64,000 nt of DNA, taken from assembly GCA_018263575.1 (NCBI GenBank), contig JAANWX010000107.1:127-64126 (forward strand), in the 5' to 3' direction. This stretch comes from Chloroflexota bacterium. Its GTDB lineage: Bacteria > Chloroflexota > Anaerolineae > Anaerolineales > UBA11858. Below the pieces are notes generated by a model. It was given only the letters and a program-made list of their open reading frames with translations, did not search any database and was not told the DNA's origin. This document shows, piece by piece, positions 1 to 64,000 of the stretch. Position numbers and translations under genes: made by a program. The stretch's first letter is position 1, and the number at the start of each line of letters is the position of its first letter.

Positions 1-144
1 CAGTTTCCCGGTTTCCCAGTTTCCCAGTTCCCCAGTTCCCCAGTTTCCCGGTTTCCTGGTTTCCCAGTTTCCCAGTTCCCCAGTTCCCCAGTTTCCCAGT
101 TCCCCAGTTCCCCAGTTTCCCAGTTCCCCAGTTTCCCAGTTTCC
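1..144. repeat. Tandem array of 18 octamers CAGTTYCC (variants CGGTTTCC, TGGTTTCC); may continue beyond the left window edge
   Basis: Read directly: 18 contiguous 8-nt units. The array ends 5 nt before the stop codon (150-152) of the minus-strand BNR gene. A period of 8 is incompatible with coding. Confidence 0.95.
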
Positions 145-149
145 TGATT

Positions 150-1517
150 TTACTCATCACTTATTACAGGTTCAAGCAATGCCCAGGTCCGTCCGCCATT
201 TTCCGTTTTAACCAGGACAGCATCCTCTTCGTTGCTGGCTACAGCCCAGCCAGTTTGGGAGTCTACAAAGCTGAATTGCCCATCCCAGTTGACGGTTTTA
301 ATCTTAACCCAGCTCAAACCGCCGTCAGTGGTGGTGTAAATATCTCGTCCCGTGGCCCAGCCCGTCTGGTAGTCGATAAAGTCCAGCTCATCAACAGGGG
401 AGGGGAGTTTGGCGTATTGCCAATTTTGGCCGCGGTCACCGGTCACATAAATATACGTTAAACTTCGCTCTTCCTCCTCCTCGAAAGTTCGGCAATTGAC
501 AATCAGGGCCGCGGTATGTGCAGAAGTAAAGTGCAGATCTTCGGTGCGACAAGCATTCGGTTCTTCCATCCAATCCAGTTCCGGTGGGGCGGGCAAAAAG
601 CTGCTTTCCCAATTCCTTCCGCCATCCTCAGAATGTTCCCAGAAAGCGCCAAACATCACGCCCATATTATCCTTGGTCACCCAACCCACTTTCTCATCCG
701 CGAAAGCAAGCCCAGTATTTCCCAAACTCTGCAAACTCGTCTTGAAGGGATCAACAAGCCGCTCCCATGTCCCCCCGCCATCACTCGTCCTAAACAAGAG
801 GCTATAATCATGGTGCATGCCGCCGCCAATGTGGATCAGCAGCCAACCATGCTCTAGGTCGGGAAAGCTGAAACCCTCTGGCCTGAAGAATTCCTCCTGC
901 CCTGTTAAATCCAATTCGCCGCTAGCTTGCCACGACAACCCGCCATCATTTGTGGCCCACACGCGGGGGGAAGGGGGGACGACGCGCCATTCAGCGTAAG
1001 CGTAAATCACCCACGCATTCTGAGCATCCGCAAAATAACCCCAAGCCACTTTCCTTGGCTCGCCCTGTTGGGGAGAAGGTTCCGGCGGGGTCACGTCAGA
1101 CCAGGTTTGTCCGCCATCGCGGGTGTAGAGGATGTGGTCATCACTTTGGGATTGGTGACCTATTCCCCAGCCCGTGCTGTGGTCGATCATGGCGATGCGC
1201 GAGAGAATGACCTCGTCCCCGGAGGTGAGCGGTCGCAGGTGCGGGGCGGTCCCGCTGTCCGGAGAAGGGGACGCGGTGGGCGCGGAGACGGTCGCCTCCC
1301 CGGCCGGGGCGGATTCTTCCTCGGGCGGCTGCGTCCACGTGGGGGTGGGAAGGAGTTCCCCGGTCACGGCGGGTTGAGGTGACAAATCTACGGCTGGGGA
1401 CGACTCATCCGTCACCGCAACCGGACTCTCCCCCGCCGGTGAAGGAGCATCCCCCGGGTAATTGCATCCTCCCAAGACGAATATCAAAACAGTCCAAATT
1501 GGTATCACATGTCGCAT
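150..1517 (-). CDS. BNR/Asp-box repeat beta-propeller lipoprotein (Ycf48/sialidase-like fold)
   Basis: 455-aa ORF with an N-terminal signal peptide and lipobox (VLGGC). Seven Asp-box motifs: TRDGGQTW, TNDGGLSW, TSDGGGTW, SEDGGRNW, TGDRGQNW, TTDGGLSW, TENGGRTW. A GGAGG SD lies about 8 nt upstream of the ATG. Confidence 0.8.
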   Translation of the reverse strand: MRHVIPIWTVLIFVLGGCNYPGDAPSPAGESPVAVTDESSPAVDLSPQPAVTGELLPTPTWTQPPEEESAPAGEATVSAPTASPSPDSGTAPHLRPLTSGDEVILSRIAMIDHSTGWGIGHQSQSDDHILYTRDGGQTWSDVTPPEPSPQQGEPRKVAWGYFADAQNAWVIYAYAEWRVVPPSPRVWATNDGGLSWQASGELDLTGQEEFFRPEGFSFPDLEHGWLLIHIGGGMHHDYSLLFRTSDGGGTWERLVDPFKTSLQSLGNTGLAFADEKVGWVTKDNMGVMFGAFWEHSEDGGRNWESSFLPAPPELDWMEEPNACRTEDLHFTSAHTAALIVNCRTFEEEEERSLTYIYVTGDRGQNWQYAKLPSPVDELDFIDYQTGWATGRDIYTTTDGGLSWVKIKTVNWDGQFSFVDSQTGWAVASNEEDAVLVKTENGGRTWALLEPVISDE

Positions 1518-1559
1518 TTATCTGCCTCCATAATTTGAGATAAGCCTTCCCTCTCAAAC

Positions 1560-1596
1560 AAAAAAGCCCTCTCATCCCGTAGAGGACGAAAAGGGC
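1560..1596 (-). terminator. Intrinsic terminator of the T-box leader
   Basis: Minus-strand RNA GCCCUUUUCGUCC-UCUAC-GGGAUGAGAGGGC (11 of 13 positions pair, including G-U) followed by UUUUUU. It lies immediately 3' of the T-box sequence. Confidence 0.75.
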
Positions 1597-1882
1597 CAAG
1601 AGCTGCCTTCCGCGGTACCACCTCGTTTTGCCACGTAAAAGGGTGCTGACTTGTTTTTACGGGCACTCTCATCCCGGCTTGGACAGAAACTTCCGCAACG
1701 GGATTTCGCTATAACGGGCTTACCCGTGTCGGTCTACTCTTCACTGACTGGGCTTGAATTTCTTCGACATTTTCTCTGGGCGACTTTCGGTGGGGCTTGC
1801 TGGGGGCGACTTTCAGCCAGTGGTCATCCCTTCTCTAGCAGCACGCGGAGCACCTACTCCTCCCAGATCGGTTTATTCGATT
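1597..1882 (-). promoter_or_regulatory. T-box leader RNA (tRNA-sensing riboswitch), probable Val (GUC) specifier
   Basis: Minus-strand motifs in canonical order: AGUA S-turn (1855-1858), AGAGAA bulge (1831-1836), distal loop CACUGGCUGAAA, specifier loop CACC-GAAAGUCG-CCCAG (1776-1792), F-box CCGUUA (1712-1717), stem III CGUAAAA/UUUUACG, and T-box sequence GGUGGUACCGCG (1611-1622). Confidence 0.8.
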
Positions 1883-1888
1883 GTCTAC

Positions 1889-1917
1889 ATTATACACACA
1901 ATTTTGATTGCGGTCAA
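1889..1917 (-). promoter_or_regulatory. Sigma70-type promoter for the T-box leader
   Basis: The minus strand reads TTGACC (1917-1912), a 17-nt spacer, then TATAAT (1894-1889). Both hexamers are at or near consensus. Confidence 0.65.
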
Positions 1918-2068
1918 TAAAAAAGACAAAGCCTGGATGAGGAGGGCACCCAGGCTTATATCGCGTGCATTGTATCATTTCTGGTAGCTTGTAAATGCCA
2001 ATATTCATTACAAGTCTATTTTAGGAGATGACATACAACCTATTTAGCTTACAGAACCTTAACATTTC

Positions 2069-2098
2069 TTGACTTTAACCCCCTAAATATGCTATTCT
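2069..2098 (+). promoter_or_regulatory. Candidate sigma70 promoter upstream of repeat copy A and the MBL-fold gene
   Basis: TTGACT (2069-2074), an 18-nt spacer, then TATTCT (2093-2098). Confidence 0.3.
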
Positions 2099-2135
2099 AT
2101 GTGACAGTGGCAAAATGTTTTCAAGGAATATTTTC

Positions 2136-2291
2136 TGTAACCATTCAGCCCCTTCCCCTAGAGCAAACTTCAAAAGTCTCAGAGGATGTTTTAAGAGAAG
2201 TTTCATAAGCGTTTTTGAACTTTTGGGTCCACCAAGCTCTATTTTGAAGACTTTTGAAGTCTATCTCTTTGGGGTGGTGAACGCTTACTAT
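2136..2291 (+). repeat. Copy A of a structured repeat of about 155 nt (copy B at 38815-38966)
   Basis: Shares blocks GCAAACTTCAAAAGTCTCAG and GAAGACNTTTGAAGTCTATCTCTTTGGNNTGGTGAACGCNTACTAT with copy B. Internal long-range inverted repeat: CTTCAAAAGTCT (2168-2179) with AGACTTTTGAAG (2248-2259). Confidence 0.8.
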
Positions 2292-2325
2292 TTTCTTCTA
2301 ACCAAAAAGAGAGGTCTTTTTACTT

Positions 2326-3192
2326 ATGATCCATCGCGAGCGCGTAGCAGATGATGTCTATGTTTTTCAGAGTGATGTGTATGCCGACGTGAACGCCGGG
2401 GCTGTGGTAGGGCCAGAATGGGCGGTGGTGATTGACACCCTGCCCTACCCTAACGAGACCCTGGCTATCCGCACCTTTATTGAAAAGGAACTAAACCGCC
2501 AAGTCCGGTATGTGATCAATACCCATTACCACGCTGACCACAGTTGGGGCACATGCTTTTTCCCGGGAGCTTTAGTGATTGCCCATGAAAAATGCCGAGA
2601 GTTATTAAAAAAAGAGGCCGTACCCGCCTTAGAATTGGCTAGAGAACAAGACCCTGTTTTTAAACACTCTCAGATTGTCCTGCCCCACTTAACGCTAAAT
2701 TCCGGAGAAATAACTTTAAAGGTGGACTCAAAAACCCTCCGCATCTTCGAGCTACCCGGGCATACCCCGGATGGATTAGGGTTGTACATTCCAGAGGCTG
2801 AAGTTCTCTTTGCTGGCGATGTGTGGATGCCCATTCCTCATATCCTGGATGGTGACCCCCTCACTATGCGTCAATCGCTTCGCAAACTTCATGATTTGAC
2901 CCTTGAAAACGTCGTCCAGGGCCACGGGGCCGTTATCCTGCGAGGCGAAGTCACTGATGGAATCAATGATCGAATAAAGTATCTCGATTATATCGAAGAA
3001 ATTGTTGGGCAAGCCGCCCAAGAAGATTTCCCAGGGGAATATCTAGAAAAGCAAACCGTGGAAAAATTCGGCAAGAACCGTGTTTTATTGGGCGGCGCTA
3101 TCGAAGAGGTTCATCAACAAAATTTACGGCATGCTTATATGCAAAAATTTGGTGAAGACCCCTGGGAATATGAAGAGGAAATGTATTATTAA
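2326..3192 (+). CDS. MBL-fold metallo-hydrolase
   Basis: 288-aa ORF with the HxHxDH motif (THYHADHSWG) and downstream His/Asp ligands (PGHTPDG, QGHG). Confidence 0.8.
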   Translation: MIHRERVADDVYVFQSDVYADVNAGAVVGPEWAVVIDTLPYPNETLAIRTFIEKELNRQVRYVINTHYHADHSWGTCFFPGALVIAHEKCRELLKKEAVPALELAREQDPVFKHSQIVLPHLTLNSGEITLKVDSKTLRIFELPGHTPDGLGLYIPEAEVLFAGDVWMPIPHILDGDPLTMRQSLRKLHDLTLENVVQGHGAVILRGEVTDGINDRIKYLDYIEEIVGQAAQEDFPGEYLEKQTVEKFGKNRVLLGGAIEEVHQQNLRHAYMQKFGEDPWEYEEEMYY

Positions 3193-3848
3193 CTTTGTTG
3201 GTTTTTCTTTTTTCGCCAGCCAACGCCGCGTTCTGTGCCCTTCAAAAGGCGTTTTATGTTGGGGCGCAAGGCCCACAGGATGAGCATCTCGGCAAAAAGG
3301 CCAAAAAAGATATACTCCCATGGTTCGCCTAACCAGATCGCTCGGCCAGCAAAGACCAAAGCGGCGATAAGCGGGATACTCATGGTAGTGACCGAAGCAT
3401 AACCTACCCCATAAAAAATCAAAAGCCCCATCGGCAAGAGGATGAGTAGATTGGGCCACCACAGACCCATTGCCCCCCCCAGGGCTGGCGTCCCCCCCGC
3501 TCCACCCCCAAAGTCGAGCTTCCCATCTTCGTCTTGTCTAATGATGTAAATGGAATAATTATGACCAATGACCGCTAAGATGGGCGCAAGAACGTGCATC
3601 CAAGCATTCCCCCCAAAAACATACTTAGCAATCCAAACGGTAGAAGCCGCTTTAAAAATATCTAACAATACCGTCACATAACCAACTGCGGGGCCTGCCG
3701 CACGCATGGCATTTGTACCGCCCGTGCGGCCGCTTTCTATGGTCCTGATATCTTGCCCCTTGGTCAATTTCACCAAAATCAGGCCCATTGGAATAGAGCC
3801 TATTAGGTAAGATACGAAAAGCACACCGAACATTGTTAAGACTCGCAT
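3189..3848 (-). CDS. plsY: Glycerol-3-phosphate acyltransferase PlsY family
   Basis: 219-aa polytopic protein. N-terminus YLIGSIPMGLILVK...GxDIRxxxSGRTGGTNAMRA resembles the PlsY signature. It carries a Gly-rich insertion. Its convergent 4-nt overlap with the MBL gene is unusual. Confidence 0.65.
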   Translation of the reverse strand: MRVLTMFGVLFVSYLIGSIPMGLILVKLTKGQDIRTIESGRTGGTNAMRAAGPAVGYVTVLLDIFKAASTVWIAKYVFGGNAWMHVLAPILAVIGHNYSIYIIRQDEDGKLDFGGGAGGTPALGGAMGLWWPNLLILLPMGLLIFYGVGYASVTTMSIPLIAALVFAGRAIWLGEPWEYIFFGLFAEMLILWALRPNIKRLLKGTERGVGWRKKKNQQS

Positions 3849-4023
3849 TTTGAAGTTTCTCCTTTTGGTTTGAAAATACCGCTGCAGTTAGGATAAGTCA
3901 CTTGCTGTAACCGTTCACCCACCTTCGCCCCCCAACCCCCAATCCTGGGGGAGTCAGCCTTCCCCCCAGAGTTGGGGGGACAGGGGGGCGTGAATGGTTA
4001 CCCCTTGCTTGTTTCGTGCCCCA

Positions 4024-4062
4024 AGACCTCCGAAGTTTACGGCTTTATAACCTCGGAGGTCT
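4024..4062. repeat. AGACCTCCGAAG / CCTCGGAGGTCT hairpin module
   Basis: 10-bp perfect stem with a 15-nt loop. The same stem sequences recur at 34962-35025, and a half-site recurs at 12733-12744. Confidence 0.8.
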
Positions 4063-4150
4063 CAGGGGTAATATATCGATCAAGGACTTCCGCTATGTCT
4101 ATCAGGTATAACACATCCACAAAAAAAGTGTTACGATGCATTCTTGTTTT

Positions 4151-5005
4151 TTAGAGTAAAACAGCAAGCCCCCAAGCAATTATGAGCACCACTGCAGGCC
4201 CTACAATGATTTGCACTAGCGTTTTAGACTCCGAATCAAGTAAGTTTTCGCTGAGTTCAATCAAGGCATACACGGGACCTGAAAGAGCAATCCCAAAAGA
4301 GACTGAATCAAGGGGCCAATAATGGAAACCGCACGCTAACTCGCCAATCAAAAGCACGCCGAGCAAGGCGGGGCCAAGGGCCCATTCTCCATGGGCGCGG
4401 AGATGAATGACGCGAAGCAGCACCAACCCTGCCGCAAGGCCCAAGGCCGGGACACGAAAAAAGAGTCGTACCTCAGCGGAATGAAGAGCAATTGCCAAAA
4501 TAAAATACAAAGTCAGAGCAATGGCCGTAATGCCAATAGAAGCTGGAATATAATAAGGGTTGCTATCATCTACCACCATATATTCCGCCATGAGCACCAG
4601 GACGAGAACAACGCTGCTCAGGCTAGCAGCAACCCACCATTGCCCGCCAAATGGGACTTGTTCAACAGTCAACCATAAAACCAGGGCCGTTAAGCTAGGA
4701 AGGAGCCAATGCTGAACAGAGATTTCTCCTTCCAGGCCGGGATGTTCATGAAAGAGCCACGCTGCCCCTGTCGCCGTTAATCCCGTGATCAAAACAGCAA
4801 TCATCGTCGAAAAGTTGAGGGTGATTGGGAGGTAAACGCCAGCAACCTGAATCTCAAATTCCGTCAAAGAGAGGCTCACAAAGTGGGTCAGGGCATAAGC
4901 CAAGAGAATAGTTGCCGCCAAAACACTTATATTATCCAGATTCGGAAAGTGATACTTATCGCCTTGCATGCCAGCATTGTACCGTGATTTGGGGTGACTT
5001 GCCAA
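4151..5005 (-). CDS. Polytopic membrane protein, function unknown
   Basis: 284-aa ORF with about 8 hydrophobic helices. No motif recognised. Confidence 0.6.
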   Translation of the reverse strand: MASHPKSRYNAGMQGDKYHFPNLDNISVLAATILLAYALTHFVSLSLTEFEIQVAGVYLPITLNFSTMIAVLITGLTATGAAWLFHEHPGLEGEISVQHWLLPSLTALVLWLTVEQVPFGGQWWVAASLSSVVLVLVLMAEYMVVDDSNPYYIPASIGITAIALTLYFILAIALHSAEVRLFFRVPALGLAAGLVLLRVIHLRAHGEWALGPALLGVLLIGELACGFHYWPLDSVSFGIALSGPVYALIELSENLLDSESKTLVQIIVGPAVVLIIAWGLAVLL

Positions 5006-5125
5006 TGGGATATAAATTCCCGGCTATGCTACTGTCGCAACATCAAATTGTGTGCTACACTTTTAATGGATAGTTCATTGATCTGCTCTTTAGCCCCGTC
5101 TCCGGGGCGCCCGAGGATCGCGGAG

Positions 5126-5213
5126 CCACACGGTGTTGCCCACGCTTTGCGGGCCTCCGGCCAGGGCATGCATACCGGTGGTACGCAAAGAGAGCACACC
5201 CATTTGGTGTACC
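5126..5213 (-). repeat. 88-nt multi-hairpin repeat, copy R1 (inverted relative to R2 at 59027-59114)
   Basis: The reverse complement matches 59027-59114 with 4 mismatches in 88 nt. Confidence 0.9.
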
Positions 5214-5298
5214 GTCGCTCTGCTCACGGTGTGCAGCCCGCCCGGTGGGCAACCCTAGGTTGTAGGCTGTGCCCAAGGGCATAGAGGAAACTACCTTC

Positions 5299-5676
5299 AT
5301 GACCACAAAACGCCAAAAACTTGGCCGCTGGGGAGAAGCCAAGGCAGCCCATTATCTACAAGAGCGCGGCTACACCATCATCGACACCAACGCCTATACG
5401 CAATACGGCGAACTGGACATCATCGCCAGCCAAACCCTGCAAGACCAGAAAACGACCATTTTCGTCGAGGTGAAAACCCGCACCACAACCACATTTGGCT
5501 ACCCAGAAGAAGCCATCACCGCCCTCAAACGCGAGCATATTCTCGCCTCAGCCCAGGCCTATTTACAAGACCATCCCCAACTGGGTGACGCCTGGCAAGT
5601 TGACATCATCTCCATCTTGCGCCCAGACCCCGAAACAGCCCCCAAAATCAGACACTTCGAGAACGTCTTTTCATGA
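5299..5676 (+). CDS. yraN: YraN family endonuclease (UPF0102)
   Basis: Motifs GRWGEAKAAHYLQERGY, GELDIIA and FVEVKTR. The ATG at 5299 is preferred over 5269 because a GAGGAA SD lies 9 nt upstream. Confidence 0.75.
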   Translation: MTTKRQKLGRWGEAKAAHYLQERGYTIIDTNAYTQYGELDIIASQTLQDQKTTIFVEVKTRTTTTFGYPEEAITALKREHILASAQAYLQDHPQLGDAWQVDIISILRPDPETAPKIRHFENVFS

Positions 5677-6614
5677 CCCCAAAAGCCAAAAAACACATCC
5701 CTCTCATCGTCATCCTTGGCCCCACCGCCGTGGGAAAAACGGAGCTATCCATTCAACTCGCCGAGCGCCTGGGGGGAGAAATCGTCTCAGCCGATTCACG
5801 CCTTTTTTACCGGGAGATGGATATCGGGACCGCCAAACCCACCCCGGCCGAGCGTGCCCGCCTTCCCCACCACCTAATCGATGTCACCAATCCGGACCAG
5901 CCCTGGAATTTAGCCATTTACCTCCGCGAGGCGAAATCCGTTATTAGAGAGATTCACCAGCGGGAAAAACTCCCCTTCCTGGTGGGAGGGACGGGCCAAT
6001 ACATCCAGGCCCTGCTGGAGGGGTGGCGAATCCCGACTGTGGAACCTGACCCGGCCCTGCGGGAAGTGCTCCAGGCCTGGACGGAGAGAATCGGCCCCGC
6101 CGGGTTGCGCTCCCGCTTGGCCACTCTCGACCCGGAGGCGGCCGCCGCCATTGACGGGCCCAACATCCGCCGCATGATCCGCGCCCTGGAGGTGATCTTC
6201 CACTCCGGGGAACGCTTCTCCGCCCAAAGGGGACCATCCCCCACGCCCTACCACGTTCTCCGCCTGGGGCTTACCCGTCCCCGCCAAGAACTCTACCAAC
6301 GCATTGATCTCCGCATCCAAAACATGCTAGAAGCGGGCTTTGTTGACGAGGTCAAATCGTTGTTGGCTGCAGGCTATTCCCCCAAGCTTCCCCCCCTATC
6401 TGCCATTGGCTACCGGCAAATTATCCATTACCTCGACGACGTGATCACTTTAGAAGAAGCTGTGCGGCAAATGAGCAGCCGGACGCGAAAGTATGTCCGC
6501 CACCAGGCCAACTGGTTTCAGGTTGACGACCCAGAAATTGCCTGGTTTCAAGTTTCAAACGATGTTTTATCAAAAATGGAGGAGGAAATTACGCGCTTTT
6601 TGGAAAATCTTTGA
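5673..6614 (+). CDS. miaA: tRNA dimethylallyltransferase
   Basis: P-loop GPTAVGKT, then SADSRLFYREMDIGTAKPT. 313 aa. ATGA overlap with yraN. Confidence 0.9.
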   Translation: MTPKAKKHIPLIVILGPTAVGKTELSIQLAERLGGEIVSADSRLFYREMDIGTAKPTPAERARLPHHLIDVTNPDQPWNLAIYLREAKSVIREIHQREKLPFLVGGTGQYIQALLEGWRIPTVEPDPALREVLQAWTERIGPAGLRSRLATLDPEAAAAIDGPNIRRMIRALEVIFHSGERFSAQRGPSPTPYHVLRLGLTRPRQELYQRIDLRIQNMLEAGFVDEVKSLLAAGYSPKLPPLSAIGYRQIIHYLDDVITLEEAVRQMSSRTRKYVRHQANWFQVDDPEIAWFQVSNDVLSKMEEEITRFLENL

Positions 6615-6640
6615 TATACTATATATGTAACACTCACACC

Positions 6641-6685
6641 CCCTCACCCTAACCCTCTCCCAGAGGGAGAGAATTGAGGTGAGGG
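6641..6685. repeat. Nested hairpin module CCCTCACC..CTCTCCC-AGA-GGGAGAG..GGTGAGGG
   Basis: An inner 7-bp stem and an outer 8-bp stem, 27 nt after the miaA stop. The same module, with extra hairpins inserted, is at 34527-34640. Confidence 0.8.
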
Positions 6686-6773
6686 CAAAGGCTGAACGAT
6701 TACCAAGTGAATGTCACCAAAGGGGGAATCATTAAAACTAAATCTCTTTTATTCTCTTCCAAAGGAGGAAGCA

Positions 6774-8468
6774 ATGAAGAACAAACCTTGGCTTGATAGA
6801 TATGATGAAGGTGTACCCCAAAGCATAGATTATCCGGAAGTTCCCCTTTTCCATTTTCTAGAGGAGTCGGCCCGCAAGTACCCAGACCAGCCATGTACCA
6901 TCTTTAAAGGAGCCAAAATCTCTTATTCCGAGATGGATGCCCTTACAAACCGCTTGGCGGCGGGGTTAGCGAGCCTGGGAATCGAGAAAGGGGATCGGGT
7001 AGGATTATTTATGCCCAACACGCCCCAGTTCTTGCTGGCCTATTTCGCGGTGCTCAAGATTGGGGGCGTTGTTGTCGCCACCAATCCCATGTACACCGCG
7101 CGTGAAATTGAGCACCAGGCTAACGATTCGGGAATGGAAATTATGCTTGTCATGAGCAATTTCTATAACCAGGTCAAAGAGGTGCAGCATAAAACGAAAA
7201 TTCGTCAATTGGTGGTCACCAATCTCAAAGAGACCTTGCCTCCCGTAATGAGGCTTTTGTTCACCTTGGCCAAAGAGAAAAAGGGTGGTTTCCGAGTCGA
7301 TTTAAAGGACAACGATATTTGGATGCAAGATTTGATTTCCAAACATGCGCCTGAAGATCGCCCGGACGTGCAAGTTGGCCCTGACGATACGGCCATTTTC
7401 CAATATAGCGGCGGCACCACGGGAACGCCTAAGGCCGCCATTGCCCTGCACCGCAACTTGGTCGCCAATACCCTCCAAATTCTGCGCTGGATGCCAAACG
7501 CCGTCATGGGAGAAGAAGTCGTCCTCATGGCCATCCCCCTATATCACGTTTATGGCATGGTGGCGGGAATGAACTTTGGGCTAGCGGCCGGGGCCTCCAT
7601 TGTCATGGTGCCAGACGCCCGCGACATCAAAGACAGTGTTGCCACCTTAGAAAAGAATAAGGCCACCATTTTCCCTGCCGTCCCCGCCCTCTATAACGCC
7701 ATTAACCACTACCCCGACGTTGAAGCTGGCAAATACGATTTATCTTCCATCAAGGCCTGTATTTCCGGATCCGCCCCTCTCCTGCGCGAGACGAAAGAAA
7801 CCTTCGAGGCCCTGACAGGTGGTGTGGTTTTCGAAGGCTTCGGACTCTCAGAAGCCCCCACCGCGACCCACTGTAACCCGCTCCTGGGCGAAAACAAAAC
7901 CGGCTCAATTGGCATGCCCCTTTCGGATGTCGACGCGTGCATAGTTGACTTGGATGATGAAGAAACGGTGCTCCCCATCGGTGAAATTGGCGAATTGGTC
8001 GTCAAAGGCCCCCAGGTCTTCAAAGGCTATCACAATATGCCAACCGAGACCCGTAACGCCCTGCGAGAAGGATGGCTTTATACCGGAGACATTGCCCGCA
8101 TGGATGAAGATGGCTACTTCTACATTGTTGACCGCAAAAAAGAAGTCATCAAGCCCGGCGGTTTCCAGGTTTGGCCACGAGAAGTGGAAGAGGTAATCCA
8201 GGATCATCCCGCCGTATTCGAAGTTGGTGTCGCTGGCGTGTCTGATCCCTCCCGGGGTGGAGAGACCGTAAAGACCTGGGTAGTGCTCGAAGCCGGAAAG
8301 GAGATAGAGAAAGAAGAGCTGCGCACGTGGTGCAAAGAGCGTATGGCCAAGTACAAAGTGCCCACCCAGGTTGAATTCCGAGATGAGCTGCCCAAAACCC
8401 ACGTTGGCAAGCTCCTCCGCCGCGAGTTGGTCCGCCAGCATAAGGAAGAGGCTGGAGGTGGAGAGTAG
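6774..8468 (+). CDS. Long-chain fatty acid--CoA ligase (AMP-binding family)
   Basis: Motifs YSGGTTGTPKAA, GFGLSE, YTGDIARMDEDGYFYIVDRKKEVIK and a C-terminal PKTHVGK. The start is set at the ATG preceded by AGGAGGAA. The ORF track begins at 6711. Confidence 0.85.
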   Translation: MKNKPWLDRYDEGVPQSIDYPEVPLFHFLEESARKYPDQPCTIFKGAKISYSEMDALTNRLAAGLASLGIEKGDRVGLFMPNTPQFLLAYFAVLKIGGVVVATNPMYTAREIEHQANDSGMEIMLVMSNFYNQVKEVQHKTKIRQLVVTNLKETLPPVMRLLFTLAKEKKGGFRVDLKDNDIWMQDLISKHAPEDRPDVQVGPDDTAIFQYSGGTTGTPKAAIALHRNLVANTLQILRWMPNAVMGEEVVLMAIPLYHVYGMVAGMNFGLAAGASIVMVPDARDIKDSVATLEKNKATIFPAVPALYNAINHYPDVEAGKYDLSSIKACISGSAPLLRETKETFEALTGGVVFEGFGLSEAPTATHCNPLLGENKTGSIGMPLSDVDACIVDLDDEETVLPIGEIGELVVKGPQVFKGYHNMPTETRNALREGWLYTGDIARMDEDGYFYIVDRKKEVIKPGGFQVWPREVEEVIQDHPAVFEVGVAGVSDPSRGGETVKTWVVLEAGKEIEKEELRTWCKERMAKYKVPTQVEFRDELPKTHVGKLLRRELVRQHKEEAGGGE

Positions 8469-8520
8469 GAGGTTGACTATTAGTTATTAGCTATTGGATA
8501 TTAGCTATTTGAAGTCCCCG

Positions 8521-8565
8521 GCACTTTAACGCAGGAACAAGTGCCGGGGACTTCTCTAATCCCCC
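8521..8565. terminator. Bidirectional hairpin between convergent genes
   Basis: GAAGTCCCCGGCACT and AGTGCCGGGGACTTC form a 15-bp perfect stem between the stops at 8468 (+) and 8570 (-). Confidence 0.6.
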
Positions 8566-8569
8566 ATTA

Positions 8570-9571
8570 TCAGGACAATTTTCGAGAGAGCTTTTTCATA
8601 TACGCCCTTGCTTCCTGGTGTTTTTTAAACTTGCCTTCCTCTTTTTTGAACGCGGGCGTATGTCCATAGCGGCGGCCATTTACCAGGTTATAGCCTAGTT
8701 TTTTGTGCAGCAATTCATGATACATCACAAAATCAAGGACGTAGACGGGGGTGTCGGGCAAATCGAGGCTTCTGCTCACCATCAAGGTGTCGGTCGCATA
8801 GTGGTAGTGGCCAAATGACCTATAGGTAAGCTGCCTATTCCAGGTGAGATGCGGTTGCTCCATTTGATTATGAAAATAAAGGCGGTTGACGCGCTGGAAG
8901 ACATCCTCCAGGTTATAGTGCTTCCCCTGAGCGTTCGCCCCTTGCGGAATACCAAGATATTCCAATTCATGCACAACTTCAGCATAAGTTTCCCCCGCGC
9001 TAAATTCTTTGACCAGGGCCTTGTCTTGTGGGGAGCCTTTTTCGTAAGCGATATTGACAAGGGCCTCGAATACCTCTTGAGAAGCAAAAATATACGCCTC
9101 GTGAATTTTGATCTCTAGCACCGAGCCTTTGGCGCGCATCATATACAAACTCCCAAAGTGAAAAAGGTTTATGTGAGGTTTGAAACGTTTCTTCAAACGC
9201 GGGGCTGAAATGGTCTCAATATAATTATGGAGCTGGCACATGGCCCGCAGGTGCTGGTGAAGGGTAGCGCTTTCACTCAGGAACTTCAGCCACTGATATG
9301 CCCGCCGGGAACGGACCGATAAATTTGCCGCGCTGGCTTCGTTCCTCTCGAAAATATCTTCCGCAGATTGAACAAGTTCGTCTATATCCCCTCGAAGCGC
9401 CACCACCTGAGGGTTTTCGAGGAGAGATTCCAGGTCAGCAGAACCATCTTTTGAGACCAGGAAATTCATTTTCCTCTGGATATAATTACAAGCCTTAATC
9501 AAGTTGTCCACATAGAGTGTTTTTGTCGTTGACATGCCGCCCATTATGGCTTTTCTATTCGTAGTTGTCAA
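8570..9571 (-). CDS. SprT-like zinc metalloprotease domain protein
   Basis: The C-terminal YHELLHKKLGYNLVNGRRYGHTPAFKKE fits HExxH-(x13)-GHxPxF of SprT/SPRTN-type domains. The N-terminal 250 aa or so are unassigned. Confidence 0.5.
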   Translation of the reverse strand: MTTTNRKAIMGGMSTTKTLYVDNLIKACNYIQRKMNFLVSKDGSADLESLLENPQVVALRGDIDELVQSAEDIFERNEASAANLSVRSRRAYQWLKFLSESATLHQHLRAMCQLHNYIETISAPRLKKRFKPHINLFHFGSLYMMRAKGSVLEIKIHEAYIFASQEVFEALVNIAYEKGSPQDKALVKEFSAGETYAEVVHELEYLGIPQGANAQGKHYNLEDVFQRVNRLYFHNQMEQPHLTWNRQLTYRSFGHYHYATDTLMVSRSLDLPDTPVYVLDFVMYHELLHKKLGYNLVNGRRYGHTPAFKKEEGKFKKHQEARAYMKKLSRKLS

Positions 9572-9664
9572 CCGCTGTCGGGGCTTACTTTTAGGGGAAT
9601 CACATTTGAAGAAAAAAGTATCCTCTCAAAAAAAGGAAGGAATGTAGCCGAGATTTTCGCGCAG

Positions 9665-9714
9665 CCACACGGTGTTGCCCACAGGGCATGCAGAGCACAC
9701 CCATTTGGTGTGCC
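9665..9714 (-). repeat. Internally deleted copy (R3) of the 88-nt repeat
   Basis: Keeps both terminal blocks (CCACACGGTGTTGCCCAC and GAGCACACCCATTTGGTGTGCC) and the central TGCATGCCCT, but lacks both arms of the GCTTTGCG/CGCAAAGC stem. Confidence 0.75.
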
Positions 9715-9883
9715 CGGAGGGGACGAAATCTCGCGTGCACGGGGTCGCTTCACTTCATAACTTACATACGAACCCTACCCAGATCATGTTATAATAGCCT
9801 GGCTCCTAACAAATGGAGCCAAAAATAGAACACAAGCCAAGCACAACGGCATAATATACAAACAACTACACGATGAGAAAAAT

Positions 9884-10804
9884 ATGAAAGTATTAATAAC
9901 TGGCATAGCCGGTTTTCTCGGTTCTACACTCGCTAACAACATGGTGCAGGCCGGACATGAAGTAAGAGGAATAGACGACTTATCCACAGGCAACGCGCAA
10001 AGATTAGATCCCAAGGTGCTTTTCACACGGGGGGATATCATGGACCGCCCCAAGCTTTGGACTTTGCTTCAGGACGTGGATTGCGTCTTTCATCTAGCGG
10101 CCCGGGTCGCGGTCCAAGAATCAATTTTATACCCACGGGAATATAACCTGGCCAATGTAGGGGGAACGGTCAGCCTCATGGAAGCCATGCGCGATGTGGG
10201 CGTGGAACGGGTGGTCTTCACCTCTTCGGGCGCAGTGTACGGGGCCCAAGAGGACCAACCTCTCGTGGAAGATATGACCCCCGCCCCCGACTCGCCCTAC
10301 GCGGTCTCCAAATTATCGGCGGAATATTATATCAACACCATCGGCCACTTGTGGGGGATTGAAACCGTGAGCCTGCGCATCTTCAACGCCTACGGCCCCG
10401 GACAAAACCTGCCCGCCTCTCACCCCCCTGTGATTCCCAACTTCTTGCACCAGGCTGTCCAAGCGGGAACACTGGTGATTCACAACAGCGGATATCAAAC
10501 CCGAGATTACGTCTTTGTCGACGATGTCGTGCGCGCCATCACCTCAGCCGGAACCGCACCCGGTGTGGATGGCAAACTCATCAACGTGGGCAGCGGAACC
10601 GAAACCAGCGTCAAGGAATTGGCCAATCTGGTCCAAAAGGTGACGGGCAGCGAGCCTGAAGTTATTTTCAACCCCAAATCCAAAGGGGGCATAAGCCAAA
10701 TGCGGGCCGACATTACCCGCGCCAAGAACTTGTTGGGATACACCCCGAAAACTTCCCTGGAAGAAGGCCTCCGCCTGACCTTGGAGCGGGACGAACGGTT
10801 CTAA
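9884..10804 (+). CDS. NAD-dependent epimerase/dehydratase (GalE-like SDR)
   Basis: GxxGxxG (TGIAGFLGS) at the N-terminus and the catalytic YxxxK (YAVSK). 306 aa. Confidence 0.8.
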   Translation: MKVLITGIAGFLGSTLANNMVQAGHEVRGIDDLSTGNAQRLDPKVLFTRGDIMDRPKLWTLLQDVDCVFHLAARVAVQESILYPREYNLANVGGTVSLMEAMRDVGVERVVFTSSGAVYGAQEDQPLVEDMTPAPDSPYAVSKLSAEYYINTIGHLWGIETVSLRIFNAYGPGQNLPASHPPVIPNFLHQAVQAGTLVIHNSGYQTRDYVFVDDVVRAITSAGTAPGVDGKLINVGSGTETSVKELANLVQKVTGSEPEVIFNPKSKGGISQMRADITRAKNLLGYTPKTSLEEGLRLTLERDERF

Positions 10805-10807
10805 AAT

Positions 10808-10848
10808 GGTTGTGTAGGGGTGGGTCTGAGACCCACCCCTACACAACC
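10808..10848. terminator. Bidirectional hairpin terminator
   Basis: GGTTGTGTAGGGGTGGGTC-TGA-GACCCACCCCTACACAACC forms a 19-bp perfect stem between the stops at 10804 (+) and 10853 (-). Confidence 0.7.
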
Positions 10849-10852
10849 GTTC

Positions 10853-12292
10853 CTACAAAACATCCACATCGTGTACCCCCGATTCCTGCTTCCCGGCCGG
10901 CGTGATGCGGATAAATTCCGCGTTTTCCCAAAATTCAGGCACGGTCTTCGCCCCCGCGTAACTCATGCCCGACCGTAAACCGCCCACAATTTGATGCAGC
11001 ATATCGCCCACCGACCCCCGGTATGGGACAACGGCCTCTACCCCCTCAGGGACAACTTCGCCCCAATCAATTTCCTGCTCAGATTTGTCGATCGCCTTGC
11101 GGTCTACGTTGGCGGTCAGGGAGGCCATGCCCCGGATGACCTTCTTCTGTTGGCCGTCGCGGATGACACTGGCCCCGGGACTCTCGTCGGTGCCGGCCAG
11201 CATGCCGCCCAACATGACCGTGCTCGCCCCCGCGCCAATGGCCTTGGAGACATCGCCCGACTTGCGGATTCCGCCGTCAGCGACGATGGGCACGCCCAAC
11301 TCGTGGCCGACTTCCGCGCACTCGGAGACGGCCGTCAACTGGGGGACGCCAAACCCGGTCACGACCCGGGTGATGCAGATGGAACCGGACCCCACCCCCA
11401 CCTTGACAGCGTCCGCCCCGGCCTCGGCCAGGTCCCGCACCCCGGCGGCCGTGGCCACGTTCCCGGCCATGACCGGGACAGCGGGGAATCTCTCCTTGAG
11501 GTCGCGCACCATCTGGATGGTATGTTCGGCGTGGCCGTGGGCCACATCCACCACCAAAAGATCCGCCCCCCCACCCAGGCAGGCTTCCGCGCGCACGTAA
11601 TCGGAACGATGAATGCCGACCGCCACGCCCACCCGCAAACGGCCGCGCTCATCTTTGGTAGCGTGGGGGTGTTTTTGTAACTTGATAATATCCTGGGCGG
11701 TGATAAGGCCTTGGACCCGATTTTCGCCATCCACCAGGGGGAGCTTTTCCACGCGGTGCTTGTGAAGGGTGAGGCGGGCTTCGTGCAGGGCCTCGTCGGC
11801 GGAGGCCACCACTAGCTCAGCGCGGGGGGTCATCACGCGCTCGGCGGAGACACCTTTATCGGGCGCCAGGAGCATGTCCCGGCTGGTGAGCAGCCCCAAA
11901 AGGCGGCCTTCCCCATCCACGACCACCAAGCCGCCAATGTGGGCCTCTTCCATAATGGTTTCCGCCTCGCGAAGGCTGGTGGTGGGGGCAATGGTGAGGG
12001 GGTCCTCGACAATGAAACTTTCGGAGCGTTTCACCTTATCCACGGCCTGGGCCTGGGCCTCAATGCTCATGAAGCGGTGAATGATGCCGATCCCCCCCGC
12101 CTGGGCCATGGCGATGGCCATCTCCGCCTCGGTGACGGTATCCATGTTGGAGCTGATAATGGGGATGTGCAGCCGAATGCCAGGGACGAGATGGGTGGAG
12201 GTATCCACCTCGGAGCGGCTGCGAATGCTGGAGCGTTTGGGGATCAGTAAAACGTCGTCGAATGTTAATCCAGTTTGGGTGCGCAATTTCAT
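10853..12292 (-). CDS. guaB: IMP dehydrogenase
   Basis: 479 aa. Motifs GGIGIIHR, a tandem CBS insert, GSGSICITR and [10 protein letters not shown]. Confidence 0.95.
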
Positions 12293-12344
12293 TGTGACCT
12301 CCTTCAGGGGTAGGGAATTGAGCTTCCCTATTATAGCTTATTTG

Positions 12345-12489
12345 GGGGAATGGGGCAGGGAGCGGGAATCAGGAAATCAGGGAGCAGGGAAGCTGGAAAC
12401 AGGAAACCAGGGAGCAGGGAAGCAGGGGAGCTGGAATCGGGAAACCAGGGAGCAGGGAAGCTGGAAACAGGAAACCAGGGAGCAGGGAA
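12345..12489. repeat. Tandem 7-8-nt array GGRAANCW/GGGAGCA, the inverted version of the 1-144 unit family
   Basis: About 19 units. Blocks such as AGGGAGCAGGGAAGCTGGAAACAGGAAACC recur, which indicates higher-order periodicity. The reverse complement reads CTGGTTTCC/CTGTTTCC. Confidence 0.9.
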
Positions 12490-12497
12490 TGTCATTA

Positions 12498-12595
12498 AGA
12501 CCTGACAGGTTTTAGAGCACACTTTTGGGCAGAACGATGCGCTTGGCCGCGCCGAATCGAGTTAAAAATGTCGCCTCGGGAAACCTGTCAGGTCT
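12498..12595 (+). mobile_element. 98-bp MITE-like element, copy 1
   Basis: Terminal inverted repeats AGACCTGACAGGT and ACCTGTCAGGTCT (13 bp, perfect). The reverse complement of 41262-41359 aligns over the full length at an estimated 85 percent identity by eye. No ORF. Confidence 0.8.
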
Positions 12596-12804
12596 ACAGA
12601 TGTGCGCTGCACCTGCTTTTGGGTGCATTGCACATCTGTTGGTGGGAGATGGGATTGAGGTCTTTGCTCTGAGGGATGAAATGGTATCCGTTCTTTCGAG
12701 TGCGTGCTGTTGGCGGAACTTCGGCGCTGAAACCTCGGAGGTCTTGCGAGTTTTGACCAGGTGAAATGATAATAAAGTCTTAGTGCACGCGCTCTTTTGG
12801 GGAA

Positions 12805-13416
12805 TTGGCAGGGTTTAGCAATTTGCGCTATAATAAAGTCAAGAAAACATTAAAAACGTTCGTGATAAATACATTTATCGAAAGTAGGTTGATTGAAAAA
12901 CGAGGAGAAATTAAAACAGTGATTGAATATAATACTATATTTTCCGTATGTATAGGAGGTTTGCTAACGTTACTTGGAACATTATTGGCCAATTTTCTTC
13001 AATATCGATCCGAAGAACGCAAAAGAAAAATAGAGAGAAAGAAAGAACGATTTGCTGAAATACGTCGTTATCTAGCAGTATGTTTGGAATTTGCTGACTT
13101 AACTACCATTCCAGCAACAATGGGTGAAGAAAGATTTGATCATAACGCGTTTGATGAATGGGAAGATCTCATTAATAAACATCAAAAAAAATGGGAATCC
13201 CTTCCAGTACACGGTTCTGGAAGAGTTTTGTATGTTGATGACAAAAAAATCATAGACTGGTTGTCCAAGATTGACCAATTAAAAATATTTTTCTACGCTC
13301 ATTATTATGTTATGATCAAAGACAGAGAAATAGTTAGCCCAAAAGAAAAACTGGATGAATTAAAAGATTTAACTCAGAAAGTTAGTAACAGATTAGATGT
13401 TCTTCTTAGTAATTAA
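12805..13416 (+). CDS. Hypothetical single-pass membrane protein in an AT-rich islet
   Basis: 203-aa ORF from a TTG start. A GTG at 12919, preceded by GAGGAG, is an alternative start just before the TM helix IFSVCIGGLLTLLGTLLANFL. The remainder is Lys/Glu-rich and helical. Confidence 0.5.
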   Translation: MAGFSNLRYNKVKKTLKTFVINTFIESRLIEKRGEIKTVIEYNTIFSVCIGGLLTLLGTLLANFLQYRSEERKRKIERKKERFAEIRRYLAVCLEFADLTTIPATMGEERFDHNAFDEWEDLINKHQKKWESLPVHGSGRVLYVDDKKIIDWLSKIDQLKIFFYAHYYVMIKDREIVSPKEKLDELKDLTQKVSNRLDVLLSN

Positions 13417-13644
13417 ATTTCATTCCTATCAAAGTGCTGGTCACCATCCAGCCCTCTTTGAATATAAAGAACTACTGAAATCGTGTACACCTTATGGTTT
13501 AAATTAAACATCCGTGAGGTCGATGTTTCAAGTCTAAATAAACCAATGGTTATTATTGAACTTTTTATTTGAATAAGAATATAGCCAGCTAAGAAATTCG
13601 CCTAAATACGCCAGGTCGCAGGCTTGCGTCCTGCTTGGCTTACG

Positions 13645-13667
13645 AACTCCCGAAAGGGAGTTTTTTG
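13645..13667 (+). terminator. Intrinsic terminator
   Basis: AACTCCC-GAAA-GGGAGTT followed by TTTTT. Confidence 0.6.
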
Positions 13668-13806
13668 ATTCCGGGGATGAAACAAGTTGAGTTTTCCCCA
13701 ATTCGGTCCCGACGTCTGCTATCCCATTTGTGATAAAATCCAGGTGTGTGGCAGTCTGTTAAGGTGAGTTTCAAGCCTGACAAGCCCCACAGCTTATGCA
13801 AAACGT

Positions 13807-14757
13807 ATGGCATTGGCATTCTGTTTATCCATGAAGGAAACATCCCCCATGACCATCCCCCCCATTGAACGCAAAATCCGCTCCGGATTACCCCTGATCC
13901 GCTTCATGCAAAAGTATATCCCAGTGCCCGTGACCAACTTTCTGCTGCGGCGAAGCGTGGCACGCGTCGAGCTGGGTGAGGGTGTACGTCGGGAAGCCGT
14001 CTCCGCCGACGGTGTGCCGTGTACCTGGCTGATCCCCGAGAACGGTCGCGCAGATCACGTGTTGCTCTACCTGCATGGGGGCGGGTTCGTGTACGGCCTG
14101 ACCCCCCTCCACCTGAAAATGGGAGCCTATTTGGCGCGGGAAATGGGCCTGCGCCTCCTGATGGTCGATTACCGCCTGGCCCCGGAGCATCCCTTCCCCG
14201 CCGCGTTGGAGGACAGCGTCACGGCCTATGGCTGGTTGTTGAAGCAGGGCGTTTCGGCCCAGGACATGGTGGTGGCCGGCGATTCAGCGGGCGGGAATTT
14301 GACGATCACCACCTTGATGAAATTGCGCGACGAGGGTATTCCGCTACCCGCTGCGGCGGCCTGTCTCTCGCCTGCCACAGACTTCACCCCAAAAGAAAAC
14401 CAGCGCCCAGGGTTCGAAGATCCAATGATACCTCCCAAAGCCGTGAAGCTTTATACCCAAGCGTATGTGGGAGAGGATGATCCCCACCATCCCCTGATCT
14501 CGCCCGTGTTTGGCGATTTGCACGGGCTGCCTCCCTTGCTTGTGCACGCCGGAGAAGATGAGATTTTGCGGGAGGACGCGGTCCGCATCGTCCGTGTGGC
14601 CCAATCCGCGGGCGTAGACGCGCGCCTGGAGATTTACCCGCGCATGTGGCACGTCTGGCAATTGAATTTGGACTTGCCCCAAGCAACCCGCTCCTTGGAT
14701 GATATTATCCAGTTTTTCCAAACACATAAAAATGTACAAAACCCAACTCCAATCTGA
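13807..14757 (+). CDS. Alpha/beta hydrolase, HSL/Aes-type esterase
   Basis: Oxyanion-hole HGGGF (YLHGGGFVYG), nucleophile elbow GDSAGGN, and distal DP/H residues. The true start may be an internal Met (13831 or 13849). Confidence 0.85.
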   Translation: MALAFCLSMKETSPMTIPPIERKIRSGLPLIRFMQKYIPVPVTNFLLRRSVARVELGEGVRREAVSADGVPCTWLIPENGRADHVLLYLHGGGFVYGLTPLHLKMGAYLAREMGLRLLMVDYRLAPEHPFPAALEDSVTAYGWLLKQGVSAQDMVVAGDSAGGNLTITTLMKLRDEGIPLPAAAACLSPATDFTPKENQRPGFEDPMIPPKAVKLYTQAYVGEDDPHHPLISPVFGDLHGLPPLLVHAGEDEILREDAVRIVRVAQSAGVDARLEIYPRMWHVWQLNLDLPQATRSLDDIIQFFQTHKNVQNPTPI

Positions 14758-15325
14758 AAACAACCACATCCAAAAAATAAAACTCCTGGAAGACGCTCGC
14801 CCCCTAGCTTATTCACAAGTCCTCGAACGTTGGCAGGGGGATGCGGCCTTTCGCGATTTCTTCCTTTCCCTCTTAGAAAAGGCCCCTTTTGACTCTTATC
14901 AGTGGGAAACGCCCCCGGTCACTACCGGGAACATGGGTCGTGCGTTCGAGTTCGTTCTCGTTGACAGCCCTTATTTGCCCCAGACGGCTGACCCCACCGC
15001 CTTCAAGGAGCATTTTCGAGCTGTTCAACCCGAGCGGGAAGTGGCCATCTTCCCCAATCTCGGCCATGACGCCCTGCTGATCGCTCCCACGCCACAAGAT
15101 TCATGGCATGCCTATGCCCACCTGGCCTCCTTCGTGCGCGGGGCTCCCCGGAGACAAGTCCACGCATTATGGATAGCCGTTGGCGAAAGCATGCAAAAAC
15201 ACATCGGGGGGAAACCAATCTGGTTGAACACGGCCGGGGGCGGCGTTCCGTGGCTTCACGTGCGCCTGGATTCCCGCCCCAAGTATTACCGGTATCGTCC
15301 CTATAAGAATTTGGCTCATCTATAA
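14732..15325 (+). CDS. Hypothetical protein
   Basis: ORF 14699-15325. Start is set at the second Met to reduce overlap with the esterase gene. No motif recognised. Confidence 0.45.
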   Translation: MYKTQLQSENNHIQKIKLLEDARPLAYSQVLERWQGDAAFRDFFLSLLEKAPFDSYQWETPPVTTGNMGRAFEFVLVDSPYLPQTADPTAFKEHFRAVQPEREVAIFPNLGHDALLIAPTPQDSWHAYAHLASFVRGAPRRQVHALWIAVGESMQKHIGGKPIWLNTAGGGVPWLHVRLDSRPKYYRYRPYKNLAHL

Positions 15326-15466
15326 CAAATGTGCAGGTGATAGCGAGGTGACAGTCACTTGCGAAGTGACTGTCACCTCGCTTCCATCTTTCCCCAAATG
15401 CGATCGCCCTATCGGAAACCCGAGAAATCTTGAACAAACCCACCCCAATGTTGTACAATAGTCCCC

Positions 15467-16057
15467 ATGCAATTGAAGCAATCCTTTTTCGCCCGTAATA
15501 CCCTGGAAGTGGCCCGCGACTTGTTGGGCACCCGCCTGGTTAAAGTTGAGGAGGGCAAAAGAATTTCTGGTTTCATAGTAGAAACCGAAGCCTATTGCGG
15601 AGAGGATGACCAAGGCTGCCATTGCCGGGCCGGGCGCACGGAACGCACCTCGGTCATGTACGGCCCTCCCGGCCACAGCTATGTGTATTTTGTGTACGGC
15701 ATGCACTGGCTGCTCAACTTCGTCACCGAAAGGGAGGAGTATCCGGGCGCAGTCCTCATTCGCGCCATCATCCCCGAGGAAGGCCAGGAGATCATCGCCG
15801 CCCGCCGGGACGGAATCCCTCCCGCCCAATGGACGAACGGTCCCGCCAAGCTCTGCCAGGCCCTGGGTATTGACGGGGGCCTTAACAATTACAATATTTG
15901 CGCCCCCCACGCCCCGCTCTTTGTGGAACAGGGAGAAAAAATCCCCGATGAGCGTGTACAAACTACAGCGAGGGTGGGCTTGAACACAGTCCCAGAACCG
16001 TGGAAAAGCATCCCCTGGCGCTTTGTGGTTGAGAATCTTCGGGAACTTGATAAATAA
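15467..16057 (+). CDS. mpg: DNA-3-methyladenine glycosylase (AAG/MPG family)
   Basis: ARDLLG..L, VETEAY..EDD..CH and MYGPPGHSYVYFVYGMHWLLN are typical of the family. Confidence 0.85.
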   Translation: MQLKQSFFARNTLEVARDLLGTRLVKVEEGKRISGFIVETEAYCGEDDQGCHCRAGRTERTSVMYGPPGHSYVYFVYGMHWLLNFVTEREEYPGAVLIRAIIPEEGQEIIAARRDGIPPAQWTNGPAKLCQALGIDGGLNNYNICAPHAPLFVEQGEKIPDERVQTTARVGLNTVPEPWKSIPWRFVVENLRELDK

Positions 16058-16255
16058 GGGGTAATGTTCGCCTGGGTAAGAGGTGTAGGACTACGCAGAT
16101 GGGTAGCTAACCCAATCGCATTGGGTGGATATTCTTAACTTGCTCCCTGCTAAGGCGCCTGGTATACTTATACAAGAATGACATTTTGTACAAATTGTCT
16201 AAAAAATGCCAGCTAATTTTCACGCTCATTAACTACCCCAATTACGGAGGGTAAA

Positions 16256-16561
16256 ATGCCTACGGTAATATCATCGTCCGAGTTACGAACGGGAATAAAA
16301 CAAGTTCTCAATGAAGTAGGCTACGGCCAAAAACAATACATCGTCGAGCGCTTTGGAGAGCCTACGGCCGCTGTCATCAGCATCAAGGACTTGCGATTAT
16401 TACAAGCCGTCAAAGAACAACAAGCGGATACAACCCTGAAAGATACAGTCGCCTCGATTCAGGCACGTACAAAAGACTTAGATGCCAACGAACTAAATTC
16501 ATTGGTGGAAGAAGCCCGGTCTGAGTTTTACGATTTGGAAAATAAAACCTCCCATGAATGA
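16256..16561 (+). CDS. Type II antitoxin, Phd/YefM family
   Basis: 101 aa. The N-terminus (ISSSELRTGIKQVLNEV...YIVERFGEPTAAVISIKD) has the Phd/YefM pattern. 8-nt overlap with the PIN gene. Confidence 0.7.
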   Translation: MPTVISSSELRTGIKQVLNEVGYGQKQYIVERFGEPTAAVISIKDLRLLQAVKEQQADTTLKDTVASIQARTKDLDANELNSLVEEARSEFYDLENKTSHE

Positions 16562-16994
16562 GCGCTTTGTCCCCAGGGTCGTTCTCGATACGAATGTGTT
16601 CATCAGTGGTATGATGGGGGTCAGTAGTCCGCCTCGCCAAATCATTGAGGCCTGGATGGATGGTACATTTACCTTAGTGACCTCGCTTTATCTTATAAAA
16701 GAGCTGACCCACGTCCTCACGTATCCCCATATCGCCGAACGCTTGCGGCTGAGCGATCCGGAGATAGAGACAATTTTAGCGGCCCTCATTTCTCGGGCAG
16801 AACTTGTATCAGGTGAATTGGAGCTACCCGGCGTGACCCGCGATCCCAAAGACGATCCAGTGGTTGCTTGTGCCGTAGAAGGAAAGGCGGACTACGTAGT
16901 TAGCGGTGACCAAGATTTACTCGTGCTGAGAGATTACGAAAATATCCTCATGATTACGCCAAGCCAATTCATAGAGCTTCTTTCCAGTCCTTAG
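16554..16994 (+). CDS. PIN-domain toxin
   Basis: VVLDTNVFISG at the N-terminus, with acidic residues near the C-terminus (VVSGDQDLL). 146 aa. Confidence 0.75.
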   Translation: MNERFVPRVVLDTNVFISGMMGVSSPPRQIIEAWMDGTFTLVTSLYLIKELTHVLTYPHIAERLRLSDPEIETILAALISRAELVSGELELPGVTRDPKDDPVVACAVEGKADYVVSGDQDLLVLRDYENILMITPSQFIELLSSP

Positions 16995-17059
16995 AGGATA
17001 CTTGTGGCTTCCGCCGAAGATTGATAAGACGCTTCTCAACAACCCAAAAAGGAATATAG

Positions 17060-17500
17060 ATGTTTAGAAAAAATGATGAACTAGCTCCAAAAATCGAAGT
17101 CTCCCCGTATAGCCAACGGATCACCTCCGTTTTAGGCCAAGGCATTTCCTGGCAGGGCGACCTGACCGGGAAAGGGGGTGTGCGCATCGAGGGATCGCTG
17201 GAAGGCAATATCAACCTCGAAGGCCTCATTGTGGTCGATAAAGAGGGGCGCGTGACCAGTGAGACCATCCGCGCCAATGCCGTGATTGTGGCCGGGATCA
17301 TTCGCAGCGACATCATCGCCCAAAAAGTGGAAATTCGCAGCACGGGCCGGGTGTGGGGAGACGTCACCACTGCGGCCTTTTCAACCGAAGAGGGGGCCTT
17401 CTTACGTGGTAAAATACAGATGGAAGAAAAAGTAGAAATTGACATCAAAGAAGAAGACGAAGACGACAACGAAGACGACATCGACCCAGAAGGGGAATAA
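17060..17500 (+). CDS. Bactofilin (polymer-forming cytoskeletal protein)
   Basis: Beta-helical repeat core (GDLTGKGGVRIEGSLEGNINLEG...IRSDIIAQKVEIRSTGRVWGDVTT) with an acidic tail. Confidence 0.75.
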   Translation: MFRKNDELAPKIEVSPYSQRITSVLGQGISWQGDLTGKGGVRIEGSLEGNINLEGLIVVDKEGRVTSETIRANAVIVAGIIRSDIIAQKVEIRSTGRVWGDVTTAAFSTEEGAFLRGKIQMEEKVEIDIKEEDEDDNEDDIDPEGE

Positions 17501-17502
17501 CA

Positions 17503-18453
17503 TTGAAGACCACATCATGGATATTAATTAGTTTAGCGCTCATGCTTAGCGCGTCAGCCTGCACCTCAAGCCTGGATAGATGGGGAGAGGTCACACCCTA
17601 CCCGACCTTGACCCCCATACCATCGCCCACGTTGAGGATCTCAGCCTCTCCCACGCTTGCCCCAACGCCTACGCCCACAACATCTCCCACGCCCGACCCT
17701 TCCCCAACGGCAAGTTCTCCGCCATCCTCCACGCCGCTGGCCTGCTGGAGCGAAGGTGGGAAACTCGAAAAAAGGGCCATTAACTCCCCACAACTGGAAG
17801 ATCCTCTGGAGTATCAGGTCTTTACACCCCCCTGTTATGAGCATTTCGCCGACAAACATTACCCGGTCTTATATTTGCTGCACGGCCTATATTACTCAGA
17901 TAACCAATGGCTTCGCATGGGCGCGCACACTACGGCCAACACGCTGATGGCAGAGGGAGAAATTCCCCCCTTTATTATTATCTTTCCCAGAGATCACATT
18001 TGGACTTTGCCGCCCGAAAACAAATTTGGTGAGGTCTTAGTCAGGGATTTGGTCCCCTGGATTGATAGCCATTACCGGACCATCCCCGGCAATGAGTACC
18101 GGGCCATTGGAGGGCTATCGCGGGGGGGAAACTGGGCAATCCATATCGTGCTCCAATATTGGGATATATTTGGGGCTTTAGGAGCGCATAGCGCGCCAAT
18201 TTTCTATAGCGATGGCCTCAGGCTCTCTGACTGGTTGGACGAAATCCCATCCGAAGAAATGCCGCGCATTTTCTTAGATATTGGGCAAGATGACAAGGAC
18301 AACAACTACATACTCAGCTTCGAAGAGATGCTTCGTGAACGCGGTATCCCCCATGAGTGGCACCTAAATTCCGGCTCGCATAATGAAGAGTATTGGATTT
18401 CCCACTTGGACCAATATTTGCTCTGGTACTCTGAGGCCTGGCGGGAGGAGTAA
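17503..18453 (+). CDS. Secreted esterase-family alpha/beta hydrolase (lipoprotein)
   Basis: Signal peptide and lipobox (LSASAC), a Pro/Thr/Ser linker, YPVLYLLHG and GGLSRGG motifs. TTG start as in the ORF track. Confidence 0.7.
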   Translation: MKTTSWILISLALMLSASACTSSLDRWGEVTPYPTLTPIPSPTLRISASPTLAPTPTPTTSPTPDPSPTASSPPSSTPLACWSEGGKLEKRAINSPQLEDPLEYQVFTPPCYEHFADKHYPVLYLLHGLYYSDNQWLRMGAHTTANTLMAEGEIPPFIIIFPRDHIWTLPPENKFGEVLVRDLVPWIDSHYRTIPGNEYRAIGGLSRGGNWAIHIVLQYWDIFGALGAHSAPIFYSDGLRLSDWLDEIPSEEMPRIFLDIGQDDKDNNYILSFEEMLRERGIPHEWHLNSGSHNEEYWISHLDQYLLWYSEAWREE

Positions 18454-18462
18454 GGGCCTCTC

Positions 18463-18692
18463 GCGAGTGTGCGAGTGTGCGAGTGGCAAGTGATGGCAAG
18501 GGGCAGGGGACGGTAGAGGCAAGGTAAACAAACGGCATAAACAAAGTAAACGGTCCAGGCAGCGAAATATGGGCCGACCGGGTAGCGAGCCAACCGAGTT
18601 GGCGGCATGGGAAGGTAAACATAGTAGACAGGGTAGGCAAGGGGCAAGGGGAAAGTGGCAAGAGGCAAGTAGCAAGTGGCAGGAGGCAAATG
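18463..18692. repeat. Degenerate tandem array of 7-8-nt units GCGAGTG / GCAAGTG / GGCAAGG
   Basis: Starts 10 nt after the esterase stop. It is well ordered at both ends and degenerate in the middle. It ends in AAATGTCAT, like the array at 12345-12489. Confidence 0.85.
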
Positions 18693-18814
18693 TCATGATT
18701 TGGGGGAGAAAGAAGGGATTCGATTAATGACCGAGAATAGAGAGTAGTGAGCGCGTGAATATTATGATAAAATAACTATGGTAGGGAGGCACAAGGTATA
18801 AAAGATACGGAGGT

Positions 18815-19180
18815 ATGCTAAAAATGGTGTTGCAGATATCAGAAGAACTTGCCGATGTCATTCAACAAGAAGCTAAAGAACGCCAAGAAACAGTGGAGAA
18901 TTTTTTAAGGTCTACTCTTCAACGGGAGCGCACCCTATCCAACAGGCAAAAAATTGAGAGGGAACAAAAATGGTGGGAGAGTCTTCCCTTAACAAAACGG
19001 GCAGAATTCTCAGGGAAGTATATCGCCATTCACAATAGGCAATTAGTAGACCACGACAAGAATGAAACTGAGCTATATGCCCGCATACGCAAAAAGTTTG
19101 GCAAAACACCTGTTTTAATTATGCCAGCAGAAGGACCGCAGGATATTCATATTTATAGCCCCCGGGTAATTCAAGAATGA
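18815..19180 (+). CDS. DUF5678-like small protein
   Basis: 121 aa. The C-terminal FSGKYIAIHNRQLVDHDKNETELYARIRKKFGKTPVLI is recalled as DUF5678-like. ATGA overlap with the next gene. Confidence 0.5.
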   Translation: MLKMVLQISEELADVIQQEAKERQETVENFLRSTLQRERTLSNRQKIEREQKWWESLPLTKRAEFSGKYIAIHNRQLVDHDKNETELYARIRKKFGKTPVLIMPAEGPQDIHIYSPRVIQE

Positions 19181-19566
19181 GGAAAAAAGCCTACAGCAAG
19201 GAATTTTACCCTCCTGCACCAGTTTTCGTGGTGAAAATAGTTGCGCCAGAGGAATCACCAACGGCCCTAAGGGAAACAGCATTGATTGATACAGGAGCAG
19301 ATGGCACTTTTGTTCCAACCTCCATTCTCGAAAAACTAGCCTTACCCATAGTATACATGACCAACGTCCGTTCGCATTTAGGAGAACAATTGTATCGAGT
19401 GCCAATTCACAAGGTTGATTTCATTTTATTCGATACCATCCGACTACCAAGCATAGAAGTTGTAGCCGATGACCGGGGGAATAATATCATTATTGGCAGA
19501 AATTTGTTAAATAAACTATCGCTGTTGTTAGATGGGCCAAATCAGGTTACAACAATTTTGGAATGA
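19177..19566 (+). CDS. Retropepsin-like aspartic protease (single-domain, clan AA)
   Basis: LIDTGADGTFV contains the D-T-G-A active-site motif. IIIGRNLL is the flap/dimer element. 129 aa. Confidence 0.75.
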   Translation: MRKKAYSKEFYPPAPVFVVKIVAPEESPTALRETALIDTGADGTFVPTSILEKLALPIVYMTNVRSHLGEQLYRVPIHKVDFILFDTIRLPSIEVVADDRGNNIIIGRNLLNKLSLLLDGPNQVTTILE

Positions 19567-19578
19567 GGGGGGCGAGAT

Positions 19579-22464
19579 TTATTCCCTTTGAACTGAAAAT
19601 GGTATTTCCACATCCGTGCGGTTGCCGGCCAGGTCACGGGCCACAACCCGCAGGGTAAAGTCCCCCACCTTCATGTCCCAGGCGAAAACGAAGGGTGGTT
19701 CCACGCGGGTGGCGGAGTCCCCATCTAGGGTGAATTCTACAACCTCCACGCCAAGGTTATCGCTGGCCTGGGCCTGAAAGATAAGCTGCTGACCAGATTG
19801 ATAGGAAAAAACTTGCCCCGCTTCCAGGTTGGATAAGGACAGCTCCGGGGGTGTGTTATCCACCGAGACGAGGAGGGTGGTTTTTTCTACGCGCTGCTCC
19901 TGGTAGGCGACAATGACCTGCAAGGCGTAAAGACCATCCTCGAAACCCGTCGTGTCCCATTCCCATAACAGGTCATCGACCACTTCCTCCCTGACCTCCG
20001 GGCCGTATTGTTGCCACAAGCGGGGGTTGTGGCCCTTTCCCAACCGAATTTGATAGGAGACAAAATCGCTCCCCGTGACGGTGCCCACAATGGGCACCTC
20101 TCCCCGCAGGTAAGCAAAATTTTGCGGCTCCGAGATGGTTAAATTCTCCGAAAAAGAAGGCTCAACAATGAGATCATAAGCATCGGGAGGGGTGGATACC
20201 CCTTGCCCAGCGGCCCATTCATCCGCCTGGGGGGGCACAATGAGGTAAACGCGCTCTTCGATGAGTTCGGGCGGGGTGAAGATAGTGGCCAAACGACCGG
20301 TCTCGCGGTTTATCTCCCGAACCTGGTATAAAGTATCTCCCTGAACAGGCTCACGGCCGGTGATGAAAACCTCGCTGACAATGGAGGGGCAATATTGGGT
20401 GGGCAACATCCCTGAAGGGTCACAAACATCCATGGTGGAAATGCCGGTGGGAGCGTCCCAACCCAGGGGGGGAAGGTCACGGGTGGCGTATTGGGTAAGC
20501 GCGCGCCACAAGCCAGCGGCTGTTTTTTGGGGGAGAGTCGTGGCCCCTTCCGGGCCGGAAGTGGTGGGGGACTCGGCGGACGGTTCCCCCTCCCGGCCAG
20601 CCCACACAGCGGTAAGACGCTGCGGGGTGTAACCAACCGCCCAGGCGGACCGGCTATCCCCCACATGGCCGATTTTAACGCCCACGGGCCGGCCAATCTC
20701 CAAGATGTTGGGATGTCCCAGGCTGGGCCAACGGGCGCTTTCATCCGCCAAAATATGGGTGGTCAGGTAGGCTAGCTGGGCGCTGATGACGGGGCGGCTT
20801 CCCACCGCTGGTTCGGCGCGCCACACCTTCCCGGCTCCATCCTCAATCCCCAAAACGCTCACGGGGCGCAAGGCACTATCGGAATCCGCCGAAGAGGGCC
20901 ATCCCATTAGAACGCCTTGGTTGCCAAGCGTACTGTAAGCGTGGGCTATATCCAGGAGGGTGATGGCTTTTTTATCCCACGGGGTTTGGCAGGCGGGGCA
21001 GGCGCGCTCGCGAAGGGGGAGGCCAAGCTGATGGAGAATGTTGGTAATGTTGGCCTGGCCCAGCTTCTCCCAATACGTCATGGCCGGGCTGAGATAATCG
21101 TTCGCCAGGGCTATACGGGAGCGAACTGGGCCTTGGTATTGGCAATTTTGCTCACAGTTGGGGTGGGTTTCCGGCGCGGTGAGGGAGGCGGTGGGGATGT
21201 CCCAGACGAGGGTGGCGGGGTTATCTCCCTGCGTGAAGGCGGTCAGGTAGAGGAAGGGGGTGAGGATTGTCCCGGCGGTGCGGCTCTCCCCCAGGGAAGA
21301 ATCTCGGCCCTGCGGCCCGTACCCCACCATGGCCAGGAGTTGCCCGTTCTGCGGGTCGAGGATGACCAGGTTGGCGGTGAGGCCTTTTCCTCCCGCGAGG
21401 GCACTTTCGGGGAGGGATGGCAAGAGGCGGGCGGCCTGGCAATCGGGGTCGGTTTCGGCCTCTTCCCCGGCGGCGCGCGTTAGCTGGTGCCGGATGGTGC
21501 AGGCGGCCTGGTTTTGTAAGTCAGCGTCCAGGGAGGTGATAATTTTGAATCCCCCCCGTTCGAGGCGTTTTTCGGGCACGGTGAGGGCGGCTTGCCCCAG
21601 TACGTAGCTTACAAAGGCGGGCGTGGTTTGCGGAGCGGGCGGCTCTTGAAAATCGAGGTCAGTTTGCGTGGCCTGGCGGACTTGCTGGGAGGTGATTGCC
21701 CCCTCTTTGAGCATAGTGTGGAGAAGTTCGGCCTGGCGTTCACGGGCGGCTTGGGGCGCGTCGAAAGGATTCAGGGCCGGAGCCTCTCCCACGGCGGCCA
21801 GCAAGGCGGCTTCAGCCAGGTTAAGGTCGGGGGCGGATTTCCCAAAATAAACCCGCGCGGCGGACTCGATCCCGTAAAGTTGATGGCCGTAGTAGGTGTT
21901 GTTCAGGTACCATTCCAGGACTTGCTGGCGCCCAAATTGGGCTATGGTCTGCGCGGCCAGGACGCGCTCGCGAAGTTGGCGCGGCAAGCCTTGTGGCTCT
22001 GCCCAAAAGAGGAGGTCAGAGACAAGGCGCAGGGAGATTGACGACTCTTGGGCGTCGGGCATGTTGAGGAGTTGCCAATTGGCCCGTGACCAAAAATCAG
22101 GGTCGGCGGCGACCACGGTTGCCGAGGCTATTTCGGTTTCGGCCAGGGCATCCAGGGTTACGTATTGGCGTGTTTCTAAAAGGGGGTTTTCGAAGCGCCA
22201 CAGGACTTGGTTCCCGTCCCGGTCATAGAGCTGGGTAGGTTCTAAGAGCAAGCCATCAGGCGGGGAGAGCAGATGTTGGAGCTCCTCAGGATGGGGTAAA
22301 TCCTGGGCTATTTTCGAGAAAAGGAAAGCTGAGCTGATGATGGCCAGGGAGAATAGCAGGCTCAGGGCTGCGGCAACAATCAGGCCCGCCCGCCCAGCGG
22401 GGTTTTTGCCGCGCTCAGCACGCCGCCTTTTCCGGGCGTGGATGATGGGGATAACTTTGTTCAT
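19579..22464 (-). CDS. Class A penicillin-binding protein (transglycosylase/transpeptidase) with C-terminal Ig-like domains
   Basis: The start is set at MNKVIPIIHARKRRR followed by a TM helix. GT51 motifs (ADPDFW, RVLAAQ..Q..K..ILE.YLN..YYG), then a transpeptidase region, then beta-rich repeats. The 408 nt upstream in the ORF track are rejected. Confidence 0.85.
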   Translation of the reverse strand: MNKVIPIIHARKRRRAERGKNPAGRAGLIVAAALSLLFSLAIISSAFLFSKIAQDLPHPEELQHLLSPPDGLLLEPTQLYDRDGNQVLWRFENPLLETRQYVTLDALAETEIASATVVAADPDFWSRANWQLLNMPDAQESSISLRLVSDLLFWAEPQGLPRQLRERVLAAQTIAQFGRQQVLEWYLNNTYYGHQLYGIESAARVYFGKSAPDLNLAEAALLAAVGEAPALNPFDAPQAARERQAELLHTMLKEGAITSQQVRQATQTDLDFQEPPAPQTTPAFVSYVLGQAALTVPEKRLERGGFKIITSLDADLQNQAACTIRHQLTRAAGEEAETDPDCQAARLLPSLPESALAGGKGLTANLVILDPQNGQLLAMVGYGPQGRDSSLGESRTAGTILTPFLYLTAFTQGDNPATLVWDIPTASLTAPETHPNCEQNCQYQGPVRSRIALANDYLSPAMTYWEKLGQANITNILHQLGLPLRERACPACQTPWDKKAITLLDIAHAYSTLGNQGVLMGWPSSADSDSALRPVSVLGIEDGAGKVWRAEPAVGSRPVISAQLAYLTTHILADESARWPSLGHPNILEIGRPVGVKIGHVGDSRSAWAVGYTPQRLTAVWAGREGEPSAESPTTSGPEGATTLPQKTAAGLWRALTQYATRDLPPLGWDAPTGISTMDVCDPSGMLPTQYCPSIVSEVFITGREPVQGDTLYQVREINRETGRLATIFTPPELIEERVYLIVPPQADEWAAGQGVSTPPDAYDLIVEPSFSENLTISEPQNFAYLRGEVPIVGTVTGSDFVSYQIRLGKGHNPRLWQQYGPEVREEVVDDLLWEWDTTGFEDGLYALQVIVAYQEQRVEKTTLLVSVDNTPPELSLSNLEAGQVFSYQSGQQLIFQAQASDNLGVEVVEFTLDGDSATRVEPPFVFAWDMKVGDFTLRVVARDLAGNRTDVEIPFSVQRE

Positions 22465-22494
22465 AGGGGGATTGTACCAGGAGGCAGGGCGTGT

Positions 22495-22640
22495 GACGAG
22501 TGGGTGGGCGAGTTGCGAGTTGCGAGTGGCGGGTGGCGAGTGGGCGAGATGCAAGTTGTGAGTTGCGAGTGTGCGAGATGCGAGTTGCAAGTGGCAGGTG
22601 GCAAGGGGGAAGGGGCGAGGGGGCAAGGGACAGGGGCTGG
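22495..22640. repeat. Tandem heptamer array GCGAGTT/GCGAGTG/GCAAGTG/GGCAAGG
   Basis: About 20 units, in the same family and orientation as 18463-18692. It lies between the SARP regulator stop (22671) and the PBP start (22464). Confidence 0.9.
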
Positions 22641-22670
22641 CTATTAAAACTCTAAATTGGGATTTCGCAC

Positions 22671-25600
22671 TCAGATAAAGCGTATGGGGTTGGATTCCCG
22701 GGCCAGGACACGTTGGCGGAAGGTTTGATAATGCGGGAGAAGGTTCCCCTCCGTGAGGTTGGCCTGGATGTCGTCCAGAAGGCGAATTATGTCTTCCGCT
22801 CGCTGGCTGGCTTCTTTTCCCATGGCCTCGAGGACTTTTTCCCACGCCAGGTGAGCTTCTACTTCTATCCATGGGTTCGGCAAAGCGGCTGCTTCTTGAA
22901 CCACGCTCCGGAAATGTTCTTCAGCGAGCGGATAATTCCCCTCTTGGAAGGTAATGTGACCCAATGAAATGCGGTTAGCTAACGTGTAAGAAACACATCC
23001 GCTTTCATGCACCAACTTATGAATCTTTGTGTTCAGGCGCATGGCTTGCTCAAGGTCATTTTCCAGGAGAGATACCGCCTCCCAGGCCAGCAAAGCCATG
23101 GCTGCGCCAATGCCCACGGAAGCCGCGTCCATTTTTTCTTTCCCCTCTCTAATCAACGCTCGTCCTCGTTCTATATCACCTGATTGCGCCAAGACAAGCC
23201 CCTGATGATAGAGGTTGTCAAAGCCAATGAAGTGTTCTGGCACAGAATCATATCCCGCCGAATAATATCCTTGGGCTTTATCATTGGCTTGTAAGATGCG
23301 GTAAATATCGCCTTTGACTCGTTTTCCCAGCCCAAGGATGTCTTGCAAGGCAAACCGCTGTCCAGTCTCCTCTGCTTGGTCAGCGTGTTCCCAAGCGGAA
23401 TCCACCTTCCCTTCCGCTAGGTCAAGCATGGCCCGGTAGGCGTGCATATAGCCACAAATGCGCCAACTTTGAATGCATTTCGCTAAATCAAATCCGGACT
23501 GTGTGGCAGTTCGACCCGCTTGGTATCTTCCTAAGTGATATTGAGAAAAAGCAAGCATAGCATAACCCGTCAATTCTCGGTGGGGGTGATTGCCTTTTCT
23601 AGCATGTTCCAGGCAAAGTTCGGCATGTTTTAAGGCCGTTCTTGGACGCAAGTTGAGATTATTTGTCATCGCCATTTGATAATGGGCGTTAGCTAAGGCG
23701 CTAAAAATTTCTGGCCCCTCTTCACATTCCAAGCCAAGAGCCAGGGCATCTTGGTATATCTCTTCTGCTTTATCGAGCTTGTTCAACATATAAAGAAATA
23801 CCCCCTTTCGCACCAAGTTTTCTATGTAGGCTATAAGATGCTGTCTTTCATTCAAGGAAATCAAGGCCCGGTTGGTGTATTTAAGCCCTTTTTTATATTG
23901 ACCACGAGCCATGCAAGCATCGCTTAAATTTCCCCAAGCAGCTCCAATGAGCAGATCTTCCCCACGTTCTTTTCCTATTTCCAATAGGGAGTGATTGAGG
24001 CGTTCTACCAATTCAATATTTTGGGTTTCAAAAGCGATTGCGCTCCAAGTAGAGAAGAATCGATAAAGATGCGCCTTAGAGGGGGTTAGGTTATGCTTGT
24101 TCAATAAGCTCTCAGCTTGTTGGAAGGCACGCGTAGCCTCTCTTGTGGAAGCTAAGGCACGAGCCTTCTCGCCCGCTTTTACCCAATAATAAAAAGCCGG
24201 AGCAAATTTTTTGGCCCCCTCGTAATGGGCGGCTATGATGGCTGATTCTGCACCCTCGTCTACTTTGATAAGCGCGGCACGATTATGTAAAATCAGGCGA
24301 CGGGCCTGACTCATATTTTGGAGTAAGACTTCTCGAACTTTATTATGGACAAAGCGATATTTAATCCCAGTCTCTTCAGCTTCTTTTTGCGCAGCGATTA
24401 AATTACTCTTGACCAGTGTCTCAATAATTGAAATGCTTTCTTCTTCCTCTATTTTTGAGATCAAGGGCACCAGGCTTAAGTCAAAGTCGGTACCCAAGAC
24501 AGCAACCGCTTCTAATACCCTGTACGCCGTGGAGTCTAATTCGGACAATCGATTCCTAATGACGGTGGAGAGTTTTTCATTCAAAGGGAATTTTTCCTGG
24601 GAGGTCAAGTCAGGTTTGCGGCCTGTATCTAAAATTGACCTTAACATCTCCAAAATAAAAAGCGGGTTTCCTCCCGATTCTTTGGACAAGGTTCTCACAA
24701 AATGTTTCGAGGGCGATTCTTGAAGAACGTGGTAGGAAAGTTTAGAAATTGCTTTTGTGGATAGCCCTTGTGTTCTCACAAAGTCTATATGTTTAGAATC
24801 TCGTAAAGAATGCAATAAGGAGGAATGTTGCTTTGCTAGTTCAGACTCTCGAGCGCTTCCAATCAACATTCCACGCCCATTTTTGAACGGGTAGCGTCCC
24901 AGTAAATAAGTAAACGTTTGCAAGGTTTCCGAGTCGGCATGTTGAATATCATCAAAGACAAGCAAAATTGGCTTTTGAGCCGCCAGCAGCTTAAAAGTTT
25001 GCCGGATTGCCTCCATGAGAACCGATGATTCTTGAGGCCGATTTGCCCCATCTTCAATATCCGTGCGCATCATGGCAATCTCGGGCAAGATATGAGATAA
25101 AGAACTAGCCCACGCGGGAGATAATTCAAGCCATATATTGGGAATAACCTCATGCCGGAAGAGGCTTATAAAAGGTTGAAAAGGCAAATTGACTTCATTC
25201 GGCTTGCAAGCAACGTTGAATACAGTATGCCAAGGGGAGACATTATTCGCGTACTCCTTGAGTATGCGCGTTTTACCCTTTCCGGCTTCCCCAAGCAGCA
25301 AGATATTTTGGCGTTGTTTTCTCGCCAAAGCCAACTGGGAAAAAATCTTCTCACGCCCTACCAAAGGGACGTTAACACAGGGATGAATATCCCAGGCGGG
25401 CCGAGGCTCTGGGATGTCCACATGCGTATCGCCTTTGATTTCTTGGTACAGGGCAGTTAAGCCTGGGGGAGGACCAATTCGCCCCTGGGCCTGCATCATC
25501 TTGGCAACTTTTCCATAGTACTCACGCGCTTGAGGTAATTGCCCTTGCTCTATGAACACTTTCATGCGAAGTTCGTAGAGATAGTCTGAGGGGTTGTTCA

Positions 25601-26189
25601 TTTCCAGGGCTAATTGAATCATTTTCTCAGCGGATTGAAAATCCCCCTCAATATAATAATGGTCAGCCAAGCGCTCAAGGACACTCTCCCGTAGTTTTTG
25701 TAATTCCTTGGCTATTTCTTGTACTTCTTGTTTTGCTTGTGGTTTGTCTGAAAAGTCAACTTTCTCTAAAAAGAGCTCCCCACTCCATAAATCCAGAGCC
25801 TGATTCAATAGCTCTACATTGTGGCGAGGGAGAGATTGGTCTCTGGGGATTTGCCAGGGAACCCGCCCAGCGTCATCAAGCAAATCGCGAAAGTGAAGGT
25901 GGTCAATATATGTGCGCTCAAAATCCAATCCTACCAAATCATCTTTGATAACAACAAGTTCCCCATCAGGCGAGTCGTCATTTAACCGAGAAAAGGTTGC
26001 CTCGAGGCCATCGGGGAAGGCCTCGGTTGGATTACTAAAAACACGCTCCAACTCTTCTTGCGGGAGCAGGCATCCTCGAGCAGCCAAGTAATAAAGTATT
26101 AACTTATGGAGATGGGTGGGAATATCAAGAGAGGTTTGCTCAAAAACAATTTGTGGTGGGCCGAGCAGGAGAATACGAAATGGATTCAT
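22671..26189 (-). CDS. SARP/AfsR-like regulator: winged-helix plus BTAD, AAA/STAND ATPase, TPR array
   Basis: The N-terminus LLLGPPQIVFEQTSLDIP...LILYYLA plus ALDLWSGELFL is BTAD-like. Walker A is LLGEAGKGKT and Walker B is LLVFDDIQHAD. The C-terminal 600 aa or so are TPR-like helical repeats. Confidence 0.7.
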   Translation of the reverse strand: MNPFRILLLGPPQIVFEQTSLDIPTHLHKLILYYLAARGCLLPQEELERVFSNPTEAFPDGLEATFSRLNDDSPDGELVVIKDDLVGLDFERTYIDHLHFRDLLDDAGRVPWQIPRDQSLPRHNVELLNQALDLWSGELFLEKVDFSDKPQAKQEVQEIAKELQKLRESVLERLADHYYIEGDFQSAEKMIQLALEMNNPSDYLYELRMKVFIEQGQLPQAREYYGKVAKMMQAQGRIGPPPGLTALYQEIKGDTHVDIPEPRPAWDIHPCVNVPLVGREKIFSQLALARKQRQNILLLGEAGKGKTRILKEYANNVSPWHTVFNVACKPNEVNLPFQPFISLFRHEVIPNIWLELSPAWASSLSHILPEIAMMRTDIEDGANRPQESSVLMEAIRQTFKLLAAQKPILLVFDDIQHADSETLQTFTYLLGRYPFKNGRGMLIGSARESELAKQHSSLLHSLRDSKHIDFVRTQGLSTKAISKLSYHVLQESPSKHFVRTLSKESGGNPLFILEMLRSILDTGRKPDLTSQEKFPLNEKLSTVIRNRLSELDSTAYRVLEAVAVLGTDFDLSLVPLISKIEEEESISIIETLVKSNLIAAQKEAEETGIKYRFVHNKVREVLLQNMSQARRLILHNRAALIKVDEGAESAIIAAHYEGAKKFAPAFYYWVKAGEKARALASTREATRAFQQAESLLNKHNLTPSKAHLYRFFSTWSAIAFETQNIELVERLNHSLLEIGKERGEDLLIGAAWGNLSDACMARGQYKKGLKYTNRALISLNERQHLIAYIENLVRKGVFLYMLNKLDKAEEIYQDALALGLECEEGPEIFSALANAHYQMAMTNNLNLRPRTALKHAELCLEHARKGNHPHRELTGYAMLAFSQYHLGRYQAGRTATQSGFDLAKCIQSWRICGYMHAYRAMLDLAEGKVDSAWEHADQAEETGQRFALQDILGLGKRVKGDIYRILQANDKAQGYYSAGYDSVPEHFIGFDNLYHQGLVLAQSGDIERGRALIREGKEKMDAASVGIGAAMALLAWEAVSLLENDLEQAMRLNTKIHKLVHESGCVSYTLANRISLGHITFQEGNYPLAEEHFRSVVQEAAALPNPWIEVEAHLAWEKVLEAMGKEASQRAEDIIRLLDDIQANLTEGNLLPHYQTFRQRVLARESNPIRFI

Positions 26190-26315
26190 GAAAGGCTCAG
26201 AAACTTCAACGTTTTTAGCACAGAGGGTGACTCTACTTTAAGAGAGTAACCCCAATTCTAGCACAAAGGAGGCTGGTACGGGTAGCGGGCTCTGTAAAAA
26301 CTATGTGACAAGAAG

Positions 26316-28046
26316 CTACAGAGATTCAACTAATTGATTTATGTTCTTCAAAATATTTTGAGCCGCTTTCTTATTTGCCGCGTTGACTCCCCCTAACATT
26401 TGAGACAGTTCGTTTACGCGCTCTTCATTTGTTAGCAGGTGTACTTGGGTAAGGGTGCGCCCATTTTCAATTCGCTTTTCAACATGGAGATGTTGTTCTC
26501 CAAAACCTGCCAATTGGGGAAGATGCGTGATGCAAAAGACCTGGTGCTGAGCAGCCAGTTTCCTCAACTTATAGCCCACTATAGCGCCCACTCTTCCTCC
26601 AATGCCTTGATCAATTTCGTCAAATACCAAGGTGGAAATGTTATCAGCTTTGACCAGGACCTGTTTCAAGGCCAACATCAGCCGAGAAGTTTCTCCGCCG
26701 GAGGCAACTCTGGCCAAGGGTTTGAAACCTTCTCCGGGGTTAGTCTCAATCAAGAATTCTATTTTTTCCAAGCCGTTCTGGGTATAAGCTAGATGGCGGC
26801 CATCCCCCACCGGTACACCATCTGGATCGGGCGACTGGTCAAAATTCACGCGGAAACGTGCCTGAGCCATACGCAAATCTTCCAATTCATTTTCCAAGGC
26901 TGCTGCCATTTTCTCGGCACCGGCCTTTCGTTGGTGCGTTAGGGATTGGCCTTTTTGCCCCAATTCAATAAGAAGCTGCTCTTTCAATTTTCCTAACTCG
27001 TCAATGCGAGCGCTGGAAGTAGCAAAAGTCTCCAACTCAGCCCTAGCCTGTTCAGCATAGTCCAAAATCTCAGAAATGGTCTGACCATATTTTCGCTTCA
27101 GTGAACGGATCAAGTTCAAGCGATCTTCAACGTTCCTGAGTTGAACAGGGTCAAACTCTAGCGACTCCATGTAAGTGGTCAAATCATGACCAAATTCCGT
27201 CATCTCCTCGAATAATTCCTGAATTTTTTCGTCCAATGGAGCCTGGGATGGGTCAATAGCAACCAAGTTTTTTATGTCAGACACCATCCGCCCTAAGAGA
27301 TCCATGACTGTGGGACGATCTGGGGGAGCATCATCAAGGTAAACTAGGGTGTTTTGACTAAGTTCAGCCAGTTTTTCCGCATTTGCCAAACGTTTATGTT
27401 CGTACTTCAACTCCTCATCTTCCCCTTCGATGAGATCGGCGGATTCAATCTCATTTAATTGATAGGTCAACAACTCAGAACGGCGAGTGGCCTCATGCTC
27501 AATTTTTTCTAAACTTATTAATTCTTGCTGAACATTCTGTAATTCCCGATAAGTTTCTTGGTAAGACTTCAAGGCATCGTCAACGTGCGCATAGCGATCC
27601 AATAGACCCTCATGCTGGTTAACGCGCATAAGCGAGAGATGGTCAGATTGCCCGTGAATGTCGATCAGGTATTCCCCCAGTTCTACAAGAAGGCCCACGC
27701 TGGCTCGGTGTCCGTTCACACGCGCTACATTGCGTTTATCCCGCCTAAGTTCACGGCCCAAGCTCAGGTAGTCAGACTCTTCCAAAAGAGCCTCTTTTTC
27801 CAAGAGGGCATGCACGGGTTCTCGCACTTTATCCGGGATACGAAAAACCGCTTCCACGCTAGCCCACTCCGCTCCGCTCCGCAAGTCGGTCATATCGGCC
27901 CGACTGCCAAGCAGCATGCTCAAAGCGCCCATTATGATTGATTTCCCGGCCCCTGTTTCACCGGTCAAGACAACCAGGCCTGGTTTGAAGGCTAATTCAA
28001 GCTCATCTATGATTGCGAAGTTCTTTATTCGAAGTTCAACTAGCAT
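26316..28046 (-). CDS. recN: DNA repair protein RecN
   Basis: LRIKNFAIIDELELAFKPGLVVLTGETGAGKSII, a coiled-coil middle, and C-terminal SGGE and VFDEIDQGIGG motifs. Confidence 0.95.
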   Translation of the reverse strand: MLVELRIKNFAIIDELELAFKPGLVVLTGETGAGKSIIMGALSMLLGSRADMTDLRSGAEWASVEAVFRIPDKVREPVHALLEKEALLEESDYLSLGRELRRDKRNVARVNGHRASVGLLVELGEYLIDIHGQSDHLSLMRVNQHEGLLDRYAHVDDALKSYQETYRELQNVQQELISLEKIEHEATRRSELLTYQLNEIESADLIEGEDEELKYEHKRLANAEKLAELSQNTLVYLDDAPPDRPTVMDLLGRMVSDIKNLVAIDPSQAPLDEKIQELFEEMTEFGHDLTTYMESLEFDPVQLRNVEDRLNLIRSLKRKYGQTISEILDYAEQARAELETFATSSARIDELGKLKEQLLIELGQKGQSLTHQRKAGAEKMAAALENELEDLRMAQARFRVNFDQSPDPDGVPVGDGRHLAYTQNGLEKIEFLIETNPGEGFKPLARVASGGETSRLMLALKQVLVKADNISTLVFDEIDQGIGGRVGAIVGYKLRKLAAQHQVFCITHLPQLAGFGEQHLHVEKRIENGRTLTQVHLLTNEERVNELSQMLGGVNAANKKAAQNILKNINQLVESL

Positions 28047-28050
28047 ATCA

Positions 28051-28572
28051 TTAGCTGATTCTATAATAAACCGTGGTAGTAATAATTATGGAGTAAACTC
28101 CCCGCCAAATCACGGGCAAAATCATGCCCAGTAATCCCACCTCACCTTGAAAAAGCAAGGATAGTATATCCATGAACAACAAGGGCATACTGGCTAGGAG
28201 AGCGGAAGCAGCGACTGCCCAATAAAGTCGGGGAGAACGACGATTTTTGATAACTTTGCGGACCGCGGCCACAACAAGCATGGCTACAAGGGGAGCAACA
28301 AAGATTGTATAAAATCCAAACGGAGCTGAAAATAAACTCCCTAAAAAAGATAAAATACCTGCCACCAGTGTACCGGTGAGGTAATCGTACCACTTCACAG
28401 TGACAAATGTTTTTTTCTGTTTGCGAATACAATCAGGGCAGCGATAGCCTGTGGGTGTGAGTTGAGCACATTTTATGCAGATGGACTGCTCACACCGGTT
28501 ACAACGCAAACGAGTTTCTCGTTTAGGGTGGATAGCACAAGTGAGTGGTGGTGAACTTTCATTCATCATCAT
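28051..28572 (-). CDS. Membrane protein with N-terminal B-box/zinc-ribbon
   Basis: CAIH..RCNRCEQSICIKC...YRCPDC followed by 4 TM helices. It overlaps nadK by 4 nt. Confidence 0.55.
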   Translation of the reverse strand: MMMNESSPPLTCAIHPKRETRLRCNRCEQSICIKCAQLTPTGYRCPDCIRKQKKTFVTVKWYDYLTGTLVAGILSFLGSLFSAPFGFYTIFVAPLVAMLVVAAVRKVIKNRRSPRLYWAVAASALLASMPLLFMDILSLLFQGEVGLLGMILPVIWRGVYSIIITTTVYYRIS

Positions 28573-29420
28573 TTGTCTATGGATGGATTACGGTTCATAT
28601 GCGGTGTCAGGTTGCGATAAAAATAGCCCAAATCTTCAAAACGGATAAAGTGGACAACGTGTTGACTAGCCTTGACTTCTACATAGTCATCGGACTTGAG
28701 TTTAATGGAAGGTTGGCCATCAATGGAAAGAACCGCTTCATGGTCAGTGTGTGCCGTTACGGAAATTTCCGTTCCTTCCGCCAAGACAATGGCTCGCTCA
28801 ATAGAAAGGTGGGGGGCCACAGGGACAAGGAGAATATTGTGTAATTCAGGGGGTAAAATTGGCCCACCGGCCGCCATGGCGTAAGCCGTAGACCCGGTAG
28901 GCGTAGCAAGGATGATACCATCAGCAACATACGTGCTCAAAAACCGCCCATCTACATGCGTTTCCAATTGAATGGGACGAACTTGTCTCCCACGGCTAAT
29001 GACAGCGTCGTTGAGGGCATCCCATTCTCCGATCTTTTCCCCACCCCGCCACTGAGTCACTTCTATCATCATCCGATTTTCAATCCGAAATTCACCTTTT
29101 AACAGAAGGTCGAGAGCTTCTTCCCATTCTGAACGGTCGCTTTCGGTAAGAAATCCAAATTTGCCTAAATTGATACCAAGAATAGGAATCCCATTCGGAG
29201 CGCATAAGTGCCCGGCGCGAAGCATGGTGCCATCCCCCCCCAAGGCAATCAGCAAATCCTGATCCGCAACAGAAAGGTCAGGAAATACGCCCAAGACAGT
29301 GTCTAGGCCTTCTTCTCGGAGATGATAGGCTATTTTTTCGGCAAGCCGGAATGCTTCCTGGAATTTAGGATGTGTTCCTATAGCTACTTTTCGAAATGCT
29401 AATTTTTTTTCTACCATCAA
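28569..29420 (-). CDS. nadK: NAD kinase
   Basis: GGDGTMLRA, NDAVISRG and PTGSTAYAMAAGGPI motifs. 283 aa. Confidence 0.9.
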   Translation of the reverse strand: MMVEKKLAFRKVAIGTHPKFQEAFRLAEKIAYHLREEGLDTVLGVFPDLSVADQDLLIALGGDGTMLRAGHLCAPNGIPILGINLGKFGFLTESDRSEWEEALDLLLKGEFRIENRMMIEVTQWRGGEKIGEWDALNDAVISRGRQVRPIQLETHVDGRFLSTYVADGIILATPTGSTAYAMAAGGPILPPELHNILLVPVAPHLSIERAIVLAEGTEISVTAHTDHEAVLSIDGQPSIKLKSDDYVEVKASQHVVHFIRFEDLGYFYRNLTPHMNRNPSIDK

Positions 29421-29462
29421 GAAGTATTATATCTATGAAACAGATAAAAGCAAGAGCCGCTG

Positions 29463-30008
29463 CTATTCAACCCTATCCTGCGCTAAAGCCTGGTTACATT
29501 TAGAGCGATAGCCACATTTTGCACACCGAACGGGGGCGTTATGCTCTCTATTTACGTTCGTCTGAAGCTCGTGACGGCGCATGCTGGCCAACACTTCCAG
29601 AAAGCGGCCTTCAAGTTCCTGTGTGTATTTAATACGGAATGTCTTCTGCGGGTAATGCAGAATACCATAGGAGGGACGCTGTTGGTATTCTTTTTCTGCC
29701 AGGGCGCAATAAGCTGCCAATTGCAAAATATGTCCTTCGTAAGGGGTGTTTTTAACCTGGCTAGATTTTACTTCGACGGGGATAATCTCACGGCCATGCT
29801 CCACCAAATAATCTGGCTTGCCTGTCAGTTTCAACGTGGGATCATAGAGCGCTTCTTCGACATCTCCCCATTTTCGGGTATCAGCGTAGATGACTTTACC
29901 TCTTGGCAAAGCAGCAGATTCCCGTTGACGGCTAGAGATCAAGACCAAAATTATTGCCGCTAGGATTGCTAAAAGCGCGAAAAACAACATAAGGGGAAAG
30001 TGGAGCAC
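29463..30008 (-). CDS. Cas4-like PD-(D/E)xK nuclease, C-terminal part (TM helix plus catalytic core plus CX2CX5C)
   Basis: GKPDYLV...PVEVKSS (D...ExK), QLAAY (QxxxY), RCAKCGYRSKC, and an N-terminal TM helix. GTG start in the ORF track. Confidence 0.65.
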   Translation of the reverse strand: MLHFPLMLFFALLAILAAIILVLISSRQRESAALPRGKVIYADTRKWGDVEEALYDPTLKLTGKPDYLVEHGREIIPVEVKSSQVKNTPYEGHILQLAAYCALAEKEYQQRPSYGILHYPQKTFRIKYTQELEGRFLEVLASMRRHELQTNVNREHNAPVRCAKCGYRSKCNQALAQDRVE

Positions 30009-30059
30009 AATGGCATGAGACCACAGGGAGGCCGGGACGTAAGTGAGTGTGGGAAGTTC

Positions 30060-30311
30060 CTAGACAAAGCGCTGAGTCAAGTAGATAGTGAGTAATACCA
30101 AAGCCACCAAGACTAAGATATAGGCCAAGAGGCGTAGCAACCCACTTATAAAAACTTGCACACCATGTTGATGATGAACATCACGTCCAATTACTAGCTC
30201 ATGTTCATTTCGAGGTTTTACACCTTTCAGGCCATACCACCAGGCTCGTTTGCAGTATGCGTAGGCGCTGAACTCAGAAGCTTTTAATACGCGTTTGTTC
30301 TTGCTTAACAT
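30060..30311 (-). CDS. Cas4-like nuclease, N-terminal part (first Cys motif plus TM helix)
   Basis: SEFSAYAYCKRAWWY resembles the Cas4 N-terminal Cys segment, and the C-terminus is a TM helix. It is in the same frame as 29463-30008, separated by TAG plus 17 sense codons. Confidence 0.6.
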   Translation of the reverse strand: MLSKNKRVLKASEFSAYAYCKRAWWYGLKGVKPRNEHELVIGRDVHHQHGVQVFISGLLRLLAYILVLVALVLLTIYLTQRFV

Positions 30312-30328
30312 GAGTGTTTTTCCCAGAA

Positions 30329-30652
30329 TTACTCGTCAGAAGAGCTAGATGGGCGAAACAAGGAGGCGGCTAAGGAGGTAGATCCGGGGGATTTAATTTC
30401 ACCAAATTTCTTTTCATATTTAGCAAGATTTTCCCCTAAAGCTCGATAGAATAATTTGGCACTCAAGGGGCTCATGATAATACGCGCCTCCACTTCGGGT
30501 TTTTTTTGCCCCGGGAGCATACGCGCAAAATCAAACACCATTTCAGAAAATGAGTGTGTGATTCTCACCATGTTTGCATACTGAGCTTCCAAATCAGGAG
30601 GCACTTCAACTGAAAGCAGTTTCTTCACCTTTTCTTCTTCATTTTGGCTCAT
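30329..30652 (-). CDS. DUF3467-like protein
   Basis: 107 aa. YANMVRITHSFSEMVFDF...IIMSPLSAKLFYRAL matches my recollection of DUF3467. Confidence 0.55.
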   Translation of the reverse strand: MSQNEEEKVKKLLSVEVPPDLEAQYANMVRITHSFSEMVFDFARMLPGQKKPEVEARIIMSPLSAKLFYRALGENLAKYEKKFGEIKSPGSTSLAASLFRPSSSSDE

Positions 30653-30752
30653 AGTTACAATTCCCTTTTTCCGCTAATTGGCCGTAAACTACATGGCGGC
30701 CGTACAATGCACGGCGGCCATACAATACATAGCTAATGATCCATCCCTTTCC

Positions 30753-31178
30753 TTAGAAAGGAATCTCGTCTTCTTGGACAGGAGCTGGGCCTCCAGAATC
30801 ACCAGACTTCGCTTGATAAGCCTCGTCTTCCGCTTTACTGGATAAGAAAACCACTCGTCGGGCCGTGATCTCAAAGCTAGCTCCTGGCGTGCCATCCTGG
30901 CGGGTCCAAATGCGCGGGCTGCCGGTTTCGGGATCGGGCCGGAGACGGCCTTCCACTAGAACACGGCTACCCTGGCGCAGCCATTGATTGACCGCTTCTC
31001 CCTGGCTGCCCCAAACTGAAACGCGGAACCAAGTTGTTTCCTCAGCCCGCTCACCATCATTTGTGGTCCACCTGCGGTTCGTGGCAACGTTGATATTGGT
31101 AACAGCCTGTCCGCTGGGGGTGTAACGCATTTCCGGATCGCGGCCTAAGTTTCCTACAATAGTAATTTTTTGATACAT
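30753..31178 (-). CDS. ssb: Single-stranded DNA-binding protein
   Basis: OB-fold N-terminus (ITIVGNLGRDPEMRYTPSG), W..V..WG, and an acidic tail ending EDEIPF. Confidence 0.95.
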   Translation of the reverse strand: MYQKITIVGNLGRDPEMRYTPSGQAVTNINVATNRRWTTNDGERAEETTWFRVSVWGSQGEAVNQWLRQGSRVLVEGRLRPDPETGSPRIWTRQDGTPGASFEITARRVVFLSSKAEDEAYQAKSGDSGGPAPVQEDEIPF

Positions 31179-31303
31179 GATAACTTCTCCTTGTTAACGA
31201 CGAAAACGAGAGTCAATCTTGGTTACTGATAACGATCACCATTATACAATGTTTTTGCCTAAAGCGTGAGGAATGAAGCATAAAAGAGGAAACGTGAAAA
31301 TGG

Positions 31304-31338
31304 AAAACGTGAGCTTACGCATCACGCCTTCACGTTTT
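31304..31338 (-). terminator. Candidate terminator of the 330-aa gene
   Basis: Minus-strand AAAACGUGA-(17 nt)-UCACGUUUU, then CCAUUUU. It overlaps the stop codon region. Related ACGTGA copies are at 31264 and 31292. Confidence 0.4.
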
Positions 31339-32329
31339 AACCTTCATCCTCAGCCCACTTCCGGGCCCGGTCGAATAATTCTTCTAGAGGGCGCAGCTCT
31401 TTAACTGGGAAGACAAGATTCTCGACCAAGGTCTTCCTGCCAGAGAATAAAAGTCGCCCAGGCGGTAAACGGTGAGCCTCACGCGCAAACGTTTCTCCGG
31501 GCAAATATCCTCCAAAAATTATTCTCATGCCGTAGACCCAAATATTATCCCATTGCCTAGGAGAGATGAGATAAGCTTTCTCACATTGAGGGCTGCGCAA
31601 TCCCACCACACCATCGGGCCGTTTTTCGACCCTCACATAACGCAAAGAAAAAAACTTCTCCGGGACAACGAGGCGCGTCCTCGGCGGGAGATCCACGTGC
31701 GCGGCTTGGAAGGTTCGCTTTGCGTTTTGACCTCCTACAATAACAGAGGCCCGCCCAGAAGTATCGCACTTTAAAACAATTTCTCCCAGAGTCTCCCGTT
31801 GTTTAGCATGGAATTTCTCAGGGGGCAAAATATGGACTAGATAAATCTCTTGCCCGCTTTCTAAAGCTTGTTCCACCCGCTGCCGGGTATCAGCAAGCAA
31901 GCCTGTTAGAAAAGCAAAAACATAAATCCTGTCCCGCACCTGAGGTACACCAGGAACCCGTTCCGAAGGGACAGCAACCTGAGCAGATAATAAAGCCTCG
32001 GGAGTTTGATGGACTTGTTGGATAAGGTCTCGCTCTGAAAGGAACTCGGTCCTCAGAACGCATTCCCGTCCGCCCAATTCAAGATCACTATCTTCCGGGT
32101 TAGCAAAACGTGTCCTTCTCCACACGCTGTGTGGAATCCCCCGGTCTACCAAATAACGTTTGAAGGCCAGTTCTACCCCTTTGGAAGCCACAATTTGGCG
32201 CAAACGCTTAGGAGCAATTTTATGACTTGGGAACTGGAAATAAGGCAAGGACCGCAGCCCATAAGCGATCCCAGCTTGGGTCAGATCATCACTATACTCA
32301 AGCCTTATGAAATCCGGAGTGCTAACCAT
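31337..32329 (-). CDS. Hypothetical protein
   Basis: 330-aa ORF with coding-like composition. No motif recognised. Confidence 0.55.
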   Translation of the reverse strand: MVSTPDFIRLEYSDDLTQAGIAYGLRSLPYFQFPSHKIAPKRLRQIVASKGVELAFKRYLVDRGIPHSVWRRTRFANPEDSDLELGGRECVLRTEFLSERDLIQQVHQTPEALLSAQVAVPSERVPGVPQVRDRIYVFAFLTGLLADTRQRVEQALESGQEIYLVHILPPEKFHAKQRETLGEIVLKCDTSGRASVIVGGQNAKRTFQAAHVDLPPRTRLVVPEKFFSLRYVRVEKRPDGVVGLRSPQCEKAYLISPRQWDNIWVYGMRIIFGGYLPGETFAREAHRLPPGRLLFSGRKTLVENLVFPVKELRPLEELFDRARKWAEDEG

Positions 32330-32344
32330 ATTTTAGGGATAACC

Positions 32345-32359
32345 AGACCTGACAGGTCT
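32345..32359. repeat. Solo palindrome AGACCTGACAGGTCT (the two MITE termini fused)
   Basis: Identical to the 13-bp TIR of the elements at 12498 and 41262, read into its own complement. It sits in a 33-nt intergenic gap. Confidence 0.7.
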
Positions 32360-32362
32360 ACA

Positions 32363-33133
32363 CTACTCCACCTCGCGCACTACCAGATCAGTGAAACTCA
32401 CCGTGACGGCGTTCTCTCCAACAGAACGAGCGAACACGCCAAAAGAGCCGGAGCGAATCTGATCATCGGTGACAGCGAATTGGAATTCACCATTAATAAA
32501 GAAACGGAGCTCATCCCCCTTGGCCCACACGCCCAAACGAGACTGGCTGGGCGCGGCGGAGGGGACAGAGGCGCTCGGAAGCCAGGGTTGGGGAGAAAAC
32601 GCCGTTCCGCCTACAAGACGATCTAAGCGCACCGCCCCATCACACGACAAAGAATAGCGGTAATATGTTGTGTTCCCCGAGGCCCGAAACATCAAACCAT
32701 ACTCATCTTTGCCGGAACATAAACTGGGGTTGGCCGTGATCTCAACGAAAAAGTCGCTCAGCTTAGGCTCCGCCAAAACACTGTACACAAAAGACTCAGG
32801 TTCATTGATGACCAAATTCAATTCAGATTGACTTACGCTAACACTCCCATCGCCAACCTCTCCTACCGACCATCCCCCCGGAGAGCTGAAATCATCGCTG
32901 AAGATAATCTTGCCGAAGCTGGGAAAAAGCGTGGGAACAGGTGTTTTCGTGGCTGGGATAACTGGCTTCAGCGTTTCGGTCGGCGGAAACCAGGCCACCG
33001 TGGGCGTGGGGGAGGGGGACGGCGTCCCGGTTGAGGTCGGCAAAGGTATGGGTGTAACCACGGATAGGCAGGAGCTTAACCCCAAAGCAACGCTCAGACC
33101 TAAAGAGATGAGGAGGAAAATACAATCTTTCAT
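32363..33133 (-). CDS. Lipoprotein with beta-sandwich (LamG/DUF1080-like) domain
   Basis: Signal peptide and lipobox (LGLSSC), a Pro/Thr linker, then a beta-rich domain of about 180 aa. The domain assignment is a guess. Confidence 0.45.
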   Translation of the reverse strand: MKDCIFLLISLGLSVALGLSSCLSVVTPIPLPTSTGTPSPSPTPTVAWFPPTETLKPVIPATKTPVPTLFPSFGKIIFSDDFSSPGGWSVGEVGDGSVSVSQSELNLVINEPESFVYSVLAEPKLSDFFVEITANPSLCSGKDEYGLMFRASGNTTYYRYSLSCDGAVRLDRLVGGTAFSPQPWLPSASVPSAAPSQSRLGVWAKGDELRFFINGEFQFAVTDDQIRSGSFGVFARSVGENAVTVSFTDLVVREVE

Positions 33134-33191
33134 ATCAATCTAAGTCTCAATAATCTGGGGAAGAAACCCTGTCTCGGTTTTGAGCAGGGGG

Positions 33192-34481
33192 TTAACGCTG
33201 TACAATCTGGTCACGCTCCGGGCCAACGGAGATCAAGTTCACTGGCAAGCCGACCAATTCCTCTATCCGTTGAATGTAGGCTCGCGCTTGTGGGGGAAGA
33301 TTCTCCCAGGCCTGCACGCCCATAATATCCTCCTCCCAACCGGGCAACTCCTCGTACACAGGCTCGAAGGGGGATAAATCGCTAGGGCCAAGGGGGAGAT
33401 TTTCCAACCGGTCACCATTGACCCGATAGCCGGTGCAAATCCGCAAAGGATCAAGGGCGGAGAGGATATCCAGCTTGGTGATGACCAGCTCGGTGAGGCC
33501 GTTGACGCGGGCCGCGTAACGGAGGAGAACCCCATCCAGCCACCCCACCCGGCGGGGGCGTCCCGTGGTGGTGCCGAACTCGTCCCAAGGGTTTTCCCCC
33601 GTCCCCCGAAGGCGGATGGCCGCGTCCCCAAACACTTCCGTCGGGAAAGGGCCTTCCCCCACCCGAGTCTGGAAGGCTTTGGTGACACCGAGCACGCGCC
33701 CCACCTTCCCCACCCCCACACCCAAGCCCACCAACACGCCCGGCGCGGTGGGTGTGGAACTGGTCACAAAGGGGTAGGTGCCATGATCCAAATCCAACAA
33801 AGTGCCCTGCGCGCCTTCCGCTAACACAGACTGGTCACTTTCCAAGGCCTCGGCCAACATGCCTGACACATCCCCCACATAAGGCGCCAGCGTGCGAGCA
33901 TATCCCGCGTATTCCTGGGCGACCGCGTGGGCATCCAGGGGTGGCGTGCCATAAAGCGACGTAAGCTGCCGGTTGACCTTTTCGATATTCGCCTCAATGG
34001 CGTCGGCAAATGTCTCCTGGGAAAGCACCGTTTCCATACGGATTCCGCCTCGGGCCGTTTTGTCGTTGTAGGCCGGGCCAATGCCGCGTTGGGTGGTGCC
34101 AATTTTTTCGTCGCCCCGGGCCATCTCACGGGCCTTGTCCAGGGCAAGGTGACCGGGGGTGATGACGTGCGCGGCGTAGGAAATGCGCACCCGCTCCGGA
34201 TTGATGACCACGCCGGCCTGACGGAGCTTTTCCATCTCTTCGAGGAGAACAATGGGGTTGATGACCATCCCGTTCCCCAACAGGCCAACCGTGTGGGGCT
34301 GAATCACGCCGGAAGGAATCAGGTGGAGCTTGAAAGTTTGCTCTCCCACCGTGACCGTGTGCCCGGCGTTATCCCCGCCTGAGTAGCGGGCCACGAAATC
34401 CGCCTCAGCGGCCAATAAATCTACCACACGGCCCTTGCCCTCATCGCCCCATTGGGCGCCAATTACCATGTTCAATGTCAT
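33192..34481 (-). CDS. purA: Adenylosuccinate synthase
   Basis: GAQWGDEGKGRVVDLL, GGDNAGHTV, TTQRGIGPAY and GTTTGRPRR motifs. 429 aa. Confidence 0.95.
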   Translation of the reverse strand: MTLNMVIGAQWGDEGKGRVVDLLAAEADFVARYSGGDNAGHTVTVGEQTFKLHLIPSGVIQPHTVGLLGNGMVINPIVLLEEMEKLRQAGVVINPERVRISYAAHVITPGHLALDKAREMARGDEKIGTTQRGIGPAYNDKTARGGIRMETVLSQETFADAIEANIEKVNRQLTSLYGTPPLDAHAVAQEYAGYARTLAPYVGDVSGMLAEALESDQSVLAEGAQGTLLDLDHGTYPFVTSSTPTAPGVLVGLGVGVGKVGRVLGVTKAFQTRVGEGPFPTEVFGDAAIRLRGTGENPWDEFGTTTGRPRRVGWLDGVLLRYAARVNGLTELVITKLDILSALDPLRICTGYRVNGDRLENLPLGPSDLSPFEPVYEELPGWEEDIMGVQAWENLPPQARAYIQRIEELVGLPVNLISVGPERDQIVQR

Positions 34482-34526
34482 GAGTATCTCCTAGAAATAT
34501 CAAGGTGGTTAAGCACTCAGTCCCTG

Positions 34527-34640
34527 CCCTCACCCTAACCCTCTCCCAGAGGGAGAGGGGATGGCCTCCTCTCCCTTTGGGACGCTTAGCTCACGGTGTG
34601 CAGCCCGTAGGCTGTGCCTTGGCAAGGACTGAGGTGAGGG
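34527..34640. repeat. CCCTCACC...GGTGAGGG module with additional hairpins nested inside
   Basis: Same outer arms and inner CTCTCCC-AGA-GGGAGAG as 6641-6685, but about 70 nt are inserted. The insert includes CACGGTGTGCAGCCCGTAGGCTGTGCC, which also occurs at 5236-5272. Confidence 0.75.
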
Positions 34641-34954
34641 AGGAGGTGAACAACACACCTCTTGCGTATCTATAGGTTCATTCTAGCATAAATTTGAGAT
34701 AATCGCATGTGGGAATTTGTTCATTCTACTTGACCACCTTTTTTAGAGAACTTGACGCAGAAAACACAAATGGTAAGATATTCCTACTTTCCAAAAATTA
34801 GAAAAAGAATGTCTTACCTAGTACAGTTCGGCACAAGTCCTTGTATGGTTCCAAGGTGCGTTGCACTCCGGTTTTTGGAGTGCATTGCACCTGGATACCC
34901 TCAAAGGACTTCCGCTGTGGAGTACTAGTAAAAGAGTAGCATCTCAATGTTACA

Positions 34955-35031
34955 GGGGGCTGAGACCTCCGAGTTTTTTACGGTGTACAGCCCGTGGGCT
35001 AGTGTACTGCAAACCTCGGAGGTCTTGCCCC
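34955..35031. repeat. GGGGGC-GAGACCTCCGAG ... CCTCGGAGGTCT-GCCCCC hairpin with an inner hairpin
   Basis: The stems are shared with 4024-4062. The loop carries GGTGTACAGCCCGTGGGCTAGTGTAC. Confidence 0.75.
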
Positions 35032-35067
35032 CAGTTTTTGAGAAGATACCGTATAAGGAGGATAAAA

Positions 35068-35364
35068 ATGGAGGAAAAGGGTATGTATCAGGCCCGTCTT
35101 CGCCAAAAAGGACAATTAACTTTGCCTAAGGCATTGCGGGAAAGATTAAGTCTGACCGAAGGCGATCAACTGGTTTTTTACTTTAACGAGGAGAGCGAAC
35201 TTGTTTTGAAACCAGAAATTACGATCTCTGCCGACCAGGCCTGGTTCTGGACTGAGCGCTGGCAAAAAATGGAACGGGAAGCCCAGGAAGATATTGAAAC
35301 TGGAAAACTAACCCGTTACTCGAATGTAGAAGAGGCAATTGAATCTTTGGAGCGTGAGACGTAG
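35068..35364 (+). CDS. AbrB/SpoVT-type antitoxin
   Basis: The start is set at the ATG preceded by AAGGAGG. QARLRQKGQLTLPKALRERLSLTEGDQLVF is an AbrB-like swapped hairpin. The stop abuts the next ATG. Confidence 0.7.
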   Translation: MEEKGMYQARLRQKGQLTLPKALRERLSLTEGDQLVFYFNEESELVLKPEITISADQAWFWTERWQKMEREAQEDIETGKLTRYSNVEEAIESLERET

Positions 35365-35631
35365 ATGCCTGAAATCTATCTTTCGAATCGATTCAAAAAA
35401 GCTTATAGGAAGTTGCCTGAACAACTGCAGAAGAAAGTGAACAAAGCCATGCGATTGTTGGCCGAGGACGTTAGGTACCCATCGCTAAGAACAAAGCCTG
35501 TTCAAGGGGCTTCGGGGATTTATGAGGCCAGAGTCGACAGAGGGTGCCGAATGACCTATGAAAGATTGCCCGGTGATGCTCTACTCTTGCGTGTGGTTGG
35601 AGAGCATGATCAAGTTTTGAGGAATCCTTAG
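35365..35631 (+). CDS. ParE/RelE-superfamily toxin
   Basis: 88 aa. FKKAYRKLP...Q.KV..A...L and YEARVDRGCRMTYE..GD.L.L..VG.HD fit the RelE/ParE fold pattern. Confidence 0.65.
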   Translation: MPEIYLSNRFKKAYRKLPEQLQKKVNKAMRLLAEDVRYPSLRTKPVQGASGIYEARVDRGCRMTYERLPGDALLLRVVGEHDQVLRNP

Positions 35632-35747
35632 GAAACCGATAAAAGCTAACTGTGCAAAATCCTGCCATTCAAAATCTTGACAAACTCAAGCGGCGTAATT
35701 ACAATGTATGAACAATCATGCGTGATATTTTCCAAGGAGATGGTTTT

Positions 35748-36011
35748 ATGTCCGTGATTAAAACACGTATTGTCAGGATCGGTAATTCACAAGGTGTGCG
35801 TATACCTAAGTTGATCCTCGAACAGACAGGGCTTAAAGATGACGTTGAGTTAGAAGTTGGGGAAGGGGAAATTGTGATTCGTGAACTGTCTCATCCCCGG
35901 CAAGATTGGGAATCCGCCTTCGAGGCAATGGCTAAACGGGGCGATGATAATTTATTGGACGATGATGGAACCCCTTTAACCGTCTGGGATGAGGAAGAAT
36001 GGGAATGGTAA
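35748..36011 (+). CDS. mazE: MazE-type (AbrB/SpoVT) antitoxin
   Basis: The ATG at 35748 follows an AAGGAGA SD. IVRIGNSQGVRIPK motif and an acidic C-terminus. Confidence 0.75.
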   Translation: MSVIKTRIVRIGNSQGVRIPKLILEQTGLKDDVELEVGEGEIVIRELSHPRQDWESAFEAMAKRGDDNLLDDDGTPLTVWDEEEWEW

Positions 36012-36328
36012 CCAACCGCTTTGAGATATATTTGGTGAATCTTGACCCTACCGTGGGAAGTGAGATCAGGAAAACACGACCTTGCTTGGTGATTTCACCC
36101 AATGAGATGAATCGTTGGATTAAAACGGTACTTGTAGCCCCTATGACGACGAAAGGTCGGAAGTATCCAACCCGTGTAAATTGTGAATTCCAGGGTAAAA
36201 AGGGAGAAATTGCCTTAGATCAAATTCGAACTGTAGACAAAACCCGGTTGGTGAAACGTTTGGGCATCATAGGTGACTCAGTTCAGCACGACGTGCTTTC
36301 CACACTCAGGGAAATGTTTGCTGAGTAA
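35999..36328 (+). CDS. mazF: MazF/PemK endoribonuclease toxin
   Basis: FEIYLVNLDPTVGSEIRKTRPCLVISPNEMN and IALDQIRTVDK..L. 13-nt overlap with mazE. Confidence 0.85.
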   Translation: MGMVTNRFEIYLVNLDPTVGSEIRKTRPCLVISPNEMNRWIKTVLVAPMTTKGRKYPTRVNCEFQGKKGEIALDQIRTVDKTRLVKRLGIIGDSVQHDVLSTLREMFAE

Positions 36329-36352
36329 GGGCAAGCACGAGTAGTGATGTAA

Positions 36353-38506
36353 TCAAGTCACCAAATTCTCCACCACTTTAACCATCTCCTCCACCGAAAT
36401 ATTCCCCTCAACAACAATGAATTGCCCATCTTGTAGAAAAGTGGCAAAGCTGTAAGGGCCTTCTTCGTCAGTGTAATCTTCAATGATAACCGTGACTCCC
36501 TCGATGGATTGAATTTCTTCCGGATAAGGCTCGAAGTTGGCTTCCGCCGTCCACTCGTCCAGGGAAGTGTATGGGCTGTCGCTGGCGGTGATGGCCACGA
36601 CATCCTCCTGTCCGGGGCCGTAGAAGTCAATTTCTAGCGCCGTACCACCCCCTGGGATATACCAGATGGCATCCTCGCCGTATTGGCTCGCGCTAACCTC
36701 ATAAGCATCCACAAATTCGTAACCGGACGGCAGGTAGGCGGGGATCAGCTCCGCCGGGGGGTCAACCGAGTCCGCCGAACCTTCCTGCCAATTTTCGCCC
36801 CAGTATTCTTCAGGATCCAATAAACCTTCAACTTCAGGAGCTTGGAAGTTGGGGGAAGGGTAGATGGCGGCAGGTCCCGGGTTTTCCGCCTGAGAAACAG
36901 TTCGAACATCCACCGTATAAGCGCTCTTTTGGCAGTCCTCTTCGCTTTCGGCCCGGCTGAGGTTGATGGCCAATAGATAGAGATGGTCGAATTGCCCGGC
37001 ATCTAGGATGGCCCGGTTACCGTCCATGGGGAAGACTTGGGCCTCATCCCCCACAACCCCAACCAGGATACCGCCAAGATTCGCGGCGTATACAGTCACC
37101 TGAACCGGGGCGGGAGAGATGATTTCCACGTAATCGGCGGCCATTTGCCCTACGCCATCGGCAGGGGTAAAGATTCCGCCTGAACTCACCTCGCCTTCTA
37201 AACGCACAAGGGGATAATTAGCACCTTCTTCAAAAGCACGGGTGAGCAGAGATACGGAGAATCCACGGAAAGTTTCATCCAGGCTTGTTCCCGCTCCGGC
37301 GAGGGCAGCTTCAACGGCCTCGTACCCGTCGAGTTGGGCGGCTTCTTCCCAAATGGCTCGGACGGTCTCGTGGCCATAGTGTTCAGAAATATAACGGATA
37401 AAAATCCATTCCCCGTACCAATGGTTCTCGTCTTCGACGCGCGTCTCACCGCCAAAGGCCAGTTGGCAAGTATCGGGGGATTTGGCCACGGCATAGACAT
37501 CTTCGATTCCGTCATCTATGTGATCGTAAACCTCGTCCTGCATCCATGTCGCGGTGGCTTCCCAGAGCCAGTCGGCGGGTTCTATCCCGTCGTAGCCAAA
37601 TTGGATGGCATGGTTGAATTCGTGGGCAACGGTGGTGCGCATAAGATCGAGTGTTTCGTAGTTTTCCCGGGTGTACTCTTCCCAGCCCTGGTAATCATTA
37701 TCAAGGACAATGTAGGAGGCCACAGCCCGGGTTTCAACCACGGTGGTGTTAGGATTATCCCCATTTTGCCGCGGATGGCGATAATGCTCTTCACCGCCAT
37801 CGGTGTAACCAAACGTGCCGTCACCAAGAAGGTCCTGAAGGTAAATATCGTAACGGTCATCGCCCCCTATCCCTCCATCGGGGGGAGGAGCAGCCCACCC
37901 GAATTGCTCGATTTCCACTTGCCAAACATATTCCAAAGCCTCAGCGAGCTGATTGACATACGCGGGAAGTTGACCGTTACCAGCCTCCGTAAAGGTAACC
38001 GCATCCTGTCCGGAAAGGGCATAGTGGATCCGAAAATGCTCTGTATCCAGCAGAGAAACTGGACCGCTCAAGATGGGACGGCCCTCTTCGTCATATCCCC
38101 CTTCATCAGATTCGGGGCGTTTGTTGTCTTCAGAGGATGGGATTTCTTCCGTGGGAGGAGGATTTTTTGTGGGTGATGCCGTGGGGGTGGGCGCCTCTGT
38201 TTTGGTAGGGAGCGGGGTATGGGAAGGCTCTGGAGTCCAAGTAGGGGGGAGAACATTTCCTGGCGTAGGGGTCGGGGTTATGGTGACGGCCTGAGAGGGC
38301 AAAGTTGGAGGAGGCAAGGGATTGAAGACACTTTGCGGGTTGATGAATATGGCCAAGAATAAGACGGCCATAATGGCCGTTGCAATCAACAGCAGCCCTG
38401 AGAAAATATTCCAAACTAGATTATTTGAAGATGGGTTTCTTTTGGGCGTAGGTTCTTCGTCAGGGAAATCATAGGGAAAAGTTGACATGTTTTTCCCCTT
38501 TTCCAT
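36353..38506 (-). CDS. Membrane-anchored putative zinc metalloprotease (HExxH)
   Basis: N-terminal TM helix, Pro/Thr linker, TTVAHEFNHAIQ motif, and a large acidic C-terminal region. The Met at 38488 is an alternative start. Confidence 0.55.
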   Translation of the reverse strand: MEKGKNMSTFPYDFPDEEPTPKRNPSSNNLVWNIFSGLLLIATAIMAVLFLAIFINPQSVFNPLPPPTLPSQAVTITPTPTPGNVLPPTWTPEPSHTPLPTKTEAPTPTASPTKNPPPTEEIPSSEDNKRPESDEGGYDEEGRPILSGPVSLLDTEHFRIHYALSGQDAVTFTEAGNGQLPAYVNQLAEALEYVWQVEIEQFGWAAPPPDGGIGGDDRYDIYLQDLLGDGTFGYTDGGEEHYRHPRQNGDNPNTTVVETRAVASYIVLDNDYQGWEEYTRENYETLDLMRTTVAHEFNHAIQFGYDGIEPADWLWEATATWMQDEVYDHIDDGIEDVYAVAKSPDTCQLAFGGETRVEDENHWYGEWIFIRYISEHYGHETVRAIWEEAAQLDGYEAVEAALAGAGTSLDETFRGFSVSLLTRAFEEGANYPLVRLEGEVSSGGIFTPADGVGQMAADYVEIISPAPVQVTVYAANLGGILVGVVGDEAQVFPMDGNRAILDAGQFDHLYLLAINLSRAESEEDCQKSAYTVDVRTVSQAENPGPAAIYPSPNFQAPEVEGLLDPEEYWGENWQEGSADSVDPPAELIPAYLPSGYEFVDAYEVSASQYGEDAIWYIPGGGTALEIDFYGPGQEDVVAITASDSPYTSLDEWTAEANFEPYPEEIQSIEGVTVIIEDYTDEEGPYSFATFLQDGQFIVVEGNISVEEMVKVVENLVT

Positions 38507-38814
38507 AACTCCTGGTTACGTGACGAATTTTTGCTCCTCTCTTGCCACATATATCACAGATCATATCATTCCTTTTTCTCACTCATCCAAAAAAAAGTAT
38601 AGCACATTCAGGACGCGTAGGGAACAGAAGAGGCTCTTCTTGGCAGACCACCAATTCGTCCTCCATTCTTACATTTCTCTCACATCTCTCCTATGTTGCT
38701 CTTACACAATTTTCTTAAAATGACAGTTGACGGTAACCATTCATTCATTGTCATTTCGACGCGGATGTTTCGGTCAAGGCAGACTGAATTAGGAGAAATT
38801 TTTGCTATAAGAAA

Positions 38815-38966
38815 CAATCGTTCAGACCTTTCACCCAAGGCAAACTTCAAAAGTCTCAGGGGGCGCTTTTGGAGAAATTTCCCGGGCGTTTGCGAACTAT
38901 CAAGCGAAAAATGCTGTTCTGAAGACATTTGAAGTCTATCTCTTTGGACTGGTGAACGCCTACTAT
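38815..38966 (+). repeat. Copy B of the structured repeat of about 155 nt
   Basis: See 2136-2291. The stem CTTCAAAAGTCT (38845-38856) with AGACATTTGAAG (38923-38934) has one mismatch. The 3' end runs into the clpB fragment. Confidence 0.8.
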
Positions 38967-39221
38967 GCGGAATTATTCCAAGCGCAGGGCTACGCCTTAA
39001 GCGTGGGTGAGGAGGCTAAGCGGTATCTGGCCAATCTGGGTTATGATCCCGACTATGGCGCGCGTCCCCTCAAACGCACCATCCAACGCCAAATTCAAGA
39101 TCCCCTGGCTTTGGAAATCCTAGAAGGAAAATTCACGGTCGGGGATACCATCCACGTCACCCGGGAAGGGGATGAGTTGGTTTTCACGCCACACAAAGCA
39201 AGAAAAGTGATCAAAGAATAA
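38952..39221 (+). pseudogene. clpB: Orphan 3' fragment of a clpB/clpC-type AAA+ chaperone gene (D2-small domain only)
   Basis: [42 protein letters not shown] is the conserved Clp/Hsp100 C-terminus. No upstream AAA+ modules exist in any frame. The apparent start comes from the repeat. Confidence 0.75.
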
Positions 39222-39226
39222 AAAGA

Positions 39227-39266
39227 ACCCATACTCCCCGTGCCCTAGGACACGGGGAGTATGGGT
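39227..39266 (+). terminator. Intrinsic terminator retained after the clpB fragment
   Basis: ACCCATACTCCCCGTG-CCCTAGGA-CACGGGGAGTATGGGT forms a 16-bp stem and is followed by TTTTAT. Confidence 0.7.
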
Positions 39267-39399
39267 TTTATACTTGCTAAATATGTTGGCTGTTTATGGT
39301 TTACCCTGGCCGCCCCCCCTGGTGTTCCGCCTGGTTTATTGCCTGGGGGATTGTCACCAGAACCATCAGATTCATCTTCGGATTCTTCTTCCGATTCCC

Positions 39400-40356
39400 C
39401 TATTCTTCTTCCGATTCCTCTACAGACTCTTCGTCAGATTCGTCCGCGGCTTCTTCTTCGGGCTCAGATTCCTCGTCCGCTTCGTCCGCTTCGTCCGCCT
39501 CGTCCGCCTCGTCCGCTTCGTCCGCTTCGTCAGCCTCGTCCGCTTCGTCAGCCTCGTCCGCTTCGTCCGCTTCGTCCGCTTCGTCCGCCGCATCCTCAGC
39601 CTCATCTACGTCATCAGCAGCCGTTTCAAGCATGGTTTGAAGCTGTTCCCGAGCCTGCTCAGGCAAGGTCTCCATGACCTCCTCGAGAACGTCTTCATGA
39701 TTAGAATGGGCTGTGTTCAACAGAGTTTGTAGTTCTTCCTGGTTTGCACCTCCTTCGCTGCCGATAAGTTGAGCAATGGCAGAAATTTCGGCCCCATAGT
39801 CGCCCATGGCCTGCAGGCCATTATCAAGATCATCTTCGGAAAACTTAGCCTGAGCTTCAGCTAACCTCTCCTCCGCAATGGAAAGGCGGGTTTCAGCCTC
39901 AGCCAGAGGGTCAGTGGTTAGCTTAAGGCGAGCCTGTTCCATAGCGCGATCAATCCCATAGAGAAAATCACCCGGCCCCGAGGAGTCGGCTGCGTAGGCC
40001 ACGCCCCCCCCAGCGGCGGTCACTAAAAGAGTAATTGTTAGAATCAAGCTTGTCATTTGAAGCCTCCTTGGTTTCAATAAAAGGTGAACTCTTTGTCTTA
40101 TATGTCGAACGACATCCTTAAACGTTACAGGACTCTTTGGGGTTTTCAGTTGATTTTCCAGATGGCGTCGAGAATTCTGGACAAACCTTGGACCGGGAAC
40201 AACTTCTTTCAACACCACCAAGGAAGAAGACATCTCCAGAAGAGGTGCTAACTCGGAAGCGTGCTCAGGAAATTTGGCCAGACAGCTCTCTACGCTAGCT
40301 CCAGCTTCCATGCGCTCTAAACATTCGTCTAAAATCTTGGGGATCTCTTCACTCAT
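39400..40356 (-). CDS. Anti-sigma-factor-like membrane protein (DUF5667-like) with (EAD)n acidic tail
   Basis: Overlaps the ECF sigma gene by 4 nt. N-terminus ILDECLERMEAGASVESCLAKFPEH, one TM helix, a helical ectodomain, and a C-terminal DEADEADEA repeat. Confidence 0.6.
   Translation of the reverse strand: MSEEIPKILDECLERMEAGASVESCLAKFPEHASELAPLLEMSSSLVVLKEVVPGPRFVQNSRRHLENQLKTPKSPVTFKDVVRHIRQRVHLLLKPRRLQMTSLILTITLLVTAAGGGVAYAADSSGPGDFLYGIDRAMEQARLKLTTDPLAEAETRLSIAEERLAEAQAKFSEDDLDNGLQAMGDYGAEISAIAQLIGSEGGANQEELQTLLNTAHSNHEDVLEEVMETLPEQAREQLQTMLETAADDVDEAEDAADEADEADEADEADEADEADEADEADEADEADEADEADEESEPEEEAADESDEESVEESEEE
39472..39588. repeat. 13 x 9-nt in-frame tandem repeat (YTCGTCMGC) encoding (EAD)n
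   Basis: Read directly; it lies inside CDS 39400-40356. Confidence 0.9.
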
Positions 40357-40919
40357 GGCTTATGTACCTCGGGAATTAGTCTTCGCAACTTCTTCAGCGC
40401 CCTATATTGTAAAACGCGGGCATGACCTTCTTTGATGTCTAGGATTTCAGCCACCTCGGCGTGGCTTACTTGGTTGATAAAACGTAGGATGATGACTTGT
40501 TGATAGGTGGGAGAAAGTTGATCGATTCCCTCTGCCAACACTTGGCTTAACAACCCTTGGCCTACTTCATATTCCACTTCATCACTTAGCAAGAATTGCT
40601 CCTGGTGGTCTTCAAGTGATCCTGGGAATTTTCTGGTTCTATAGTGGTCTACAATCTTGTTGTGAGCTATGCGGTAGATCCAGGCCCGAAGATTCTTGAT
40701 AGTCTTCTTTTGGCGTTTTTTCCGATGCAGGCTTTCCCAGGCTTCCAGAAAAACCTTCCCCGTTAAATCTTCCGCGATATGTTGGTTTTTACTTATCCGA
40801 AAAAATATATAGCGGTAGATTTCATCCCGGTGTAGTTCATAAAATTCACCAAAGGCGCGCCGGTCACCTCTTGCTGCTTTGGCAAGTAATTCTGAAGGAA
40901 GGGTATCTGTTTTAGGCAT
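40353..40919 (-). CDS. ECF (group 4) sigma-70 factor
   Basis: Region 2 is RAWIYRIAHNKIVDHYR. Region 4 is SHAEVAEILDIKEGHARVLQYRALKKLR. Confidence 0.85.
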   Translation of the reverse strand: MPKTDTLPSELLAKAARGDRRAFGEFYELHRDEIYRYIFFRISKNQHIAEDLTGKVFLEAWESLHRKKRQKKTIKNLRAWIYRIAHNKIVDHYRTRKFPGSLEDHQEQFLLSDEVEYEVGQGLLSQVLAEGIDQLSPTYQQVIILRFINQVSHAEVAEILDIKEGHARVLQYRALKKLRRLIPEVHKP

Positions 40920-41261
40920 GCTCTACTCTTTAAGTCGAAGCAGGATGATTTTCGTTACAAGCTAAACATCTTGGAGAGAAATAGTGATGGTGTCCTTCAC
41001 GTAGCATAGCCCCACGGTATGCGCCTGGCCGTGCTCGAAGAGTACCCCTGCGGGGCAGGCCCGCAAAGCGTGGCGGGGCCGCACCGAACGCCACCGTTCG
41101 GTTACACCAGCGGCACATGTTTCGCTGAGTGCAGGTGTCCGTAGCCCCCCACAGGTGCAATTATTAAGCCCTTTGGGTACGCACTTCAAAAAACGTGAAG
41201 TGCAATGCACCTGCCGCGCTGATGACTGTCCACTCAATGTCATTAATTTTAGCTCGGTTGT

Positions 41262-41359
41262 AGACCTGACAGGTTTCCCGACGCGACATTTTTAACTCGA
41301 TTCGGTGCAACCAAGAGCATATTTCTGTCTAAAAGTGTGCTCTAAAACCTGTCAGGTCT
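41262..41359 (-). mobile_element. 98-bp MITE-like element, copy 2 (inverted)
   Basis: Same 13-bp TIRs as 12498-12595. The internal blocks CGAATCGAGTTAAAAATGTCGC and TTTTAGAGCACACTTTT are conserved in reverse complement. Confidence 0.8.
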
Positions 41360-41421
41360 GGGCCAAAAACCTTAACTAAATGACATTGACTGTCCACTGA
41401 ATACTCGTCACGTTTCACTCA

Positions 41422-43683
41422 TCACCCACACCCCCCAAGCTCAGCATAGGTTTTTTCAAGAATCTGATTTCTCTCTTGGGTTGCTGGCGTACTATCTACA
41501 ATCCTATCCCATGTTTTGCAAAGCATGGGCGTAATACTTTCGTTAATTTCTAACGCTTTGTAGGTTATAGTTTTCGCTTGCTCCCATTGATTCATGTGCG
41601 CGTATCCCTCGATAAATGGAATATACTCAGAGGGATAGTCAGTAGACTCAAATTGATTTAAAGCAATAGCGCCGATTCGGGTAATTTCTACCCAATCTTC
41701 ACGCTGACGTGCTAAAGCAGCTTTCTCGAAGTAATAACACCAATCTTTGGGTTGAGGATATTTTGACAGTGGGTAAAAGAGCTTTGTCGGAGGTTCAGGG
41801 TCAAGGATAATACGCTCTGGCTTAGAAAAAGGTAAGACTTCACCCATATGAAACAAGTAAGGAGAAATGATATATTTATGGGCAAGATCAGCATCCAGGA
41901 CACGAAGGCATGCTGGAGGTTGATGGTAGATTACCAAGCTTTGTTTTGGAGAACTCTTGAAATCGAAGGATAAGTAGTTGTGCTCTATGGAAGCATCCTC
42001 ATCAAGCGAAATCGGATCCTTCCCAAAACGTAATTCAACGTCAAACATGGCAATTGGTAATTTTCCAGCCCGATGTTCCGGAGCATAAATCCAATTTAAG
42101 GGCGCTGTAAGGGAATTGTCTGTAGACCGCGTTTGCCTGAGTTGATTAGATAAAATAGCAGTGTTGGGTTTTAATCCTGGAACTCGAGTTGTTAATTGTT
42201 GAAAGAAATCAATTTGATAACTCCAATCACTGCCATAGGAGAAAGCATTTTGATTGTGAAAACCTACCGCCAACCCAATAATTGAAGATAAGATCAGAAC
42301 CTTAGAGAAGTTACGTTTTAGAAAAATATCAAGCAGGCCTATCAACAATAAACTAGAACCAAACATCATTGGTAAAGTCAGCCGGTCAGCAGGAAATTCT
42401 AATTTGGGATCAAGGCTCGTAACCCAAAAGGGGATAGGAGCCAAAAAAAGCGCTGTTATTGCAAGGATAACGGCTTCAACAGCCCAGCTTTTCTCGGAAG
42501 TAATCAAATCAGAGTCCTGAGGAAATAATCTAATCCCTAGAATAATGAGTGGTGCCAAAACACAAAACATTAAAGCTGTGATCAAGTTAGGGTAACCGAG
42601 CACTAGTTGCTTTGGGATTAAATTAGCCAGCATAATTGGTATTGTGCTAATACCGATAGCAACTCCCGCGATAATTACCATTTTGCTTTTCCAATGCACG
42701 GAGGAATAGGATAAGGTTAAATAGGCCCCCATGCCAATCGTGATTGACACAACCAAGAGCCAAAAAGAAATTCCAGCTTGGGGAAAAGCTAGAGTTAGAT
42801 CTGGAAGTTCCAAAATCTTAAACCAGGCTACTAATCCAGTTTCGCTAAAATCAAAAAGAATATTTTGGAGTAATTCTATGATTGTATCTTTAGGAAAAGA
42901 AATCAATCTGGCGAAGATTGTAACTGAATAATTGATGTCTTTAAAAGCAGCTAAGGCATAACGCCAAGAGAACAAGCCTATGAGAGGGACAAAATATGGC
43001 AACCACCGTTTTAGCACGTCCGCTACTAACTGAGGAATGTTTTTACTACGTTTATACTTCATCATCCCAAGAAGAACTGGCCGAATTAATTCCAAACCAT
43101 AATAGTACTCCGTGGTGAGCATTGTGATGAGAGAGAAAACTAAGGATACACTGGTAAAAAACCAATCCCGTTCCTGTTTTCGATTTGCCTTTACCATCCA
43201 CCCAAGCGACAGGAAAAACGTAATTAACGGGAAGAGATGACGACTGTTATTAACGGAAACATATTGTTGGCTAAAGCCTGGATAGAGCAGAAATAGTAGA
43301 GAGATCAGGATAGATTTTTTCTTATTTTCTGGCCACAATATTCGGAGAAACCAGGTCAGTGAAATGACCCCCAGAAATCGCATTAGGAAGGCATATATTT
43401 GCCAACCGAGAGGATGTTCTCCAAAAAGGGCAACCCCCAAGTATAGTACAAATCCAGATAGAGGCCGATGTGCTGCATCAATTTCTTGAATGCCATTTGG
43501 GCCCATTACATGAGACTGCCATATCCACGGCCAATCGTCCCAATAAAATCCCATCCAGGGCAGATAAAGGCCATAGGCAAAAATGCCTACTAGAAAAAGG
43601 ATGAGGATAAAAAAATATGGTTTTTGGATAAGGCCTTTGATTTGTTTATGCTTGAACTTTATGGCATTAATGCGCGTGTCCAT
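41422..43683 (-). CDS. Large polytopic membrane protein, possible GT-C-type glycosyltransferase, with a soluble C-terminal domain
   Basis: 753 aa, with about 14 hydrophobic helices then a soluble region of about 250 aa. It is visibly AT-rich. The GT-C assignment rests on architecture only. Confidence 0.35.
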   Translation of the reverse strand: MDTRINAIKFKHKQIKGLIQKPYFFILILFLVGIFAYGLYLPWMGFYWDDWPWIWQSHVMGPNGIQEIDAAHRPLSGFVLYLGVALFGEHPLGWQIYAFLMRFLGVISLTWFLRILWPENKKKSILISLLFLLYPGFSQQYVSVNNSRHLFPLITFFLSLGWMVKANRKQERDWFFTSVSLVFSLITMLTTEYYYGLELIRPVLLGMMKYKRSKNIPQLVADVLKRWLPYFVPLIGLFSWRYALAAFKDINYSVTIFARLISFPKDTIIELLQNILFDFSETGLVAWFKILELPDLTLAFPQAGISFWLLVVSITIGMGAYLTLSYSSVHWKSKMVIIAGVAIGISTIPIMLANLIPKQLVLGYPNLITALMFCVLAPLIILGIRLFPQDSDLITSEKSWAVEAVILAITALFLAPIPFWVTSLDPKLEFPADRLTLPMMFGSSLLLIGLLDIFLKRNFSKVLILSSIIGLAVGFHNQNAFSYGSDWSYQIDFFQQLTTRVPGLKPNTAILSNQLRQTRSTDNSLTAPLNWIYAPEHRAGKLPIAMFDVELRFGKDPISLDEDASIEHNYLSFDFKSSPKQSLVIYHQPPACLRVLDADLAHKYIISPYLFHMGEVLPFSKPERIILDPEPPTKLFYPLSKYPQPKDWCYYFEKAALARQREDWVEITRIGAIALNQFESTDYPSEYIPFIEGYAHMNQWEQAKTITYKALEINESITPMLCKTWDRIVDSTPATQERNQILEKTYAELGGCG

Positions 43684-44146
43684 GTTCTAGCTCTTCTTCA
43701 GTAGCAAGCCGTAGTTCGGTTACCGTAACTTCGAAAACCAAGTCCTTCCCAGCCAGGGGATGGTTGAAATCTAAGGTGACGGTATCTTCCCCCTTAGCGG
43801 TGATTTGGGCACTGAGGGTATCCCCTTCTTGGTCGCGTAAATCCAAAAAGGTTCCTACTTCGAGGGGAACATCTTCGCTGAATTCCTCGATTTTGACCTT
43901 TTGGACAGCGTCAGGATCAACTTTGCCATAGGCCTTGGCGGCCGGAACAGAAATAGTCTTTGAGTCTCCGAGGGCCATACCATCAAGGGCCTCTTCTAAT
44001 CCGGGGATAATTTGCCCAAGCCCTTGTATGAACTGAATAGGTTTGGCATCTGCTGTACTTTCTAAAACTTCTCCATCAACAATGAGGGTGTAATCAAGGC
44101 TTACGACGATATTGTCGGTAATTTCTGAGGGGTTGGGGGGATTCAT
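43667..44146 (-). CDS. slyD: FKBP-type peptidyl-prolyl isomerase, SlyD-like
   Basis: V.LDYTL..DGEV..S...P..F..G.GQIIPGLEEAL.GM..GD and NHPLAGKDLVFEV.V. Confidence 0.85.
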   Translation of the reverse strand: MNPPNPSEITDNIVVSLDYTLIVDGEVLESTADAKPIQFIQGLGQIIPGLEEALDGMALGDSKTISVPAAKAYGKVDPDAVQKVKIEEFSEDVPLEVGTFLDLRDQEGDTLSAQITAKGEDTVTLDFNHPLAGKDLVFEVTVTELRLATEEELEHGHAH

Positions 44147-44158
44147 AAACTTTCCTTT

Positions 44159-44398
44159 TTATACAGCTATCGTGGGAGATTGCGAGCCGCTTCCCAGCCG
44201 CCAGACACTCTCCTGGGGGTTAAAGATCAAATGGTAGGTTTTTTGGTGCATGTCCATCACCAGGAAATGCCTCCCCATCTCGGTTTCCCATTGGCGTCCA
44301 AGATTATGAACGCGGTAGGTACTTTTTCCTACTTTAAAGCTTATGGGGATAATCTTTCCTTTTTCTGTAAATTGGGCCGTGGCTTCTATTTTTTTCAC
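44159..44398 (-). CDS. Hypothetical small protein
   Basis: 79-aa ORF directly upstream of slyD on the same strand. No motif recognised. Confidence 0.4.
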   Translation of the reverse strand: MKKIEATAQFTEKGKIIPISFKVGKSTYRVHNLGRQWETEMGRHFLVMDMHQKTYHLIFNPQESVWRLGSGSQSPTIAV

Positions 44399-44463
44399 CT
44401 TTAATTCCTCCTACGTGAAGCGCGCCGGTGCGGGAGTGCTAAAAGTTGATGGTATTTCTTAAG

Positions 44464-45396
44464 TCACTCTTGAGAGAATGCTTTCTCTAAATAGTCAAGA
44501 GTCTCTTCCTGGTTATCCATCGAAGGAGATACCCTTTTGAAAATTATTGGATACTCATCCAAAGAAATTGTGGTATCCCCTGCTATGCTGATAACCATTT
44601 TGTAACCTGTCTCTTCCGCTTGGCTAAGAATATAAGAACTATTTGCTCCCAAACCATAGGGGAGGGCTAGTGAAATTGGGCAAGTTCCAAGCTTTTTACA
44701 TATTAAGGAATATGAAGCCTCGAGTTCCCACCTTATCTCTTCGTGATAAAGATTGGTAAGGTTTGGATGTGATGCTGTATGGCTGGTTATCTCCACGCCA
44801 TTTTCTTGTAAATATTTATAATATTCCCACGTATCTTCCTCGGTATCATCATGAGCCACAACCCCAATGGAGATAGGTATAGCTTTGTCAAGGAAGATTT
44901 CTACCATCTTTTGGAGCTCTATTTGTACTTTATAAGGGCCAAAATCGTCAATGCTTATGACGATAAGGTTGCTTGGAGGACAAGTGCCTTCTTGATAATA
45001 ATTACGGTAAGCATCTTCATAGGTAGTGGGGATAAAACCATTACCTGCAATTGCCACAACAAGTTCTTCTGTGCGTTTAACGCCAAAACTAGAATGCAGC
45101 ATCAACCCTTTTATGGATGGACAAGAAGTAGTAATTACTTTATCAGAAGATGAGTCTGCTGAGGGAGTAGGGGATATTGTTGGAATTTCTGTTGACGTGG
45201 GGGCAGGGGTAGTGTGCTGAGTTGGTGCAAGTGTAATTAGGGGAGTTTTTGTCGCCAGCGGAGCAGAAGTAGCGCTGTGAGTTGGAGTGAGGGGATAGGC
45301 AGGTGTATTCGTCATCGAAAAAGCGCCCGCTCTGTTTTCGGTGCATCCGCTGGAAAACACAACAATCAATACCAGAAGAAGTAGAGCACCCTTCAT
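44464..45396 (-). CDS. Polysaccharide deacetylase (NodB-like) lipoprotein
   Basis: Start is set at MKGALLLLVLIVVFSSGC (lipobox). ISIDDFG (DD metal motif) and SHTASHPNL (His motif). The ORF track starts at 45438. Confidence 0.6.
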   Translation of the reverse strand: MKGALLLLVLIVVFSSGCTENRAGAFSMTNTPAYPLTPTHSATSAPLATKTPLITLAPTQHTTPAPTSTEIPTISPTPSADSSSDKVITTSCPSIKGLMLHSSFGVKRTEELVVAIAGNGFIPTTYEDAYRNYYQEGTCPPSNLIVISIDDFGPYKVQIELQKMVEIFLDKAIPISIGVVAHDDTEEDTWEYYKYLQENGVEITSHTASHPNLTNLYHEEIRWELEASYSLICKKLGTCPISLALPYGLGANSSYILSQAEETGYKMVISIAGDTTISLDEYPIIFKRVSPSMDNQEETLDYLEKAFSQE

Positions 45397-45496
45397 TTTT
45401 ATCCAATTTATCCAATTTATCCAACGAGATGAAGGCATTAGGCTGTTTCCTTTCTTGTCGTTTTGATTATTTGCGCTGGCAATTGGTTTGGACTAA

Positions 45497-45988
45497 CTAA
45501 GCAAAATGTTCGAGCAAAAACTGAAGCGCAAATTGGGCTGCTTGGCGTTTATTAGCAAGACGATCACCCTGCGTTGTGTGCTGCTTGGCCCAGGTTCCGT
45601 TGGGCATGCTCAGACCGAACCAAGTGGTCCCGACCGGCTTGTCCGGTGTTCCCCCACCGGGGCCGGCGATTCCGCTCACGCTCAGGCCCACGTCCGCGGC
45701 CAGGGCTTGGCGCACGCCTTCCGCCATCTCCCGCACGGTGGCTTCGCTGACCGCGCCGTGAGTCTCTAGCGTATCCCATGAGACGCCCAACAAGCGCACT
45801 TTGGCCTCATAAGCGTAGGCGGTGATGCTGCCCAAGTAATAGGTAGAGGAGCCGGGGATGTTCGTGATGCGATGCCCAACCAACCCGCCGGTACAAGACT
45901 CGGCCACAGCCAACCGCCAACCGCGCTTACGCAATTCTTTTCCAATCAGTTCTTCAATGCGCTTCTGCTCTTGGGGTTTCTTGCTCAT
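45497..45988 (-). CDS. pncC: CinA C-terminal domain / nicotinamide-nucleotide amidase
   Basis: AESCTGGLVGHRITNIPGSSTYYLGSITAYAYEAK is the family hallmark. Confidence 0.85.
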   Translation of the reverse strand: MSKKPQEQKRIEELIGKELRKRGWRLAVAESCTGGLVGHRITNIPGSSTYYLGSITAYAYEAKVRLLGVSWDTLETHGAVSEATVREMAEGVRQALAADVGLSVSGIAGPGGGTPDKPVGTTWFGLSMPNGTWAKQHTTQGDRLANKRQAAQFALQFLLEHFA

Positions 45989-46012
45989 TACGCTTGTTTC
46001 CTTGTCAGCCTT

Positions 46013-47308
46013 TTATGCCAAATATTCCCGGGCCATTTTTTGCCCTTCTTCGAGATCGACTTTGTTAAGGATATAGGCCCCAGGAATGAAGAGAATGAGG
46101 ACAGCAAGCACACCATATCGAATATTGCCGGTTATATAGGCAATGCTTCCCATCAGAGAGGGGCCAATGACTGCAGCGAACTTTCCGAGCATATTGTAGA
46201 ATCCAAAGAACTCCGCTGACTTTTGTTTTGGGATAAGGCGAGTGTAGAGGCTGCGGCTGAGGGCTTGGATGCCGCCCTGGAAAAGACCAATCATAGCGGC
46301 CAAAGTATAAAAATGCCACTCCTTCGTCATCAGGTAACCCAGGAAGGTAATGGTTCCATACCCCAAGATGGCAATAAAGATAGCTCGCTTGAGACCAATT
46401 TTGGAAGCGATCCAGTTATAAGCCAGTGCGGCTGGAAACGAGATGAACTGCACCAAGATCAAGGCCGTTATCAGCGCGCTACTTTTTAAGCCAAGACTCA
46501 TGCCGTAATCGACAGACATTCTCATAATGGTGCCAACGCCATCAATATATAGCCAATAGGCCAACAGGAAAAGCCCAACCACTTTTAAATGGCGAATGTC
46601 TTCGAAAGTTTCTATCAATTGTCGCCAACCCAACCTAAAGGCAGCTCCAATTTTTACCGGATCATGAATTTTGGGTTCCTTTACCCAAATGATCGTGGGA
46701 ATGGAGAATAAGGCCCACCAGGCGGCTACTGAAACGAAGGATAGCTTTACGGCCGTTGCTCCGTCAGGGATGCCAAACATGGCCGGTTTTAGGTACATGA
46801 AAACATTGACTAAAAAGAGGATTCCCCCACCAATATATCCCAGAGCAAAGCCAAGGGAAGAGGTAAAGTCGACCTTTTTTTCTGAAGCTACGCCAGGGAG
46901 GAGAGCGTCATAGAAGATATTTCCTCCGGAAAATCCAATGGTAGCAGTAACATAGAGAAGAACGGCCAACTCCCAAAACCCTTGGGCGACGAACCACAAT
47001 CCGCCAGTTGCTACTACGCCTAAAAGAGCAAAAGTGAAGAGGAATTTCTTCTTGGCGGTCCCCCTATCTGCTACAGCGCCCAGAAACGGCGCCAGGATAG
47101 CAATCGTTATGGAAGCTGTGGAATTGGCTAATCCCAGGTAAAAGGTGCTTTGGGTAGGGTTGCCGGGATTAGCGGCCCAATAGTCTTTGAAGAAGAGAGG
47201 GAAGAATCCGGATATTACCGTGGTGGCAAAGGCGGAGTTAGCCCAATCGTACATGGCCCAAGCATTAATAGCGCGAGGTTGATCTTTTGAATTCATTTTA
47301 GTCTCCAA
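46013..47308 (-). CDS. MFS transporter, UMF1/Atg22-like, paralogue A
   Basis: 431 aa, 12 TM helices. N-terminus AWAMYDWANSAFATTV. Aligns without gaps to 48768-50063. Confidence 0.8.
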   Translation of the reverse strand: METKMNSKDQPRAINAWAMYDWANSAFATTVISGFFPLFFKDYWAANPGNPTQSTFYLGLANSTASITIAILAPFLGAVADRGTAKKKFLFTFALLGVVATGGLWFVAQGFWELAVLLYVTATIGFSGGNIFYDALLPGVASEKKVDFTSSLGFALGYIGGGILFLVNVFMYLKPAMFGIPDGATAVKLSFVSVAAWWALFSIPTIIWVKEPKIHDPVKIGAAFRLGWRQLIETFEDIRHLKVVGLFLLAYWLYIDGVGTIMRMSVDYGMSLGLKSSALITALILVQFISFPAALAYNWIASKIGLKRAIFIAILGYGTITFLGYLMTKEWHFYTLAAMIGLFQGGIQALSRSLYTRLIPKQKSAEFFGFYNMLGKFAAVIGPSLMGSIAYITGNIRYGVLAVLILFIPGAYILNKVDLEEGQKMAREYLA

Positions 47309-47320
47309 TTGTTAAGTTTG

Positions 47321-48067
47321 TCACCTCATTCTTTTTTCCACGACCCAAAAATGGGATAACCCAAAAATTTTCAGGGGTGTGCGCTCTAGAAAATGGAGGG
47401 CAGCACGTAAGGCACGTCCCAAGCGGGGCCATCTGGCTATAATATTATCATACGCACCAAAAATGATGGTTCGTTTTATAATAGAAACTGGTAAACCTTC
47501 GAAGAGGGATGCCAAATCTCGCCGGGTATAGACCCGAACATGAGGCGCCAGCCGGTCCCGCCATTTGTGGGGGAGATAGTTAACCAAGGGGACATTGCCG
47601 AAGTGGTATTCCCCTTTCCAGTAGATGCCGTGGGTTTCAAAAGGGTAACCGCGGTTGGGGCAGAAGAGGGCCAACCGTCCGCCGGGGCGCAGTGCCCGCA
47701 CAATCTCGGTGATGGCGGCGCGGTCGTCCTGGACGTGTTCGATGACTTCGTGGCTGAGGATGAGGTCGAAAGTGTTGGGGGGGAAGGGAAGGTGCTCCCC
47801 GGCCGCGGTGAGGATGTGCTGGGCGTGACGGTTGGCCTCCACCGCGCGAGGATGGTCATATTCCAGGCCCACAACCGTACCGCCCAAGGGAGAAAGATGG
47901 CGAACGTACATGCCAACGCCGCACCCATCTTCCAGAATTTGGCCCTTGATCCGCTCCCCGGCAGCTTCCCGCACCATCTCCAAACGGCGGTCTTGTCCAT
48001 CACGCCACACATAAGAAGGTTCGCCACGCAGGGCGGCTTTATCGTGAAAAGTGGGCGCCTGACTCAT
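47321..48067 (-). CDS. Class I SAM-dependent methyltransferase
   Basis: LEDGCGVGMY (motif I), LILSHEVIEHV and RPGGRL. 248 aa. Confidence 0.75.
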   Translation of the reverse strand: MSQAPTFHDKAALRGEPSYVWRDGQDRRLEMVREAAGERIKGQILEDGCGVGMYVRHLSPLGGTVVGLEYDHPRAVEANRHAQHILTAAGEHLPFPPNTFDLILSHEVIEHVQDDRAAITEIVRALRPGGRLALFCPNRGYPFETHGIYWKGEYHFGNVPLVNYLPHKWRDRLAPHVRVYTRRDLASLFEGLPVSIIKRTIIFGAYDNIIARWPRLGRALRAALHFLERTPLKIFGLSHFWVVEKRMR

Positions 48068-48759
48068 TTCTCGCCCCAGTGGATGGCTATGGTGCCAAAC
48101 ATAGTGCGCTCGTAAAGAATCTTCCGGAAACCGGCCGCGGCCAAGTGAGCGGTCAGTCGTTCAGCCCGCAGAAAGTTTTCTGAGCTTTCCGGCAAATAGG
48201 TGTAAGCGTCCCCGTAGCCAGTGAAGAGACGTCCCAGGGTTGGGATGACGACTCGCATATAGAATTTGATGAGCGGAGAGAACAGGTTTGGGGTGGGCTG
48301 GGTGGTGTCGAGGGAGACAAATTTGCCGCCGGGCTTGAGTACTCGGTATTGTTCGCTGAGTCCGCGGGGAAGGTCAGCGACGTTGCGCAACAAAAAACCG
48401 GAGATTACAGCGTCGAAGGTATTTTTCGGGAAGGGGAGTTGGAGGGCATCAGCCGCGTTCCAGGCAATTTGGGGGGTACTGTACTTGCGCCGGCCAACAC
48501 ACATCATGGGGAGGGTGAAGTCCGCAGCGATGACGCGGCTGTCAGGGTGACGGTGGGCAACCTCTCCCGCTAAATCACCGGTCCCGGTCCCCAAATCCAG
48601 GACGAGGGCGTTGGGGGGCAGGGCGGCCCGGTCGAGGACAATTTTCCGCCAGCGGGCATCCTGTCCCCCGGTGATCAAGCGATTCATGAAGTCATACTTG
48701 GGCGCGATGCGAGCAAACATCTCCCGAACCGCGCCTGCTTTTGGGTTAGAAATCGGCAT
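48064..48759 (-). CDS. ubiE: Demethylmenaquinone/ubiquinone methyltransferase UbiE/MenG
   Basis: VREMFARIAPKYDFMNRLITGGQDARWRK, LDLGTGTGD and LKPGGKFV. Confidence 0.8.
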   Translation of the reverse strand: MPISNPKAGAVREMFARIAPKYDFMNRLITGGQDARWRKIVLDRAALPPNALVLDLGTGTGDLAGEVAHRHPDSRVIAADFTLPMMCVGRRKYSTPQIAWNAADALQLPFPKNTFDAVISGFLLRNVADLPRGLSEQYRVLKPGGKFVSLDTTQPTPNLFSPLIKFYMRVVIPTLGRLFTGYGDAYTYLPESSENFLRAERLTAHLAAAGFRKILYERTMFGTIAIHWGEK

Positions 48760-48767
48760 ATCTTTGC

Positions 48768-50063
48768 TTAGACCAGATGCTCCTGGGCCATTCTTTGCCC
48801 CTCTTCAATGTCCACCTTGGCGAGGAGGAATCCACCCACAAGGAAGAGGACGAGAATGGAGAGAATTCCATAGCGAGCGTTGCCGGTCAAGACGGTTACG
48901 GTTCCCATGAGACTTGGCCCAATAACGGCGGCGAATTTCCCGAGCATGTTGTAGAAGCCGAAAAACTCCGCGGATTTGGCCTTGGGGATGAGGCGGGTGT
49001 AAAGGCTGCGGCTGAGGGCTTGAATGCCTCCCTGGAATAAACCTATCATAGCTGCCAGGGCGTAAAAATGCCATTCCGCGTTCATCAGGAAGCCGAGGAA
49101 GGTAATTACCCCATAGGCGGCGATGGCAATGAAGATGGCTCGCTTGAGGCCAACTTTGGAGGCAAACCAGTTATAGGCCAGCGCGGCTGGGAAGGCGATG
49201 AATTGAACCATGAGCAGGGCAATGATGAGCGAGCTGGAGGGGAAGCCCAGGGTCATGCCATAGTCAACGGCCATGCGGACGATGGTGTCTACGCCGTCAA
49301 TGTAGAACCAATAAGCCAAAAGGAAAAGCCCCACCACTTTGAGGTGGCGAATGTCTTCGAGGGTGCCGATCAATTGTTGCCAGCCTAATTTGAAAGCGGC
49401 CCCAAGTTTTACCGGATCATGGATTTTGGGTTCTTTCACCCACAGAGCGATGGGAATGGAGAAAATGGCCCACCAGACAGCGACGGTGACAAAAGAGATT
49501 TTTATGGCGGTTTCCGGGTCAGGGATGCCAAAGAGTTCCGGCTTTTGGAACATGACCACGTTGACCAAGAAAAGCAGTCCGCCGCCAATGTATCCCAAGG
49601 CAAAGCCCAGAGAAGAGGCATAATCGACTTTTTCTTCCGAGGCCACTCCGGGGAGGAGGGAATCATAAAAGATGTTGCCGCCCGAGAATCCAATGGTAGC
49701 GACTACATAAAGCAGGACGGCCAGTTGCCAAAATCCTTGGGCCACGAACCACAACCCCCCGGTTGCTACAACACCAAGAAGGGCAAATGAGAAGAGGAAT
49801 TTCTTTTTGGCGGTTCCCCTATCGGCTACTGCTCCCAAAAATGGAGCTAATAAGGCAATAACTATCGAAGCGATGGAGTTGGCCAGCCCCAGGTAAAAGG
49901 TGCTGGTAGTAGGGTCATCGGGGTTGGCGGCCCAATAGGCCTTAAAGAAAAGGGGGAAGAATCCGGCCATTACCGTGGTGGCAAAGGCGGAATTGGCCCA
50001 ATCGTATAGGGCCCAAGCATTGATGGCGCGGCGCTGATCTTTTGTGTTCATGTTTTCTCCCAT
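48768..50063 (-). CDS. MFS transporter, UMF1/Atg22-like, paralogue B
   Basis: 431 aa, collinear with paralogue A. Most residues are identical by eye. Confidence 0.8.
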   Translation of the reverse strand: MGENMNTKDQRRAINAWALYDWANSAFATTVMAGFFPLFFKAYWAANPDDPTTSTFYLGLANSIASIVIALLAPFLGAVADRGTAKKKFLFSFALLGVVATGGLWFVAQGFWQLAVLLYVVATIGFSGGNIFYDSLLPGVASEEKVDYASSLGFALGYIGGGLLFLVNVVMFQKPELFGIPDPETAIKISFVTVAVWWAIFSIPIALWVKEPKIHDPVKLGAAFKLGWQQLIGTLEDIRHLKVVGLFLLAYWFYIDGVDTIVRMAVDYGMTLGFPSSSLIIALLMVQFIAFPAALAYNWFASKVGLKRAIFIAIAAYGVITFLGFLMNAEWHFYALAAMIGLFQGGIQALSRSLYTRLIPKAKSAEFFGFYNMLGKFAAVIGPSLMGTVTVLTGNARYGILSILVLFLVGGFLLAKVDIEEGQRMAQEHLV

Positions 50064-50210
50064 GGATAAAAGGGTATATTGCGCCTCATTATATTACAGA
50101 GGGTGGCAGGTTGGTAGGTTGGGAGAGTTTTATGTATTTTCCTAAAAAATCTGTTATAATTCTCCAGTAAGAAAACATCCACCTTCCATAACACATAGAG
50201 AAATAATTCC

Positions 50211-52433
50211 ATGGCACTAGAAAAAATTGGTCGCTATCAAATTAAAAAGAAATTAGGCCAAGGGGGAATGGCCACTGTCTTCCATGCTTTCGATCCGCGC
50301 TTCGAGCGTGATGTAGCTGTCAAGGTGTTGCCGCGTGCTTTTTTACACGACAATCTATTCCAGGCACGCTTCGAAAGAGAGGCCAAGACCGTTGCCGCTC
50401 TCGAACACGGAGCAATTGTACCTGTTTACGACTTTGGTGAAGAAGACGGTCAGCCTTATATTGTCATGCGCCTCATGTCCGGAGGGTCGCTGGAAGATAA
50501 GCTCAAAAAAGGAGCGCTTTCCATCCCTGAAGCTGTTAAAATTCTTGATCAATTAGGCTCAGGTTTGGATGCGGCCCATAGCCACGGCGTAATTCACCGA
50601 GATATGAAGCCCGCCAATATACTTTTTGACCAATATGGGAACGCATATTTATCCGATTTTGGGATTGCACGCTTGACCGAATCTAGTCACACACTCACCG
50701 GAGAGAATATCTTGGGCACGCCTGCTTATATGAGTCCTGAGCAGGTACAAGGTGATAAAGACCTGGATGGGCGCTGTGACCAATATGCTTTGGGAATCAT
50801 TTTCTACCAAATGTTAATCGGCCATGTGCCCTACCAAGCGACAACACCGGCCAAGGTGATGATGATGCACATCTTGGAGCCAGTGCCAGATATTTCAGCC
50901 GTCAGCTCTGAAATCCCCCAGATGGTAGAGGTTTGGTTTACAAAGGTTCTCTCCAAAGAACCTGAAGATCGCTTCGAAACCGTAACAGAGATGGTTGAAG
51001 CGCTCAAACACGCTACCCAGGGACAATCGCACCCTACCCTGGCGGCCACACTAGCAAAAATTGACCGCATACCGGAGAAGACAACCGCGCTCCGCCAACA
51101 ACCATCTCCACCTGCGGAAGCCAAAACCAAACGCGGTAAGAAACCTCTCCTTATAGGCGCTATAGGTGTGGTTGGAATTGCTGTTTTGAGTTTACTCCTC
51201 TTAGGCTATTTTGGCTGGCAGGGACAAGGACCTTTGGCTATGCTGCAGCCAGCCTTCCCTACAAGCAGTGTGCCCACTTCACCAGTGGCCCCTTCGCTAG
51301 AGTCTACGGCCACAGAGGTAGCTGCCGTTGCGCCAGATTCGTCACCCTCACCAACGCCGACAAAGTTCTCCCCTACAGAAACGCAAGCCTCAACCAGTAC
51401 CAGCCCCACACCCTCCTCGGATAATGAAGAGACTCCGACGCCAACGGCCACAAACGCTGCCCCAGAAGTCATTACCCAAGGCGGGGCAGCTCAAGTGGCC
51501 TTTATAAATGCCAATGATATTTGGCTTATAAACCTCGATGGCAGTGATCTAGAACAATTGACAACAGACGGTGTAACAAAACACGACCTGAACTGGCATC
51601 CTAATGGGAAAGACCTTTATTTTATCTCCGGGAGATGTATCTGGACTGTGAATGTGGAGATGGAAACAAAACAAGTTGAATACGTGATCTGCCTGGAGAC
51701 TGCCAAATCCTTAGATGAATTTAGTATCTCGCCAGATGGAAAACAAGTTGCCATTAGCCTTAATATGGAATTATACCTGGTGCCTTTCGATAAGGACCGT
51801 TTAAAACAAGCGCGATATAGCACACATTTAGAGGATATGAGTGACTGCGAGGCTTTCGATCCCTGGGCAATAACAGAAGGCGAGCCGGAGCAAGTGAAAG
51901 ATGTCCACTGGTCTGACGACGGGAACATCTTGACGGTCATGTTCGTTGGGAACGTGGGAGGAATTAAGGGGGATGCTGTTAGAGTTTTGGACATTGAGGA
52001 CTGCAATCAACAACCTGACCGCTTAGACGTTTTCCCTGCCGGCCGTTTAGAAGTTGACAATTATTCTGACTCTCCAACTTTGGAAAATTTCGCCTATGAT
52101 GGCGGTTTCCTTTACGCTTTTACAAACTTCGTTCGCAACGACGGCTATGGAGACTTGTATATTTATAATGGCGACCTGCGTATAGGAGATGAGAAAGTCA
52201 ACCCTATTAACGAAAAATGTTGTTATCGCGATCCAGTCTTTAGCCCCGATGGCCGCTATCTACTATTTACGTACCAATCCATGGATACTGGCGGCAATGC
52301 GCAACTATATTACATTCTCTATGCCACCATGGGAACAGGGGCAAGCTATGAGCCCCTTCCAGTTCCTGATGATTTCTTCAGTGATCCACGCGTCAAACCC
52401 GAACCTGCCCTTCGGCCAGTCGGCGGGGAATAG
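50211..52433 (+). CDS. Hanks-type Ser/Thr protein kinase with TM helix and TolB/WD40-like beta-propeller
   Basis: GQGGMATVF, VAVK, HRDMKPANILF, DFGIA and GTPAYMSPEQ. One TM helix, a Pro/Ser/Thr linker, and a C-terminal propeller-like repeat (FSPDGR). Confidence 0.9.
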   Translation: MALEKIGRYQIKKKLGQGGMATVFHAFDPRFERDVAVKVLPRAFLHDNLFQARFEREAKTVAALEHGAIVPVYDFGEEDGQPYIVMRLMSGGSLEDKLKKGALSIPEAVKILDQLGSGLDAAHSHGVIHRDMKPANILFDQYGNAYLSDFGIARLTESSHTLTGENILGTPAYMSPEQVQGDKDLDGRCDQYALGIIFYQMLIGHVPYQATTPAKVMMMHILEPVPDISAVSSEIPQMVEVWFTKVLSKEPEDRFETVTEMVEALKHATQGQSHPTLAATLAKIDRIPEKTTALRQQPSPPAEAKTKRGKKPLLIGAIGVVGIAVLSLLLLGYFGWQGQGPLAMLQPAFPTSSVPTSPVAPSLESTATEVAAVAPDSSPSPTPTKFSPTETQASTSTSPTPSSDNEETPTPTATNAAPEVITQGGAAQVAFINANDIWLINLDGSDLEQLTTDGVTKHDLNWHPNGKDLYFISGRCIWTVNVEMETKQVEYVICLETAKSLDEFSISPDGKQVAISLNMELYLVPFDKDRLKQARYSTHLEDMSDCEAFDPWAITEGEPEQVKDVHWSDDGNILTVMFVGNVGGIKGDAVRVLDIEDCNQQPDRLDVFPAGRLEVDNYSDSPTLENFAYDGGFLYAFTNFVRNDGYGDLYIYNGDLRIGDEKVNPINEKCCYRDPVFSPDGRYLLFTYQSMDTGGNAQLYYILYATMGTGASYEPLPVPDDFFSDPRVKPEPALRPVGGE

Positions 52434-52793
52434 GCAAGACCAAGGGGTCATCATCTGAGTTGACGCACTCAAGCCCCCATGCTATTATGTAACCATAATT
52501 TATTCCTGTTTTATCTTGCAGTTTTTTAAGGGCTTTTCATTTTTATTCTCCATTCATTGCATTTATCTGCCATTCTTTGCTATTCATCATTATCTCTTTT
52601 ATCACGAGGACACAACAAACTACTGGTAAGATAAACCAAATCGTATAAATATCCCTTAAATGCTGCGAGTGCAAGCTTAGGGCTTGTTCAAAAAGCTTTG
52701 TGTTTTCTGCTTGTTTAGATGGCGAAAACTACAAAGTTGATCATGGACAGGCCTTAGCCATACTCGCTTTTTTTAATGTTAAGGAAGGTTTCT

Positions 52794-53843
52794 ATGAGTT
52801 TAGAATTTATTGTTCGAATTATCGGTATGATCGTCTTTGGAATCAGCGGGGGCTATTTTGGGGTGCATTTTAGCACCCTTACTTCGATCCCACCTGAAGA
52901 GAATGCGCTGATTTTTTCCTTAGTAGGAGCCTTAATAGGGTTGATACTGACGCCTCTAATAACAACACGCCCATTGAAAACATTTCGGTCTGTGTTAAGC
53001 CAACTAGAAACCAAAACCTTGGGAGCCGGGCTGCTTGGATTAACCGTGGGCCTGGTAATTGCCGCCTTATTAGCTTTCCCTCTTTCCTTATTGCCTTCTC
53101 CTTTTGGCGAGATTCTCCCTTTCATAGGCGCACTTTTGGCTTCCTACTTTGGCGTAGCCATTTTCATTATGCGCAAAAACGATATATTTTCCATTTTCCC
53201 TGCCCCGGTTTTTAAACCATTCAAAGAGGGTGACAAGCCCCGTGAAGGCAGCCAAAGGACGATTTTGATAGACACAAGCGTGATCATTGATGGACGCATC
53301 AATGACATTGCTCAAACAGGGTTTCTGATAGGAGAATTACTCATCCCCCGTTTTGTCTTAGATGAATTACAGCACATTGCCGATTCCTCAGATGGCTTAC
53401 GCCGCCAACGAGGAAGGCGGGGCATGGAGATTTTATCGAAACTACAAGAGTCTCAGAAAATACCCGTTCGCATCAGTGATATCGATGTGGAAGACACCCA
53501 TGAAGTAGATAGCAAGCTTATCATTTTGGCGCGGCAATTGAACTGTCCCATTTTGACCAACGACTATAACCTGAATCGGGTGGCCGAATTACAGGGAGTA
53601 TCTATTCTAAACATCAACGAATTGGCCAATGCTGTTAAAGCAGTTCTTCTACCTGGAGAAACAGTAGAAGTAAAAATCATCCAGGAAGGCAAAGAACGCA
53701 ATCAGGGCGTTGGTTACCTATCGGATGGCACAATGGTCGTCGTTGAAAATGGCCAACAATACATCAACCAAGATATTGTTGCCCTGGTAACAAAAGTTCT
53801 CCAAACGGCTGCCGGACGCATGATCTTCGCCCGACCAGAATAA
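52794..53843 (+). CDS. yacL: PIN/TRAM-domain membrane protein (YacL-like)
   Basis: Start is at the ATG after an AGGAAGG SD. 4 TM helices, PIN (ILIDTSVIIDGRI, LTNDYNLN), and a C-terminal TRAM-like GETVEVKI..EGKE..QGVGYL.DGTMVVV. Confidence 0.75.
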   Translation: MSLEFIVRIIGMIVFGISGGYFGVHFSTLTSIPPEENALIFSLVGALIGLILTPLITTRPLKTFRSVLSQLETKTLGAGLLGLTVGLVIAALLAFPLSLLPSPFGEILPFIGALLASYFGVAIFIMRKNDIFSIFPAPVFKPFKEGDKPREGSQRTILIDTSVIIDGRINDIAQTGFLIGELLIPRFVLDELQHIADSSDGLRRQRGRRGMEILSKLQESQKIPVRISDIDVEDTHEVDSKLIILARQLNCPILTNDYNLNRVAELQGVSILNINELANAVKAVLLPGETVEVKIIQEGKERNQGVGYLSDGTMVVVENGQQYINQDIVALVTKVLQTAAGRMIFARPE

Positions 53844-53864
53844 GTAGAGCTAGGAGTAACCAGT

Positions 53865-55256
53865 ATGGCTTTGAAAATTTATAACACCCTTACTCGCCAA
53901 AAAGAACTTTTTAAACCCATAAAACCCGGACAAGTCACCATGTACGTCTGCGGTCCCACCGTCTATGATAAGGCCCACGTCGGGCATGCCATGTCTGCTC
54001 TCGTTTTTGACATCATTCGCCGCTATTTGGAATACAAGGGCTATCAAGTCAAACACGTATCGAATTACACGGACGTGGACGACAAAATCATCCAAAAGGC
54101 CTTGGTAGAAGGCGTTGAGCCCCTGAAAATAGCGGAGAAATATATTCGGGAGTTCGACCAACATCTGAAAGACTTAAACGTTTTGACGGCCGACGCCTAT
54201 CCCCGGGCCACAGAGGAAGTGGACCACATCATCGAATCCATCGCTAAGCTGGAGGAAAAAAGCTACGCCTACGCTGGGGAAGGCGATGTCTATTATCGCG
54301 TCAATAAATTCGAGGGATATGGCAAATTATCGGGACGAAAAGTAGAGGACATGCAAGCTGGTTCCCGCATAGCCGTCGATTCCCAAAAAGAACATCCCAT
54401 GGATTTCGTGCTGTGGAAAGCGGCCAAACCTGGCGAGCCGTTCTGGGAGAGTCCCTGGGGGAAGGGGCGTCCGGGATGGCACATCGAGTGCTCGGTGATG
54501 TGCCTTAACCACCTTGGGGAGCGGATCGACATCCACGGGGGCGGGAATGACCTGGTCTTCCCCCACCACGAAAACGAAATTGCCCAAAGCGAAGCCCTGA
54601 CCGGAAAACGTTTTGCCAAGTATTGGGTACACAACGGCATGATGCAACTTTCGGGGACAAAAATGTCCAAGTCCCTGGGTGTACTGGTCACTGTTGACAC
54701 CTTTTTGGCGGAGCATGAGCCCGATGTCCTGCGCATGATGCTCCTCAATTCCAGTTACCGGGGCCCACTCACCTTCAACGAAGAGACCACCCAACACGCC
54801 CAAAACGCCCTAGAGCGCCTGCGTTCCGCGCTGCGCCCGGCTCGCCCTCAGGGGGACGGGGTGAGGGATGGGGGATTACAAGACCAGGCGGATACCACGT
54901 ACCAAAAATTTATAGAAGCCATGGATGACGACTTCAACACCGCCGGAGCGCTGGGTCACCTCTTTGACCTGGTGCGGGCCATCAATCAGGCGCGAGACCA
55001 GGGCGTGGACGCCGCCACTCTCGCCGTTGGCCAGGACCTGCTGCGGGAACTAACCGCCGTCCTCGGCCTGACCCTGGAGCGGGAAGAAAAAGGTGCGGGA
55101 GAGGTTGCCCCCTTTGTGGACCTCCTCCTGGAAATCCGGAGCGAATTGCGGAACCAGAAACTCTGGGCGCTTTCCGATAAAATCCGCGACCAACTCCTGG
55201 AACTGGACGTCGTCCTCGAAGACAGCCCTCAAGGCACAACCTGGCGTTGGAAATAA
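53865..55256 (+). CDS. cysS: Cysteine--tRNA ligase
   Basis: HVGHA (HIGH), the WH.ECS zinc site, and KMSKS. 463 aa. Confidence 0.95.
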
Positions 55257-55259
55257 TTT

Positions 55260-56006
55260 ATGAGTGAATGGATTCTTGGTCGCAACCCCGTTTATGAAGT
55301 CCTGCGCGCGGGGCGAAGGGAGATTTACCAGCTTCGCGTTGCCCGTGGCATAAATGAGGGCGGTCATCTGAGCGACATCTTTCAGCTTGCCTCCCAGGCC
55401 GGGATAGCGGTTGAACGTGTCCCCCGCCAACAATTGCACGGCCTGGGTTCCGCCCACCAAGGCGTCGCCCTAAAAGCCGGCGATTATCCCTACGCAGAAA
55501 TCACAGACATCCTGGAACGAGCCAAAAAACTAGATGAACCTTTCCTGCTTCTTTTCCTAGACGTCCTCAAAGACCCTCAAAACGTGGGATCATTAATTAG
55601 AACCGCAGAAGCTGTGGGCGTGCACGGGGTAGTCCTCCCTTACCGGCGGACGGCCACCATCACGCCCGCTGTAGTCAGTGCCTCCTCAGGGGCCAGCGAA
55701 CACATGCTCATTGCTCAAGCCAACCTGGCCCAAACCATTACCATACTAAAAGAAGAGGGGGCGTGGGTGGTGGGGCTGGAGGCTGGGGACGAGGCCCAAC
55801 CGCCGGGCAAAATCGACCTCTCCGGGCCCATGGTGGTCGTGGTGGGAAGCGAAGAGCAAGGCATGCGCCGCTTGGTCCGCTCCTCGTGTGACTTCCTTAT
55901 GGAATTACCCATGCGCGGAAAAATCGACTCCCTCAACGCCGCCGTCGCAGGATCAGTGGCCTTATATCTCGTTTGGGAAGCCAGGGAGTACCGGGGGCAA
56001 ACTTAA
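55260..56006 (+). CDS. rlmB: 23S rRNA (guanosine-2'-O)-methyltransferase RlmB (SpoU/TrmH)
   Basis: D.L.DPQNVGSLIRTAEA.G, VVGSEE.G and SLNAAVAGS. It follows cysS as in Firmicutes (yacO). Confidence 0.85.
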   Translation: MSEWILGRNPVYEVLRAGRREIYQLRVARGINEGGHLSDIFQLASQAGIAVERVPRQQLHGLGSAHQGVALKAGDYPYAEITDILERAKKLDEPFLLLFLDVLKDPQNVGSLIRTAEAVGVHGVVLPYRRTATITPAVVSASSGASEHMLIAQANLAQTITILKEEGAWVVGLEAGDEAQPPGKIDLSGPMVVVVGSEEQGMRRLVRSSCDFLMELPMRGKIDSLNAAVAGSVALYLVWEAREYRGQT

Positions 56007-56034
56007 ACTCCCCCGCCACTCGCACACTCGCACC

Positions 56035-56715
56035 TTATCCCGCTAAAACCTCCCCAAGCTCCGCCGTCTCCTCCAAAATCAAATCTGCTCCCGCTTCCAG
56101 AAGCTCCTCCTTCTCCCCAAAACCGCACAACACCCCTACAGACTGTGCCCCAGCGGCGTGCGCTGCCTTAATGTCTACCGTTGTGTCGCCAATCATCAGG
56201 CAATTTTCAGGCTTGACCCCCATCTGTTCGGCGGCCCACAGGATAGGGTCAGGGTACGGCTTAGTGTATTGGCAAGTTTGCGCCGTAGCCACACATTGGA
56301 AATATCCGGAAAGCTGGAATTGCTCTAAAAACCGCGCCGTGCTTTTCCCACCCCGTGCGCTTACCACGGATAGCGGATATTTCTCGTACAGGGTGGCCAG
56401 CATTTCCTTCACGCCGGGGATAAGTAAGAAAGGCTTAGGCGTTTTCCCCAACCCCAAACGATAAAACCAATCCCCCAAAGCGGCAATTTCATCATCAATG
56501 CCCAGTTTATCGGGCAGACCATAAAGCGCGTTCCCTGGGCTCTCCGTGGCCATCACCACCCGGCGCGCAAAGGGACGCGGATTACGCTCCGGGAAGAGAA
56601 AGCCCACCACGCTCAACCTGGCGGACAACTTCTCCACAAACACATCGTCCGTATCACTTAACGTCCCATCCACATCAAAACACAAAGCCTCTATTCGCGA
56701 TAAGGTTAAAGTCAT
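56035..56715 (-). CDS. HAD-IA family hydrolase (phosphoglycolate-phosphatase-like)
   Basis: FDVDGTLSDT (DxDxT), a Ser/Thr motif, and GDTTVDI near the C-terminus. Confidence 0.8.
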   Translation of the reverse strand: MTLTLSRIEALCFDVDGTLSDTDDVFVEKLSARLSVVGFLFPERNPRPFARRVVMATESPGNALYGLPDKLGIDDEIAALGDWFYRLGLGKTPKPFLLIPGVKEMLATLYEKYPLSVVSARGGKSTARFLEQFQLSGYFQCVATAQTCQYTKPYPDPILWAAEQMGVKPENCLMIGDTTVDIKAAHAAGAQSVGVLCGFGEKEELLEAGADLILEETAELGEVLAG

Positions 56716-56811
56716 AGTACTTCCTTTTGGGGTTTCCTTTCTAGTTGGTAAATTTTATCTATTTTACCAGTCCCCGCCACCAAACGTGAAGCCGTGGAAG
56801 TAGTCATTATC

Positions 56812-56840
56812 TTGACAAAGTTCAACAAAGCGATAACAAT
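56812..56840 (+). promoter_or_regulatory. Candidate sigma70 promoter for the ECF sigma operon
   Basis: TTGACA (56812-56817), a 17-nt spacer, then AACAAT (56835-56840). Confidence 0.3.
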
Positions 56841-56883
56841 CCTAATACATCTTTCTTTGATAACGAAACAGGAAACCTAGGAC

Positions 56884-57492
56884 ATGGAAACAGCAGATTT
56901 AATTGCACAGGCTCTCGAGGGTGATTTGGAATCCTTTAATCAAATCGTCCTCGAGTACCAAGATATGGTCTATTACCAGGCCTACCGCGTGATGGGAGAG
57001 CCTGACGCTGCGGAGGATGCGACTCAAGAAGCCTTCATCTCGGCGTATCAAAAGCTGCACACCTACCGGGGCGGTTCTTTTAAGAGCTGGCTGCTGAGAA
57101 TTGTCACCAACGCTTGTTATGACGAGCTGCGCAGGCGGCAAAGGCAGCCTGTTGCTCCCCTCAATCCACACGATGACGCTGGCGACGAGCTTGAATCCCC
57201 CGCCTGGTTGGAGGATCCCGCCGAAAAACCCGATCAGCGCGTAGAACGCTTCGAACTTTCACAAGCCATTCAAGATTGCTTGAATGAACTAGATGCCAAA
57301 TTCCGCTCGGTGGTAGTGTTGGTTGATATTCAGGGGCTAGATTACCAAACCACAGCGGAGGTTGTGGAGCGTCCCCTGGGCACAATCAAGAGCCGCCTGG
57401 CCCGCGCCCGGCGCAGTTTACAGGAATGCCTGCAAGGTTTTGGGGAACTTTTACCGCCCGATTTGCGTCTGGAAGGTGAGGAGCTACTATGA
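56884..57492 (+). CDS. ECF sigma-70 factor
   Basis: Region 2 is SWLLRIVTNACYDELRRR. Region 4 is YQTTAEVVERPLGTIKSRLARARRSL. Confidence 0.85.
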   Translation: METADLIAQALEGDLESFNQIVLEYQDMVYYQAYRVMGEPDAAEDATQEAFISAYQKLHTYRGGSFKSWLLRIVTNACYDELRRRQRQPVAPLNPHDDAGDELESPAWLEDPAEKPDQRVERFELSQAIQDCLNELDAKFRSVVVLVDIQGLDYQTTAEVVERPLGTIKSRLARARRSLQECLQGFGELLPPDLRLEGEELL

Positions 57493-58325
57493 CAATGAAA
57501 ATTTCCCGCCAAGATTGGGAGACCCTTTCCGCGTATGTGGATGGCGAACTCTCGAAACGCGCCACAACTCGTTTGGAAAAACGGCTTCAATCGGAACCGG
57601 CCCTGCAAATTGCCCTACAAGAACTAGAGCGCACACAAAATATCCTGCGCCACGCCCCACGCCTGTCTGCTCCCCGTGATTTTAGATTAACGCCAGAAAT
57701 GGTAGAGCAGGCCGCGAAACCTCGCCAAACCCGCCTTTTCTCCGCCTTTCGCACAGCGGCCGTGTTAACCTCCGTGCTATTGGTCGCCGTGCTGGTCTTG
57801 GACTTTGGAGGCGGGATTCTGCAGCCCAAGACGGCCATGGCCCCCCTCCCCATGCAGGAAGAGGCCTTGGAAGCTCCTCGGGCAGAGAGCCGGGAAGAGG
57901 CTGAACCGCAAGGGGAGGTCATAGCCATTGAGGTAACTGAAATAAGTGAGGAAGCTGAGGAGGAAGTCCTGAAAGCGGCCCCGGCAGCGGAGGAAGAAAT
58001 GCCTCCAGAAGAGCCGCAAGCAGAAGCTATGGTTGAGGAAGAGGCAGAAGAAGTGGAGGCAGAAAAATCCGCTGAAGCCGCTGGGGCGGGGGTTACGGAT
58101 GATGCCTCATCCCCCTCCCCTACTGAGGCGGTGCCCACACCCACAGTTGAGCAGCCCACGCCCACCCAACCGCCTCCCACGCCCACCCGTTCTCCTCAAC
58201 CCGCGAGGGCGGAACCGGTTCCCCAACCCGGCCTTCCCCTGTTGCGAATACTGGAGATTGTGTTTGGCCTAGCAGTGGCAGCCTTTGGCGCAGCAGCCTG
58301 GTTGACAAAGCGAAAGGGGACTTGA
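57489..58325 (+). CDS. Anti-sigma factor (single-pass, acidic/Pro-rich ectodomain)
   Basis: ATGA overlap with the sigma gene. LSAYVDGELS...LE..L is a typical anti-sigma N-terminus. One TM helix and a second C-terminal helix. Confidence 0.65.
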   Translation: MTMKISRQDWETLSAYVDGELSKRATTRLEKRLQSEPALQIALQELERTQNILRHAPRLSAPRDFRLTPEMVEQAAKPRQTRLFSAFRTAAVLTSVLLVAVLVLDFGGGILQPKTAMAPLPMQEEALEAPRAESREEAEPQGEVIAIEVTEISEEAEEEVLKAAPAAEEEMPPEEPQAEAMVEEEAEEVEAEKSAEAAGAGVTDDASSPSPTEAVPTPTVEQPTPTQPPPTPTRSPQPARAEPVPQPGLPLLRILEIVFGLAVAAFGAAAWLTKRKGT

Positions 58326-58813
58326 TGGTGGCCGAAGAAGTCAAGTTCTGTCTCCGCTGTGGTACCAGTTTGGAGATAACCCAGCGCGCGGGACGCCACC
58401 GGCCTGCTTGCCCCCACTGTGGGTGGGTGTTTTTTCCTGATCCTAAAGTGGCCGTGCTCGTCCTCATCGAACGCGAGGATAAGGTGCTGCTCGTTCAACG
58501 CGCTCATTCTCCCTACAAGGGCAAATGGACGCTCCCGGCCGGCTTCTTAGACGCTGGTGAAGACCCAGCCCGGGCCGCGGAACGCGAAGTCAGGGAGGAG
58601 ACCAATCTCCAGGTACGGGCTGACGAATTAATAGATGTCATCAGTGGCAAGGTGCCGCCGCGCGGGGCAAATATTCTCATCCTTTACAGGGGAGAAATCC
58701 TGGATGGAGAACTCAAGGCTGGCGATGACGCAGCACAAGCGGCCTTTTTTACCCTCGACGATTTACCCCCTTTAGCTTTCGAAGCCACGAAAGGAATCTT
58801 GGCAGGAAAATAG
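58325..58813 (+). CDS. NUDIX hydrolase with N-terminal zinc ribbon
   Basis: CLRCG...CPHCG, then the Nudix box GKWTLPAGFLDAGEDPARAAEREVREETNL. TGATG overlap with the anti-sigma stop. Confidence 0.85.
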   Translation: MVAEEVKFCLRCGTSLEITQRAGRHRPACPHCGWVFFPDPKVAVLVLIEREDKVLLVQRAHSPYKGKWTLPAGFLDAGEDPARAAEREVREETNLQVRADELIDVISGKVPPRGANILILYRGEILDGELKAGDDAAQAAFFTLDDLPPLAFEATKGILAGK

Positions 58814-59026
58814 TAACTTCTCAATATTCCGGGGAAATGTAGGTCGAAATGGTATTTCGGTGCAAAGTTGCACTTTGCCTAGGCGATTTACCAAATCGCC
58901 CTATCGCGTAGCATCCCTGTAGAGGGACATCAGCCCCCTATTTTTTGAGATGATACGGAAAATACAAAAAATCCTAATGGCCTTATGTACAGAGCCGCCG
59001 TATTTGGCGGGTATTGTACCTCTTCA

Positions 59027-59114
59027 GGCACACCAAATGGGTGTGCTCGCTTTGCGTACCACCGGTATGCATTCCCTGGCCGAAGGCCCGCAAAGCGTGG
59101 GCAACACCGTGTGG
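59027..59114 (+). repeat. 88-nt multi-hairpin repeat, copy R2
   Basis: See 5126-5213. Contains the local hairpins CACACC/GGGUGUG, GCGUACC-ACC-GGUAUGC and GGCC-GAA-GGCC, and the long-range pair GCUUUGCG/CGCAAAGC. Confidence 0.9.
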
Positions 59115-59182
59115 TTACGCGAAAACCCGCCCTACGTCGACAATGCCAAACTGTGGTGTTGCCACAATTTTTCGGGGGAAAA

Positions 59183-60247
59183 CTACTCGCCATTTTCTTC
59201 AGGTTCAACGGGGAGAGTTTCTTCTTCCGGGGCGGGTTCCTCAAATGGTTCCGGTAAGGCCTCGACGGCGACATCCTGGGGAGAGGGGTCGGATTTTGGG
59301 TAATGCTGCGTGCCGAATCTGGTCAAGGCAACGGCGCCCAACATCCACATTCCCACAAAGAATTTCGGCATCCATCCCACACAGGGCACAACTTCTTTGA
59401 ATCCATTCAGTATGAGAAATAAAATAAACATGCCCAAGCCAGCATAGAGGGCCGGAGACCAGGCCTGGCTGGTGGCTTTCATGAGCCGTTTGCCAACTTC
59501 GAGGCTGATGGCCGTCAATCCCAAAACCCAGGCCACAAAGAGAATGAGGACAGCGATCAGGCTGAGGGGACTGAGCAAGATGGTGATGATGAGGGCCAGA
59601 AGGGCAACGGGGGTGAGGATGACGATCAATAAGCCCACGCCCACGCTGCTGACTGGCGCCTGCAAAGCAACCTTGCTGACAACTTCAGATTGTTCCTGGA
59701 AGAAAAGCGTGACCAAAATAGCCACTCCTGTCCAAATCAGGAGCCGGAACAAGAACCAAAATCCCGCCGCCAAGGGCGCATGCCAAAAACTAAAAAGTCG
59801 ATTTGTGTTGTCGGGTATGCGCCAATCTGTAGGAAAATCAAATTCAAAGGGAACGTCTCCTGAGGTGACGATATTGCCGTTGATTTGCGCCTCTTCAGAA
59901 CGCTCCAATCCGCCGCCCAGGGCAGTAAGCTCCCCATTGATGTTAGCCTGAGACTTGACATCCAGGTATCCGCCCAGAGCAACCAGGTCACCGTTAACGG
60001 TCCCGTCCACGCTGACGCGCCCGCCCAGGACGACCACGTCTCCATTAACGGTCGTATCCCGTTCGAGGGTGACGTTTCCGCCAAAGACCACCAAGTCACC
60101 ATCTTGGGTTTCGCCCTCGTAGAGGGTGAAATTACTTCCAAAGATGACTTTATCATCCTTGGGACCGGCCGCTTGTGCGGCCTGGGGAAAGAGAAGAGCT
60201 AAAATTAATAATCCCAGGACTAAGAATTTACGAGTTTTTGCATTCAT
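59183..60247 (-). CDS. Membrane protein with bactofilin-like beta-helix repeats
   Basis: Signal peptide, GDLVVFGGNVTL..TVNGDVVVLGGRVSVDGTVNGDLVALGG repeats, about 5 C-terminal TM helices, and an acidic tail. Confidence 0.55.
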   Translation of the reverse strand: MNAKTRKFLVLGLLILALLFPQAAQAAGPKDDKVIFGSNFTLYEGETQDGDLVVFGGNVTLERDTTVNGDVVVLGGRVSVDGTVNGDLVALGGYLDVKSQANINGELTALGGGLERSEEAQINGNIVTSGDVPFEFDFPTDWRIPDNTNRLFSFWHAPLAAGFWFLFRLLIWTGVAILVTLFFQEQSEVVSKVALQAPVSSVGVGLLIVILTPVALLALIITILLSPLSLIAVLILFVAWVLGLTAISLEVGKRLMKATSQAWSPALYAGLGMFILFLILNGFKEVVPCVGWMPKFFVGMWMLGAVALTRFGTQHYPKSDPSPQDVAVEALPEPFEEPAPEEETLPVEPEENGE

Positions 60248-60789
60248 CCTGTGACCTCCTTGTTAAATGAGATAGAATTTTTCGATAGAGTGATGACCCA
60301 AGTGGTGACAATCCCGCTTAGGCTGAAAATAAAAGCCAAAATCCAACTTTGGGGAATCAACTTGATTCCCACGCGCAAAACAGGGGAAAAGAAATTTTCA
60401 AGCGAGGTAAGCAAATTGAACCATCGTGCGGCTTGAGAAATGGCCACTGCGATGAGTTGCGGAAAGTATTCTGCACGGGAAATGATTTGCAGGCTGAGTC
60501 CAACCAAAGTAAATAAAAAAGCCAAGGTTAAAACGCTCAGCATTATCCAAGTAGCAAAGTTCTTTCTGCCTTCTTCCACTTTGGCAAGTCGTTCTTTCCA
60601 GCGGGAGGTGAAGCCGGGCTGGGGGTAAGGAGCGGGGGAGGTGGCAAAAAGGTGCTCGATCTCCCGCTGCGCCTGTGCCAATCGCCGGCATTGAGAGCAA
60701 GTTCTCAAGTGCTGGTAGTACTCTCGTTCTTGCTCAGCATCCAGCTTGGTTTCTAATAAAATCCAGGTTTCATAAGGTTGGTGATTCAT
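60244..60789 (-). CDS. Anti-sigma factor (zf-HC2-like)
   Basis: HLRTCSQCRRL motif, then 3 TM helices. It overlaps both neighbours. Confidence 0.6.
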   Translation of the reverse strand: MNHQPYETWILLETKLDAEQEREYYQHLRTCSQCRRLAQAQREIEHLFATSPAPYPQPGFTSRWKERLAKVEEGRKNFATWIMLSVLTLAFLFTLVGLSLQIISRAEYFPQLIAVAISQAARWFNLLTSLENFFSPVLRVGIKLIPQSWILAFIFSLSGIVTTWVITLSKNSISFNKEVTG

Positions 60790-61381
60790 GAGCTATCCTT
60801 TCCGAAGGAATATGGGTGACTTGAGGAACCAAGGGTTCCTTTTGCCACTCCTCGGCCATCGTCTTCCGGGCGCGAAAGAGACGACTCTTGACCGCGCTGA
60901 CCGTAAGTGAAAGAGCTTCGGCAATCTCTTGGTAAGAAAAGTCGTGCCAATATTGGAGGACAATGGCGGCCCGGTCAGTCTCGCTTAAGGTTTCTAACAA
61001 GGCATGAACTTGAGCTTGTTTTTCCTTCTCTACAAGTGACCTCTCGGGCGTTGGGTCTTGCGCGGGAGGGGCTAACCAGCCATACTTTTCGTTGTCCATA
61101 GAAAGCAGCGTGACTTTCCTTTTTCGGATTTGGTCAATACAATAATTCGAAGCGATAGAAAGCACCCAGGTAGCGAAAGATCTTTCAACGTCGTAGCTGT
61201 CTATGGCTTTATAGGCCCGAATAAACGCTTCTTGGGCAGCATCTTCAGCGGCCGTTGGCGTGCCCAGCATGCGGTAACAAACACTGAACACCTGCTTTTG
61301 ATAGGCGACTACCAGGTTCGAAAAAGCATCTGCGTTGCCTTCTTGAGCCTGCCTGGCCCATTGTTTTTCATCTTTATGCAC
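60770..61381 (-). CDS. ECF sigma-70 factor
   Basis: Region 2 is TWVLSIASNYCIDQIRKR. Region 4 is SYQEIAEALSLTVSAVKSRLFRARK. Confidence 0.85.
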   Translation of the reverse strand: MHKDEKQWARQAQEGNADAFSNLVVAYQKQVFSVCYRMLGTPTAAEDAAQEAFIRAYKAIDSYDVERSFATWVLSIASNYCIDQIRKRKVTLLSMDNEKYGWLAPPAQDPTPERSLVEKEKQAQVHALLETLSETDRAAIVLQYWHDFSYQEIAEALSLTVSAVKSRLFRARKTMAEEWQKEPLVPQVTHIPSERIAHESPTL

Positions 61382-61568
61382 AATTATCTCCTGATGGCAT
61401 GCCGTGTTTCTCGTGTATTACTACGGGGGATGTTTCAAATAGTTGCAAAAGTGGGGGAGAGGTGAGGGGGTGGCGGGATGAGGGGGAGCGGGAGGGCGAG
61501 CGGTAATGTGCGGCGACATGTCCCGTAAGTGACCATCTCCCCCTGCGGAACGAACCACAGCCCGGTGT

Positions 61569-61800
61569 TGGTCAGTGGGCCAGTGGACCAGTTGACCAGT
61601 AGATCAGTAGACCAGTTTGACCAGTGGGCCAGTGGACCAGTTGACCAGTAGACCAGTAGACCAGTTTGACCAGTTTGACCAGTGAGACCAGTGAGACCAG
61701 TAGACCAGTTGACCAGTTTGACCAGTGGGCCAGTGGACCAGTTGACCAGTTAGACCAGTAGACCAGTTGACCAGTCTGACCAGTCCGACCAGTCAGACCA
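61569..61800. repeat. Tandem array of about 28 units GACCAGTN(N) (8-9 nt)
   Basis: Read directly. The block GACCAGTTTGACCAGTGGGCCAGTGGACCAGTTGACCAGTA recurs three times. The last unit contains the stop codon of the GGDEF gene (61793-61795). Confidence 0.95.
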
Positions 61801-62800
61801 CCCGACTAAAGTACTGATAATTATCTCGCCCCTGCTCCTTGACCCGATACATGGCAATATCAGCGTTCTTCATCAAAGTTTCGAGGTCATCGCCGTCATC
61901 GGGGTAGAAAGTGATGCCAAGGCTAGCCGTAATGCTAATCCCAGAGTCGTTCACTGAAAAAGGGGTCCGGAAGGCTTTCAATATTCTCTGCGCGGTCTCG
62001 GTGGCATTCTCAACTTGGTCTATTTCTGGTAAAAGGAGCAAAAATTCGTCGCCTCCCAACCTAGCGATGGTATCGCTTTCTCGCAGGGTTTGGCGTAGTC
62101 GTTCCCCAACTGTTTGCAAGAGCATGTCGCCGGTCTGGTGCCCCAGCATGTCGTTGATAGTTTTAAAGTGATCCAAATCCAAAAACATGATGGCCAAGAA
62201 TAGCTGGTTGCGTTTAGCGCGGGCTATTTCAAGCTCTGCTCGTTCTCTGAGCGATAGCCGGTTGGGCAAACCGGTCAAGGCATCGTGTGTAGCTGCGTGT
62301 TTGAAGTTTTCCTCAGCCTGCTTTCGTCGGGCTATCTCTTCCTGGAGTTTCTCATTGAGATGGCGCATTTCCGGCAAGTCGTTGAAACGGGCGATGGCAA
62401 TCGCTGCGGCCCGTTCAATCTCTTGCATTTTGGGCGGTTTGAGGAGATAAGCGCCCGCGCCCACAGCTTTAGCTTTGCTGATTAGGGTTGGGTTCTCATG
62501 CGCGGTGAGAATGATCACGGGTGTGGGACATTGTTCTTGAATACGTTGCGTGGCTATCGCCCCAGCTTCCATATTGGTATGCCCAGTATTATTCTCCTGC
62601 ATTTGCAAGTCCATTAGGACAAGGTCTGGCCCAAGCTCCTTTGTCATCTCGACAGCTTGTCGCCCATCGAACGCACGGCCTGCAATGTTATGGCCCTCTA
62701 ACTCAAGTTGCCTGCAAATCAGTTGGTTAGCAAGCGGATCGTCTTCAACAACTAATATATTTAGAGGGCTTACGGTCAGCATTTTCTCTCTCCCGGGCAA
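61793..62800 (-). CDS. Response-regulator receiver plus GGDEF diguanylate cyclase
   Basis: ILVVEDD...DLVLMDLQM receiver domain, a coiled linker, then GGDEFLLLL and RxxD-like context. Confidence 0.85.
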   Translation of the reverse strand: MPGREKMLTVSPLNILVVEDDPLANQLICRQLELEGHNIAGRAFDGRQAVEMTKELGPDLVLMDLQMQENNTGHTNMEAGAIATQRIQEQCPTPVIILTAHENPTLISKAKAVGAGAYLLKPPKMQEIERAAAIAIARFNDLPEMRHLNEKLQEEIARRKQAEENFKHAATHDALTGLPNRLSLRERAELEIARAKRNQLFLAIMFLDLDHFKTINDMLGHQTGDMLLQTVGERLRQTLRESDTIARLGGDEFLLLLPEIDQVENATETAQRILKAFRTPFSVNDSGISITASLGITFYPDDGDDLETLMKNADIAMYRVKEQGRDNYQYFSRVV

Positions 62801-62816
62801 GGTTTGGAGATCTCAG

Positions 62817-64000
62817 CTACTCCAACTCACTGGTCATAATAAAAAGCGGCTTCATTGAAAAACGCTTATAGGTTGGGCGCAGGCGTTCCGTATTATAGTG
62901 TTTGCGGACATCAACTATCTTGCTCGAACGAGCAACCACTTCAATAGGGACATTATCGTAGCGGCCATTCTTCAAAACGACCAACCGCCCGTGAACGTTT
63001 TGGAGGATTAAGTCCAAGGCCAGGTTCCCGTAGGCCATGGGAACTATTGAATCGATGGCGTCAGGGCTGCCTCCACGCACCAAATAACCAAGCTTCTGGT
63101 TGACAATATTAATGGACGTGCCATTATTATATTTCGCAGAACGCTTTTTAAGTTCCTCTGAAACCAAGTCTCCAATACCGCCTAGTTTTTTATGCCCATA
63201 GGCATCTGTAGTGGTGTCTTTGAATACCATTTCTCCCCCTTTGAACATAGCACCCTCTGAGACCAAAACAATCGAGTATCGACTGGGATTCTTAAAACGG
63301 TCATAAGCTAGAAGTTCTGTCAATTTCTCGATATCGAAATTGTGTTCGGGAATCACGCAGCGATCGGCGGCCCCGGCCATGGTGGGCAGCATGGCTGTAA
63401 ATCCCGCATAACGTCCAAAGACTTCCAAAACCAAAAAGCGTTCGTGGGAGCCTGCTGTTGTGCGCAAATCGTTCGTGATCTCAATAGTTCGAGTGACACA
63501 GGTACTGAAACCAATGCAATAATCGGTGCCGGGGACATCATTATCCATTGTTTTAGGGATGCCAACAATTTTGACGCCTTCTCGATAGAGTTCAACAGCG
63601 TAACCTAATGTATCGTCACCACCGATTGGGATCAAGTAGTCAATGCCTAGGTAATCGAGGTTTTTAAGCACTTCCGGGGTGAGATTGTTCATCTCGTCGC
63701 CATATTTTTCACGCAGGTGCGGGGGAACATCAGCTTTAGGGACTCGGCTGGGGCATGTGCGTGAACTGTGCAGGAAAGTTCCTCCAGTTCTTCCAGCTTT
63801 GTTGACTAACCCCTCCGTTAGAATCTCAAAATTATTTGAGTTATCCGCATCTTTATCACGCTTCATTCCCATGATGCCGGCCCAACCGCGACGGAGGCCA
63901 ATGACCTTGTACCCCTCACGAAGAGCCCTAATGGTAACCGCGCGAATGGCCGGGTTCAGCCCCGGAACATCCCCGCCGCCCGTGAGAATACCAATTACTA
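62817..64000 (-). CDS. pfk: 6-phosphofructokinase (ATP- or PPi-dependent), 5'-partial at the window edge
   Basis: GGDDTLGYA, IPKTMDNDV and MGR-like motifs. Translating upstream of the ORF-track Met gives ILTGGGDVPGLNPAIRAV, the true N-terminal region, so the gene continues past 64000. Confidence 0.85.
   Translation of the reverse strand, partial: VIGILTGGGDVPGLNPAIRAVTIRALREGYKVIGLRRGWAGIMGMKRDKDADNSNNFEILTEGLVNKAGRTGGTFLHSSRTCPSRVPKADVPPHLREKYGDEMNNLTPEVLKNLDYLGIDYLIPIGGDDTLGYAVELYREGVKIVGIPKTMDNDVPGTDYCIGFSTCVTRTIEITNDLRTTAGSHERFLVLEVFGRYAGFTAMLPTMAGAADRCVIPEHNFDIEKLTELLAYDRFKNPSRYSIVLVSEGAMFKGGEMVFKDTTTDAYGHKKLGGIGDLVSEELKKRSAKYNNGTSINIVNQKLGYLVRGGSPDAIDSIVPMAYGNLALDLILQNVHGRLVVLKNGRYDNVPIEVVARSSKIVDVRKHYNTERLRPTYKRFSMKPLFIMTSELE

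Follow-up and report, generated by a model that had tools for sequence, protein, structure and literature searches.

T-boxes upstream of valS, the valine-tRNA ligase gene, belong to the most frequent kind, and Chloroflexi are already among the groups with recorded T-boxes (PMC2494555, PMC3766115, bioRxiv 10.1101/2020.06.17.157016). As described for the valS operons of Firmicutes and other Gram-positives (PMC2494555), these leaders combine a Stem I that carries an S-turn specifier loop, an AG bulge and a distal loop with an F-box, a Stem III, a UGGN bulge in the 14-nt T-box sequence and competing antiterminator and terminator structures, and they present a Val codon upstream of valS. The same paper places 8% of T-boxes ahead of genes of unknown function or without an apparent link to amino-acid metabolism, and in its Table 2 Val T-boxes precede genes labelled 'Val-tRNA ligase related hypothetical', namely spr0489 of S. 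pneumoniae and str0474 of S. thermophilus (PMC2494555). Our literature search found no T-box description for the Anaerolineales.

The locus considered here lies in an Anaerolineales genome (contig JAANWX010000107.1 of assembly GCA_018263575.1), within a stretch of 64,000 nucleotides that was analysed as a whole and is called the window below. On its minus strand, a leader with the above structural features of valS-operon T-boxes and a Val codon precedes a gene for a predicted BNR-propeller lipoprotein. Compared with its homologs in related genomes (denoted by L numbers), this leader is very probably a canonical transcription-attenuation T-box for tRNA-Val(GAC), heading an operon of two genes or longer in which the BNR lipoprotein gene is followed by valS. 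Like the streptococcal spr0489 and str0474 (known here from the table in PMC2494555), the BNR gene is an unknown-function gene preceded by a Val T-box at a valS locus; unlike them, it encodes a secreted propeller lipoprotein of 440–455 aa and is the first gene of the operon clade-wide. The Val T-box operon as such is largely ordinary, and what is distinctive is its Anaerolineales host, the sub-threshold scores of its leaders and the conserved promoter-proximal propeller lipoprotein.

The T-box leader and its specifier codon

The Rfam T-box model RF00230 matched the window at 1579–1873 (minus strand) over its full length (model positions 1–219) with 56.2 bits (E = 1.6e-11 in a local search, E = 1.4e-9 for the whole window), and this was the sole Rfam match with E ≤ 1e-3 in the window. 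The bit score falls short of the curated gathering score (93); a default-threshold Rfam scan of the window returned 0 matches, and the T-box emerged only under E-value thresholds. The Anaerolineales leaders as a group differ in this respect from the valS-operon T-boxes described earlier, since the homologous leaders scored 40–81 bits against RF00230, below the gathering threshold (L001, L003, L007, L009, L013, L019, L020, L024 and L044). The low scores are due to insertions in Stem II and in the interval between F-box and Stem III, together with unmatched model positions 9–14 at the base of Stem I. These positions (consensus gaUGAa), as well as positions 99–101, were unmatched by cmscan in both the window and L001. 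In the region of the GA (K-turn) motif, GA dinucleotides stand on either side of the Stem I basal helix and no K-turn is assignable.

The leader is preceded by a sigma-70-type promoter (1889–1917, minus strand) composed of TTGACC (1917–1912), a 17-nt spacer and TATAAT (1894–1889), with 11 of 12 consensus matches. L001 and L003 have an equivalent promoter, likewise 11 of 12, at the corresponding position, and the leader alignment A2 shows conservation of GTATAAT. Stem I (1771–1872) contains AGUA at 1858–1855, the AGAGA bulge at 1836–1832, the distal loop GCUGAAAG at 1817–1810 and the basal helix CUGGG/CCCAG. Its specifier loop, GAAAGUCG (1781–1788), holds the codon GUC at 1784–1782 followed by the purine G1781 and then by helix. 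The F-box CCGUUA (1712–1717), aligned to the CCGUUA of the model, is situated inside the Stem II / IIA-B region (1770–1690), and the Stem III hairpin follows at 1629–1666. The T-box sequence AAAACGAGGUGGUACCGCG (1629–1611) includes GGUGGUACCGCG (1622–1611) with UGGU at 1620–1617. In the antiterminator (1582–1624), GAGG (1624–1621) pairs with CCUC (1585–1582) and GCGGAAGG with CCUUUUCGU, leaving a UGGUACC bulge at 1620–1614 whose variable position is U1617. The intrinsic terminator (1556–1594) consists of a 12-bp hairpin (1594–1567) and the following CUUUUUUGUUU, with U6 at 1565–1560; its 5′ arm and the antiterminator's 3′ arm overlap, sharing the strand CCUUUUCGUCCUC.

As folding energy of the whole leader was no better than that of shuffled sequences (z = −0.11 for the single-sequence MFE), its structure was judged by comparison of relatives. 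Homologous leaders were taken from upstream of the orthologous BNR gene in related Anaerolineales genomes; 20 of them with a readable Stem I make up the alignment A3, and Stem III, terminator and antiterminator were tested on 21. In A3 the 20 pairs of Stem I were formed in 96% of cells, and in 16 of these pairs both partners had changed; 500 shuffles never reached the observed values, and slid partners were paired in only 38–47%. The AGAGA bulge and the distal loop were both at least 90% conserved in the 20 leaders. All four aligned pairs of Stem III showed compensatory changes (e.g. A-U to G-C in 9 of 21 sequences). The terminator was 95% paired, with compensatory changes at two pairs, and the two antiterminator helices were 100% and 98% paired, again with two compensatory pairs. 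CCCGUUA, which contains the F-box, was nearly invariant in A2, as were GAAGAAA...AGUAGA and CACGGG..CCCGUUA, and the UGGUACC bulge was invariant in every leader compared. The antiterminator (1624–1582) is the MFE structure, at −12.7 kcal/mol, when the RNA is cut off ahead of the terminator's 3′ arm, and is less stable than the terminator hairpin at −19.4 kcal/mol; sharing one strand, the two are mutually exclusive. Judged from these comparisons, which go well past what chance could produce, the window leader is a genuine, complete transcriptional T-box of standard layout. A sequence-only reading of the window had listed the same elements, from promoter to terminator, and had called for a covariance-model match and for alternative 3′ folds. 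All of the elements were found on the minus strand and the competing folds bear this reading out; the RF00230 match is full-length, with a score below the gathering score.

The same reading chose GUC (Val) over AGU (Ser) as the specifier codon, a choice that the relatives uphold. GUC falls on the consensus codon positions of the model in the cmscan alignment, and none of the 20 leaders in A3 departs from it. On its 5′ side stands A, U or G (no base in L009), and on its 3′ side G, A or, in one leader only, C, followed by the covarying basal helix. Since GUC never varies while the preceding base does, the codon is Val and not AGU/Ser. It is hardly credible, then, that the leader is a decaying, non-switching relic, or that it reads AGU. 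Such a reading can point to the Rfam score below the gathering threshold and to the presence of AGU one base upstream in the window sequence, but it is already contradicted. The AGU register exists only in some leaders, its A being replaced by U or G or deleted in most relatives with GUC unchanged, and a relic is ruled out by compensatory changes in every helix and by two alternative 3′ structures that are 95–100% paired in 21 leaders. Bacterial tRNA-Val carries the discriminator A73 and tRNA-Ser the discriminator G73. The U at the variable position of the bulge fits the former and not the latter, as far as these generally known tRNA identities are concerned. No tRNA gene was found in the window, and no tRNA-Val gene in the 85 loci searched.

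Gene order downstream of the leader

Behind the terminator, the first gene of the window is the BNR gene, whose start codon lies 43 nt past the terminator (SD GGAGG at 1529–1525; ORF 1517–150 on the minus strand, with ATG at 1517, 455 aa). The window ends 150 nt past the stop codon of this gene, inside a tandem repeat of 8 nt (GGRAACUG on the mRNA strand; 18 copies, 1–144, minus strand) that starts the spacer after the BNR stop and reaches the window edge. As an operon-specific signal this repeat is ruled out, because several further intergenic sites in the window carry similar repeats. The contig (64,651 bases) is only 651 bases longer than the window. No ValS-like sequence was found anywhere in the window, and an exact 48-mer scan of metagenome contigs gave 0 matches for a contig crossing the window edge. 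A valS operon can thus be recognised here only from the gene neighbourhoods of relatives, and not from the window by itself.

Searching species-representative genomes with a BNR family alignment yielded 80 loci, to which the tally adds other look-ups. A Val T-box stands immediately upstream of a BNR ortholog in 24 loci, the window included. The sequence ends too early in four of these (the window, L010, L028 and L167); in each of the 20 loci with downstream sequence, BNR has a co-oriented valine-tRNA ligase gene downstream of it, so that in the relatives the downstream operon matches the amino acid of the specifier, valS itself being outside the window in our locus. Orthologous BNR genes with valS downstream were recorded in L001, L003–L009, L011–L016, L018–L021, L024, L044, L069, L166 and L168. 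Among relatives with long contigs, the two closest are L001 (64% protein identity) and L003 (67%); in both, a 901-aa valS begins ∼90 nt beyond BNR in the same orientation. The order of genes upstream in L003 is the same as in the window (Lactamase_B, PlsY, DUF5656, UPF0102, MiaA, AMP-binding), and the upstream genes of L001 are unlike those of the window (MutL, Mrr, pyrophosphatase, EF-G). Three still closer relatives identified by tblastn (65–67% identity) give the same picture: the spacer between BNR and valS is 35 nt in L166 and 224 nt in L168, and in L167 a small NucS-like insertion after BNR is followed by the contig end.

The basic architecture, leader-BNR-valS, has several variants. A PhzF-family gene stands after BNR in eight loci (leader-BNR-PhzF-valS; the contig of L010 ends before valS), among which L009 has further genes (leader-BNR-PhzF-HicB/Arc-PIN-valS), and L015 has the order leader-BNR-ORF-PIN-valS. 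In L007 and L013 the leader and BNR are followed by another ValS type (NF009687; 827 and 842 aa); the two proteins share 68% identity with one another and ∼30% with the standard type. BNR-valS spacers in the relatives span 35–490 nt, several with other repeats of ∼8 nt, and extra genes are often present. Two exceptions were noted. In L022 the BNR ortholog sits after an alpha-amylase gene, with neither a T-box nor valS, and in L017, where the contig start truncates the upstream side, it is followed by RecJ; the 827-aa ORF of L017 was considered as a third alternative ValS and rejected, BLAST and Pfam both assigning it to RecJ.

Each locus has one T-box, upstream of BNR, according to a core-motif scan, and cmscan found none between BNR and valS in L001–L003 and L005. 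Neither a sense-strand terminator nor a strong promoter was detected between the two genes in L001 and L003, where the one strong promoter is that ahead of the leader. In the window, a weak promoter-like site (9 of 12) at 175–147 overlaps the BNR stop codon, due to which some T-box-independent transcription of valS may remain.

The sequence-only reading had described a leader controlling a lipoprotein gene instead of that of an aminoacyl-tRNA synthetase, and had asked whether valS is found near the orthologous leader in relatives. It is, behind leader and BNR in all 20 informative loci, so that 'instead of' fails. With the leader intact and covarying and the locus not rearranged, the suggestion of a relic of a rearranged valS or ilv locus is not sustained either. 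In the source genome valS would lie just beyond the window edge, and the impression of a T-box driving an unrelated envelope protein would be an artefact of a normal valS operon being cut off at the contig edge.

A working model can be put together from these elements. Transcription would start at the TTGACC/TATAAT promoter; Stem I would offer GUC to the tRNA anticodon, with the platform of AGAGA and distal loop docking the tRNA elbow. The NCCA end of an uncharged tRNA-Val (A73 opposite U1617) would then pair with the UGGU bulge and stabilise the antiterminator (1624–1582), letting RNA polymerase continue into BNR and on into valS. With charged tRNA, the more stable terminator (1594–1567 and the U-run) would be expected to form, and transcription to stop 43 nt ahead of the BNR start codon. 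Co-transcription of BNR and valS, binding of the tRNA and valine-dependent read-through are what we infer from the conserved leader and gene order.

The BNR lipoprotein and the history of the locus

The product of the first gene agrees with its earlier description as an Asp-box/BNR beta-propeller lipoprotein with a GGAGG SD, 43 nt downstream of the terminator. The predicted protein has matches to Pfam BNR (PF02012) and Sortilin-Vps10 (PF15902) and a signal peptide with Cys18, a residue shared by ≥ 90% of 43 homologs, and a disordered linker of ∼70 residues precedes the BNR/Asp-box beta-propeller. Its AlphaFold model is a beta-propeller with a mean pLDDT of 85 (propeller > 90). The best fold match in the PDB is Ycf48 (5ojr, E 6.5e-11, TM 0.64 as normalised to Ycf48), followed by GH74 enzymes and sortilin. 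An exact look-up of the window protein returned no record; in source annotations its homologs are named 'photosystem II stability/assembly factor-like'. The fold match and the Asp-box repeats are indeed shared with Ycf48/HCF136. On the other hand, the BNR product is only 16% identical to it and carries a long disordered linker as well as a lipoprotein signal. With the NCBIfam Ycf48 equivalog model NF010237 it reached 45 bits (cut-off 326), the match being confined to residues 364–448. The product is thus ruled out as Ycf48 and is a paralogous BNR propeller, despite the real fold resemblance. To our knowledge, the Anaerolineales are non-phototrophs, which makes a photosystem II role unlikely. 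Pfam, NCBIfam and fold searches found no sequence or fold link between the BNR product and amino-acid metabolism.

The T-box-linked BNR orthologs form one clade (bootstrap 96/100), inside which L022 and L017 also fall and protein identity drops to about 40%. More distant BNR paralogs (≤ 45% identity) occupy ∼58 loci, which have neither a T-box core nor valS. On the side of the synthetase, 14 BNR-linked ValS sequences are monophyletic (bootstrap 90/100), with L086–L088 as their sister group. A valS-centred metagenome scan with universal ValS motifs gave only about six loci near enough for an informative comparison. In these reasonably close relatives lacking BNR (L086–L091, 52–70% ValS identity), a GUC T-box is present upstream of valS in six of six, and in five it is placed 100–240 nt directly ahead of valS; in L086 a DinB-like ORF of 166 aa stands between the two. 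The simplest reading of these sequences is that a single insertion of BNR into the spacer of an ancestral leader-valS unit would have taken place in the common ancestor of one Anaerolineales clade. The insertion looks old, BNR appearing to have been kept as the first gene, with accessory genes entering later between BNR and valS. BNR is retained as the first gene across a clade of at least 20 species-level lineages, and the T-box-BNR unit is retained in the two lineages with a replaced ValS type (L007 and L013).

What the switch controls

The position of BNR as the first ORF, 43 nt past the terminator and with a good SD, could suggest that the T-box controls this gene only, valS being transcribed from a promoter of its own, in which case an envelope protein and not an aminoacyl-tRNA synthetase would be tied to the charging of Val-tRNA. 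The weak promoter-like site at 175–147 and the spacers of 35–490 nt, often with repeats or extra genes, are compatible with such an arrangement. We consider it very unlikely, as all 20 informative loci have valS downstream and the specifier names the amino acid of ValS, the genes in L001 and L003 are separated by neither a sense-strand terminator nor a strong promoter, the spacer of L166 is merely 35 nt, and sister lineages carry the same leader directly on valS. The link between an envelope protein and Val-tRNA charging that the sequence-only reading had offered is therefore retained in a weaker form, BNR being co-regulated as the promoter-proximal gene of a valS operon, and dropped as an exclusive one.

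Within such a BNR-valS operon, the lipoprotein gene could be a passenger or a selected member of the valine regulon. As a selected member, it might encode, e.g., an extracytoplasmic peptide- or ligand-binding propeller that aids uptake of substrates containing valine and is co-induced with ValRS by uncharged tRNA-Val. Its constant place directly behind the terminator, with the later insertions (PhzF, toxin-antitoxin, NucS-like) all between BNR and valS, speaks for this possibility, as do the age of the orthologous clade, with BNR identity down to about 40%, the T-box-BNR unit kept in two lineages with a replaced ValS type, and the nearest folds (Ycf48 and the sortilin Vps10 domain), which were solved as peptide complexes. 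If true, selection on BNR would explain how a promoter-proximal T-box-BNR module persisted through later insertions and two replacements of the ValS type. Selected membership is nevertheless improbable in our view: inherited synteny after one insertion can explain the conserved order, the spacer has also taken up unrelated genes (toxin-antitoxin, DinB-like, NucS-like) and thus looks permissive for insertions, L022 keeps a BNR ortholog without any T-box, the ∼58 paralog loci are without one as well, and neither sequence nor fold ties the product to amino-acid metabolism. For the long-term retention of BNR in the valS operon, inherited synteny is more likely than selected co-regulation.

Overall, T-boxes of the Anaerolineales score far below the Rfam gathering threshold and are missed by routine annotation; the 21 aligned leaders could seed a better T-box model. 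The leader-valS unit has repeatedly gained genes (BNR, PhzF, toxin-antitoxin, DinB-like and NucS-like) and represents a natural series for the tolerance of T-box operons to such additions. As the promoter-proximal member of a putative valine-responsive operon, the BNR lipoprotein of unknown function gains a testable expression cue, valine starvation.

T-box leaders and their Rfam scores

The T-box leaders of this clade (window 1579-1873, minus strand, and those of the related loci L001, L003, L007, L009, L013, L019, L020, L024 and L044) score 40-81 bits against the Rfam T-box model RF00230. As the gathering score of this model is 93, every T-box leader of the clade falls short of it, and they would therefore be overlooked by default Rfam-based annotation. 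The T-box core pattern GGYGGNACCRCG has a second match in the window at 7410 (plus strand), within a 585-aa ORF (6711-8468) that would be an AMP-binding gene, as suggested by synteny with the close relative L003. This match was rejected as a second T-box, being a chance occurrence without covariance-model support.

Repeats around the leader and in intergenic regions

Intergenic tandem repeats with a period of 7-9 nt occur in the window at 1-144, 12355-12489, 18636-18689, 22504-22595 and 61573-61800 (e.g. CAGTTTCC x18 and CCAGTTGA x25). Relatives carry repeats of other sequence in the equivalent spacer between the BNR lipoprotein gene and valS, as well as within leader insertions (L007 3841-4331 and 2125-2335; L069 1469-1576; L003 11324-11417; L009 2245-2335). 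Short tandem repeats thus look like a habit across the genomes of these Anaerolineae, and a tandem repeat probably caused the contig break. A long, almost perfect hairpin lies directly upstream of the T-box promoter of L013 (3362-3538); numerous unrelated models of miRNA precursors hit it on either strand, with scores reaching 85 bits, and the hairpin probably represents an inverted repeat.

Gene content downstream of the T-box

Two exceptions were found within the T-box-linked BNR clade. The BNR gene of L022 (3562-4953) follows an alpha-amylase gene, with neither a T-box nor valS at the locus, and that of L017 (9-1115) is followed by recJ, its upstream side being lost at the contig start.

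In two lineages the T-box-BNR unit precedes an alternative valine-tRNA ligase (NF009687; L007 4332-6815, 827 aa; L013 5435-7963, 842 aa) with ~30% identity to the standard type. No standard valS is visible downstream of PhzF in L013. The BNR protein of L013 shares 80% identity with its counterparts in L010 and L012; of these two loci, L012 carries the standard ValS in its operon, and the L010 contig stops ahead of valS. Because of this close BNR match to a standard-type operon, the synthetase seems to have been swapped in place behind the T-box-BNR unit.

Accessory genes have been gained repeatedly by the T-box-controlled valS transcription unit, including toxin-antitoxin pairs (HicB/Arc plus PIN in L009 3812-5779; an ORF plus PIN in L015 5420-6225), a NucS_C-like ORF (L167 3629-4380), a DinB_2-like ORF in the BNR-less relative L086 (798-1298), and PhzF-family isomerase genes (L010, L011, L012, L014, L016, L018, L021 and L024).
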